This document shows positions 1 to 64,000 of a DNA stretch of 64,000 nucleotides, one piece after another. How positions within the stretch are numbered: position 1 is the first letter of the stretch; each line of letters begins with the position of its first letter. The position numbers and the translations under genes were made by a program. The notes below the pieces were generated by a model. That model had not been told where the DNA came from. It worked only from the letters and a program-made list of their open reading frames with translations, and did not search any database. The DNA is from Botryllus schlosseri. Its lineage: Eukaryota. The stretch covers positions 21,886,001-21,950,000 of the forward strand of contig CM119376.1 in assembly GCA_051294905.1 (NCBI GenBank). The letters are read 5' to 3'.

Positions 1-39
1 CATCAAAAATCGTATCACAAAATATGACGTCACCGGCAT

Positions 40-370
40 TCAGTATTACGCAGATATCACACTGGATACATTTGTATGTGACAAAAGGGTGTCTTTCATA
101 GAACAAATAATTATTGTAATGGAACGTTGAGTTGCATGTGACCGTACCACCAATTTTACCACAGCACGAGTAGCATACTTTCCTGGATTGTTAATCATTT
201 TAGTGGAATTTTACCAGCAAACATTCATAAAAATAACCGAATGCAGCAGAATCAAATTCATTATCTAAGGATATACCAGTTTACTTACGAAATACCGCGA
301 TGCTTACCAGTATTTTAAACAACAAATGCATTTCAAGAAGGTGCCAATTGCAATACATACTACCTGCACA
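40..370. repeat. Direct repeat, copy 1 (partner at about 1116-1473)
   Basis: Co-linear similarity, e.g. CGCAGATATCA.ACTGGATACA, TTCCTGGATTGTTAA, TTTTACCAGCAAACATTCATAAAAAT, CAGAATCAAATTCATT, GATGCTTACCAGTATT, CAATACATACTACCTGCA. Confidence 0.85.
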
Positions 371-1115
371 TTAGGGCATTTTTCATATTCTTTCCATCAG
401 CCGCAACCCAGGCTTGATGAGTCCCGATTCGTGGCGTGCCATGGCGGATCTTTTTTTTACTGGTCAAATCCAAATGCTGCTCCTAGAAAATACGAAACAT
501 TACAAAGGAAAATTGTAAATTTGATGCAGAAATAAATATAAATATTTCACACAGATAGGTTACAGAAGCGCAGGAGAGGTGCTCAGCCACCCAGGTTGAG
601 AACCACTGACCTAGCCCATTATAGTTCAGTAAGCAATAGTTAAAGTACAAGATACACGAGCTCATTACGTTCAACTACATCTCTGTTCAGTGTTCAGTGT
701 ACACAGTTCAGGGTACACTGTACTGTACAGTGTACACAGATGAAGCCTTTTTCAGCTCATATCGAATAGCCCGTAAGCTACTCTGCGTGATAGTTCGTGA
801 GAAAAGTAGGACTGCAAAAACCAGCAAATTACATAATCAATGGTGATATATAAAATGAAAAAATAGGCTTACATAATCACATGTATCCATGGGTTCTTGA
901 GACAAAGGTCTGTATCACATAAGATGAATGTGCCGGCACAAAACCCGTTACGAACGACTCCTCACGTCACTGTCAACATTGTCTGATAGCGCAGGCACGG
1001 TAGACCCAGGGGGCTCTTTTTAAAGAGTGGACATCAGTTGAACGAATTTGAGGATCTATCCAAGACTATTGAAAAGAAATATTTGTTGCCAAAATTCGCA
1101 ATACAAATGAACTGC

Positions 1116-1473
1116 TCAGTAATCACGCAGATATCATACTGGATACAGTTTTTTTTCTGCAATAAGTTGTGCGTGACAGAAGGGTGTATTTCATAGAATA
1201 ATTGAGTAATGGAATGGAAAGTTGCACCTGACGTTACCACCAATTTTACTCTGGCACAGTTAGTATACTTCCTGGATTGTTAACAATTTTTGTGAAATTT
1301 TACCAGCAAACATTCATAAAAATCTTTATCACAAAGATAACGGATTGCAACAGAATCAAATTCATTCTCTAAGGATATACCAGTTCACTTACAAAACACC
1401 GTGATGCTTACCAGTATTCCATACAGCAAATACATTTCAAAAAGGTGCCAAGTTCAATACATACTACCTGCAA
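1116..1473. repeat. Direct repeat, copy 2 (partner at about 40-370)
   Basis: Same shared blocks as copy 1, with small indels. Confidence 0.85.
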
Positions 1474-1604
1474 AATAGAGTTTAGTTCAGTTACCGTGTC
1501 ACAATAAACTCAGAAAAGTCAAATTTGGGGATTGGGCAAAACAAATACTACCCTTTGTGATCCATGGTTTGTTGAAAAGATTGTTTGTTTGGCTGTGCTA
1601 TTAT

Positions 1605-2450
1605 TGGGGCGATTTTTTGGACCTAAAAAGGTAAGATTTTGACTAAAAAATTCAAATTCACACATATTTTGATGATGAAAAACTTAATTTTGACCCCATG
1701 TACTTAAATTAGGTGTTTCTCACATAGTGTTAGAATTGTATTACCGGAACTTATCTTTATTTCTGGCTGGAGCTGTCTGTTCTTCCGAAGTAATTTGACC
1801 TGAAAAAATCTTTTAGCATGAAAATTGACAAATTTTTATATGAAAAAGAACTTTTATCGAAATCTGGACCCATGAATAATTCTAGTATTAGTTACATCTC
1901 GTATTATGGTAGAAATAATCAAAAATTTGTTGTAGTACAACGAAAGATACTTTCCTACATTTTCGGGTAGAAAGTGTCTGTCCTAACTAAGTAGCTTGGC
2001 AAGAATGAAGAAAGAATGTTCACCAACTGCAGTTTTTGGCCGTCAACACTGAAGTTGTGCGTACACTGCACTCTCTCTCTCATTATGACAAAGTTGTCTA
2101 CATCGCAATTATTCATCATACGGTTTCTAATAGAAGAACCAATGCCCACGCAGTCTTGCTTCAGTTAGGATAGTGCAATAGGCTACGTTGAGTATTTGTT
2201 TCATTTGACAGTTAATGATTCACAATGAGCAGACGATGGTCCGTCTACAACGGTAGGACTATAAAGTAGGCTACAAGATGTAAATTGTAAAATGATAAGT
2301 TCACCGACAGTGCAATCATCTATGATACAAACGAAATGCAAGTTGCCAACAAAATTTTGATTTTGTAAAGAATTTTGGCAATTTTTGACCTAACGGTACA
2401 ATTTTGACAAAATTCTGACCTATTTTGACATGTCAAAAAAAATCGCTTTA
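1605..2450 (-). mobile_element. Degraded non-autonomous hAT element (TAGGGCG-type ends, TTTGACC subterminal repeats)
   Basis: Co-linear with 5186-6005 and 29078-29774; eroded termini TGGGGCGATTTTT ... AAATCGCTTTA; TSD not conserved. Confidence 0.7.
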
Positions 2451-3429
2451 GTTAACACCTTACCACTTGGAATAAACAGTAGGCCCACAGTGTAAAATGT
2501 GTTGCAGTTGAAAAACAATCAAAACCGTTGCATGACTGTCATACCGGCATTCAATTGCTGACATTGCAGTACTTGTCCACAATGGACCACAATATCGCCT
2601 ACATAGTGATATTTCAGTGTGGATAGAGAGAACATCCCTTTATCCATATGTCAAAAAATTTACTTTTATAGCAGCTTCCCATCAGTACCGTAGTACTGGA
2701 CCTGGTCGCAGCCTGGTATATTATCAGATTCGAAGCTCGATCATACAGCAATAATATCAGACGAATCATATACTACAAAACATCTAAAGAACATTCATAT
2801 GAATAAGGGATATCAGTAGCCTGCTAAAACATCTAAAACAAACGACGTTACTGCAATGTCAAAGCGAGTTTTTATGACTATTCTCACATTACATACAATC
2901 AATAACATTTACCGGATTTCCATACCTTACAGTACATGGATGTTATGATCCTTTACGCCATCAGGTAGCAGAAACTGCTTCAATATATCCATTTCGCCAA
3001 GTTTTTTCGTGTACCCTACTCTCTGCCTGAAGCCTGACGAACCACCAATTCAAATCCAAACTGAAATCGAGCGCGCTCTACCGTAACGAAGGTTGTGACC
3101 CCTCTGCGTCACAGGGAAATATGTATATTTCATTGAAATATCACCCTTAAACTTAGTGTTGGGTCAAGTGAGTAATATTATTTTACATATACCGTGATTT
3201 AATGTGATCTCCAAACGTAGCGATGGTTTATGAATGCAAAATTGATGATAAAATACCAAGTATATATTTTCTTGAAAATAAGCCGCAGTGGCGAAGTGTT
3301 ACATGTAAACGGAGAAATACGCAGAAGCGTTGCGACGATAATGGCCCAATGCGTTTATATGCCCAAAAAGTGTGTCTGTACGCAGAAAAAAGTGTTATGA
3401 AGTGTTCAATACGACCTTGCGGATTTACA

Positions 3430-3770
3430 GTGTAGTTGCAACATGTTCATGACGAATTAATTGAAATCTGGAATACCCATAATGACAACGCTGAGAATCC
3501 TGAGCATATCTACTGTAACTCATCGAGCCTATATCTTTACACATCCCGATTCTAAGAGAAGTCTCGATGCGTTTTAATGTGCTGAAACCATGCTTGGATT
3601 CTGCGGATGAAATCGGGGTGGTCAATATGATATTAAAAAAGCTAGTTACCGCAGCAAAGTTGATAGAAAGCGATTTTTCAACTATAGGAATTTTGAAAGC
3701 TCACCACTGGATACTACTTCGAAAAAAAGATGCATTGGAATATAAGCCAGTCAACTCGCTAACCGAGTAA
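3430..3770 (-). pseudogene. hAT transposase C-terminal dimerisation-domain relic
   Basis: Minus strand reads ...FFNIILTTPISSAESKHGFSTLKRIETSLRIGMCKD, matching the hAT motif T.PvssA..ERsFS.LKRIKT.LR..M; stops and frameshifts present. Confidence 0.7.
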
Positions 3771-4622
3771 TGTCGATGATCGGGTAATATCGAGACACCG
3801 TTTGCAGTAGAGACCAGCATGCACATTTTTCAGATCACGATTGCCAATTTTGTTCCAACTAGATAGACTGCCTCTGGCTGGCACCAGCAGTGTAAAAAGT
3901 GTATAACAAGGCGTCCTTATCCCCGCGTATATCTCAGCTATTCATTGTTATCGAAATATGTTGGGAAAGGGTAAGAGTGCACTTTCCCCCCGCGTACGAT
4001 TAGTAGATCAATGGACATTGGACAATTTCTAGGGCTAGGCTGATAAGGACCGAGTCTCTTTACCTCTAATTATTGCTCTAAAGGAAATTGCTTAAACGGT
4101 GTACGGAGCAGAAATTCAACACGATCCATGTTCGCAATTGACCTGGCTAACAATATGACTCGAGATATTATTGTGTATAGCTATAGATAACTAACCTACT
4201 GATAGATTCGCAACATGTGATTCACGGCCGAGTGATGCTACATTCGCAGATTTGTTGTCGCTTCATAGCATGAAACGGAAACGCAATTGCTAATCCCATA
4301 TAGATGACGACCCGAGCACTCAAATTTAATAAAGTTGATATTATTTGAAAGCTATGCAGTGGCGGTGGTTCTGATAATATACATCAAACTCTGATCAGGG
4401 CAATGAAACCCCCTAGAAATACTCCTCAGTCTCAAAATCGGCACTGTTCTGAACAATCGCAACCAGGGCTCTGGAGCAGCCGAAAATTTAAACTGCTCCA
4501 GCTCCGGCTCCGGAGCTCTCTTCTATCATACATTAGCTCCGGCTCCAGCTCCGGAGCCTTATTATTACCACTGCTCCGGCTCCAGCTCCGGCTCTGAAAT
4601 AATCGAATGGGCCTATCTATAT

Positions 4623-6135
4623 CAGGGGTGGCCAACCCGCGGGCCAAATGGCCCGCGAGAGGTTTGGCGTGGCCCGTGATGTAATTTCCTATTATATTAT
4701 CGAAAATGAATTGCTCAGATTGTGAACTTGCAATGCCAACCAAAAATTACAATTCTGGCTGCGACACTTGGAATGTTGATGACTAAAATATCAGTTCCGA
4801 CGCATTGGCAGATCCAGGGTCCAGTCGCATTTTCAGTAAATCGTCGTACATTACAATAAACTAAAATAGTTTAGCGAAATTTTTCTTCGCGCTTCGCTTG
4901 TTTAATTGTCACACGATTTCTTGCTTGGTAGCCTACCCCTTACTGACAATGAAAAAACGCCCAATTTACCCGATTGAGTCTAACTGTATTCGCAATTACG
5001 CGAGAAAGTCTTTTCGCGTTTGCGCTCGCATAAAGATCGTCGACGGTGAAATGTAGGCACAACATTATTGTCGCATATTATCGGAGACCTTCGATATCGA
5101 TGTGACCAGACGCTGAATAGTCGTGTCCTTGCAAACTGAGCCTAGCGGGCTGTATACAATAGACCCGCAATGCTAAAGTAATAATTAGGGCGGTTTTTTT
5201 TTGACCTAAAAAAAAGTAAATTTTGACCTAAAAATTCAAAATTTTGACTTTTTTTGACCTAAAAAAACTGAATTTTGACCAAATTTTGACCTAACGTATG
5301 CAAATTAGGTGTTTTCCCAAATAATGTCAAAATTGTACCAGTTATCTACATTTCCGGTTGTAACTGGCTGTCCCAACGTAGTAGTTTGGCCTGAAAAAAC
5401 GCTTTTGCCTTAGAAACAGGCAACTTTGAACATATAAAAAACAATATTTTAACGAAATCTGGCTCTATGAAGAATTCCAGTGGTTGCAATACGTATTATG
5501 GTGGAAATAATTTTAAAAAATTGTAGTACAACGAGAGATACTTTCCTATATTCTTGGGTAAAAAGTGCATGTCCTTACTTGCCAAGGACGTTCAACAGCA
5601 GCAGTTGTTGGCTTACAACACTCAAGTTGTGCAATGTGCATACACTACTGGTGACGCACCATGTTGCTTCATTCTGACAATGTTGTCTATTACAATTTTT
5701 CATCATGCGCATCTCAATATCAGAATGATGCCCCAGTTGGGATATTGCGGTACGTGGACCATTGACCGTTGATGATTCAGTATGAGCAGACAATGCGCCG
5801 TTTACAACAGTAGGCCTATAAAGTAGACTACAAGCTGTAAAATATCAAATGATACGTTCACAGACAGTGCAAAATCTACGATACAAACGAAATAAAGACG
5901 TCAAAAAAATTTTGACTTTATGAACAATTTTGACAAATTTTGACCTAACGCTACAATTTTGACAAAATTTTGACAAATTTTGACATGTCAAAAAAAACCG
6001 CCCTAGTAATAATATTATCGACCTAGTTTATTTATAAACTTAGAAAATTATATACCCTCTTAGCACGGCTAGTGGACCGCACACTCGTTCGTCAATTTCA
6101 TGTGCCCCTTTAGCCGAAAAGGTTGGCCATTCCTG
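4623..6135. mobile_element. hAT MITE (CAGGGGTGGCCAACC ends), nested
   Basis: TIRs CAGGGGTGGCCAACC / GGTTGGCCATTCCTG; TSD ATCTATAT / GTCTATAT (7 of 8). Confidence 0.85.
5186..6005 (-). mobile_element. Non-autonomous hAT element (TAGGGCGG ends), nested
   Basis: TIRs TAGGGCGGTTTTTTT / AAAAAAACCGCCCTA; perfect TSD GTAATAAT at 5178-5185 and 6006-6013. Confidence 0.9.
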
Positions 6136-6989
6136 GTCTATATAGATTACTAATCTACCCATAGGTTATTTATCTATAACAATCTACAGTCTGTCAGCCG
6201 TCAGTAATATCCGATGTAGCTACGAAGACATATAGGTGCCGCCGTGCCGGCTTGTGACGTCATACTGAATACTTGTCAATTGTCGACAACATCATAGTTG
6301 CACTAGAACGCTGCTGTTCAATTATGATAAATCAGCAGATGTGGTTGTTGCATGTATACATAATGGCATCTTATGAAATAGGTCGGAGTCGGAGCTACTC
6401 CTCCAATAACGGGCTCCAGCTCCGGCTCCGGCTCCGGCTGAATTTTATGTAGAGCTCCGGCTCCGGCTCCAGCTCCTGTGAAAAGGCACGGCTCCGGGGC
6501 TCCGGCTCCGGGCTCCGGCTCCGGCTCCAAAGCCCTGATCGCAACCACGCAAGGACCATTGTTATGGTCATTGTGCTGCGTCGTTGCGATTGTTTATAAC
6601 AATGCCGAATTTCAGATTTTGAAGGCTATTTCGGGGTGGTTCCATGGCCTTGATGAAAATTGAATGTATATTATCAGAATCAGCGCGAAGGAAAGGAATG
6701 GAAGGATCTGTTCTTCCCGAGTTCATTGCCATAGGTAGCACTGTATTTATACAGCAGTATTTCGGCATTATATTTTAGTATGTGTTACTAAATATTTTAT
6801 TTCCTTTTCTAATTCTACTATTGATGAAGAAATAAACATTTCACTGTAATCTTGTCGTTTTTATACAGTCTACACGGCTGTAGAAATACATCGAAGTGTC
6901 AACTAGGCTTAGGTAAATGCAGCGTCCTTCGTTGCTGCGCCGTTTCTATGGCCATTGTCTCTCGGCCAATCAGCGTAAAGTTTGGTTTA

Positions 6990-9825
6990 CGGACATCAGA
7001 CATGTGTACACAATACAAAATAGTCTACGACCGGAATAACCATGTGCGGATCAGTTAACAGACATATTCCAAGGTAAAGCTCACGCTGGTACGTTCGGCT
7101 ACGTTTTTTAAATATTGTCTCTGGTGGTCGTATCGAGAACACGTCAGTAGAATATGTTCGACAGTTTCTGGTACGGTGCATGTTTCGCAGAGACCAGCAC
7201 TGTCGTGACAACTAATGCGATGGGGGTGCGAGTTCAATTTACAGTGTCCAGTTTGTAGTCGCAATATAATTGATACTTCCCTCGGCGACAAATTTTGTGG
7301 TTGGAGAATGCATGAGAACGGTGCGTGCATACGAATGTCTCAAGTACAGTCTCGACCGATGCCGTTTAATTCCGACATCCACTTTTCAGTACATATTCCA
7401 TTGGTGTACGACTTCATTTCGGCAAGTGACAGAATCATTTCATTTTCGTCGTTGGGTCCAAGTGTGCTAGCGACAAGTTTTGCGAGTTTATCCGTCCTTT
7501 CATTGCCACGTATTCCTGTGTGAGCGGGAACCCAAATAAACGTTACTTGTACTCCATTTTTGCAAGTTCTCTGCAAAGTAAGATAATAGCTTCAATTAAA
7601 CTATTTGAATTGCTATTGTTTTCTATTGAGTTCAATGCGCTTTGACTGTCAGAGAATATCGCTAACTGTTTGGACGGCATACATGCGTTGCTCACCTAAT
7701 TTAGACTTAACATAATTGCGTATAACTCAGAGGAAAATATTGTTTGTTTGACGTTACACGCAGCCCAATGATAATATTGAAATACTTTGACCCAAAATGC
7801 TGCACTACCGCGGGTATTTCTTTTCGATCCGTCGGTGTACTTTCGTATAAGTCCGATAGCGCGTCGCTATGTAACGTTTGCATTCCTGGATTATATATTC
7901 AGGATGGTGTGCCCCGGAGGTGATCAGCGTCAATTGAAAATCGACAACAAGCTGTTGATTCACCCAAGGCGGCAATGTACTCGGTTTCCTCGACTGCAAA
8001 ATAATATTTTGAATAGAAGCGGATCTGGTTTTCATGCGAAACATTATAAACTGAGGCGAGTCGGGAAAAATGCATGCCAAGATTCTCGAGTTAATGATAT
8101 GCAGAGGTGGTTTAGAGTTGCCAGAATAATATTGCGGTACTTAGCAGGCTTGAAGCCGTCTTATGTGAATTGGTGGCTCATCGCAGGAATGCTGCAGGGC
8201 GTAAACTGTCGCGTAAACAGATTCTCAGAGCTGCGTTCTGAATTTTCGGTATTGCTTGTATGATGAAGATTGGCGAAAATAAATAAGCTTCACAGCCCTA
8301 CTCAATGACGGATCTAATTAGTGCTCTATAAACAGCTAGAAGGCGAGGCTTGCTCGCACCCCATGATGTCCCGCTTAATAACCTCAAAATGTTCATTCTT
8401 TTAATACATTTCCCCACGACCGCATCCTTTTCGGGACGGTACGACAGGCGCGAATAAAAGTTGATTCCAAGATATTTATGTTGCTTATTGATTGAGAGTG
8501 GAGTACCTCCTATCTGAAGGTTCACTTGCAGTAGTTTCATACCCTTGGAGGATATGACTGCATCAGTGTTGGGATCAAGTCACTACCTTCGAGTCACGAG
8601 TCATCTCGAGTCATTGCAGATTTTGACTCGAGTCAAGTCAAGTCAATCGATTTTCAAAGGTGACTCGAGTCAAGTCAAGTCACTCATTTTTTGGAGGTGA
8701 CTCGAGTCAAGTCGAGTCAAGTCAAGTCACGAGACAAGCCACAAGTCAAGTCAAATTGAATTTTCGAAGTATGAGTGATGATTCAAATTCATTACAATTT
8801 GCTAGCTGTGTGAAAGACAGATTAATTAAGCATTTATCTTAATCAAATAACGAATATCTAGTTGAATATGCATGCAAAAAGACGGTAGACTATATCCCTC
8901 ACGCACACATAGAACTGCTAAGTAGTACGTGAGTAACTGTACGGCTATACATACTACAGTCAGTTCTTATCAGCCAAAATATAGGACCTAATACGAAACT
9001 TCGAGAAGTTGAAACAAAATGATATGGTACAATTGCCTACACTACTTATCTACACTTCCATGAGAATATAAACGCACCCAATATATTCGTTCGATTTGAG
9101 GATTGGTAAATGTGAACACTGGGCAACGTAAGCATTGAGCCGTCTAAGAAAAAGAGACACATTGCTATTTAGATTAATTTTCTACATTTCGGTCAATTTA
9201 TTTGTGATCGTACAATGGAGGAACCTTGTAACGTACAATCAGTGGACTGGTTGTTCTCACAAGTGCCACCGACGTATCTCGAATAATCCGAACATCCACA
9301 AGATACAGTGATTTATTCGACACCCCTTACTTGATGACTTGAAATTGACTCGTAAATTTTGCTCTGAGTCACGAGTCAATGCACATTTTTGAAGCTCCAA
9401 GTCAAGTCAAGTCAAGTCATTTTTCCAAAGTGACTCGAGTCAAGTCAAGTCATACGAAAAAGTTGACTCGAGTCTGATGCGAGTCAAGTCATGACTCGAG
9501 TCATCCCAGCACTGGACTGCATAGCTGATTTCTTTCACATTAACACGAAGTCCCCATTTCGTTGCCCACTTGAGCACTTCATCCAAGGATTTTTGCTGTG
9601 ATTTCGGTATATATTGATTTGCATCGTCCGCAAACAGATTTATTGTGCTGTTGACTGCTGTGGAAAGATCATTAATCATTACGCTAAATAAAGTCGGACT
9701 TAACACACTACCCCGGGGAGTTCCATTTTCTATAATGTAGGTATTGGATAGATTCTGTCCTACGCGTACTTGGCAAGTGCGGTTGCTGATAAATGAATAT
9801 ATCCATTTTAAGATGTAGCCGGTGT
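6990..9825 (-). mobile_element. 5'-truncated I-clade LINE (family A): RT C-half, RNase H and CCHC finger, pseudogenised
   Basis: Minus-strand peptides ENGTPRGSVLSPTLF, LFADD, KYLG, WVPAHTGIRGNERTDKLAK, CETCTVPETVEHILLTC; co-linear with the + copy at 33340-35707. Confidence 0.9.
8564..9514. mobile_element. Non-autonomous hAT element with GACTCGAGTCAAGTC subterminal arrays, inserted in the LINE
   Basis: TIRs CAGTGTTGGGA / TCCCAGCACTG; perfect TSD GACTGCAT at 8556-8563 and 9515-9522; LINE sequence rejoins across it. Confidence 0.92.
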
Positions 9826-10619
9826 AATATAGTTCAATGTATTTAAAAAGTTGCTGTAAAAACCGCACAATTCGCGATATTCGAGCCCGTTCTGTCGATC
9901 GCGTGACCGGAGCGTCGGGAGCACATATACAATCATTACGTTAATCACAATCACACTTCCCCTTGATCTAAAGATCACAAGAGTAACCAACACGTAATGC
10001 AACGATGTAACTTCAAACGTGGAAATAAAGTGAACAATTCTTGCACAGTGTATATATGAAACGGCAGACTTCCCCTTGGTCTTTAGATCGCACGGGAAGC
10101 CAAGTCAACGTGATAAGTGTGGAAACGTATAAAAGTAATACGCAGTGTACACATTTCGCTACATCAAACTGAAAGTTAAATTTCGACATATGGTTGCATG
10201 TGATTTATTGACGGGGAAGGGGAATCATTTGGTCTTCCTACCCCCGTGATCTATTGATCACTAAACTAAATTCAAGGCTTTAGAGCGCAGGTGCCCCCGC
10301 AGTGTAGCCTATAGGACTGTCTGGCCAATGGGCCAATTGGGAATAATATAACACGAGTTATTTGATATTAGAAGCACACAAAGTGGACCCCACAACTAAA
10401 ACATACTAGCGTACAAGAAAACGAACAACTGCGGTGTAGGTGTGACTCAAACGATGGTAACAATATAGTTCACATATTTGTGAAATATTCCATAAAATGC
10501 CCTTACTATTAGTAGCAACGATCACTACCAGAAATCACGATTTGTAGCAATATGTTTCAACAAGTAATCATAATAATAATAGGCCGGCCTGAAGCTTACA
10601 CGCTAGAATGAATGCAAAG

Positions 10620-10860
10620 ACTTGACTGTGTGAAATAGCGAGATAGCGTAAAGGTATGCCTATACGTTCCACAGAAGCGGCACCAATGGGTTGCGGGTTC
10701 GAGTCTGACTGAGGTCGACTCCAGGATTCCTACCGGAGTTTTATCTAGGCTGCTCCGCGCCACGTGGTCCGCGTAAGCGGAGTCTTAAAAGGCCTAGAAG
10801 TGGGCCGTGCTGCAAGTCGGTGAATACGGAAACATAATGAAGAATATCGGCCTGGTGTAA
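10620..10860 (+). mobile_element. Candidate tRNA-derived SINE
   Basis: A-box-like TAGCGTAAAGG (about 10644-10654), B-box GGTTCGAGTC (10696-10705), then GAGGTCGACTC and a GC-rich hairpin-forming body; no intact cloverleaf; ends approximate. Confidence 0.5.
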
Positions 10861-12232
10861 AGTGACCAATGTAGTCAAAACACCATGAATATCAAACAAA
10901 ATCAACTGTGTGAATGTTCAATTGGTGCCATATGTATTCGAATGTACCACTTCCATCACCTCTACTGGTAAGCCTGATCTTGTATGTTTCAATATTACTA
11001 AACAAAATCGTTCATTAAAAAATTGGCGCGATTCAATGCACATATTTTAACAGCATAAATATTAGCTCTTTATATCAAAAAGTCATTAATAACCATGTTA
11101 CCGGCGCAATCATTCGTAAACCGCATGTTAACCTTAGGCCAACGGCCGGACGCCCCTAGACTGGTATTCAATTCATACTAGGTTATCGGTTGATCTAAGC
11201 ATGCCGGTCTCTTTTCAGACGGTCTGACGCTCAAAAAGATATAGTGATTGCTGATTGGGCGTCAATAATCCACATCCAATAGCTGCAGCCACACCCAATT
11301 CTAAATATGGCTGGTACAGTCCTCGCCGCATTAGTTTCGGAGAATGATAAATCAGCATAATAAACAGATTCGAAGAGAATGCGTTCACTTTGTTGTCTCT
11401 TTTAGTAAATTATTAAATAGCTCACTATGATTCATTCGCTAATCATATATACGATCGTGAATATAGTGCGGTATCCGCGTGGCACATGCCTATCCATTGC
11501 AAACATTAATGAGAATATCGAATTGTAAAGTAATGACTCCGTCGCAAATATTGCAGCATATACAAACAGTACCAGTCAAAGTTCGCAGTTCGCCCGATAT
11601 TGTTCATTACATTGGTCTACGCAATATTTGCGACAGATTGTATTTTAGGTCCTCTTTACCAAATTTCGGGGGCTGAATCCCAATCTGGCGTTGTTTTGTC
11701 TCTGTCGCGTCACGTAATATGGTAATTATAATACAATAAAAACAATCAATTAATGAAATATTTTTCAACTAGTCCTTAAATGTTTTAAGTGTTCTTGTTT
11801 TAATCAGAACTTGGGAGTTTTCGTTTTGATGACCGTATTTCAAAAGTATACAGCGGAGTAAAATTTCCTTTTTAATCTCACCAGTAATCGACCATTATGT
11901 GCACTCTATCGGCCATAGTAACGCTCTTACATACCTTCATGATCTTCATGACTGACATTACCAAGGTTTTCAGGAAAGTAATCTATAGGATTTTTCCGAT
12001 ATCGTAGCTTTGTATTCTCATCATATTGTGTGTCATATATTGCATGCCGGACATCTATTTAATGAGGTTTGGATTGTTTCTCGATTTTTTGTTGCCAAGA
12101 AGTGGCTAGCGACGAGGAGGCCAGTAACGCAATACCCGTGAAAAGTAGGTAGGAGTTTTTGGAAAAGTTTACATCAATTTTATGAGTGAAATTATTCCAA
12201 GAGCAGTGTGAAATAGACACGGTGATAATAAA

Positions 12233-12380
12233 TAGCGATGGTGTGAACATGACGTTCACGTTAGAGCTATGTGTGTGTAACTCTGAAAGTTTAGGGTTTG
12301 CGTTCAACAACGAGCCTTGGTATAGGTTCCGCACTGTAAACCTTTTTCATGTATTACAAATTTTCACGTCACGATAGTAT
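12233..12380. mobile_element. End fragment of the TAGGGATGGTGTGAAC hAT family
   Basis: TAGCGATGGTGTGAAC start and GTTCAC/GTGAAC repeats shared with 42945-43942. Confidence 0.6.
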
Positions 12381-12683
12381 CTTTGGTTGAAATCAGTGAC
12401 GTGCAGTCAGGTGAGGCAAGTAAAGGGAAATTGTGAAAACCTTGATAATTTATTAATATTTAGCCTACAGTCGATGTTCATGAACAACTAAATTTGAACG
12501 TTTTTTTATCCATCATCGCCAATTTCCATATTTATTGTTCAAAAATATAGCGCAAAAGGAGAGATGATACACAGATGAGGCACGATCCACCTGCGACAAG
12601 AGTGTGAAATTAGCTTTAATACGTACAACGGAAGCGCAGGGAAACATTACCTAGGCGAACATGCCTCACTGACTACTCGCTAC

Positions 12684-13042
12684 CAATCAATCAATCATTT
12701 TTATTAATATTTTCATCATTTCAAAACACCACAAAACTGCGATACAATGAAAAGATGGGAAGGTGTCGAAACAACTTGGAGTAGTCTTTGAGATCAGACA
12801 CCCTCCTTGGCCTGGGCGAAGTAAAAAAGGGGCATGCACACTGAATGAAAAGTAAAGCAGAGAATATAAAAGGCAAGCTACAAAATGAGATGAAGGCGAG
12901 ATCGATGTTTTGTCGTGATCCGGTAATCCTGACGGCAGAAATTGCGTGTATTTCGACTTGAATGCGCACATGCTCGATGACTGTCGGATAGCCGGCGAGA
13001 TGCTGTTCCACAATTGGGGTCCGGCATACTTGATAGATCAGT
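12684..13042 (-). mobile_element. CR1/L2-group LINE 3' fragment with (ATTG)n tail
   Basis: Minus-strand ORF end WNSISPAIRQSSSMCAFKSKY and 3' UTR co-linear with 24385-25048. Confidence 0.8.
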
Positions 13043-13462
13043 GCTAACAATCAGACAATCGCAGCACAGTGAAACGCTCTATCGATTTCGTAAACCGACA
13101 GAGGCGACAGTACTGTGCTGTATGAATTGTATTGTAGCGACGGCTAATAGGCTTACATAATGCGGAGCAGATACACTCTCTTATTGATATATCTGTTATG
13201 CATTTCCATCCATACCTACCATAAATTGTGGTAGGTGATAACTATTTACATAGCCTGCGTTGTCGTTGTTTGTGGCCTTTAAGGTGTTTTCGACTGCAAT
13301 GGTCATTTACACGAGGTCGATATAGGCTATTCCTTGTTATGATTCGATATCTGCCGAATTGTAGCACGGCCCACTTCCGGGTTTTTGGAAGACACCGCTT
13401 GCGCGGATCAGATAGTGAGGAGCAGCCTACATTGCCGGCGTGTGAAGATGGCTAATGTGATA

Positions 13463-13600
13463 ATCATCATTGGTTTATTAGCAATTTTATCAGTTCAGCA
13501 CACCACAAAAATGCGATACAATGAAAAGACAGGGAAATGTCGAAGCGACTAGAAGTATAGTCTATGGAATCAGACACCCACCTTGCATAAGAAACATGTC
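13463..13600 (-). mobile_element. CR1/L2-group LINE 3' UTR fragment
   Basis: ATCATCATTGGTTTATTAGCAATTTTATCAGTTCA block identical to the copies at 24385 and 42279. Confidence 0.8.
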
Positions 13601-13722
13601 GTCAACTCAACCAGCTAACCATATATGTTTGTTTTGTATAATTGCGAATCATATTTCAGGAAATCTGCATCTCAATCATGAATCTAACCCTGATTTTCCA
13701 AAGTCTGAAAGATGTTTTCAAC

Positions 13723-14075
13723 TGGGGATGGTATGAACGTGAGGTTCGCGTTCGCGTTCTGTGTGTGAACCTCATAAATTTAGAGGTTCACGTTCACAAA
13801 CGAACCTTGGTAGGCTCTGCACTGTGAACCTTTTTCATATATCATACAATTGTTACTTCATTATAATATCTTTCGCTGAAATTTATTGCACTTAAACTGC
13901 GGGCCACTCTATGCAGCATAGAAAAATCAACACTAAACGAGCGTGCACCTTGAAAAAATCTCAAAGCATTTCTTACTTTGTTACAAAAGTTAGCTCGAAA
14001 TATCCAGCTTTCCGTTTGTGCACATAGTGCGGAACCCAAATGTGTTCGCAGTTCAATCTCTTAGTTTTTGATGAC
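13723..14075. mobile_element. End fragment of the TAGGGATGGTGTGAAC hAT family
   Basis: Reverse-complement similarity to 43560-43942. Confidence 0.65.
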
Positions 14076-14211
14076 GTTGCGGGCCGCAGCGTCAATAAAA
14101 GGAGTATTCAATGCGTAATTTCTAAAGGAGGCCTTATTTGACGGGACCTTGCACAATGACAATCCACAAACATCGTCAAAATGTAATTCACTATTGTACT
14201 ATTCATGCTTG

Positions 14212-14393
14212 TAGTGCGGAGCGGATCGACAAATTCTCTGGTCCGACTCCGATCGGGTATTTCAATTCTCTGGTCCGGTTCCGATCCGGCTCCGGCCGTA
14301 TCAGGAAACAGTACTGATCCGGTTCCGATCCGGTTCCGGCCAAAAATGAAAAAGTCCGACTGGAAATCCGGCTCCGATCCATGCTCCGCATTA
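14212..14393. mobile_element. 182-bp hAT MITE with CCGATCCGG tandem repeats
   Basis: TIRs TAGTGCGGAGC / GCTCCGCATTA; perfect TSD CATGCTTG at 14204-14211 and 14394-14401. Confidence 0.9.
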
Positions 14394-14745
14394 CATGCTT
14401 GGCACGAAAAAAATCCCATTTTCAAATATTTGTATAAAATTTCTTTTTGTACTGAGCATTATTTGTCGAGAGAACAAATGCATCACGACATCGTAAAAGG
14501 TGCCACGCAATTATATTGCAGCTAGCGGACATTTGACGTGCCACAATTATAGGTAGAATATTTTAGAAGTTACCAAAGATTGTTCTGATATCACTGCATT
14601 TGAGCAATGTAGCCTAATCCGACTTTCTGGTATAGCCCTGATAGTAGGCTATTGTTCATAACATTACCAAAGTCAAATTAAATTAACGGTAGAATTGTCT
14701 TCGATAACAATTTAAATATTATATTTTGTTGTGTGATAACAAAAG

Positions 14746-15143
14746 CAGTGTTTCTTAACCTTTTTACCGATCATACCCTTTGTGCTTTCAATAAGATTTC
14801 TCGACTCCCTGTCCATTTTCGACACCATTTATGATGGCACCAACCAAAAAGCCTACTCACTTAAACTCGCGCGTAGCGCGAAGAATATTTTTCAGGTGAA
14901 CGAATAGCGCGAAGAATATTTATTAATAATTTAATATTATATAATATTTAATATATAAGTAGCACGAAGGACATTTTTCAGTTGAATAAATTCGCCCTGA
15001 AAATATTACCCTTTTTGTTGGTTGGCAAAATAAATTTAAGCTCTATACAGCATATAGACCTAATTCCACTATGCTTCTCGTACCCCCTGATGTAGTGTTT
15101 CGTACCCTGAAGGCAATCATGGACCCCTGGTTAAGAACCTCTG
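14746..15143. mobile_element. hAT-type MITE
   Basis: TIRs CAGTGTTTCTTAACC / GGTTAAGAACCTCTG; TSD not conserved. Confidence 0.6.
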
Positions 15144-15322
15144 GAATAGAAATGTCTGATCGCTCAAGAATCCATTGGGATTACAGCTGGGGAGCCTACC
15201 ACTATACCTTACTCGCCACCAGCGATAATGGATAAAGAGACAAAATATCACCTTGGATGTAACTAACTATACATCATGGTGACTACAGAAGGCCAATGAT
15301 TTCCATACGGAAATGATTAGAT

Positions 15323-15862
15323 TAGGGTTGTAATGACTCGAGTCATGATTCGACTCGAGTCGCGATTTTTTAGTGACTGGACTTGACTCTAGTCATTATC
15401 TCAAAAATGGAAAAATTGACTGGACTTGTACTAGAATCATTGCGCATGACTCGGACCAAGTCATATGACTTGAGACTGGGTCTACCAAGACAGGCATTTC
15501 CTTGCAATATCGAAGAATAGTGTAGTTATTACACTAATATTTTTTCGTCCATCAGTACTAGTACTTGAAAATGCTGCCAGAAACTGTTAAAATAGAGGAA
15601 AATTAATATATTATAAAACACGAAGCATTCGATATCACCGAGCAGAGTTGGAGAAAGTGGGTTTCACATGACATTAACTCGGAACTGAACAGTCAACACA
15701 ATGACTTGGACTCGGACTCGAATCAAAACACTATGACTCGGACTCGACACTCTACGCCGTGACTTGAACTTGACTCGGTGGTGAATTGGAAATGACTCGA
15801 CTTGACTCGAGTCAAAACTATAAATGTGAGATCGACTTGTGACTCGAAGCCTTGTGACTTGG
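15323..15862. mobile_element. GACTCGAGTC-array hAT element, right end eroded
   Basis: Starts TAGGGTTGTAATGACTCGAGTC; 15700-15862 is the reverse complement of the arrays at 39850-40025. Confidence 0.65.
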
Positions 15863-16490
15863 TAGCTATATACGCCACGCAACGTAAGCTACGGCCTTCT
15901 GATATCTTACTAGTCCCCATGACAGATTGATAGTTTTTTGCGTCCGTGGTAGAACAAGGTCATGGAAGTAGTCATAATTGCTCTCTATTTCGGACTACCG
16001 AAACTATATGGAGACGATCAGGAGTCCTGTTGCCCAATAATGATTCACCATGAATTTCCAATAACTTTGAGAGCAGGCCTCTTACGAGGCGTGGTTTTGT
16101 GACGGAGGAGGTTAAATATACAGATTAAATTATTTGTCACACCCACACCAGAGAAAATCCGGTACGGACCAGGATGACGACGAGGGGCCGTAAGGCCTTA
16201 GTGCACAGTCGCCACCTGTATTGTATAGCCTACCTGTCCGTGCTGAAGTCTTTTTTTGCGAGCGAGAGAGGAGTCAACTGAACATCTATGTATATAAATA
16301 CAGACATCAGTGCAGTTCTAAATCAAGAAAGGATCGAGTTGCTACTTAACCACCGACGAGCCATGTCATAAAATTGACGTCCGGAGGAAATTATGGATTC
16401 AGTATATACTTTGAAATCATTAATATTACTTTCGGCAGCACTGAATTAGGAGCAGTTGTCGATTATATGCGATAGATCTGCATTGATTGA

Positions 16491-16659
16491 ATGGGTGACG
16501 AAGTGAATTGGAAGCAAGTAATATGTTTTGAAGGCGGATGGGGTATGATTTTCCCATTTTTCTTATCTGTCCTCGCGTACTCTACCAAAGGTTGGAGAAA
16601 AGCAGGCGGGGTATCATATGGTCTATTCGCGGCACGGTACAATGGTGAAAGAATTCAGT
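16491..16659 (+). CDS. PMP22/EMP/claudin-superfamily tetraspan protein, coding exon 1 (TM1 and first extracellular loop)
   Basis: MGDEVNWKQVICFEGGWGMIFPFFLSVLAYSTKGWRKAGGVSYGLFAARYNGERIQ; W...YGLF resembles the family W...GLW signature; GTAAGT donor at 16660, phase 1. The start codon is the first in-frame ATG and is not confirmed. Confidence 0.7.
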
Positions 16660-16816
16660 GTAAGTATAAGACATTCCCTACATTGTTGCTATACAATTTT
16701 CAGTGAATAGATTTACGAGGTATGGTATAAAATGAAAATCGTGTTATTGTTGTAGCCTACTGCCACTGTTGCCAACACGAAGTTTGCCAGACCTTGTTTA
16801 ATGTTGATATTCACAG

Positions 16817-17005
16817 ATGATAAAGGCAGCGCGGAATATGTCGCGATAGTGTTCTTCACACTTGCAATTGTCAGTCAGTGTATTGCTGGCTTTTCCCTTG
16901 TGAACGAAGAAGCGAGAGAAAACCAAGAGGAGCATATTAACGACTCATTCAGAATACATGACGAAAGACTACGTAAACTTGGAATTATATTGGCGGTCTT
17001 GGCTC
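16817..17005 (+). CDS. PMP22/EMP/claudin-superfamily protein, coding exon 2 (TM2, loop, start of TM3)
   Basis: Acceptor TTCACAG, donor GTAAGT at 17006; 189 nt, phase 1-1, open: (Y)DKGSAEYVAIVFFTLAIVSQCIAGFSLVNEEARENQEEHINDSFRIHDERLRKLGIILAVLA; the intron after ...LA matches the PMP22 position as I recall it. Confidence 0.75.
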
Positions 17006-18900
17006 GTAAGTGTCGCGGGTGTTACGACAGAAATAACTGAGCCTAATATATAGTAAGTGTACGTGGTGATCCACTCATGATCAAACCAATCGAAGACATC
17101 CACCATAAACACGACCCGTAGCCCAATCATCAGGTATTATATGGACGGGTACTAATCGAGTTTTTGAATCCAAATGATTCGAATCATCTATTATTATAGT
17201 GGACATTAACGTTTTTCAATACCAAATTGTACTCCCTTTGCCATTTATATATTCAATCCCCAAAAAATTATTTTTCCTTCATGTCAGCGTTGAAACCTCG
17301 TGTCATATCCTTCAAAACATGTAACACGGGGCTATCAGAGATGAGCATAGATTAGGATTAAGATTTAAAACAAACCGGATTTGTTAAATTATGGCGGATT
17401 CGGATTGGATTAGGATTAGGGATTTTTTTCTGAATTGATTAGGTTTTGGATTGGATTCACCGATTTTCTGGGAGATTGATATGTCGTGTGATGAATGGCG
17501 ACAAACTTTATTCATGTCAGTTATTAGTGTACTTATGGTATGCGAAGGTGCCATGAACATGAGAGGTGCAACTCTATGGTAAGTCATATTAAATCAATAC
17601 GATTGTTGGTTCTGAAAGAAAAGAAAGAAAGCATTGGATCTGAACTAGATTAGCTCATGGAAATTCCAAATCCGCTCATGTCTGATGGCTATACGTGTGT
17701 TCGTATAAGTCAGTGTTTCTTATCCTTGTCGCCAGCGGCCCCTTCCCCTTCCCCAGGCCGATTTGGATTTTGAAGGGGCGGTAACGCTCATGGGGAGATA
17801 TGGGGCGCTGGGATCAAGGGGTGGTATGGCGGCACTGAAGAAAAATGGCGTTACAGTAGAGAGTGCGATAGGGACACATGATTATAAGTGGAACAACAGT
17901 CCTAGAGCCTATATCCCTGAGTTCTTATTGCAAAATAACATTCGACAAAATCAGTCAAATCTCGAAATTTTTCGTCGCGCTGCTCGCGAAATTTATGACC
18001 ATGTTTGCAACACGTTTCCATGTATGCAGTGGTTTACACTGTAGCAAATGTACCTCGTTGTACTAACGGTTAAGACCTGGTTACACCTCTTTCATGCCTT
18101 GAAGTGAAACAACACAGTGCGTGTTCATTGTTCATGTCAACGTGTTCAACCTAGCATGACATGCATAAACCCATATCTCAAATATGATTCAAATTGACCC
18201 GCCAGTCACAGCCTTACATGAACGTTATATAATAAGGGTTGCTTTGTTTGAAATACATTAATGTTGAAGTTGATCGGCCAAATGGTATGAGCCCATACCC
18301 GATGGTTGTTATAGCAACCTTGATTTGATCCAGAATATACCAGATACAAATGATACAATTATCATAGCGTTAATTAATCAGCTTGAGCTTGCGACCATGG
18401 CAACCTTTGCGTGCAACAAGGGGCATCAAAACAACGAGATTGCCCTCCTGATCTGTCCCCAGGATACTGCCGACAGGGAAGGCGGAGTCCGGATGGCTTT
18501 TAAGTCACATAGATATTTCTGTTCACGTCGCTACACCACCTATATAAACGGCGTACGTGATTTATGAGTACACAATACGCATATAGAAGCAGAAATAACG
18601 TTGTCAATTTCTACCTACCTGCCCGGGCAATTTTAAAGTAGAACCACTTTGATGTAGTTGGAAAGCTCTGCTACTTGAAGTAGAAGGAATTACTTTATTA
18701 CTGGTCACCTCTATTGAGAACAAAGCGAAGTCGTGCTGGCGTGGGCCGGCGGGAGGGGTGGGTAAAAATACGAAGGGACTCCTCTTTCTGTTCTGGATCA
18801 CACAGTCGCTGCCTACTTCTTTCATTGCTTTCTAGATCAACCATTTCTGGGATCACTCGCAATATGTCACTATATCGTCTTATACCAAAATACTGAACTC

Positions 18901-19106
18901 CAGAGGTGGTCAGTAACGAAGTACTTTTACTTTTTCGAAGTACTCAAGTAGTTTTCCTCTACTTCTGGTCAGTCAATTCTACTTCTACTTCAAGTAGTTT
19001 TAGGTTGCTTATAGAAGAAGTACTTCTACTCGTACTTGAGTAGATGTTTTCGTCACTACTTCTACTTCTACTTGAGTAGATTTCTTGATTACTTTGACCA
19101 CCTCTG
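18901..19106. mobile_element. hAT MITE with TACTTC/GAAGTA repeats (intronic)
   Basis: TIRs CAGAGGTGGTCA / TGACCACCTCTG; perfect TSD CTGAACTC at 18893-18900 and 19107-19114. Confidence 0.92.
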
Positions 19107-19649
19107 CTGAACTCTCACATTATTCTTCTTGCTGCAAAGCGAATCCTGCGAATCCACTGCGGAATTTGAAAGCAAAATTATCTTCAAGTTTTATCAGAAC
19201 ACCAAGATGAACACAACGAATTGTAAAAATCAGTATTGCAATTTACAATCATTACTACCAAAACAATCACAGGAACTGAAGGCAGAAGCTTTCACATTCT
19301 CAGTCTTAATATCAAAGCATAAAATGGTGCACGATTCAAAGGCTCAGAGCCAGAGGTCAATTATTGCAATAGCTGCAACAGGGTACTGCAGTGTAGAGGA
19401 ACTAATATAACAATAACAAAGTAAACATATCAAACATATCAAAAAAAATTAGGATGAACACACCAATTGGAGTCAATTATTGCAATATATGCAATAACAA
19501 ATGAAGCACTATAAGGAAATTGAAACATGACTACAAGCGAGTCAACTTGGATGTTATTCACTGTGCACTGTGCAGTTATCGCAGTTGTAACACAAGAGTG
19601 AAACATCAAATACAATACTAAAAGCACGCAAAATCGTGAAGCGTCCAAT

Positions 19650-21330
19650 CTTTTTCTGTATAGACTTGGACTTCATGAAACGGGACTGTGCAACACGTGC
19701 AATCAACTAGAGACGCTTGAGCATTTTGTCACTGGATGCATTCGCTACGATCGATCCAGGGTTCATCTAATTTAGTGGTTCCCAACCTTTTTCGACTCAT
19801 CGCCCCCTTTTCAAACTCCTCACCGATCATCGCCCCCCAAATATTGGGAACACAAAAATGGGCATACAGACTGAAATCACGGACCAGTTGACTAAGAAAA
19901 AAGGTCAACTTTACGGCTCGACCTCGAAATTACACTTTTCCAACTAAATTTTGGTGAGCTGACTAACAAAAAGGTAATTTCTCCGACTTGATTCCCAAAG
20001 AGCCGTAACAGCACTTCGTCAGCCCGCCCTCTATATGTTGGTCTTGGCCCCCTCCATTGGGCGATAAAGCAAACTTCTGCAGCCCCCAGACCCAACTCGC
20101 CCGATACCTCTTTACCGCTACTTCTCAGCACAAATTGTTGGACTCTTTTTAGTTAGTCGGCTTGATTCGCGAAGCGCGAAAAAATTCTATTATTCATGAT
20201 TGAATCGGTCAATATGATCGGGAATTGCATAAATATTACTGTCAATTTTTCATCCTCTCTCTGCTCATGTATTCAGATTTACCGGTAAAGCTGAGTGAGG
20301 TGTCTTGAAAAATGTAGGGCCCGCAAATAATAAATGAACATATTCGGCCGGACACGTGGGTATAATGACTTCGTTAGGTAATGACATTTCGTGGCCTGTC
20401 TGCTATGTCAAAAGATATTCAAATCGCCCATACGTACTAAACTAAAAGACGCACACGATTTCAAATTGGTATTTCTGCACCGGCAACTAATTTTTCTCTG
20501 CGAGATGGCATTTATTTGTGGGGTTCTGATTGGACAGAACAGGAGCATTTGGCACCAGCCATTTAGGCGCCTATGAACAATTAAATATATATGTATATCG
20601 CATGGCATATATATCGAAGTCGGTCATCATAAAGGCAGTCTTTTTCCGCCAAGGTTTTCTCGTTCTGGCACACTTCTCGGAGTCGCATGTGACATGGCCT
20701 GGAACTTCATATGTCTTGGTGCGTCATGGTGTGATAATGACTGACGCCGAGATGCCCATTGCTATACCTCATGAGTATATTATTTCTTGGAGGAAGAGTA
20801 TCCAATAAGCAAGAAATATGTGACCACGAAATAACGCGCAGCGCGAATTTTTTTTGAAAAAGTTGCCTAAATTTTCAAAATAATACTCTATAATTAATGT
20901 TTAATTCACGAAAAAAAATTGTGGGCCCATTTCGAGCTCGGGCACCCCATCTCAATTGGGGGCTTGGGTGTGGCAGTTACGGTCATGGACGCAAATATAG
21001 CCATTTCAACGCGCCATCGCCCCCCTATTGCCCCCTTCGTCCGTTTTCGCCCCCCTATAGCTCCTTTGGCTATTTTTGCCCCCCTGGACCGACAAATCGC
21101 CCCCTGGGGGGCGATATCGCCCACGTTGGGAACCACTGAAATTCAATCCGCTCATAGACACAATATTCCACTTTCGCTTGGTTTGCTATTGAAAAGTCCT
21201 TACCCGGTGCAATCACTGTTAGATTTTGTTGTCCACTAGAGACTTATAGTCGTATTAATGATCAGAACAGGCATGGTGCAAAAGGCCTCAGTTAGCCGAG
21301 TAGCACCCCCTCCCCCCTCCATACATGCAT
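19650..21330 (+). mobile_element. 3' fragment of a third I-clade LINE family (C), split by a MITE
   Basis: FLYRLGLHETGLCNTCNQLETLEHFVTGCIRYDRSRVHL (to 19772) continues as IQSAHRHNIPLSLGLLLKSPYPVQSLLDFVVH after 21138; 3' hairpin GGTGC...GCACC at 21275-21307. Confidence 0.7.
19773..21138. mobile_element. hAT (Charlie-like ends) MITE with ATCGCCCCC repeats
   Basis: TIRs TAGTGGTTCCCAAC / GTTGGGAACCACTG; TSD eroded. Confidence 0.75.
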
Positions 21331-21344
21331 ATATACTAAACGAA

Positions 21345-21610
21345 TACTAGTCCGTCCTCAAGATTACCAGACCACGACCTGACCTATCGATCTCGCCTTC
21401 CGTGACACGCCACACCCTATTTTGTCGCTCGCTTTTCTATTTTATCTTGTTTTACTTTTCATTCAGTGTGAATACCTCCACTTTACAACGCCTAGGCCAA
21501 TATAGGTGTCTGATTCCAAAGACTACTCCAGGTCATTTCGACACTTTCCTATTTTTCATTGCATCTCAATTTTTGTAGTGTATTGAACTAATAAAAATTG
21601 CTAATAAACC
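21345..21610 (+). mobile_element. CR1/L2-group LINE 3' fragment, sense to the host gene
   Basis: Reverse complement of the UTR seen at 24385-24660; ends TAATAAAAATTGCTAATAAACC. Confidence 0.75.
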
Positions 21611-21808
21611 GAACCTCTTCAACTCTAAGATTGTTCATAGCCTATGCTTATCAATTTGTTTTGATTTCTTACAGCTGGTTTGCTGCTGCTCGACTTGGTT
21701 ACTAGCAAGCATCTTTCTTGAAAATTATGTCGCAATATGCGATACCATTTTCATATTATCATGCAAAATATCCATATCTTTTCGAACAAATTTTTATTTT
21801 ATTTACAG

Positions 21809-21981
21809 CTATCTTCATTCTGATCGCTATGGTTACTTTTCATCAACAATATCGAAATTCGAACGAACTGGCATACAGTTACATCATCGGTTGGTTTGCT
21901 TTCGCCTGGTCTGCTTGTGGAGGATTTATAATTGGGGTCCGGAATTGCACCACGTTCATCTGTGGGAAAATATGTGAATGA
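21809..21981 (+). CDS. PMP22/EMP/claudin-superfamily protein, terminal coding exon (TM3, second loop, TM4)
   Basis: Acceptor TTTTATTTACAG, phase 1; (P)IFILIAMVTFHQQYRNSNELAYSYIIGWFAFAWSACGGFIIGVRNCTTFICGKICE*, with the YSYIIGW motif typical of this family. The three exons total 531 nt (176 aa plus stop). Confidence 0.8.
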
Positions 21982-24163
21982 AGATATATTTCTGATTATT
22001 TCTTTTAATTTCAATTGAATCACCGTGTTTGCTCGTGTTCGCGAAGACATTGTGTGTACAAATGATTCTGCAATACTATGAATGGGATCCAGGCTGCTTT
22101 GCAAGAGTTGGAATGCTCTTTCAATCAAACACCACCTTGGCCTACATATAAAAAAACGAATATTTTAAGATGAGGGGCACATTCTGAGTAAAAAGTAACA
22201 GAAGAAAAACGAATATAGGGTGGGCAATGATAGGAAGTGGAATGTCTTGATACGAGAAATCCATATGCCGGATCCTTGCCGGTAATCTCTATCGCAGGTA
22301 AGCGTTCATTGTTAGTATAATTGCGACCGAGTTGTCTAGAAGGAAGTATGCAGCAAAAAGCTATACTGAGCTTTGTTCGTTAAGATCTTTTTCAAGCAGT
22401 CCGTGTTGGTTCGATAGTGCTGACGTGAATTTTCGTTCATGTTACGTCTTGCACAGGTCAACTTTATGAGCCTATATGTTTTTGTCATTTCGAGTTATTT
22501 TAAATGCACAAGTTCTAGTATCCGACAAAATTGTATAGAATTCTGTGAAGTCTGAAACACTATACCTTAGGAAACCTTAACTATAATAAGGAAATGAATT
22601 ATGATGCATAAAATGGTGACGCCAAAACTTGTTGCGTGGGAGTTTTTTAGGAGCCGTGAGCCGTTTACGAGATATGGCAATCTGCTTCTACAATTAGAAA
22701 ATGAGTGTGCAAGGTATTTGACAAGAAAACAGTGATGCCATAGAAAGCGCAGAATTATCAACCAAAAAATCAAATAATTCCGCTTCTACCAGTTGGAATT
22801 GAGTCAAACTTTTTTGCAACGTCTTTGAAGGCAACTCAATAATTTAATGGGGTTGACAGAAAAATGTGATATTTTTTCAATTTTCTTGATAAATTAAAAA
22901 TTTTAATTGGCTCTGCGGAGGTCTGTACTTGTTAGAATGGAACCAAATTTTGGGGACGGACTTTCAGCATTTCCGTGGCCACTCACTGGCCACTGATTTT
23001 TTTGTGGCCGGCCATAGATATCGCGTGGCCGGCCATGAAAAGTGATGCAAAGAATACATTAAAAGGAGATATACCCAGCACTAAATGAAACAAGGAATAA
23101 TGGTATAAAAAGCTAGAAGCAATGAAGACTGCATCAAAACTGGTAACTGATAAGTGTTGATTTGGATGTTTTTTTTACACAGAAATAGACCCTAATATTC
23201 GGCTGACACTCGTCAGCAACTGTATAGAATGGGAAAGAACCATCTGCATCAAACAGATTTGTTCGATTTACGTTTAAGTAGACTCGATTATACCTCCTTG
23301 AATGCATATGTAGGCCTATGTTTCATCGAGATAGTTGATCGCTCAATATTCGGTCATTTTACCCGTTTTCAGTACTAAATCCCGTAATCAAATCATACTA
23401 CCCGAACGAAACAATTATGGATTCAAAGAACCAAGAATGTGTGGAATATACTCTTCAAGTTCCAGAAAAGCTGCGAAAACCACCTAATATTCTGTGGCCG
23501 GCCACAGAGCAGCACTATAGAATGTAAAAGTTTACATTCTATAGCACAGTGGTTCCCAACCTGTGGTACGCGTACCACTATAGTGGTACGCGATGGTCTT
23601 CCAGGTGGTACGCGAGTAGATTTCTTTTTTTTAATGAAGAGAAATATTAGTTCAGGTGGGATTGATTTTGAGTTTTTGGAAGCCGTCGTAGGATAGTACG
23701 TCCGTGGTAAGGTACGTCTTTTTTTCTCACCACTGTGACTTGTTGTGCCTACATGACCGGTCCATTCTCCATTGATCCAGCCAACCTGTGTAGTACCGTG
23801 ACTGACGGTCTGTCTAATATACGAGACGTGAGTTCTCAAGCAGCCATGTATTCAGTGACGACCAAGCACCGAAGCACCTGCGATGTCGTCACACCCTAGT
23901 GGCGCCATAGAGCTACCACTACATCTCCCTTCTCGGGACAAGCACAAATGCTTATAAGCAGCACAAACATATACAACGCAAGCACAGAATGAAGACAATA
24001 AACAATCCGAATTGAGGCAGTTAGCGGTACAAAGGTATGAAGCAATTGGCAGGCAAGAGGTGAATGAAGAACACAACATATTTACACACACTACTCCTAT
24101 AACTACATCAGTACTCCTCGATGTATCTGCGAGGTGCGGTACTGTTCCGATCCGACCGTCGGA

Positions 24164-26869
24164 CCATAGTGTCCTATATGGTGTCGACACAAGCAAATCG
24201 CACGGTTCAATGAAATTGTATCACGTCACAGTTTCCATTTGGCTACAGGCAATTTGACGGGGATTTTTGACCGACTTGCCGAGCATTAAATTTGATGAAT
24301 CGGGTATCAATCGAAAGCTGACGCTGTACTACTTGCGAAAATATAAATTTTATTTCACTCATGGCCCTGGAACCCCCACAATCATCATCATCATCATCAT
24401 TGGTTTATTAGCAATTTTATCAGTTCAATACACCACAAAAATGCGATACAATGAAAAGACAGGAAGATGTCGAAGCGACAAGGAGTAGTCTATGGAATCT
24501 GACACCCACCTTGGCCTAGGCGATGTAAAGAGGAGGCATGCACACTGAATGAAAGTAGAGAAGCTAGTATAGAAAAAGAAAGCGACAATAAAGAGGGCGG
24601 CTTGTCATGGGAAGCGAGATCGATAGGTCAGTCGTGGTCCGGTAATCTCGAGGATGGACTGTATTTATTTAGTAGTAATTGCTTGTATTTCGACTTGAAT
24701 GTGGACATGCTCGTCGACTGTCGGATGGTCGGCGGAATACTGTTCCACACATCAGGTCCGGCATATTTGATAGAGCGATGATCTTTTCGGTCGATCATAT
24801 GATATTTGGACGACGTGGACGCGCGTGTGTTGTACTTGTGCGCTTTTGATTCCGAGGTAAAGAAGTCATTGAAATATTCGGGGCAACGACCGCAGTGAAA
24901 CTGATACATAAACGTGGCGATTTCTAGTTTCCGCATATCTTCTATGTTTAGGACGCCGAATCTCTTCAGCAACGACTTGTTGGATGGGCAGCCAGGCCCC
25001 TTTCGGGCCCTAGCTATGATTCGGAGTACTTTATGTTGTAGTTTTTGCAATTATTCATTGTCGAGTAGATTGGCAGTGTGACGCAACAATGCTGTCTGGC
25101 GAGCAAGATGAGCAAGGATGCGTCCGAGCGGCGAGAGTGGGATCAGCTGACGTCGCGGCAATAGCAATGTGCAGCCGCGCCACAGAGAAACGCTGCGCTG
25201 TTGATACATTTTCTATGCGCTTCGGTACAAGCGAGCACACACCAGCCTTTCCTTGACTTGTAAGGGTAGAACTGGGTCCACAGAATGTATTAGGGCCCTA
25301 CCAATTTTCGCGCAATATCCTTCAGCTGATAGAGATATGTAGGCTACGTCTAAGTAGTCTACATTGGATATGTCAGATTATTATGATATCGATTGCCTTA
25401 GCCCGCTTGTTGCGTAGGGCTTCAGAGATGCGTGGCGCTGTTGATACTTTCTATGGGCGCTTCGCTAAAAGCGAGCACACACCAGCCTTTCCTTGACTTG
25501 TAAGGGTAGAACTGGGTCCACAGAATGTATTTGGTCCCTACCAATTTTCAAGTAATAAGATTCACTCAAGACAGCAAATTTAGATAATGTAAATATATCA
25601 TAGTGTTGAGTTTTCACTCTAGTCCCCATAAGCACCACGTCGGTGACCTTAACACCAAATTCCGAGAAGGCGAAAAAGTGCAAACTCTGTTGGGCCGAAT
25701 GGACAATGGACATTCAGTTATTCACAGATGCGAAAAAAATAATGCAAATCCGTTTTACGTAAGTTACATTAGGAATATAAATACAGGCTACAGAATGAAT
25801 ATAATTCAAATATCTGTGACACCACTGTATTACTTTTGACGCAAAAGGTCCCCGGCATTAAAAAAAACTGTTTGGTGATAGAAAAATGCTAAACCAAACT
25901 CCAACGTCAACGTTTATAGTGATATCAGATATATTCCCGTGAAAAACAAAGGTATGAATTTGGTGGTAACATTTTGGAATCATTTGGCAGGTATGGCCCG
26001 CAAGATTTCTAGTAACGGATTGAATCCGGACAGCGATACCAGTTTAATTCGACACTCCTAGCTGTTGTTAAACTTTATTCAACAATCAACATTTTACCTG
26101 CTGCATTCGCGGACCAATTCCTACCCATACGGATCAAATAAAAGCTTGTATACTCCTGCTCAATGCTCCTTGCTCACACTTAACCATAAAAGCGACTATA
26201 GAGAGTATCAACAGCGCGACGTGTCTCTGGAGCCCTACGCAACAAGCGGGCTAAGGCAATCGATATCATAATAATCTGACATATCCAATGTAGACTACTT
26301 AGACGTAGCCTACATATCTCTATCAGCTGAAGGATATTGCGCGAAAATTGGTAGGGCCCTAATACATTCTGTGGACCCAGTTCTACCCTTACAAGTCAAG
26401 GAAAGGCTGGTGCGGGGCCTACGTAGGCCCCGCCTGGTGTGTGCTCGCTTGTACCGAAGAAAAAGTATCAACAGCGCAGCGTTTCTCTGTGGCGCGGTTG
26501 CACAATGCACATTGCACATTGCTATTGCCGCGACGTCAGCTGATCCCACTCTCGCCGCTCGGACGCATCCTTGCTCTTGAGCTAGTCTCTCGTTTCGCCA
26601 GACAGTATTGTTGCGTCACACTGACAATCTACTCGACAATGAATAATTTGGGGCTGATTGTGGGGGCTCCAGGGCCATGAGTGGAATAAAATTTATATTT
26701 TCGCAAGCAGTACAGCGTCAGCTTTCGATTGATACCCGATTCATCAAATTTAATGCTGTCAAATTGCCTGCACCGTCAAATTGCCTGCAGCCAAATGGAA
26801 ACTGTGACGTGATACAATTTCATTGAACCGTGCGATTTGCTTGTGTCGACACCATATAGGACACTATGG
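24164..26869. mobile_element. Unclassified foldback-like DNA element with roughly 650-700-bp TIRs (CCATAGTGTCC ends)
   Basis: Inverted arms 24164-24384 plus 25049-25480 versus about 26170-26869; TSD TCGGA (24159-24163, 26870-26874), or CGG if the termini are read as ACCATAG; removing it restores the integrase reading frame. Confidence 0.88.
24385..25048 (-). mobile_element. CR1/L2-group LINE 3' fragment (RT C-terminus, UTR, (ATG)n tail) in the left TIR arm
   Basis: ORF 24628-25050: ...SIKYAGPDVWNSIPPTIRQSTSMSTFKSKYKQLLL; absent from the mirror arm. Confidence 0.88.
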
Positions 26870-28264
26870 TCGGACTATCGCCGCCTCATGATGGTCATCA
26901 CGATCGACGCTAGTAGCGCTCGAACTGCTATCTCCTCCCTGATCGGGAAATTTGAAGAATTCAGCTGCCTCACTGGCGGTAATGTCGACGCCTTCTTGCG
27001 GGGCATTCTCCGTCTGGTATCTCCGCACCATTCGGCGATTTCTTCTGAAGGTGCCACGCCCAGTTCTGATAACCAAGGATCTGGGTTGAGTGTCAGTGTC
27101 AAGTTTTTCCACAACACCTTGCGATTTGCAGTCCGGAATCCAGACGCGATCTCCCACCTTGAACACATCTCCAGGTACTACTCTGTGTCTTTTGTTGTAA
27201 TCACGAGTAACTCTGCGTCGGTAATCTGCTTCAGCTTTCTTCACGGCGGTTCGGTCGACAGACTTGGGCAGAAGATCGTCTGGATGACAATGTACTCTTG
27301 TTCTTAGTTTGCGGCCCATTCTCAATTCTGCCGGCGAGTAGCCGATAGCCAATGGCGTGTTGCGGTATGTGAGTAGCGCCAGATATTCATCGTCACATTT
27401 TCGCAGAAGGTTTTTGATGGTCTGAACGGCACGCTCAGCCTCCGAGTTCCCCTGTGGATATCTAGGTGAGGACATGATATGTTCAATTTTCCAGCTTTCG
27501 CAAAATGACGCAAAGTCGCGTGAAGAGAGCACAGGTGCTCCATCGGTGACCAAAGTCTCGCAGATGCCATGCCTACTGAAAATCTTCTTGAATTTCAGAA
27601 TCGTCTCTGCTGCGTTCACTGCTTTGGAGACTATGCAAATCTCAATGTCCCTGGAGTAGTAGTCAACGGCTAGCAGGTACATGGAATTCTGGTATTGAAA
27701 GAAGTCGGCACCAACACGGGACCAGGGTCTCTCTGGGAAGGATGCTGACAGCATCGGTTCAACCTTTTCTCGCTGATGCTCCGTGCACTTTTCGCAATTT
27801 CTGACGGTTTCTTCAATGTCCTTAGAAATTCCAGGCCACCAGCATGACTGTGATGCATTGAGTCGGGATTTTGTCACCCCTTGGTGAGCATCATGAAGGT
27901 ATCTTAAAACGTCTTGTCTCAGCGTGCAGGGGATCACCAAGCGATTCCCTTTAAGCAGGAGTCCTTCATAAGTAGATAAACAGGCTCTATCGTTCCAGTA
28001 TGGCCTAAGTGGGCCATGCAGCGTCTCTTTGCATTTCAGCCACCCTGAGGATACATATTGCATCACTGTGCGCAATACGTCATCTTTCTGGTGCTCTGAG
28101 CGAATTTCATCCAACCGTTTACAAGACGCAGGAAGGCTGGATGTGACGGCATTGACATAGGCTTCTGTCTCATTATAAAGGCCATCAACGTCCTCGAAAG
28201 TTGGCAACGGACAAAGACCAAGCACCGAAGCACCTGCGATGTCGTCACACCCTAGTGGCGCCAT
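26864..28264 (-). CDS. Gypsy integrase (HHCC and DD35E), open 466-aa frame started by an LTR ATG
   Basis: HDAHQG...CEKC zinc finger; catalytic D (ADFF), D (TDGAP) and E (SEAERA) with 35 residues between the second D and E; the native C-terminus RRSDRNSTAPRRYIEEY* lies at 24163-24108 beyond a later insertion. Confidence 0.9.
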   Translation of the reverse strand: MAPLGCDDIAGASVLGLCPLPTFEDVDGLYNETEAYVNAVTSSLPASCKRLDEIRSEHQKDDVLRTVMQYVSSGWLKCKETLHGPLRPYWNDRACLSTYEGLLLKGNRLVIPCTLRQDVLRYLHDAHQGVTKSRLNASQSCWWPGISKDIEETVRNCEKCTEHQREKVEPMLSASFPERPWSRVGADFFQYQNSMYLLAVDYYSRDIEICIVSKAVNAAETILKFKKIFSRHGICETLVTDGAPVLSSRDFASFCESWKIEHIMSSPRYPQGNSEAERAVQTIKNLLRKCDDEYLALLTYRNTPLAIGYSPAELRMGRKLRTRVHCHPDDLLPKSVDRTAVKKAEADYRRRVTRDYNKRHRVVPGDVFKVGDRVWIPDCKSQGVVEKLDTDTQPRSLVIRTGRGTFRRNRRMVRRYQTENAPQEGVDITASEAAEFFKFPDQGGDSSSSATSVDRDDHHEAAIVRP

Positions 28265-28876
28265 AGAACTACCACTACAACCTGCCTGTCGGGACTGGGG
28301 AGCAAGAGGAGCTCATATATATCCAGGATGACCAGACACCAAAGACGAAACACAAAGATTATTCTCCAATGAACTACTGGCTTAGCATGGCCAGTGGCCA
28401 CCTCGTACACGGCGCTATAGCTTCTCACGCTATGGAGCTGCTATTTCCCCTTCTTCGTAAGAGTGGGAGCAAGGATTTTCAAGTCGAAGAAACGAACGAA
28501 ACCGACTTGTTGCACTCGTGCATGACTTTCGATGCGCTGTCAGCGTATGTAGCCTAGTTTTGACATTGCGACACAACAATTCTGTCTGGCAAAACAAGAG
28601 TGAAGCTAAGAAGAAGGAACCGGGCAGCATTGTTGCGTCACAATTCGAAACTCGATCACAATGCAAAATTCGAGGCAGTTTTTTGGGGGTTCTAGGACCA
28701 GGAGCAAACTAAAATTTGTATTTTCGTATTCACTACAGCAGCAGCTTTCCATTGACACCCGTTTTATCCAATTTAGCGTTAGGCAAGCCGGTCAAAAATG
28801 GCCGTAAAGTTGCCTTTGACCACATTCGTGTGTTGAGCGCAGTCGAGATAGGACGTCTCATCGTGATCTCGTATAG

Positions 28877-29932
28877 CAGTGGTTCCCAACCTGTGGTACG
28901 CGTACCACTAGTGGTACGCGAAGGTCTTCCAGGTGGTACGCGAGTAGATTTTTTTTTCGACCGATGGAAGTTATTAGTTTAGGTGGGGTTGATTTTGAAT
29001 TTTTTTGACTAGTGGTAAAAAAAATTCCATGCATCTCATCAACCCGGGCTGCCTAGTTTAATACAATTTGCTATGGCTAGGGCGATTTTAATGTCAAAAT
29101 TGACGCGTCAAGTCAAAAAATTGTCAAAATTGTTTACAGAGTGAAATTTTTTTGACCCCTCTATTTCGTTTGTATCGTAGATTTTGATACTTTACAGCTT
29201 GTAGCCTACCTATTGGGCCTACCGTTGTAGACGGCCCATTGTCTGCTAATAGTGGATCATAAACTGACAAACGGAACAAATAGGTTGACAATTGACATAG
29301 TGATGTATGACAGCATTGTCAGAATGAAGCAACATGGTGTGTCGCCAGCAGTGTACGCACAACTTCAGTGTGGTCAGCCAACAACTATACTGCCGTTGAA
29401 CGGTCTTTCTCCATTATTGGCAACCTACTTAGTAAGGACAGACACTTTCTACCCGAGAATGTGGGAAAGTATCTTTCGTTGTACTACGACAAATTTTAAT
29501 TAACTCTACCTTAATACGTGGTGTAACTACTGGGCCAGATATCGCTAAAATAAAGTTTTTTAATGTAAAAATTTGTCAGATTTTAATTCAAAAACGCTTT
29601 CTCAGGCCAAACTACTTCGTAAGGACAGAAAGTCCCAAACAGAAATGAATATAAGTAGTACACGTTTAACAATATGCGCGAAAACACCTAATTTGCGTAC
29701 GGGAGGTCAAAATTTGGTCAAAATTAAGTTTTCTAGGTCAAAATCCTCCGATTTTTAGGTAAAATATCGCCCTAGTTATTACACCTCACATAGGTCAGAT
29801 ACGTGATTATGACGTCATAAATGGTGAAAACATTTTTGACCGCCCCGGCGTGCGTAAACTATGTAGGTGGTACGCGAGCACTGCATAAAACCTCGAAGTG
29901 GTACGTGGGTGGAAAAAGGTTGGGAACCACTG
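28877..29932. mobile_element. hAT MITE in the 5' UTR of LINE A
   Basis: TIRs CAGTGGTTCCCAACC / GGTTGGGAACCACTG; perfect TSD TCGTATAG at 28869-28876 and 29933-29940. Confidence 0.92.
29078..29774 (+). mobile_element. TAGGGCG-ended hAT element with transposase C-terminal relic, nested
   Basis: TIRs TAGGGCGAT / ATCGCCCTA; about 29330-29499 reads VYAQLQCGQPT/AVERSFSIIGNLLSKDRHFLPENVGKYLSLYYDKF* (hAT ERSFS motif); TSD not conserved. Confidence 0.75.
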
Positions 29933-30072
29933 TCGTATAGTGACACGCCTAATTAACGACTAGCCGCGTAGTCGACAGTTGCGTAGCAGTAGGCTTACAT
30001 CAGCTGAAGCGTTCTGCAGCTCTGTATACAATAGTCGTATCGCATATTGGTGTGATATAAAACAATCAAGTT

Positions 30073-31079
30073 ATGTCAGGTAGTGGCGGGGCGCAGAAGC
30101 GCTCCGCAGAGTCAGAGCTTCCTGGGCCTTCCTCGAAGGAGGTAGCGACGGGGAATTCTACAAGATTTGGTATTGATGAGTCAGTGATTATAAAGGGTGT
30201 AAAAAGCGCATTCGGCAATACAATCCGTTGACTATAAATAAATCGTTGTACGCAGTTCTAGGCGGTAATTACAAGGATGTGAAAGTCCTTCCCTCTGGAG
30301 ATATATGTGTAAAATGTGCGAATAGTGACCAAGTTTCGAAGTTACTGTCACGCACCGATCTCGGATCGAGCACAAATCCGATAGAGGTGCGAACGGAATT
30401 ATACAATACCAGACCAGTAGAAGTGAAGGGAGTTATTACAAACGTGCTACTAGAAATGTCGGATGAGGAGATATTGCATTCGTTGGCAAACCAACATGTC
30501 ACGTTCGCGCGTAGATTCTCCTATCGCGCTGATGAAGAAACTATACCCGGTAAATCAGTGCTTTTGTGCTTCGCGTCGACAATCTTGCCATCCGTGGTTA
30601 AGATAGGATTCTTACGATTTAGGCCTCGCGTATACAATCAACCGCCCACGAGGTGCTATAATTGCAATCGCTTCGGTCATAAATCGAAGCATTGTCGAAG
30701 CGCGCAGCGTTGCTCTAAATGCGGAGACCGCCACACCCATGACAAGTGTGACACTAGTGTTCTCCACTGCGTTAATTGCGGAAATTCTCACTCTGCTCGA
30801 TACACTGGTTGCCCAAGGTATCAACAGGAAATTAGGATTCAGAAAATAATGGCGAACACCAATAAGGTAGACTATTGGACTGCGCGGAATACCTTACAAA
30901 ACGAAGCTAGTGATCCGGTAGTGCCACCTCTCGTGAATTCCCACCCTTGCCGAAACCGAACGCTACCTCATATAGGATTGCGGACATTTCTCCAGAAGTG
31001 TCGAATAAAAACGCCCTACCAGGCCTACCAGATGAAAACCAGTATCGCCAAAGAGTATCTCAGCAACAAAGCTCAATAG
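30073..31079 (+). pseudogene. LINE A ORF1 (gag-like nucleic-acid-binding protein), frameshifted near 30220
   Basis: CYNCNRFGHKSKHC, CSKCGDRHTHDKC and CVNCGNSHSARYTGC knuckles. Confidence 0.88.
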
Positions 31080-31529
31080 TGCAAAAGACAGGGGATCATA
31101 TCACTATCCCGATTTCCGGTTTCTTTAATTTCATTGCCGAAGTCATGAAAAACACGCTAACAAGCTTTGTAGAAAAAAAAACGAATCGACATTGAAGCAA
31201 TCATAGAAAAATCAGCGGGGGAAAATCTTGGTATCTCGGTGACAAATAATCACGCATTCAATTAGAGTAACGGCAACCAAGTTGACCAACTCAATGCCAT
31301 GATGACGACTCCTCAAGTCGATATTGGAGGTGCGATCGATCTGACCTTTAGTGGAGGAAATAAGATGGATAATTTTAGAGTGTATGGAATCGCATAACAG
31401 TCAACAAACGAGCGAGCCAACAATCGAGAATACCACGAATGTGACTGACGGTGGGGGTCCACTCCTCGCGAAAGACGTACAAGATGTCATAAAAAAGTCG
31501 GGTAGGGACAAAGGACGTTCTTCACGATA

Positions 31530-34500
31530 ATGCAATGGAATTGCCGCGGCATATATAGAAAGATCAATGAGCTGAAACATTTTTTAGAAGAATTAGCGAA
31601 AGAGCCGCAGATAATAGCATTACAAGAGTCACACTTGATGTCCCGTTACAAGCCTAAAATCCGGGGATATAAGCTCATTCGAAAAGACCGAGACATATAT
31701 GGGGGTGGGGTCTGCTTATTTATCACGGAAATGGTACAATACGAGGAAATCGAACTGACCGGATTGGACCCGATAGAAGCACAGCTTATCAAGGTTGAAG
31801 GGATCAACATCATGAACATTTACACTCCACCAAATCGATCACTTTCTAAGGCCACTCTAGAAGCATGCATGAACTCTCTGTCTTCGAAATCAATTATTGT
31901 AGGCGATTTTAATGCGCATCATCCATGGGGTAGCAGCAGCACAAACAGATATGGGCGGAACCTTTACGAAGTGATCGACAGCAATGATTTTGTGATTACC
32001 AACGTCACGGCAGGCACTCGCATCAACATCGCGTCGGATTTTGGTGCCACATCTCTGTTAGACTTATGCATTGTATCAAAGGATATCGCACTCAAAATAG
32101 AAACCACGGTCACAGACCACTTACTAGGAAGCGATCACTTTGTCATATTCAACACGATCAATATCCCAATCGCTATACCAGAAAATCACTTTCGCTCATG
32201 GTCATTCCACAAAGCGGATTGGGACAGGTATAGGCGAATTGCTGAACACAAATTAATGTCAGGACTTCGAAAGGGTGATAATACTATTGAACATGCGGTA
32301 TAAGCAATCATACAAGCGGCACGAACATGCATTCCTGTATCAAAACCCCACAGTAAGAGCTGTGTTCCTTGGTGGAACGAATCCTGCTCCAGAGCAGTTC
32401 GTCGCAAACGAGCGGCGTTTCTGAAAATGAAACCATCATTTCATATGGATTCAGTGATCGCGTTCAAGAAGCAGCGTGCAGAAACAAGAAAAACAATTCT
32501 AGCTGCCAAAAATCCACACTGGGAAAATTTCTGTCTATTGCTGAATAGCAATTCGAAATTAAAAAAGGTTTGGCGAACAGTACGATCAATGATGGGGACC
32601 CGTACATGGAACGTCATAAATAGCCTCAAGTCCCAAGGCATTAATTTAACAGACAACGCCGATAAAGCAAAAGCGCTTGCTGGACAATTTGCGTCGGTCA
32701 GTAGCGACCAAAATCTAGATTTGCAGTTCAGGGTCAGACGACAAGAGTTCAAAAACGAATACATTGTGCCAATTATGCCAGCAGAAAATACAACAGACGA
32801 CGGTATTAATAAGCCTCTCACCATGAATGAGCTGGAAAGAGCATTAAATCGAGGAAAAAGTACAGCTCCAGGACCCGATGAAATTTGCTATCAGATGATA
32901 AGAAATCTTAATCAACGCAGTCGAAATTATCTGTTGTCAATTTTCAATAGATATTGGAAAGATGGGCATTGCCCGGATCACTGGCGGCACGCGATAATCA
33001 TCCCATTGCTAAAAGAGGGTAAAGCCAGGTCCGACCCAGCGTCATATCGACCCATATCGTTAACGAACATCACGTGAAAAGTAATGGAGAGAATGATAGC
33101 GAATCGCCTGAATTGGTTTCAGGAGAGCAAAGACCTGATTAGTCATGTGCATAGTGGTTTCCGGGCTCGAAGATCGACAACAGACTGCATCATGACTCTT
33201 CGTGCTGAAATATACAAAGGAATTTGGAACAAACGCTCAACAATAGCAGTATTTCTTGACTTCCAGAAAGCGTATGACTTGGTATGGCGAGAGGGTGTGA
33301 TCTATAAGCTTCACAAGCTTGGAATATCCGGCAACATCCTGAAATGGATATATTCATTTATCAGCAATCGCACTTTCCAAGTACGCGTAGGACAAAGTCT
33401 ATCCGATACATATACACTCTAGAAAATGGCACTCCCCAGGGTAGTGTGCTAAGTCCGACTTTATTTAGCGTAATGATTAATGATCTCCCCACAGCAGTGA
33501 ACAGCACAATGAATCTATTTGCCGACGACGCATGTTTGTGGGAAACAGGACTGAACATTACGGCATCGGGGAAAAATATCCAAAAATCCTTGGATGAAGT
33601 GCTCAAGTGGACAACGAAATGGGGACTTCGGGCCAATGTGCAAAAATCAGCTGTAGTCATATTCTCCAAGCGTAGGAACCTACCACAAGTAAACCTTCAG
33701 ATAGGAGGTACACCACTTTCAATCAATAAACAACATAAATATCTTGGAATCATCTTTGATTCGCGCCTATCCTACCGACTTCACAAGGATGCGGTCGTGG
33801 AGAAATGTATTCAAAGGATGAGCATTCTGAGGTTATTAAGCGGGACATCATGGGGTGCGAGCAAACCTTGCCTTCTAGCTTAGGCTTACCATATTTCGGA
33901 AATGAAAAAAGAGGACACTTTTTCAGAAATTTCAGACATGCAAAACTGGAGATGAATTCTCAAAAACTGGTAAATTTCACCCGCTTCATGATCGGTTGAC
34001 TAAAAAAAAAAAAAAAAAGGTCATCACTTCCGCTCAGAGCTCAAAAACACGTTTTTCACTCCACATTGCTAGGTGGATGACTAAAAAAAAAAAAAAAGGT
34101 CTTCATTTCGCTCAGAGCTGAAATCACCGCTTTTTCCTCCGAAATACCCGCCGGAGCTTCACTTCTGCGCCAATTTGCGGCATATCACTCGCAATTTCCT
34201 CTATATCTGACCTAAATTTTCAAAAAAGAGGACAAAATCTCAAAAAAGAGGACAAAAGGGCGTCCTCCGAGGACACTTTCAAAAAAGTCAAAAAAGAGGA
34301 CAAATCCTCTTAAAAGAGGACGTATGGTAAGCCTATCCTAGCTGTATACAGAGCACTCATTAGATCCGTCATTGAGTATGGCTGTGAAGCTTATTTATTT
34401 TCGCCACTCTATATCATACAAGCAATACAGAAAATTCAGAACGCAGCTCTGAGAATCTGCTGTGGGGCTATGATGAGCACGCCAGTCTACGCCTTGCAGC

Positions 34501-35707
34501 ATTCCTGCGGTGAACCACCAATTCACATAAGACAGCTTCAAGCGTGTTATAAGTATCGCAGTATTATTATGGCAACTCCAAACCACCCCTGCATATCACT
34601 AACGCGAGAATCTTGGCACGAATTCTATTCCGAATCGCATCAGTTTATTACGTTTCATATGAAATCTAGATCCGCGTCTTTCCAAAATATTATTTTACAG
34701 TCTAGGAAACCGAGTACAGTGCCGCCTTGGGTGAATGAACATTGAACAGCTTGCCGTCGATATGAAATTGACGCCTATCACCTGCGGGGCACACCATCCT
34801 GAATACATACGTCAGGAATGTGAACATTACATTGCGACGCGCTATCGTACCTATACGAAAGTATACACCGACGGTTCGAAAACAAATACGCGCGGTGGTG
34901 CAGCATTTTGGGTCGAAGAACTTCAATATTCTCATTGGGCCACGCGTAACGCCAAACAATCGATATTTTCCTCGGAATTATATGCAATTATGTTAAGTTT
35001 AAATTGGGCGAGCAACGCATGTATGCCGTCCAAACAGTTAGCGATATTCTCCGACAGTCAAAGCGCATTGATGTCCATCAAAAATAACTGCAATTCGAAT
35101 AGTTTAACTGAAACTATTATCTTACTCTGCAGAGACCTGGCAACAAAGGTAGTACAAGTGACGTTCATTTGGATTCCCGCTCACACAGGAATACGTGGCA
35201 ATGAAAGGGCAGACGAACTCGCAAAACTCGCCTCTAGCACACCTGGATCCAACGACGAAAACGAAATCATTATGTCACTTGCCGAAATGAAGTCACACAC
35301 CAATGGAATATGTATTGAGAAGTGGATGTCGGAATTGAACGACATCGAGCAAGACTCTTCGTAGTTCGTACCTACGTTTACACGCACCATTCTCGTGCAT
35401 TCTCCGTCCACGAAATTTGTCGCGGAGGGAATCATCCATTATATTGCGACTACAAACTGGACACTGTAAATTGAACTCGCAGCCCCATCGCATGAGTTGT
35501 CATGACAGTGGTCTCTGCGAAACGTGCACCGTACCAGAAACTGTCGAACATTTCCTACTAACGTGTCCTCGATACTATCACCAGAGACAATATTTTAAAA
35601 ATGTAGCTGAACAGAGCAGAGTGAGCTTTAACTTGGACTGTCTGTTGACTGATCCGCGTATGGTTAATCCAGTCATAGAATTTGTTGTATTGTGTAGACG
35701 TATATGA
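31530..35707 (+). pseudogene. LINE A ORF2 (AP endonuclease, reverse transcriptase, RNase H, CCHC), disrupted
   Basis: WNCRG, LQESH, GDFNAH, SDH; YRPISLT, FLDFQKAYD, PQGSVLSP, FADD, KYLG; YTDGSK, WIPAHTGIRGNERADELAK; CETCTVPETVEHFLLTC; stops at about 32301 and 33075, frameshifts, and a MITE insertion. Confidence 0.92.
33881..34335. mobile_element. hAT MITE with AAAAGAGGAC repeats, inserted in LINE A ORF2
   Basis: TIRs TAGGCTTACCATA / TATGGTAAGCCTA; TSD TTCTAGCT / TCCTAGCT; the empty site CCTTCTAGCTGT is present in the minus-strand LINE copy (about 8330-8345). Confidence 0.93.
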
Positions 35708-36339
35708 TTCAATTATTAGCTCCCCTAGGCCTGGTGCACAAGACCTTAGTAGTCGAGCACCATAAACCCCTTATACATACATGCCTTTGACCAAATGGAA
35801 AGTGTGACGTCGACCAATTTCACTGAGCCGTGAGGGATATGCTTGTGTCCACACCATATAGGACACTAGGCTGTGAGTCGCGCATCGACCAGCTAGTGAA
35901 AAATTAATAAATGCAGCCATCGCCCTAAATTTCACTATGTTGTTCTTCTTGTCAATGGTGGTGAAAAAACAATGCTTATATGCATTCCATCAACCCTAGC
36001 TGATAATGGCTTAGTTCAACTGAATTTGTGATTACACCTCGCATAGGTCAAATACGCGATTATGAGTTCATAAATGGTGGAACATATGTAGGTGGTACGC
36101 GAGCACTGCATAAAACCTCGAAATAGTACGTGGGTCGAAAAAGGTTGGGAACCACTGCTATAGCAGCACGCTGTGGCCTATACATCCCGCGATCTGATAT
36201 CTCTTTCCAACGGCATAGATAAGATGTGAAGTTGCAAACAATTCCATAGTTTGTTATCGTTCGTATAGCTCAGTGGTTCCCAAACGGTGGGGAATTCACT
36301 GGTTTCTGGTGGGGAATAGACGCATTTGTTCAAAATTAT

Positions 36340-36640
36340 AAACACGACACTGTGGACCCAGTTCTACCCTTACAAGTCAAGAAAAGGCTGGTAATGTGTG
36401 CTCAGTGCTCACACTTGACCAATGCGACTATATGTATAGTATCAACAGCGCAACAGGGCAATCGACATCATAATAATCCGACATATCTAATGTAGACAGC
36501 TAGTTAGACGGATCTCTATGAGTTGAAGGATGTTAATGCGTGATAAATCGCAGGGACCTGATGCATTCTGTGGACCCAGTTCTACCCTTACAAGTCAAGG
36601 AAAGGCTGGTAATGTATGCTCGCTTCTACTGAATAAGCGT
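36340..36640. repeat. Two tandem sub-units of the CCATAG-element arm
   Basis: CTGTGGACCCAGTTCTACCCTTACAAGTCAAG(A/G)AAAGGCTGG occurs twice and matches 26370-26410. Confidence 0.75.
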
Positions 36641-36828
36641 CTGTAGCCGTGGTTCCTTACCGTTTTGGCTTCATTCACCACATCAGATTTATTCCGAGTC
36701 TTCGTTCCCCACTACCCCAAACTCTTGAATACCCTTTAAAAATGCCCCTCCATAACATTTGGCCAGAAGTTTAGCATAGGGACTTGCTATTGGAAAACCA
36801 AACCAGTACGCAAGACAATCGCCTATAG

Positions 36829-38133
36829 CAGGGGTTCTCAACCCGCGGCCCGCAGACGATTATTTTGCGGCCCGTGACATCTTTCATTATAAACGCAGTT
36901 ACTTCTGACACGGTATTTGTACAAATTAATTTTATCTTAATACTTAGCACTTTTATCGCACCGTTTCTCTTTCATTTGATTACTCATTTTGAAAGCAGTG
37001 GTTCTCAAACTGGAGGATGCGCTGCCGTGGGGGCCTGAAAGCATCTGAGGGGGGGCGAAGATGCGGTCAACTGAACAAAAAAATTTGCGCTCTGAGCAAT
37101 TTATCTCCATTTCCTAGTTATTTCTCGGTGTATAGTCAGAATTTCATGTTTGAGAATTCTCTCATCAACAGTCATAACCTTCCTTGCCATCGAACTAGCC
37201 GTTTGTGTTGCTAGCATTCTGGTTGCATTTTGTTATATGACGATAAGGGGGCACTAAATTTTACCTATCAAAAACGGGGGCGTGTCTAAAATAGTTTGAG
37301 AACCCCTGCTTTAATGTGTTCTCGTTTCTTGATGTATGCTCGACTTCAGATTGGTATTGATTTGAATCGGTATTCGACTGGACTCTAGTTCAAGAGAATT
37401 CCGCAACGTAGTAGGCCTACATTTTCAAAGAGTGTTGGACTCAGTGCAAACGTTTGTTGAGATTGCCGATGACGATACAGACCAATCGTTCAAGATTGAT
37501 TGGAATATCGCTAAAACCAAGAAATCTGCAAAAAAGGTGTTATTTCAATAAAAGCTCAACATTCTGTACGAATATCTGCTGTTTTCGGAACTTAGTAGCA
37601 AGGACAAGATCACCCGACGAATTGCGAAGATGCAGTCGTCTGATTCAATCGTGACCAGACGAGACACATCAATGTCAGTCGGTATTTTTTCGCATGTTCT
37701 GAAACACATTGCCGCGTAGACTACTTAACCCAGCCTCAGACGAATCCACCGATATTGCATAACCGTAATTTTATACTTGCTCTCTCACGCATTGAAACAG
37801 AGAGTTCGGTTCTCCGGTGGAAGGGTTTGAAGTTGAATATACCGACTTGGTATCGAATGCAATGCACGCTCCGTGAAGTGATTTACTTGCGCCGCAAGAA
37901 GATAGGCCTACATAGTCTTACAACAAGCAGCAGCTGCAAACTTACGAACGCTGTTCATTAATGCTTCAGAATGCATAACAACGTACTACATGGCCGTATA
38001 CGACTGGTAAATGGGCTACATTAGCCTAAATTTCACATTACCCCACAAATACATGTAAATATTTTTCTGCGGCCCGCAGCTTCTTCTGCTGTTAAAATGC
38101 GGCCCGTTATACAAGGGAAGTTGAGAACCCCTG
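36829..38133. mobile_element. Non-autonomous hAT (Charlie/Buster-like ends), possible decayed transposase inside
   Basis: TIRs CAGGGGTTCTCAAC / GTTGAGAACCCCTG; perfect TSD GCCTATAG at 36821-36828 and 38134-38141; weak ITRRIAKM and DET...VFFR peptide remnants at 37600-37700. Confidence 0.88.
36996..37308. mobile_element. hAT MITE, nested
   Basis: TIRs CAGTGGTTCTCAAAC / GTTTGAGAACCCCTG; TSD only partly conserved (TTTGAAAG / CTTTAATG). Confidence 0.7.
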
Positions 38134-38398
38134 GCCTATAGCTTTAACATAAAACGTATTGTAGACACTGACCGGTAACTCTCAAAATTTAGCGAAAGCG
38201 TTATATCACGACATATTGGGCGTGATGCATGTGTTTGTAACGCCATCATTTGTTATCCAGAGCTCAACAATGAGTTTTTGAGAACAAATACTTTACGATA
38301 CATCCATTCCGGAGCAATTAACTGGTAACGGTAATCGCGCGTGTCTTCGTAAATGTGTAGACTGTCCTGTATATAATGTTTACCAACTGCGTCTATTC

Positions 38399-38804
38399 TA
38401 GGCTTACCATATTTTGAAAATGTAAAAAGAGGACACTTTTTCAGAAATTTCAGACATGCAAAACTGAAGAAGAATTCTCAAAAACCTGTAAATTGGTCAT
38501 CACTTCCGCTCAGAGCTCAAAATAACGTTTTTCTCTCTACATAGCCAGGTGGATGACTAAAAAAAAGGTCTTCTGTTCGCTAAGAGCTTAAATCACCACT
38601 TTTCCCTCCGAAATACCCGCCGGAGCTCCACTTCTGCGCTAATTTACGGCATATCACTCGCGATTTCCTCTAAATCTGACCTAAATTTTCAAAAAAGAGG
38701 TCAAAATCTCAAAAAAGAGGACAAAAGGGCGTCCTCCGAGGACACTTTCAAAAAAGTCAAAAAAGAGGACAAATCCTCTTAAAAGAGGACGTATGGTAAG
38801 CCTA
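38399..38804. mobile_element. hAT MITE with AAAAGAGGAC repeats, second copy
   Basis: TIRs TAGGCTTACCATA / TATGGTAAGCCTA; perfect TSD GTCTATTC at 38391-38398 and 38805-38812. Confidence 0.93.
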
Positions 38805-39239
38805 GTCTATTCCCCACCGATCATTGAATGATTGGTCGCTCGCACAGTGTTCTGAGGGACGAGTTTCAGCTTTTTGACCGAGCTGGACGAGAGTATCTGG
38901 CTGATAGTATCTATGACTGACTTCCGATATTCTTAACTAGCTTGCTAATCCAGAGACAGTGTCTTTCCGGTACTTTGTATTGACGAACAGTGAGCACGGA
39001 TCAACTAACCCAACTTGTTAACAAGACTTTAAAAAATACTTGCAATACTGTCAAAATGAAAAGACATTACGTCAGTGCCCAAGCAAACGAGGAGCAACTC
39101 AAGACCCTACTGACTTTGACTACACGGACGTCGAAAGAAAGAGTGAAACGTGGTCGTGCTTTTTCTGCCGTCCGATGAGGCGAGTCGAGCATGACGATTG
39201 TGAAGAAAGAATAGTATTAAATAACCACCGTGACACACG

Positions 39240-39529
39240 GGTTACACCAGCGTTTCGCGACCGATCCGAACATCTGCAAGATACAGTGATTTTTATCGAC
39301 ACCGATTATACTTGATGACTTGAAATTGACTCGTGAATTTTGCTCCGAGTCACGAGTCAATCCACATTTCTGATACGCCGAGTCAAGTCGAGTCAAGTCA
39401 TTTTAGCAAAGTGATTCGAGTCAAGTCAAGTCATACGAAAATGGTGACTCGAGTCTGACTCGAGTCAAGTCATGACTCGAGTCAAGTCATGACTCGAGTC
39501 AAGTCATGACTCGAGTCATCCCAACACTG
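39240..39529. mobile_element. Right part of a GACTCGAGTC-array hAT element
   Basis: Co-linear with 9280-9514; ends TCCCAACACTG; left end not found. Confidence 0.8.
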
Positions 39530-40762
39530 GTGTACAGCATTGAAATTATGATGCGGCGTTTTAACACTGGCACTGTACTCGTTAACATTAAGCCATACAG
39601 CTCAATTCAATCTTTAAATGTGCGATTATTATTCAACTAACCGTAACAAGAGCAATATGGGCGGATATAACGACGTGATCAATAGAAAATGGATTTGTAC
39701 CAAATGGCCGATGGTTTGACGTTCGATATTGGTGCACTAGCTACCAGTCCATGTGGTGTCGATCAAGTTTATTGGAATATAATATTTTCCCGTTGAAACG
39801 AGTCGAATAATCGAATTAAACACTGTGCCATGCACATTGCGCCAGGGCAGTAACCAAGTCACATGTTTCCGAGTCACGAGTCAATCTTACTTTTGTGGTT
39901 TTGACTCGAGTCAAGTCGAGTCATTTTCAATTCATCACCGTGTCGAGTCCGAGTACAAGTGACCGTTTAAAGGGTCAAGTCCGAGTCATAGTGTTATGAC
40001 TCGAGTCCGAGTCCAAGTCATAGTATTGAAATAATGTTCAACTAATGTTTTCAATCCTGCTTGGGTGATATCGAATTCCTTGCTTGCCGATCATGCTTTT
40101 TTGTCCCTATCAGAGTATTGGAACATGTTTATTTAGGCAGATAACAGACAGTTCCTGGCCTTATTTACCGATGCTACAGATAGACGTGACAGGCCGCCAA
40201 TATGCTAACCTTACTAATCTTATAACATAAAATCAAATATCTGTACTGTCGCTCTTAAACATAACAAATACAAGCATTCAGTTTTTATTACGACCACATT
40301 GATGACGGCTCACAAATAGCTGATGGAGAACCATTCACGTCCACATACCAGCTGATAGAGAATCAACAGATGCACGTTTATGTAGAGGTATTTTCACCAG
40401 GGCAGCATGCTGTAAAAGTGTACATACATCTATGTGCAGTGACAAAAGAACAGATACCTTTTGATATTACTTAAGGTTTTCTCAATTGCATTACAGGCTA
40501 TATCGTAGTTACAGCATTGGAGAAATAATTGTACAATGGGGCTGTTACAAAATATTTTCTCAAATTTACCGGCTACTTCTTAAAATTGTTCGATTGCCTA
40601 AAAAAACTCAAATTTGGCACAATTTCAACCGGTAGAAAAACACATTCGCTCAGAGACGTCGTAGCGTGCGGACGCATCGTCGTTTCAGTTCATTCAAGCT
40701 TAGCAGATTGGGTAATCAAGACAAGCGTCCGACTAGCAATTGACGCTTCGGCGTGTAGCCAG

Positions 40763-42123
40763 ATGGATATGGAGACAAGTTCCTCTGCAAAGAGGAAGTC
40801 TTCAAGTACCTTCACTTCTTCTGAGGAAGAATGCGGGGATGGGGAGTGGTGCGAAGTAAGAAGCAAAATACCTGCCAAGAAATTTGCACTGATGGATAAT
40901 GCAGTTGGGAAGGAACGGGAATCTAATAGCCAAAAAACAGCAAATCAGCAACTTGACGTGCTACTATCGGGGTCTGATGGAACACGCATGGGACACCAAC
41001 ATCCTACAAAGGTATGTGAGGCACTTAAGATGAACATTGGCAATTTTGAAAAAATACGTAGATTGCCTTCTGGAGATCTAGTTGTAACTTGTAAGACCGG
41101 AGAACAGGTTGATAAACTTCTCACTATAGACCAAATAGGAAAGGACTCCAACTTGATCGAAGTCAAAACCTCATTATTTGGTGCCAAATCTTATGGAGCA
41201 CGAGCAGTGATATCCGGTGTTCCGCTGGATATAACAGAAGAAGAGATATTGAAAGAGTTCTTTGAAATTGGCGTCAATTTCGTTAAACGTTAAAGCGCAA
41301 AGTAGATGGAAAATATGAGAGCAGCCTATCGATTTTGTTATGTTTCGCGTCTGAGATAATTCCTGACTACGTGCATTTTTCATACCTACGGTTCCGTACA
41401 AAACCTTATAACCCGCCACCGGTCAGATGTTTTGGATGCAATAGATATGGCCACACAAAAGAGAATTGTCGTGGGAAATATTGCTGTTCAAAATGTGGGG
41501 GTCGTGATCACGAGGTGGAGAAGTGTACCAAAGATTTATGTTGCATTAATTGTAAACAACCGCACAGTGCTGCTTATGCCGGGTGCCCAGTATACAAAGA
41601 ACAGGCAAAATTACAAATCATAAAAGAACGTTCCAAGGTGACTCACTACGAAGCTAAATCAATACTAAATTCCGAAACACCCGAAACACAAGATACGCGT
41701 CTTTACAGCGAAGTGGCGCAGGATAGCGCAACGCGTGTCAACAATCAGCAACGATCAACAATCAACAACCCAAGTCACCGAGCCACCATCAGGAAGATTC
41801 CGCGACAAACAACCTCTAATCACATGAACAAAGACAATAAAAGCAACGATCCAAACAATCATCTTGATTTGCAACCAAATAATCAATCTTCGTTAGCGTA
41901 TATTGATCCGATCCATCTTATCGCTTTACTGGCTGAAATAGTGAAGCTTACATTGGCGGCCTGCAACTCGGACAAGGAGTGCGACGTATACAATATAGTA
42001 TCCAAAGTTTCTTTGAAATATCTCGGTCGACAGGCAGATGTTGTCACGATGAGAAACATTTTCGAGCCCTTCCATGATATCAATGACACCAATCCGATGA
42101 CAAATCCCATAACCGATGGATAA
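40763..42123 (+). pseudogene. LINE B ORF1 with three zinc knuckles, one frameshift near 41290
   Basis: CFGCNRYGHTKENC, CSKCGGRDHEVEKC and CINCKQPHSAAYAGC. Confidence 0.88.
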
Positions 42124-42278
42124 TATAGGACTAAACTTTTTACAGTGGAATTGTAGAGGATTATATAGGAAACATCACGAATTAAAACACTTTCTCACGA
42201 CTCTGGAACGTGCTCCAGATGCGATAATTCTCCAGGAAACACACCTTATCGAAAAATACTCTCCGAAATTTCCAGGAT

Positions 42279-42735
42279 ATCATCATCATCATCATCATCA
42301 TCATTGGTTTATTAGCAATTTTATCAGTTCAATACACCACAAAAAATGCGATACAATGAAAAGACAGGAAGATGTCGAAGCGACAAGGAGTAGTCTATGG
42401 AATCTGACACCCACCTTGGCCTAGGCGATGTAAAGAGGAGGCATTGCACACTGAATGAGAGTAAAGAAGATAGTATAGAAAAAGAAAGCGACAATAAAAG
42501 GGCGGCATGTCATGGGAAGCGAGATCGATAGGTCAGTCGTGGTCCGGTAATCTTGAGGATGGACTGTATTTATTTAGTAGTAATTGCTTGTATTTCGACT
42601 TGAATGTGGACATGCTCGTCGACTGTCGGATGGCCGGCGGGATACTGTTCCACACATCAGGTCCGGCATATTTGATAGAGCGATGATCTTTTCGGTCGAT
42701 CATATGATATTTGGACGACGTGGACGCGCGTGTGT
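42279..42735 (-). mobile_element. CR1/L2-group LINE 3' fragment with (ATG)n tail, inserted in LINE B
   Basis: Near-identical to 24385-24830; interrupts FPGY / HRKD. Confidence 0.9.
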
Positions 42736-42944
42736 CACAGAAAGGACAAATCCTTTCATTCTGGTGGATTGGCGATCTTCATTAAATCTTCGCATAACTC
42801 CAGCATCGAAGCAGTTGCTACAACCGACATCGAGGTACTTTGTGTGAAGCTTCACGGCCTATCATTGTACAATGTGTACATCCCACCCGACTGCCGCTTA
42901 CGCGACAGTGATGCGAACATTTTCGAGACGTTACCACCAAAATC

Positions 42945-43942
42945 TAGGGATGGTGTGAACCTCTGAAAGGTTCAGGCTCGTGTGAACGCGAACCTTTTTG
43001 AAAGGTTCTGTGTGAACACGAACGTGAACCTCGTGACGTCACGTGACGCCATATTGCTAATTCCAACCCTATCTTCCAATGCAGTGATAGCCTATATTAA
43101 TGTACACGATACCTAGCGAAGACTCGGTCCACATGATGCCACAATGCGGAAGTACATATCGGCGTTTTAAACATCGCTAAATGTATCAACAGCGGTAATC
43201 ATAGGATATAATTATTGCGTAAAATCAATACATTTCGTCGCTTTGCCAACAACTTCGACGAGGACTTACCAAGGAATATAAGCTTACGCCTTATCGGTCT
43301 TAGCCAGACCGGGCAATGTGTTCGGAGTCTGCGTATTGCTACATTGATATTGAGCAGAGTGCACAACGGGTTTTTATACTCGCTACCGATACCACAAATA
43401 ACAACAAGTTATGCAGCAGTAGCAAGCACCTTAATCGCACGGATTTGGTATTAATGATACAGTAAAGATATGAAGTCAAGATTGACCCCGTACGCCTGTT
43501 CGATTTTTTACATCAGAAGACGATATTAATGTCATTGATTGGTTGAATAAGCATCATTCGCTAACTACGTATATCGCTCGTGATGTTGTGTGATTGCGGG
43601 TCAAGCTCACAGCAGACAGTCACTAAATATTCACAAACGGAAAGCTTGTTATTCCGAGAAAATTTTTGCAACAAAGCAACTAAAACTTTTAGGGTTGTCG
43701 AGGTGCATGGTGCATGCTCGTTAAGCGTTGATTTTTTATGCTGCCAGCACCATGCATGGAGTGGACCGCAGTTGAAATGCAATAAATTTGAGCCAAAGAT
43801 CTTATAATGGAGTGAAAATTACAATTTACCAAAAGGTTCACAGTGCAGAACCTACCAAGGTTCTGTTGTGAACGCGAACCTCTAAATTTCCGAGGTTCAC
43901 ACACAGAACGCGAACGTGAACCTCACGTTCACACCATCCCTA
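42945..43942. mobile_element. hAT non-autonomous element inserted in LINE B
   Basis: 16-bp TIRs TAGGGATGGTGTGAAC / GTTCACACCATCCCTA; perfect TSD CCAAAATC at 42937-42944 and 43943-43950. Confidence 0.95.
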
Positions 43943-45327
43943 CCAAAATCCATCGTCTTTGGCGACTTCAATGCGCATCATTGGTCGTGGAGTCACCAAA
44001 CGAACGAACGAGGGACTAAACTTTTTAATGTCCTCGATCACGCAAACTTAGTCATGTTAAACTCTTCAACTCCAACACATATCAATCTCGCGAGCAATGC
44101 TGTTAATCGTTGGTCATTGCTAGATTTAACACTCACTACTCAAGATATAGCCGCGAGATGCCAAACTGAAATATCTTCGTCGCTGCTAGGAAGTGATCAT
44201 TTCGTAGTATTCACGAAGTATATGACAAACTCGGCGATAACTTCCTTTTATCGACCACCATCGTGGTCTCTCAAGAAAGCCAATTGGAAGAAGTTCTCCC
44301 GAATTGCAGATGAAATGATCGATTTGTCCGATCAACGAGATGTTGAGTCTGCAAATACTATTCTAACAAAATGCATAACGACAGCAGCGAATCGATCAAT
44401 ACCAAAGACAAGGAATATGGACAAGAAATCTGTCCCTTGGTGGAGTCCCGAATGTGAGAGAATGATTCGTAGGAAAAGAGCAGCATATTTAAGAATGAAG
44501 CGCACCTTTGATATAACAGACGTTATAAACTTCAAAAAGGCCAGGTCCGCATGCAGAAGAACTATACTCGAAGCAAAACGCTTTTGCTGGGAGTCTTTCT
44601 GTTCCTCGCTGAATAATAAATCACGTTTAAATCACGTATGGCGGGTTATTCGTAGCATCGCTGGTACGACAGCGCATCAGCAAATTCCTCATATCCCAGT
44701 AAATGAAGTTGATCACATCGAAGACACGTCAAAAGCAGAAATAATAGGCGAGCACTTCGCTACCATAAGCAGATCCGATAACTACGCTTCGAATTTCCTC
44801 CTTTCCAAGAGTCAAGGTGACCAACATGTTACATCGTGTCTACCTTTCAATGTGAATCTGGAAGATCCAATGAATGCGCCGTTTCAGATGTCGGAACTTA
44901 GGGAGGCACTACAGAGTCGGAAAATCTCTTCTCCTGGACGGGATTCGATAAATTATCAAATGCTGCAAAATCTTTCGACGTCCGCCCAGACCGAGCTTCT
45001 TAAGCTATATAACATTTCATGGAGAGATGGAAAATTAGGAACTCCTGCACCAGACGCCGTCCTTTACTCGTACATGTGATTCACTATCTATTTAGTGTTT
45101 CACATGTATTTTTTATCTAAACTCAAGTGTTTCCCCATGAACATCGATATTACGTATACATTTTAGGGCTTATAATACATGAATTCCATATAGAATCAAA
45201 TGCAACAAGCAACCAATCTTCGCGGTACTACTTTTAAACATCTAAAGCAGATTCAAACAAGAAAAAAAAATATTTAATATTTTTCAATTTTATTTTTAAA
45301 TTTAACTACTTTTTGCCCATGACTTTA

Positions 45328-48300
45328 TGCGCAGTTCGGTCGTGTTCGTTTCACGATCCCGTGCGCGAGTCGTATATGTGAGTTAGGGATAGGGCCTTCA
45401 CACAAAACCACGTCCGAATTAAACGATTGCAATAGAGTTAATCCCAGTTTTCGGAGATCGCATGAGTCCATTTCTAAAGCTGCTCCCCGAATATATTTAT
45501 AGCTTGGCTCTTGTATGCTGAGGTGTACATACCTCCTACCCATACGCCTGAGTTCGCTATTCATGATTTGTATGGCTCTGGTACGTGTAGTCATATGATA
45601 CAATTTGTCGTCATTCAAGTTCTGTTCATAATGAGGGGGTTTCCCGACTGCATGGCCAATGGCCATGTATGGCAGCCAACCCCTCATCCAAGACTACCGC
45701 TCTGATACAGCCCCGCATGGCCTCTTTTAGGGTTGTAGTCGGAATATCCTGGCTCAACTCGTCCTTTAGGAGTTGTTGCACGTATTCCGGAGGCCTATAC
45801 GAAGATTGGCAAGTTCAACTGCTCGGTTGCATAGCCGTTCCAATTCTGTCTTCACTTTCTTATCAGTTCCATCATACAGTTCATACGTTTTTATCGGGCC
45901 GCGACCATGTCTATAGAGGCCGTGGCGCGGTTTTGATGTCGGTGGAGAGAGGGCGAGGGTGTCTGTATTCAGTGGGGCTTCCACACTCGATTTTTTCTGC
46001 CTCTGAAGGGGCTGCGTGCCCGCATCCAACTTCACGCCGGCGGTTTCAACGCCCGACGGGGGCCCTTTTTCTGGAGAGGCTTGCATATCGCCTCCAGACT
46101 CTTCTTCATCCACAAAATTTGTAGTGTGGATGTCGACAGCTGCTTTCAATGCAATCTTCTCGGTATACGGCACAACTGCTGCGACCATGGGGCCGTCGTG
46201 AACGATTCCCACTCTTCTATTGTGGCGAATGCAGTGGCCGTTGTTTTCAGGAATCTCTTGAACATGATGTTCCTGAGAGGTGCTAGCGGGGCTTCCGCGC
46301 TCAGCACGCAAGGATTTCGGGGTCACAGCGCTCACCCGACTTAATTTTGTATCTGTGGTTCCTCCACACTTGGCGCAAAATCCTTCCGAGAGACAGGGAC
46401 ATCTTTGGTCCCGAGGGGCGTCAGCTGGGCTTCCAGTCTCGACGCTGTGTAACGTTGCAGCTTCCACCGACCCATCACCAGTAGCAGCGTTGCAAGTACT
46501 GCTTCCAGCTATGGTTTTTGCCGCGTCCGAATACATGGACAATGATAGTTCATATTTCACTGTAGTGGGATCCTTCAATTCTGTCGCTACTGAGGGTAGC
46601 CGTTGAACTTGCTCAATCCATTTCAGTCCGATAATGTTTAACGGGACTCCTTCAGCAGTTGCAAACGGAACCGGTAGGTTGTCCAGCTTGATGATGACGA
46701 CAAAGTCGACACTGGATGATCCTCCTATATGCCGCGTAATTTCATATCGAGTGGCTGTCTTTCAGTCCAGCTTTCTGGGTAGGTAGCTTTCACAGCATCT
46801 TGGGTTATCAGGTTAGGAACACTTCCTGTATCCGCAAGAAATTGTGCACCTGTTTTTGTGTCTGGGTGCTCGAAATCTGGCTTGCCTCTTGACTGCTAGA
46901 CGGCGTCAACTGCGAATGGTCCACTCCGACGCCCGAGTCTTGAGTCTGCGGAAGGCCGCGTCCCCTCTAGTCTGAAGCTGGAATTCCCGGAGTCGTTCGT
47001 ACGTTTTGAGAGTTTCGCGACTGCTGGCCGTTGTTTCTGCTCGCGTCGGGCTGTCTTCCCGACCTTCCTGGGACCCTCGATCCCGTCTGCCCCCCGGGTG
47101 CAGCACTCCTTCGATAGGGGTTTCCACCAGCCATCACGGCATTAGGAAAACGGTTTGTTTTGGCTGTACGATCAGGATTTCGTCGCGGCGGTGGATTACG
47201 ATTTGGTACCGGGTATTGCTGACGTCCGGTTGCTTGCGCAGATTGGGGAGGCCTGCCGGCCGGCAGGCAAGCAGCCCCGGTGGTTGCACATTATAGATAT
47301 GCACTGGTGGTAGGGGTGACATAGTGTCAGCATTTTTTCCTTTACCCTCTTCTTGATCATCCTTTTAGACTGCTTCTACTTTTACTATGCACATTTTAGC
47401 TACTCAGAAGTAGACAGAAGATTTGGAATCGGGTTGTTTTAGTTTTAAATATGAAACTGTCATAGCAGGAACTTGCTGAAATACCCACATTAAGATAGGA
47501 GCCAAATACATTTTTGAATGGTGCTGTTTTGGTAATGTCATTTATAACATGACATTTATAACATTTTGCAAAGTTACGAATATTCATTTTGCAATTTCCA
47601 AAGCAACCCCTTGTAATTTACTGCTACAAGCGGAACCTCCATTGAAATATACTTTTTATTTAATTATTTATTCTATACTGGAAGTAGATACTTCTACTTC
47701 TACTAGAGTACCAATGCTCATGCTGATAACATTGACCGCATCTAGTGTCGGGCCATCCGAGGTATCAGGGAATGTACATAAAATAGAGAGGATTTATTTA
47801 AAATTTAAATGTGTTCTAAATCGGCCAGGAAATTATACTTCGTACTCTTGACTGCCGGATGGGGTTATTTTCATTGCGTTATAGCTTGAGTCTCTCCTCT
47901 CGAACACGTTCGGCTGGTCAGTGGCGTTTCGGGCGAGCTTTTTTTCTGTTCCATGATATCTTCTTTGCTGCGATGTGTTGCTTTGGACTACTGGATTCCG
48001 CGTCCAGTCCTGACGCTGCCTCCAACGTATGCTTTGTGTTTTTGTACTTGAGATGCTCAGTGCTCACGCTCACACTGCCGAAAATCGGAAATTCGGCTAA
48101 TCGTCCACGTATAAGGTCCTGGTACGAGATGTCGGATGTGATACCGTCTGCTTCTGCCGTGAACTTCTCAATTTGGCGTTATGAATCCATAGGTGAGACG
48201 AGGAAACGTTAGGGGTTGTGTACCGATTGGCAATTGCAGATAGGAGGGTGCTGATCGACAATTATTCGTCTCCAGACTCTCCCCCGTCCTCTGGAACTAC

Positions 48301-48500
48301 CGGGAAATGACATTCAACGCCGGAAGAAACGGTTGGGACCTCCAGTTTTTTATAGTGTAGCCCCAAAACGATTGCTTTGCGGGTAGTCTACACTCGGTTC
48401 AATTTACTTCACAGTGTTGAACGTCATCCCAGTTCGTTACGCTTTCTTCAACCCCTTTACGCGCCTTGTTGGTGATTGGTGGCGCGGATTGAAGTATTGG
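45328..48500 (-). pseudogene. Decayed gag-like region, retropepsin-type aspartic protease and an unrecognised C-terminal region
   Basis: FLADTGSVPNLIT (DTG at 46832-46824) and LNIIGLKWI (about 46640-46615); upstream low-complexity R/P/G/Q-rich stretch and weak gag-like PEDGESLET; no RT motifs follow. The gag assignment is much weaker than the protease. Confidence 0.6.
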
Positions 48501-49267
48501 CTGCAGCTTGATCGAAGTAAGCAATGACCTTTCCAGGCCCAGAGGCTCATAATAATCAATATATGATTAAAATAAATCTTAATACAACCAAATACTCCAA
48601 TCAGGTCGTGCAGATAACAATAGGGCTTCTCTATGCACATTACACATACTGATAAAAACCAGAAGTTAACCTATTTATCATCATGCACGATCTAAAATCA
48701 AAATAATTCTCCAAGGTTTGTTTTCACAATAGATGTGATGGCCTTTCCTGCCAGATACATAATATGCAAGTGATATGCCAGTAGATGCCCACAAAAGTAT
48801 CAACACTCAGAGTCCAAGCCAACCAATTGGCAGATCACCAGTTCATTCATAAAAGTATCACAGTCTTTGCAGATTGCAGGTGTGTATATGTATATACCCA
48901 TTTTCAGTTGAGGCATTGATTTCTTGTTGAGTCGTTTCTTCAAATTCTTTCGTGTCATATTCGGGGACAGGGAATTCCATCAGGATACGGGGGTTCGTGC
49001 GGGGCTCTGTAGTAGCGAGATTTCAAATTCCATATATCTCGAATACTGTTCTGGTTCGGTCCATCAGTTCATCGACTTCATGGACCTGTACCGACGCATT
49101 TATTCGCACTGCTTCATTTCTGTGTACCTTACAACTGTGGCTAGCAGGCGATCCTATCAATGTATGCTTGAGAGCCTTTACGGGGACATCCGAACATCAC
49201 CCTATGAGCCCAAATGACGTCAGACTCTTTCAATGCCGTCGTCAATGTTTTGTGGATGTTCTGCTTC

Positions 49268-49291
49268 GGTGGTGGTGGTGGTGGTGGTGGT
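49268..49291. repeat. (GGT)n microsatellite
   Basis: Directly visible run of about eight units. Confidence 0.9.
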
Positions 49292-52200
49292 TGAACTTGG
49301 CATCCAGGCTGCCTACATGGGTAACAATTGTTCACAGCAGCTGCTATACAATTCGTGTGGGCACCACATGACACATAGATATAAAATGCATACACTAATA
49401 TAAAATAACGGCAACACTTACTGCAAAAGTTCGCATGCACGAAAAATGGTGGCCCCATTTAATAGCAGCACGATCGTAAAACTGGCATGCATACGACAAT
49501 TCCATATAAGCATCACTCTAATTTCGACACATTTGTATCGCAAACCATAGGTTTCAGTTCCGTACTGGTGATGGAAGGGCTACGCCTCACTATACATAGA
49601 CACGCCAATCAGATTATCCAGCCAAGCAAATATACCACAAGTTATGGCGAGCTCATTCCAATCAACCATCCGAAACTGCCCACTCTTTTCCAATCTTTAG
49701 ATTTTGATGGTATTTAAGTTTTTTATATATCATGACCAGGCAAGCTATTCCCTGCTAGGCATAATACTTATATACTTTTATATTTGATTTTCGATTTCAG
49801 GGTCCATCCACTCTTACATAGGGGCGGGAGGATATAGCCCAAATCTGCATTTACTCATATAGGCTCGACTCCAGTGTCAAGAATGCCATCGTCTTAGCTC
49901 AATGAACACAGCTATCGTGCCAAATATGGCGCCCTACTTGTGATATTATTCTTGACCAAGTATTATTCAGCATTACTTTCATCGAATTCTCTCTATATGG
50001 AAGGCAACAGAATTATAATTATATTATTTAACACAAGCAAGATAGGGTGGTTACATATCTGTCGCTTTCGCAACGGCATATTCCTTATTATAGCAGCTTC
50101 GTATGGGTAGCTAGGTGATTCATAGATCACCCCTAATCGTTTCAGTTACTATAGCCTTCTTCATAATCTAGACATTATGGTGCTACCTTCTTAGCTTTTA
50201 GGTGGGGAGGTAGACCTTATCGGAATCCTAATGAGACCGTGTCGATTTCATTAATATATACATAACTACATAATTGACTCATATCATCATTATTTCATTT
50301 TTGTTAGTACACTGATATATCACAAAACAAGCGAATTCCAAGCATTCCGTTTACAGTACATATATTACACCATTGCTATACATTAGGTAGTACATTTGTA
50401 GTGCTTAGGGTATATGCATTATAATTCTCAATTAATAAAATATCAGTCGTTATTTTTAGGATTAGCTAGCTTCAGGTTTGCAATTAAAACTAGCATCATT
50501 TTTTTCAATTACAATACATGATACAAAATTATGGAAATTAACATATATAACTATAGTAATCTACAAAAGGAATTTCAACTCAATCACGGCAATCTACCCA
50601 GCATTCACCTTCAAGGTGAGATATTCATGTCCAGTCCAGTTTTATTTCCCGAGTTGACGCGTATGCAAAACTCTGCACTACGGCATTCAAAAGGGGGTAT
50701 AAATGATTCTCTTTGCCTAAATAATTGTCTTAAAAAAAACTTTTTTGTTGGCCTAACAGGCTCATTTTTTTGGACGAATATATTTATATATAATTATATT
50801 TTTTTGTGAAAATTTTATCTTTTTCTAATCGCCATAATGTTAATGTTCTACATACATGCATCAATTTTTATTTTTATATCATTTTCATTTTCTGACGGAT
50901 ACCACAAAATATTTACAACGAAGTTACTCCCCCTTCTTTTAATTAGCGGAGGTTGCCATGAAGCCAAGCTATTCCCTAGTGTCAAGGCAGTATGGAGAAT
51001 CTGAGCATGGTTTTTCCTCAAACAGAATTATTTATTTTTCAAATGGCGACTAGGCGCAGCGTCTGGTAATCAAAGTGCGCTGCCTCCCTTTGGGAGTGGG
51101 GGTAATAAAGGGCATTATGATTACACTCAATTCAGTATAATAATAGTATCTCTACAAACAAATAGGTTAGTGCGCAGTCGGACTAAATATAAGCCGATCA
51201 CTACAAGTATCATGATGACAAAATGCTCGATACCAACTGCAAACAATTAGAATAGTACATAACTCATTATTAGCCAATCAATAATATCATATGTGCGCCA
51301 TAAATTACATTTATAGATATGAAAGGTTAATTCATACGGGTGTTGACACAGAAAATATTTCGTCTCAAATAGGGGAAGTGTCACATAAATTCAAACCTTT
51401 AGGCAGGGTAGTTCGGCGTTGTTTCTGGTAACTAACGCCATATCGCGTTGCCACAAATAGGGATCATTAACAGAATTTAAACACGAAAAGTAAGGCATAT
51501 ACCAACATATAGGTTTATTGTCCACCCTGGCTACGGGGTGTATTCAGTATTATGGGGTGTTTTTGTATAGGATCTCCAATTTGCTAGATCAATTAAGACT
51601 AAATACTATTAGCACGTTTACTGACCAATTATTTTCTTTTAACCTGTGCTAATACAGCAGAGCTTACGCAAAGTGTGGGAACGTCATAATAGTGTTACAA
51701 GCTGGCGAGTATTTCTAATAATAGGGAGTCACATTGGTTTCAAAATATATCACCATCTTTGAGGCGCAATAGATTTTGAGTCATGACAACTCTTGTGCTT
51801 AGCCAAATAAGTAGGTGGTTCTGAGCATGCCGAGTCGGGTTTACAAAAGCGTTATCAACCACAATGATCCGTTGCACTATGTTAGCTGATCAGTATACAG
51901 ACTGGGTACCTGGTTATCCTCAACAGGGAACGAGCACAGATTTAAATGTTGGGAAATCGGTAGTGTCAATAATCACGCATGCGCAAAACTGCTAAATTGA
52001 GTGAAGCCCTAACATATATAGAGTAGAGCCTGAAGCATTAGAAATTGTAAAGACAAGTCGATATGACGCAGCACCAAAATCGCATGCACATTGCACAATG
52101 CACATTCATCAGATACCGTTCCGAAAACACACTATATGCCTACGAAAGTGTAAAGGCATAAGCATTATTTATTCGATTTTAGCCATGCACGAAGCTTGCT

Positions 52201-55200
52201 ACAAGTGAGCACCAAACACTGTGGAGTGCGGATAATAGACATTCCATGAAAAAGAGTTACGCACCGCAAGCCAGATTACTCAAACATCATTGTAGCCCGA
52301 GCAGAATTTAGCAATACTGAATAACGAGTTGATTTTGAACCGCGTATTTCAACCAATTTCAAATCACTTATCACCGTTTTAAACGCCTTGCACATATGTC
52401 ACGGACTATAGCGCTTTTCAAGCGTATCGCATCCGCACACTATTTTAGGCAATATATTGATCGGAACAGAGATTATTAGCTCGGGGGCAATGAATGCGTA
52501 TGTTTTGGCTTGATCATAGGTTATAAGTGCGCCACCAATATTTTTACGGAAGGTCTACATCTATTTGGTAGCGAACTTATTGAAATTGTGCATAGGCTTG
52601 ATAATTACCACTAGCTGACGCCGTGAATCTAGTGTTGTTCAGAAAAGTTTATGGAGCTGACACAGAATCAACTTTGGCGAGATCTAGCGCAATTCCACTT
52701 GCGTCACGCACGATTTAATGCGAATTGATTTTACGACTCCAATATCGCAGTGTCGTGTAATCTGATCCCAACAGCACAAATGCGAGCCGCAGAAGAAAAT
52801 CAGGTGATCCATAAAAAATACGAACTTGGAATTGGGTACGTCTCTCGAAAGAGCGTCGTTTATGGCACGCCTAGGCGAGTCCAACATTTCGACAATCCCG
52901 ATGTGAGGCCAAGAAATCAAAGCATGCAACGAAATGACCAATATTAGGGCGACCATTCTTTGATATACATGAGAAATTCAAAAATTATATCGTTGGTTAA
53001 AAAAATTTTCAAAATTCTGTACGTAATTCAAATTTGCTTTGCAAACAACATTTCGTTTCTTACGTAGAGATTGCAGCGGCTGTGACCCTATCCTCTCGCT
53101 TTTTTAGACCACACCCTGCAGCCTATTTTAGGGTCTTATGTTTTCCCAAACTTACGCCCATAACGTAATTCTGAATCTGAAATTTGACGGCTTGACGGAC
53201 ATTGTTTCTCATAGTACATTGGTGTTTCGCGACATCTCAGCAAAAGTGTTATTAAGTTGCGGTCTTTAAAATACGATGTTCGACAACATGGTTGGTATTG
53301 TTGCCAAGGTATTTCGTAAGGACAGCTAGTTCCAACACAAAATGCAGAGACCAACCTTATTTGAACAATGCCTAATTTAAATACTTGAATGCAAAATTTT
53401 GTCAAGATTAAACTCTTAATGTTAATGAATGCAAAAATTATGCATTTATTTAGTGCAAAATCTACCGTTTTTAAAAAAAAAAATCAATAACAATTGTCCC
53501 TCCCAAAGATACATCATCATTAATATTAGACACCAATTTTCAAAGACTTACGCTCATTGATAACAATGATGAATCACACCATAGGGGTCAGGAAAGGACA
53601 AATACTATATAGCAATATCTGCAACTACAAATATCAATGACGAAATTCATATATGGATTCGATAAATCGCAGTATTTACTCATGACATGACTTCTCTCGG
53701 TGCGCCCAAGCCGATACGAACAAACACATTAGTCCTTACTTCATCGGACACGGGTCTTTTAACATGGGATATCTGGCGTCCAGTTACTTCACAACCGAAC
53801 ACTGGAATACGGCAGTAGGCTATATTAATAAACAGAATATGGCCATACAAAGAGAAAAGTTGGCCACCCCTGGTTTAGGGAGTATAGGGATGCTCTCAAT
53901 ATGCGTCAAATCAAATTCAAACCGAGGCCGTAAATTAGCTGCAAATCAAAACATGCGTATGCACCATTATTTATTATACCGTTATTACATTTGGATTTCT
54001 AAGTAACACGACACATGATGCCACCTTCCTTAATTATACGATCTAGTTTTAATAGCCACATCGTTACTTGGATAGAAATCGGATTAAAGATCTTGATATA
54101 CACATATTTCCCAATTCTGAAATTTAGGCTTGTTGAAGCGACTTGCTTGCAACCGAGAACCTTGATTTCGCCAAAATATTTCAAAGTCTTGATCTAAACC
54201 CGGCCATGACGCAATTCTGAGCGTCCCAAGAAAAATTGAAAGTAACGCCCATGTAGGAATTTATGACGTAACAATTGAAGTTACAATTTAGTCACTGTTT
54301 CCATGCACAGTCAAGTTCAAATCTTGTTCGTTGCCCGTGTTACGACATTCAATCTATACCCTTGTTTCAAGCCAAATCAGTTAACTCCTCTTTAGGGAGG
54401 TGACTCAAGTCAATTTCTTAGTCAAATCAACATAAATTTCCAAAATAGAAGACATGACTCAAGGTCAATAGATTTTGCAGACAAATTAACCCAATACGAT
54501 GGACTGCCGATCCATTTGCGAGTTAGTTTACCAATTTAAAGCTTGTTCCAATCATAATGCACAACAACATGCTCAAATTGCATATTTGTTAAATTCAAAT
54601 ACTATAGTGGGACGGTTCCAAATCTTATAACAGGCTCACATAGAAACTCTGGTCAAGGTGAATGGCGATAGCACACTATGGTAAAGTCCTAAATTACAGA
54701 ACAATTAGGCCATCCAACACTATTATACTCGCAAGACCGCTTCCCCAGTTATGAAGGAAACATAGCACTTACTGTTATCACCATTAATTAAGACGTATAC
54801 AAAATAGTTCATCGCGTGTACGGCTCTAAAGCACACGCACCTTGTTGATTCTGAAAGCTAAAAGAGTAGATGTAAGAATAGCCTTGTGAGTTGAATCGAT
54901 AATTTCACAATAGTGCAGACTGCCTAGTGCCCATACATCTGATACAGGATTCCTTGCTCGAGTTACGATACTCACTTAGATATTGAAGCGATTCTGATCA
55001 CTCTATGTTTTTATTTGATGTAGCTGACCTCAAATCTTTGCTCATATATATACGCAAAACAAAATAATTTTCCAACAGGTAAGTAGTTTTCAACCCATAG
55101 TTATCTCGGTCTCGTAGCTATGTAGGCTATATCTAGACCAGGCTGATCCATTCCAAGTCCTTATTCTACGTCTACTTGTAATGATAGGACAATACGCATA

Positions 55201-57109
55201 ATACCAATGGTATACATTAGTACATAAAGACGAGTACAGGAATATACAGTCATACACACATATGAATGTGAATAAGTCAACCTCAGTTTCTCCAAGCTTT
55301 CATCTGAGTATAACTATAAAGATAGACGATTAGGTTGTTATCTAACTACAACCTAAGTATATACTGATGAAGAAGTTAACGTACAAATGCTTATATGCCT
55401 TCAGAGTAAGGAATTGCGCCATCGTTAAAAGGGTTTGGTGGAGGACAAGATAATCGTTCTGCTATTTTGCGAAGTCAATTACCGTACCCAGCGCCCCAGG
55501 AAACTGTCACGAAAACTACTACATTCCTACATAAGAAATTAGTATCCGGATGGCCAGTGGTATTTCCTTTCCAGAAATTGCACGTTGCAGTAGTACCGGA
55601 ATGTTTCTACTCTCACGGCATGCCGTGAGCGCTTGCCTTCCACTTATGACCCTCCCAAAAACCGCACACACAAAAAGAATATTACAACATGGGTTTCCCA
55701 TATTTAGTGGTGGAGCGTTTTCGCCGCGCACGCGATAAGAATGACATAAGGCAGAACATTAGCTGCAAACTCGATTTTGCAGTACTTTGTTAAGACACGA
55801 TTGCCGTCACAGATTTATTGCCCGTACTACACAGACTTGGCGCATAGCAGTATAAATATTACTCCGGTCTACTGCACGAAACCTGCGAACTATATCAGTT
55901 TTTGCCCCGTTTTCTAGAATACGATGGTGGCGTTACTAACTTACCAACAACGACAATCCGAGCACAAAATCGCAGTATCACGTTCAACGATTACAGTATG
56001 ACGTATTAAATTAATATGTTTTACACACTCCGTGTGGCGATTTCCATGGAGGAAATCATTATTTAAAAATTTACATTTTGATCGAAATATGTTGGGCAGA
56101 ACAAGTACTGCCTCGACCATGCAGGATCGTTACCCAGGCCGGATGGCTGGCACCATATGCCTTGTACGATTTAAACTTTAACCGAGGTGATATTGAGTTT
56201 CGCCATGCGTCCAAAAAGAACTAGTGAACCAAGGGAATTATCCTCACAACCAATTTATAGCAAGCAAGCAAGCATTCATGTATCAATTTAGCCCACGACC
56301 GCAGAAACGAGTGCGACACTTTTACAAATAGTTTAATCAGGCCGATGAATGATAATGCCGAGGTAAAGTGGACTCACGTCACAATGGTCAATTCAAGTTA
56401 AGAGCCTTTATTAATTGGTAAACGGGCGTCCGGAAGTTAAAACCGAATTTAGAGAAATTACAGATCTTACGCGTAGAGGCAATTTACTGCCTGAATACCC
56501 AGTATGTGCATGTGCGCCAATACTTTTGCATTTTAACATTCAATATTACCTCACGTGTACGTACAGCCTCATTGCGCGATGTTTGCATCACTTTTGTCAT
56601 TACGGAGTGCTTTATACCGCACGCAAATGACGATAGTAACTATCGCATTTAATTCTGATCTATCGTATACGGTCAACCATAGACGGGAATGTCAAAGTCG
56701 ATTTAGCGTCGCGGGCCGGACCAAAACCTTGATCGTTTGAGCCGGCCCAGTCCAATCAAGCCTGATATCTACCTATAAAACTAGACATATGGTCATAAGT
56801 TCAATTTAAAGTTCATGCACACAGACGGATTACAGAAACACGGGCTCTATTCTAGCAATACGTTCCCGAGAACACATTTTCGAAGCAATCATACTATCGG
56901 GTTGTTGTTCTTTTCATGCTAGTCGTTTTCCGAGTAATGACCTAAGATGTCCAATGTCCATATACGTCACTAGTAATCGCTATTATGCCTTTCAATCATT
57001 CCGCGCTTGTGTGTTTATTGCGTTAACGAGACACCATCCACATTATCATTATTAATACAACAATTATGGTAGCTTAGGTAACATTTTGAAACTACTCCCA
57101 ATTGCTCAC

Positions 57110-57389
57110 CACCGATGAAAGGTTTCTTACGATGTATGTGTTCCCCTTCATTTGTGATACTTTCGAGATGCTCGTCATGTAGCTGGTTTTCTTTAGCGAT
57201 AACGGTAAAGCTGAGGTCAATTGACGTATATTTCGTGGTGCAAAATTCGCGTGATTCAGGGGTTGTCGTAGTCAGCTCCTGCATCGAGTCGCCCTTCTCC
57301 GTTCGTCGCCATTCGATTGACATGATATTAGCTCGGTCGGGAAGAAAACCGGAGTGGTTGGTATATATACTTTTGCCGAAGTCCGCCAT
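57110..57389 (-). CDS. Candidate first coding exon of an unknown gene inside the 12.9-kb insert
   Basis: TTTCAG acceptor near 57424, ATG in gcaATGG context at 57389, open frame MADFGKSIYTNHSGFLPDRANIMSIEWRR..., possible GTGAGC donor at 57109; no homology recognised. Confidence 0.3.
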
Positions 57390-57958
57390 TGCGTCACCAA
57401 CAATTTCCACGGGTGCAGGTTACCTGAAACGAACTGCTTAAACCATAAAACATGTCGCCATTTTAGATTTACATTGCTATATGTGAAAAGCACATTCTCG
57501 TGGGGACTATATCTGACCGTCAGTTCCAGGCGTGTCTGTTTAGTTCAGTTCTGTTGTGATTGGCGTCTGTTGCATGAATAAACTCCCACATTGTTGATTC
57601 GTCGTATTGGTATGTTCGATATTAAGACGACAAAGTTACACGTATTTGTATGATATTTCCTTTTTAACCGAGCGCATAATGTTGCCGGCATGCCTCTGCA
57701 CAAAATGTTACATTTTTAGGTTTGAAGGTTTGTTCGCAAGCGCCCACTCCAGTCGTCATTTCTGGATATGGCAAATCCACGTTTTAACATCCTAGGGCTT
57801 ATAATACACCTGTTCCATATGGGTCGTACTACTCAATCCACCCGCTAATTCCCATTTATGTGCAACATTTACACTTATATAGTGCAACACTTCAATATCT
57901 ACACTCAGTGTTCCCATTATACCCCGTTACTATTTACGGCCTTTTCTACACTTGTACT

Positions 57959-60232
57959 GAAAATTACCTAAATCCTGGAAACATGCTGTAGTAGTTCCTA
58001 TCCTAAAACCACGAAAGGATCCTTCTGAAGCGGGATCATATCGACCCATCTCATTGTCCAGCCATCTTTGTAAGGTTATGGAAGTGATGATAGTAAATAG
58101 ACTTCAGTGGTTTCTTGAGGCGAACGATCTTCTTCATTACTCCCAGTCGGGTTTTCGTCACGATCGCAGTACCCTAGACCATATACTTCGCCTACACGAC
58201 ACCATATATAAGGCACTGAACAATCAGAGATCAGTAGTTGCAGTTTTTCTCGACATCGAGAAAGCCTACGATATGGTATGGCGAAATGGTTTGCTCTATA
58301 AACTGTCTGCCCTCGGCGTACATGGGAGGTTGCTGAAATGGATATCAGATTTTCTGCGTGACAGATCGTTCTCGGTTCGCATTGGTTCTTCGCTATCCAC
58401 CCCATTTCAACTTGAAAATGGTCTTCCGCAAGGAAGCTCTATAAGCCCCATCCTCTTTGCAGTAATGATAAATGATTTGGCACCACATGCAGGTGGGAAA
58501 TGGTCTCTTTGCTGACGACTGTGCAGTATGGGACAGTGAGTTGTCGTTAACTGACGCAGTGGCGGAAGTTCAAAAATCATTAGACGTGATACACAGATGG
58601 TGCTCAGATTGGGGTTTCAAGATCTCTACTGACAAGTCAATTGCAGTGATATTCACCAGAAAAATTAAAGTTGGTCATCATACGCTAGATTTTGGTGGAG
58701 TTCCGTTGAGATTTGAAGATAAAGCGAAGTATTTGGGAGTCACATTTGATAGAAGACTAACATACAAATATCACATTGAAAATATTGCCTCGAAATGCAC
58801 AAAGCGATTGAATATGATACGACTCCTAACCGGCACTTATTGGGGGGCAAGTCGATCTTCTCTGTTACAGTTGTATCGAGCGATGATTAGGAGTACAATC
58901 GATTACGCAATGCCAGCATACTTTTTTGCCGCGAAAAAACATTTGGATGGACTGAATATAATACATAATCAAGCTCTGAGGCTCTGCTGCGGTGCAATGC
59001 GAAGCACTCCGATTTGCGCTTTAGAAGCCGAATGTAACGAGGTGCCACTTCACACCCGTCATTTACACCTCTGCCTTAATTATCGCTGTTTTCTTCTGGC
59101 CCATTCCGCCGACAACAATCCAGCATCGGAATTATTAGATGATACCTGGCACGAAATATACGGTTTGACAAATCCAAAATTTCGAACTTTCAACCTTATC
59201 TCAAAAATCGACTTGCTCCAACAATTCACAATAGATACGTATCGACACACAACTGTGCAACCATGGAAAATTCCTGTTCCCTGCGTAGATTTTCATCTAC
59301 TGCATTCCAAGTGGTCCGATACTTCATTTGAACAGTTACGTCAGAATTCCTTGTCATATATAACAGAAAAATACATTGGATACGACCATATTTATACGGA
59401 TGGCTCAAAAAACGACTTCGGAACGGGATGTGCAGTGTATATCCCAAACCACGTGTCGATAACCAAACGATGTTCCTTGTATTCGTCAAGCTTCACAGCT
59501 GAACTAACTGCTATCTCCGAGGCACTGAAGTGGATTTTAGAAAACGGTTCGTATGACAAGAAATATTTACTACTGTCGGACAGTTGCAGTGCATTGCAGC
59601 ATCTACAAAAAGCGCGTTTCCGAAGGATGAGTAAAGTATCAAATGAAATTTCAACTAATCTACTTGAGCTTAAATTCCAGAAAATACATATTATCTTCGT
59701 TTGGATACCAGCACACGTCGATATTAAAGGCAACGAGACGGCAGACCAATTGGCAAAGTCCGCAGCAACGTCATCTGAAGGGCGGAATCCTACAAATACA
59801 GTTTTGACAAGGCATGAAGCTAAGCAAGTCATACTGAAATATTGCAAGCAAATTTGGAACCAACATTACCTCGAAGAAGATAAAGGCTCTCATTTCAAAC
59901 TTTTTCGTGAATCCCTTCATCATAGTACACCAAGTCTTGAAAATCGCATTTGCGACCGAATATTATTTCGATTGCGCTCAGGTCATTGCGGACTGAACGC
60001 ACACTTGTTTAAGATTGGAATCGCACCATCGCCACATTGTAGCTCCTGCAATGAGCCTGAGACGGTTGAGCACTTTATGTTAGACTGCCCCTCGCATGAA
60101 TTTCATAGAACGTTCCTGCGCCGTGCTTGTGTTTGTATGAATATTCCATTTCGCCTCGTGAACTTACTAACAGATCCAAGCATTTTAAAATACGTGGTAG
60201 AATATGTGCTGAGTTGTGATCGATATATTTGA
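57959..60232 (+). pseudogene. LINE B ORF2, 3' part (RT, RNase H, CCHC), one frameshift near 58500
   Basis: YRPISLS, QSGFR, FLDIEKAYD, PQGSSISP, FADD, KYLG, YTDGSK, WIPAHVDIKGNETADQLAK, CSSCNEPETVEHFMLDC. Confidence 0.93.
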
Positions 60233-60857
60233 ATTGCTGCTAAATTAAAATTTAGTAATGTCGTGGCGCACAAGACCTGACGGTGATAGGCGCCACTCTT
60301 TTTCTTCTTCCAACAATAAATACGAACCGGTAGAAAGAAATGTTATGAGAGAAAATTTTGGATTAATTACGAATATGGATTTTCGAATTTTACCGGCTAC
60401 CTCGTGATATTGTTAGAGTGTGTGAAAATATGATTCCTTGCAAATTTGGCTTGATTCCAATTGGAAGAAGCGAAGTTATTACAGTATAGGATATTTTGGA
60501 TATGAAAAAATAGCCGGCTAACTACTTGTATGTAGGCTAATTATATTATATGAAAGAATTTCTCACTAAAAATACTCCATTAATTTTCGAATCCAAAATT
60601 TTGTCCTCGCATATCATTGATTCTACTTTTTAAAATTTAGCAAGATACAGTGTTCTTTCAATGCAGCGTAACAATTTTATGAAGTAACCATCCAGTAAAA
60701 TAAAACAGAAGTTATTTTTGAACAGCCTTATTGTACAAACATCACACAACATTAGCCATTCGTTATTCTCACATGCACAATGCGCATACCTAAAAACGTC
60801 AAATGGGCGGAGGGTGTCGTGTGTTTTCACAAACGGCAGATCAAATCAATATAAGGA

Positions 60858-61040
60858 GTTACACTTCAAAAATACCAAAGGGGAAAGGGGATCCTCAGAT
60901 ATAACAAATCGGCATGGCCTTAGAATTAATACACATCTACTGAATACACGTTGCACTGGTGCACTAGATGCAGGAATTCACAAGCATTTTGAACCTCATT
61001 GAAAAGCATTGGATACTCATTCTTTCTAGTCGCCCTAAAA
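60858..61040 (-). pseudogene. hAT (Ac-like) transposase dimerisation-domain relic
   Basis: RKNEYPMLF / IPASSAPVQRVFSRCVLILRPCRFVISEDPLSPLVFLKCN resembles the hAT motif IPASSA.vER.FS...R..L....L.FlKcN. Confidence 0.75.
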
Positions 61041-62740
61041 TGCAAAGAATCATTGCCTTCGAATCTACACATGAGCTTATCAGTCTCTTCCAATACTTGA
61101 CCATCTGAGTCATTGCATTGGCCCTAATTTAACTTTGCTTCGATTATTTGCTTGTATAAATGGAAAGTCTTGAGTACTTTGATTGCGGAGGATTTATTAT
61201 CTCTTCATCACTGGATGATTTCGTACAATGCATTGCATTGCATGCATTGCATTGCCTGTTGCTTTTTACGGCGGCATATCTGATATCAGACGAGTGCAAC
61301 GAAAGCAGTGATGACGAATAGCGATGTCGGCAGAATTCGTCAGGTGCGTTGATCTAACAATTACGAGTTGCAAATTTCTTCGTCTTCAAGTCATATCAAA
61401 TAAGCCGAGTCAATGACTTGGGCCGAGTCATGCGTAATGACTCGAGTACAAGTCGAGTCAATCCAAATATTGACTCGAATTGAGTCGAGTCATTTTCCCG
61501 TTTCAAGAAAGTGATTCGAGTCAAGTCGAGTCACAAAAAATCGTGACTCGAGTCTGACTCGAGTTATTACAACCCTGCATTGCGCCATACCCATAACGAA
61601 TTAAACTATGCAGTCTGCACATTGCACAATGCACATGTACAAGTTTACGAAACAGATGATTACAAATTGGAAATCGCATACCAAATCAGAAGTCTCCAAC
61701 ATAAAATACCATGGGGTTTCGGGCTAGGCCTACTCATCTGCCATCCCTTATTTACGCTAGAAAATCGTTACTGGAGTGAATGACGATGATGCGCAGTAAT
61801 GAATTCCAATTAGCATGTATACTCAATAACACTTTCCAATTTCGCGGATCGATTGAAGAACTATCACGAAGGAACGAGTATTTGCTCATCCGATTCATAG
61901 CAACGATGAGATGGAATTTCTCGGCCCGTGCTCGTCATATCGACATGTGCCACGAAATCACGTTTTTATCCTCTGTCCCATTTCGCGTAACACATAGTGA
62001 TCATTATTTTCGAACCGTATACAATTGGCCAACAAAGTTGTGCTGATGATGAAATTCCGGGTATGCCGAATATTCACAACATTCACAGGCATATTTCGAA
62101 TACCGAGGTTCGGTACTCATGTATGAAAATTGAACATACGACTGCTCTACTGTTAAATCCCCAGGAACAGGGTTAGTCGGAAAAGGTAGCGCCAAAGAAG
62201 CAAAGATTTTTAATTCGCGAAGTTCTGCTGTTGAATTATGTGAAATCAGCAGTTATGGTTGTTGCATATATAATAGCATCTTATGAAATACGTCGGAGCC
62301 GGAGCTACCCCTCAAATAACTGGCTCCAGCTCCGGCTGAATTCTATGTAGAGCTCCGGTAAAAATACACGATTATGGGGCTCCGGCTCCAAAGCCCTGCT
62401 TCCAGGGCCGCGAGCTGGTGGAAATCGTACAGGCTCGGGTGGCTGAAAGGATTTGAAGCCCCCCGTAAGTTGGGTATTATCACCCAGTGGGGGTACAAGA
62501 CCAACGTTTTTTTAGGGGCGGGCTGACGAAGTGCTGTTACAGTCCTGGTGGGGAATGAAGGCTCGGAATAAATCTGAAGTGGCGAATGAAGACAAAAAGG
62601 TTGGGAACTACTGTATTATAGGGAGCAGAGCGCCACAATACCAAAAATCGTATCACGAAATATGACGTCACTGGCATAACTAGAATATGAACGGGGCCAC
62701 GAGTAAAAGTATAGCCTATATTGCAGTATGGCAAAGCATT

Positions 62741-63959
62741 CAGAGGTGGTCAAAGTCAAAGATATAGCTACTCAAGTAGAAGTAAAATGTAGGACACAAA
62801 AATCTACTCAAACACGAGTATAGAATTAGTCCTATTAAAACTACTTGAAGTAGAATTGACTGACTTTAAATCTACTCAAGTAAGTAACTAGTTTCGAAAA
62901 CGGTCATGATACGTTCGCATGGACCTTCAAAAAAGCTGCAAATTCAGCTATGCGAAAATGTATATAGAGCGCATGATTTATATTGATGTATCCGAGGAGG
63001 TATCAATTTTCGACAGAATAAGCATTTATCCGCATTCTGGGATGCAAATGATAGCATCGATACGGAAATACGTTACTAATCCTTTGTTTACTCGAACACC
63101 CGTTTTAGAAATATAATGGCATCACGCCCGCCCCCATATTTTAAGGCCCGTAGTCTAGTCGAAGCGCAATACGGAGAAGTTGTATCGGATACGATGTTAA
63201 CATTTTGTGCGATTAGTAGGCCTATACGTTTATAAAAATATGGAGGGTCGTAAAAATGCCATATTGTGTGGTTTTATTTTCGGAAAATAGAGGCAATAAG
63301 TATATGATATTGGGAGTTGAATGAGAAATACAAATACTACTTCTAAAAAAGTGGAAAATATATTCCATGTCTTTTGCCCAGAAAGTTTCAACGGTGGTCT
63401 GCTAAAACAGGCCTAAAGCTCAAAAAAGTCAGAGTCCACATTCCCAAATTAGGACACGCCATAGGCTGCTAGACTGCAATATGATAATTGCTACATTGCG
63501 AAATGCTATTTTCAAACGTTATGATGGGCCAAAGCCTATATATTTACTGTGATGAAATAATTCATATGGGCGACAATGCGGTGTAAGCGGAACAACACAA
63601 CCCACTACCTAAATTATATCCACCGTTACTTTCGTGAAAACATATTTGACACTCCATATCTACTGCGGGCGAAGCGCGACGAAAATTCTGAGCTTTACTC
63701 AACTTTCATGAAAATTAAATGTTGGTAGGCCTACTCCGTTAAGACAGTCCCGACATTCCTTCTAAAGGCTATCTTTCTGATTGGAAGATTTAACTACTTC
63801 TACTTGACAAACGGAAAATAGCGAAAAGTAATAAGTAGATCACAAAATACTATGAAGTGGAAATAGCGGGAAATTATATCTACTCAAGTTCCTCTAGTGG
63901 AAAACTACTTGAGTACTTCGAAAAAGTAGAAGTACTTCATGAATGATTGACCACCTCTG
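62741..63959. mobile_element. hAT element of the CAGAGGTGGTCA family
   Basis: TIRs CAGAGGTGGTCAA / TTGACCACCTCTG; TSD AAAGCATT / GTAGCACT (5 of 8); same GAAGTA/TACTTC repeats as 18901-19106. Confidence 0.75.
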
Positions 63960-64000
63960 GTAGCACTGCACATAATAGTATACTTTCATTAGCCATTTTG

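Follow-up and report, generated by a model that had tools for sequence, protein, structure and literature searches.

The window, a 64,000-nucleotide stretch of the Botryllus schlosseri genome, carries a LINE whose ORF2 is interrupted by an insert flanked by an exact 8-bp direct repeat that extends no further on either side (Table 1). Deletion of positions 45038-57966, which removes the insert together with one 8-mer, restores the ORF2 reading frame (...NISWRDGKL|PKSWKHAVVVPILKP...), and the rejoined frame comprises 556 open codons running from the endonuclease into the reverse transcriptase (RT). The genes and signals of the insert lie on the minus strand, which places its 5' end at position 57958 and its 3' end at 45038. 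Its start and stop bases are identical in nine further copies, one of them long. Read from the outside in, the two tips agree at 13 of 23 positions in the window's copy and at 14 in other copies (binomial p of about 0.003); both tips start with GG in eight of nine short copies and in the long copies, and the right tip of the window's copy has a T in place of the C found in the others. Local alignment of the left end with the reverse complement of the right end scored at the level of shuffled sequences and yielded no long terminal inverted repeat (TIR), no repeat between the tips was longer than the 23-bp one, and no long direct repeat was found within the element. A 34-bp direct repeat lies subterminally at the two ends, with a local alignment score of 40, above all shuffles (maximum 31). 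The first-pass annotation, which described a clean split of the LINE by an insertion with an unextended 8-bp duplication and no poly-A tail at either end, is borne out on these points; its description of the insert as devoid of TIRs and LTRs holds for an LTR pair and a long TIR and has to be amended for the weak inverted repeat at the tips.

Table 1. Features of the insert, its flanks, and its long relatives (coordinates in the window unless a contig is named).
Feature	Position	Strand	Remarks
Whole element, 12,921 bp	45038..57958	-	Ends recur; nine aligned copies 89-98% identical
Left target-site duplication, GAAAATTA	45030..45037	.	Within LINE ORF2
Right target-site duplication, GAAAATTA	57959..57966	.	
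Left tip, GGAACTCCTG...	45038..45060	.	One arm of weak 23-bp terminal inverted repeat
Right tip, ...CACTTGTACT	57936..57958	.	Second arm; other copies end in C
Subterminal direct repeat, 34 bp	45158..45191	+	Partner at 57787..57820; 82% identity
Subterminal direct repeat, partner	57787..57820	+	
Left-terminal 751 bp	45038..45788	-	Common to transposase-bearing long copy L004 (C2); blastn 88.7%
Tpt1/KptA (RNA 2'-phosphotransferase) C-terminal remnant, pol tail	45328..45693	-	Pfam PF01885, E 1.3e-5
pol N-terminal remnant	45769..46761	-	331 codons open; 441 in two sister copies
Candidate primer-binding site (PBS), TGGAGGTCCCAACCGTTT	48327..48344	-	First 11 nt perfect complement of tRNA 3' end plus CCA
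Single internal LTR, 2.58 kb	48345..50926	-	Bordered by PPT and PBS
U5 of internal LTR	48345-48576	-	Poly(A) site at about 48577
Polypurine tract (PPT), AAAAGAAGGGGGAG	50927..50940	-	AAAAGAAGGGGAGGGGG then TG in most copies
Non-coding stretch upstream of PPT	50941..53666	-	Collinear with both long copies
Uniform non-coding block, 3.5 kb	54038..57537	-	Missing from the two long copies
Open frame, 134 codons	57018..57419	-	164 codons in sister copies; no Pfam match
Right-terminal 340 bp	57619..57958	-	blastn of L017 and L020: element positions 12582-12920, 93-95%
Long copies	C8:10238111-10263819 (25.7 kb); C2:26488578-26520238 (31.6 kb)		

Each 300-bp end has 21-23 matches in the genome, equivalent to about 20 copies, on at least 14 contigs, and left and right matches pair on one strand at a spacing of 12.6-14.4 kb. 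Target-site duplications (TSDs) are exact and 8 bp long in all ten copies checked, and all ten differ. The 12.9-kb insert is a real mobile element, and the recurrence of its ends at other loci with variable 8-mers is the outcome that the first-pass annotation had foreseen for DDE-type insertion. Short-type members number about 18, as against 2 full-length ones.

The interior of the window's copy is a ruin. A Pfam search of the stop-free stretches of both strands returned the Tpt1/KptA remnant alone, covering only profile positions 100-142 of 177, with no transposase, RT, or RNase H. The homology of the left end to the C2 long copy breaks off at approximately 45788, where RT-RNase H is deleted, and the adjoining N-terminal remnant of pol is 88% identical to the start of a 1171-aa pol frame in the C8 long copy, a frame that ends in Tpt1; its identity to the pol frames of other families is 38-55%, and it has no Pfam match, rve included. 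Signals of reverse transcription are better preserved. The PPT is the sole sense-strand purine run of at least 12 and is conserved among copies; each copy, short or long, has one match to the LTR region, which is collinear, at 93% identity, with a single place in each long copy. The order around this LTR is permuted, with the PPT upstream and the PBS downstream. The candidate PBS matches a tRNA-like 3' end perfectly over 11 nt, and over 14 with a one-base bulge, not over 18; the corresponding TTCAAATCTCGGTGGGACCT has about 55 copies in the genome, many of them in tandem arrays of about 150 bp, as tRNA genes are. This 18-mer is unchanged in nine of nine copies amid a region that differs by about 8%, and it lies within a 37-bp island 95% conserved with the C2 long copy. 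The stretch upstream of the PPT is 85-93% identical to C8:10251089-10253759 and C2:26504378-26507165. We conclude that the window's copy is the emptied, non-coding remnant of a retrovirus-like element of a sea squirt; its interior consists of decayed parts of that element (pol N-terminus, Tpt1 tail, PPT, LTR, and PBS) and not of captured host cargo.

In single-cell RNA data, 222 reads carry untemplated A tails at 48577, inside the LTR, and depth reaches 3562 just upstream of this position: the LTR poly(A) site is used in vivo. Coverage fades some 100 bp short of the left end. An AATAAA lies at 45294-45289; a transcript ending there would be without the left tip. One bulk RNA run yielded zero reads.

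Both termini, 751 bp on the left and 340 bp on the right, are common to the short type and the C2 and C8 long copies, and the long copies supply what the window's copy lacks. Their transposase is a 341-aa frame matching DDE_Tnp_IS1595 (E 1.4e-10, over the cut-off), with an N-terminal Cys cluster and invariant DE..HLAKRR and TD.YPSY blocks, which we take to contain the first two catalytic acidic residues of the DDE triad. The frame begins 258 bp from the right end in relative L020, and the right-terminal 340 bp of the short type still holds approximately its first 27 codons, from which it follows that the gene belongs at the tip and is not a later nested insertion. Compared between the two long copies, the transposase has pS of 0.15, pN of 0.018, and pN/pS of 0.12, a substitution pattern indicating that this IS1595/Merlin enzyme is under purifying selection. 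At the opposite end of the C2 long copy (L004), a Tpt1 domain fuller than that of the window's copy (E 1.3e-8) adjoins the left end, and RT_RNaseH_2 (E 2.9e-18) is found in the next ORF upstream of the left-terminal shared part; no rve integrase was found between RNase H and Tpt1, and Tpt1/KptA occupies the integrase position in pol. An IS1595 match lies 10-17 kb upstream of a pol-Tpt1 match on the same strand at at least 21 loci, and a 12-kb ENA contig combines, on one strand, an IS1595 transposase 37% identical to that of this family with an RT-RNase H fragment. The linkage of transposase and pol-Tpt1 spans families whose pol proteins are only 38-55% identical. In the sense direction, the full-length members comprise one end, the Merlin/IS1595-type DDE transposase gene, about 12 kb of further sequence, the PPT, one LTR, the tRNA primer site, a stretch in the expected place of gag, a pol made up of an N-terminal domain, RT, RNase H, and Tpt1/KptA, with no integrase seen in it, and the other end.

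Sequence identity between copies is markedly uneven. Mean pairwise identity is 97-98.5% over the uniform block, versus 88-93% over most of the remaining element, and shared variants occur at 2.3% of its sites versus 15.9%; identity is lowest, at 72-80%, over positions 46538-47537. The block has no match in the C8 and C2 long copies, and pieces of it match other families at 73-83%. A 3.9-kb portion (53667-57618) finds no equivalent in either long copy, so that deletion from these cannot by itself account for the short type. The copies are mosaics formed by recombination. The open frame within the block is found almost solely in short-type copies, with partial matches of 60-82% at two diverged relatives, and its variable sites are distributed 10/14/9 over the three codon positions; it is probably not a gene.

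We consider it likely that the insert is a non-autonomous, internally deleted, recombinant member of a retrovirus-like family whose insertion is carried out by a Merlin-type transposase. Lacking a transposase, the window's copy can be at most a non-autonomous Merlin/IS1595 member, and since its transposase and RT-RNase H are gone, as are about 2 kb of sequence upstream of pol, the proteins that move it must come from full-length relatives. The transposase would act on the GG-tipped ends, its staggered cut yielding the 8 bp; we infer this assignment of enzyme to ends from their co-occurrence and from the hallmarks of the family. For the further proposition that the inserted DNA was made by reverse transcription, we put the chances at about even. 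A single LTR between PPT and PBS is the arrangement of a circle that contains one LTR and has been linearised at a point separating pol from the transposase gene.

The main rival shares the insertion enzyme and differs solely in how the DNA is made: a Merlin-superfamily DNA transposon carrying retroviral genes as cargo, in the way that Teratorn carries a herpesvirus, whose short copies move as DNA, through cut-and-paste or copy-and-paste, without reverse transcription. Ends, 8-bp TSD, and transposase are all of Merlin type, internal deletions and mosaics are typically left behind by gap repair once an element has excised, and RNA coverage seems to end before the left tip, all of which such a transposon would accommodate. 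It explains less readily why defective copies keep every reverse-transcription signal, and in the correct order, why the PBS is identical in nine of nine copies amid about 8% divergence, and why an LTR poly(A) site is in use, and the linkage of transposase with pol-Tpt1 across pol identities of 38-55% has outlasted what would be expected of passive cargo. On this evidence we regard the cargo scenario as rather unlikely, though not remote. The pol fragments, PPT, LTR, and PBS could also stem from a conventional LTR retrotransposon or endogenous retrovirus, if a rearrangement had removed one of its LTRs and LINE machinery or segmental events had then copied what was left; this is highly improbable given that the PPT-LTR-PBS order is the reverse of a proviral interior, that short and long forms alike have one LTR match per copy, and that the TSD is always 8 bp, neither 4-6 bp nor variable, with no poly-A tail at the ends.

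Membership of another superfamily with 8-bp TSDs or without TIRs (hAT, Zisupton/KDZ, P, Crypton or another tyrosine-recombinase element, Helitron) is more improbable again. An 8-bp TSD also suits hAT and Zisupton, and a weak TIR recalls Crypton or Helitron, but Pfam searches found no such enzyme domain on either strand of the window's copy, the relatives with both termini encode an IS1595-type DDE enzyme, and the tips are unlike those of hAT or Helitron. The first-pass annotation had put forward Zisupton/KDZ and Crypton-like tyrosine-recombinase elements by name. The former is not supported: no KDZ, SWIM, SAP, or Ulp1 Pfam match was found on either strand of the window's copy, and the relatives carry an IS1595 gene instead; for the latter, there is no Phage_integrase or DUF3504 match, and the 8-mers vary between copies, which argues against site-specific recombination. 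Nor is there support for hAT, which fits in its 8-bp TSD alone (no hAT domain was found, and the IS1595-bearing copies have the same tips, GGAAC.../...GTACC), or for Helitron, since a TSD is present, the ends differ from 5'-TC...CTRR-3', and there is no Rep or helicase. What stands of the earlier proposal is a large mobile element of a kind for which we found no description; Zisupton and Crypton are not supported. A non-transposon origin, through one-time repair capture or segmental duplication with the 8-bp repeat as microhomology, would suit a copy without an intact gene of its own. A one-off capture, which had been entertained earlier, is refuted because about 20 copies carry different target duplications, and with identical boundaries on at least 14 contigs the chance of any such origin is close to nil.

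Retroelements are classed by the enzyme that inserts them: an integrase, a tyrosine recombinase, or a LINE- or Penelope-type endonuclease. An element in which reverse-transcription signals and pol are paired with a transposase of an unrelated DDE superfamily would extend this list, and we found no publication describing a retrovirus-like class with a Merlin/IS1595-type transposase and matching ends. Tentatively, and at somewhat less than even chances, the family may constitute a new order of retroelements in which RNA is converted into a one-LTR circle that is pasted in by the Merlin/IS1595 transposase, without an integrase. The circle would be opened where the GG tips abut, with pol-Tpt1 on one side and the transposase gene on the other, and the 8-bp duplication would be made on insertion; copies would be shuffled by retrovirus-style template switching, a process that, together with copying and insertion, would require the uniform 3.5-kb block in cis. 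If so, the window's copy would be the first defective parasite of this order, packaged, copied, and inserted in trans. As it stands, it shows that the system supports amplified defective derivatives and that family copies recombine freely. It also shows that GG tips, 8-bp duplications, and a PPT-LTR-PBS core offer a means of annotating large repeats in tunicate genomes that have neither an LTR pair nor obvious TIRs.

Among known systems, DDE DNA transposons of the Merlin/IS1595 (IS1016) superfamily have TSDs of 8-9 bp and TIRs of at least 24 bp whose terminal 5'-GG is conserved, and highly imperfect TIRs, with 12 of 26 positions mismatched, have been recorded (PMC8101967). The present family resembles them in the 8-bp target duplication, the 5'-GG at both tips, and the DDE_Tnp_IS1595 enzyme with N-terminal Cys cluster that adjoins one tip in the long relatives. 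Merlin elements are small and carry one gene, whereas this family measures 13-32 kb and contains an RT-RNase H-Tpt1 pol, LTR, PPT, and PBS; its inverted repeat matches at just 13-14 of 23 positions, and the window's copy is without transposase. With LTR retrotransposons and retroviruses it shares the RT-RNase H pol of the long copies (RT_RNaseH_2, as in Ty3/gypsy-like lineages), the PPT, a primer site complementary to tRNA, and a poly(A) site inside the LTR, but it has one mid-element LTR with the PPT before and the PBS after it instead of two terminal LTRs, a TSD of 8 bp instead of 4-6 bp, and Tpt1/KptA in the integrase position. Teratorn, a piggyBac transposon fused with an alloherpesvirus (PMC5601938, PMC10175614), likewise encloses virus-like genes and a transposase within DDE transposon ends and is multi-copy in an animal genome; it joins a DNA virus to piggyBac over 180 kb, whereas a retro-type element is joined to Merlin here over 13-32 kb. 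The family would be the second, independent case of a virus-like genome on a DNA transposon, and the list in a 2023 review includes no Merlin or retroviral case (PMC10175614). In DIRS, Ngaro, and VIPER elements, too, the integrase of a retroelement is replaced by another recombinase, and insertion is thought to proceed from circular DNA, hence repeats arranged otherwise than as a plain LTR pair; their enzyme is a tyrosine recombinase, and insertion leaves no target duplication, in contrast to the DDE transposase and 8-bp TSD seen here. Pararetroviruses (Caulimoviridae and Hepadnaviridae) similarly have a circular genome and no integrase, and one promoter/poly(A) region provides both ends of a terminally redundant RNA, the logic suggested by the single internal LTR, but integration is not part of their cycle and they have no transposase or defined insertion ends. 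Finally, the short-type family resembles MITEs and deleted DNA transposons, as well as LARDs and TRIMs, in having lost its genes, kept its cis signals and ends, and outnumbered its full-length partners; it differs from them in keeping both transposon tips and a PPT-LTR-PBS core, and in its very large size of 12.9 kb.

The 12,921-bp insert interrupts a single LINE, with the endonuclease on its left and the RT and RNase H on its right, and GAAAATTA directly abuts it on both sides (45030-45037 and 57959-57966) without extension either way. Removing the insert together with one 8-mer restores the LINE frame (...NISWRDGKL joined to PKSWKHAVVVPILKP...) and leaves 556 open codons across the join. Both the exact duplication and the clean split described in the first-pass annotation are thus borne out. 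The host LINE (43916-45037 and 57967-60232) is itself decayed: a frameshift follows the 556 codons, and the RNase H part (58472-60232) lies in a different frame from the rejoined stretch. The coordinates of the element and its relatives are collected in the table.

Searching the 495-Mb assembly, in which the window is C6:21886001-21950000, with the terminal 300 bp of each side yielded 21 matches for the left end and 23 for the right, at 68-100% identity. The ends form nine same-strand pairs spaced 12.6-14.4 kb apart, which are compact and defective like the window's copy (the short type), and about 6 more at 21-32 kb. Two of the relatives, on contigs C8 (C8:10238111-10263819, 25.7 kb) and C2 (C2:26488578-26520238, 31.6 kb), bear a transposase and are here called long copies; the 21-30-kb copies on C16, C1, C11 and C5 (27.86 Mb) have a short-type interior carrying later insertions. 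Defective copies number roughly 18, versus 2 with a transposase. Each of the 8 compact copies retrieved starts with GGAACTC, finishes with CTTGTAC plus C, and is flanked by an exact target-site duplication (TSD) of its own (cgggtttc, aaaaagtg, aaagattc, caactctc, aaatataa, tttttccc, aacacatt and aaagtatg); the C2 long copy (aagatttc) is the tenth copy with a TSD. Because of the base preceding the left duplicate, the final C belongs to the element and the TSD is 8 bp rather than 9. 8-mers that vary in sequence but not in length point to staggered cutting by an enzyme of the transposase type, and they exclude two possibilities raised in the first-pass annotation: site-specific recombination, since the 8-mer differs from copy to copy, and a one-off repair-mediated capture of genomic DNA, since the ends recur genome-wide, each copy with a different TSD. 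The mobile family itself is confirmed by the paired ends at many other loci. Two short-type copies on C12 form an inverted pair 29 kb apart (C12:26532204-26545268, plus; C12:26574676-26587849, minus), each with its own TSD and diverging by 0.6-2.2% at both ends versus 10.9% in the middle. The C2 long copy is embedded in a tandem satellite (near 26488578 and 26520238; positions 51-1494 of its left-end locus L004 and 1786-3063 of its right-end locus L017), whose unit of about 50 codons (MSKYANISLSTIAREKLLRAIDVTFRVIQSD...) has open frames on either strand, both to the left and to the right of the element.

Self-comparison of the insert revealed neither an LTR pair nor a long inverted repeat nor a poly-A tail, so that the earlier description as lacking LTRs and TIRs holds for an LTR pair and a long TIR. 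Taken strictly it does not: the tips (right ...CTTGTACC, left GGAACTCC...) match as a weak inverted repeat at 13 of 23 positions, and at 14 of 23 in other copies (p about 0.003), and nearly all copies have GG at the start of both tips. The element also contains a significant 34-bp subterminal direct repeat.

Coordinates of the element, its signals, and its counterparts in long copies and in a diverged relative
Feature	Coordinates	Strand	Counterpart	Identity	Remarks
Insert	45038-57958 (C6:21931038-21943958)	minus			bounded by exact 8-bp direct repeat
Polypurine tract (PPT)	50927-50940	minus			AAAAGAAGGGGGAG; sole sense-strand purine run of at least 12
Candidate primer-binding site (PBS)	48344-48327	minus			TGGAGGTCCCAACCGTTT; 2.58 kb downstream of PPT
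Left 751 bp of short type			C2 long copy (L004)	88.7%	
Right 340 bp of short type			right-end loci of long copies (L017, L020)	93-95%	includes about 27 transposase codons
Short-type segment	47138-47339		C8:10258304-10258021		
Short-type segment	48521-50528		C8:10255793-10253780	93%	
Short-type segment	50868-53666		C8:10253759-10251089	85-93%	
IS1595 domain	C2:26519049-26519450	sense			PF12762 match inside C2 long copy
IS1595 domain	C8:10238908-10239300	sense			PF12762 match inside C8 long copy
IS1595 transposase	ctg108616:120-1073	same as other frames			
487-aa frame	ctg108616	same			PWP3A-B_C domain, E 2.5e-11
498-aa frame	ctg108616	same			no Pfam match
RT-RNase H fragment	ctg108616:7438-8079	same			

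The minus-strand reading of the element is indicated by AT skew and by the longest frames of the sister copies. The window's copy has no long open frame, and a Pfam scan of all stop-free stretches of at least 45 codons on the minus strand and at least 50 on the plus strand produced a single match, a truncated Tpt1/KptA (RNA 2'-phosphotransferase) domain at 45328-45693 on the minus strand. A pol-like frame spans 331 codons in the window's copy (45769-46761) and 441 in two sister copies; the latter has no Pfam match. It aligns at 88% identity with the beginning of a 1171-codon frame in the C8 long copy (C8:10260312-10261325), and at 38-55% with the corresponding part of frames of 1150-1250 codons that occur at dozens of other loci; these longer frames end in Tpt1. 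Variable sites are only weakly biased by codon position in the pol N-terminus (84/84/109) and the Tpt1 remnant (26/19/38), which therefore offer no evidence of current coding. A 164-codon frame near the right end, without a Pfam match or codon-position bias and nearly confined to short copies, was treated as chance. Rfam gave no match to the element up to an E of 1, no tRNA gene is present in the window or in the 36 loci examined, and the Ciona-type spliced leader is absent from the element at up to 3 mismatches, although the leader of this species may differ.

Genome-wide domain searches with PF12762 (IS1595) and PF01885 (Tpt1) located the genes in the long copies. In both, the IS1595 domain stands 0.8-1.2 kb from the right end and the Tpt1 match 0.45-0.75 kb from the left end, the C8 match falling within the 1171-codon frame. 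DDE_Tnp_IS1595 matches 341-aa frames of L017 and L020 (E 1.4e-10), and L004 encodes RT_RNaseH_2 (E 2.9e-18) followed by Tpt1 (E 1.3e-8). The transposase carries the invariant blocks DE..HLAKRR and TD.YPSY and a Cys cluster; between the C2 and C8 long copies, pS is 0.15 and pN 0.018 (pN/pS 0.12), so the gene has been kept by selection within this element lineage. At 21 or more loci an IS1595 match lies 10-17 kb upstream of a pol-Tpt1 match on the same strand. In the families with the closest pol (44-55% identity), an IS1595 domain follows pol-Tpt1 directly, about 1 kb downstream and on the same strand (C1:24299827-24301269, C12:25767212-25768654, C16:20595233-20596668, C3:617754-619195, C3:30334309-30335751 and C1:8887951-8889341), whereas the ends of the window's family, its opening point, fall between the two genes. 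Alternative opening points are therefore possible, and there may be one circular gene order opened at different points in different families.

The short and long forms were compared by tiling the element in the genome search. The tips are shared, and the collinear order in the C2 long copy is the same as in C8. The short type lacks four parts: all but the first codons of the transposase gene; some 1.9 kb comprising RT-RNase H plus the front of Tpt1, where the junction is near 45788; some 1.7 kb immediately upstream of the pol remnant; and most of the 12 kb separating the transposase from the PPT. By the tiled search, 53667-57618 has no counterpart in either long copy; at 73-83% identity, its blocks recur in diverged relatives at C12:5.49-5.51 Mb and at C7:22.82 Mb, as well as in other families at loci 19-23 kb upstream of pol. 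Given these multiple losses and the segment without a long-copy counterpart, the short type is a multiply deleted recombinant and not a simple deletion derivative.

The interior retains signals of reverse transcription. In most copies the PPT reads AAAAGAAGGGGAGGGGG, followed by TG. The PBS sequence is invariant in all nine copies and lies in a 37-bp island that is the sole stretch conserved locally between the short type and the C2 long copy. Its first 11 nt pair perfectly with ...TGGGACCT plus CCA, and about 55 copies of TTCAAATCTCGGTGGGACCT occur in the genome, reading as T-loop, T-stem, acceptor strand and U discriminator, many of them in roughly 150-bp tandem arrays on C7; this tRNA-like 3' half is likely the primer tRNA of the element family. 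The U73 discriminator we take to point to Thr or Cys. The C7 arrays (23464931-23482462 and 23552711-23599021) are dense, with more than 50 units about 150 bp apart. An initial PBS candidate at 48007-48024, resembling a tRNA-Thr complement, was discarded, as it has no match among the tRNA-like genes of the genome. A public single-cell RNA run contains about 15,600 sense-strand reads at 90-99% identity, peaking at 48550-48949, and 222 of these carry untemplated A tails at 48577, marking a poly(A) site that precedes the PBS by 232 nt, at the expected R/U5 border. A second peak at 45150-45549 (depth about 195) coincides with the Tpt1 remnant, near AATAAA and an A-rich run (45259-45270), and reflects polyadenylation just within the left tip or else internal priming by oligo-dT.

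The identity profile among nine copies is uneven. For most of 45038-53537 they average 88-93% pairwise identity, but the mean drops to 72-80% at 46538-47537 and climbs to about 95% near 49038-49537; it reaches 97-98.5% over 54038-57537 and is 92% in the last 420 bp. The uniform 3.5-kb block at 54038-57537 is non-coding and absent from both long copies, while other parts of the nine copies differ by about 5-12%, and by more near 46538-47537. Within it, 54772-55130, 55745-55903, 56016-56114 and 56372-56571 are conserved at 73-80% in many other families and contain no open frame on either strand. Segment-wise distance matrices differ in topology: across five segments, the C15 and C8 short copies diverge by 0.8%, 6.3%, 7.7%, 0.8% and 0.7%, and C12a and C12b by 1.8%, 4.7%, 10.9%, 2.2% and 0.6%. 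The copies are therefore mosaics. An in-frame deletion of about 90 bp (57300-57390 region, within 57018-57419) is common to the window's copy and C12b versus the other seven, and the left part of the window's copy is nevertheless nearest to C5 and C10, a sign of mosaic ancestry. Private substitutions per copy are equal in both regions (0.2-1.1%; 0.93% versus 0.99% in the window's copy), so decay since insertion has been uniform and small, which fits the ten intact TSDs. Shared variants occupy 15.9% of sites in the left and middle parts versus 2.3% in the uniform block, and singleton spectra display no strand-biased hypermutation. Copy diversity is polymorphism of old standing that has been reshuffled among source lineages; template switching of the retroviral kind or gap repair of the transposon kind could each suffice for the reshuffling.

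How the element inserts and how the inserted DNA is made are separate matters. Merlin hallmarks include 8-9-bp TSDs and terminal 5'-GG, with some very imperfect repeats (PMC8101967), and insertion is probably carried out by a Merlin-type transposase that recognises the GG tips. The LTR region gives one match per copy, in short as in long forms, and this single internal LTR, flanked as PPT-LTR-PBS, is arranged as it would be if a one-LTR circle, or the genome of a pararetrovirus, were opened at another point, here between pol-Tpt1 and the transposase gene. Two observations count against an RNA route: RNA reads thin out some 100 bp inward of the left tip, and AATAAA occurs near that tip at 45294-45289. 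On balance, we only tentatively suggest, at somewhat under even chances, that the inserted DNA is made by reverse transcription through a one-LTR circle. Under the circle route, reverse transcription would yield the one-LTR circle as the source of the inserted DNA, the transposase would act on the GG tips to insert it, and a defective copy would rely on RT, capsid and transposase in trans.

A public protein search returned only five short Logan proteins related to the transposase, and one ENA protein (P0007) has RNase H fused to Tpt1. The 12,025-bp ENA contig ERZ26858995:ctg108616 (L037) is a diverged relative whose transposase is 37% identical to that of the window's family. Our literature search turned up neither a Merlin transposase described together with a retroelement nor Tpt1 described together with RT, and nothing relevant on integrase-less ascidian elements; a review of Teratorn likewise includes no Merlin-plus-retroelement or Tpt1-plus-RT case (PMC10175614). 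New in this analysis are the amplified defective family, its mosaicism, the in vivo poly(A) site and the selection on the transposase. Among known systems, the nearest concept to the element is Teratorn (PMC5601938).
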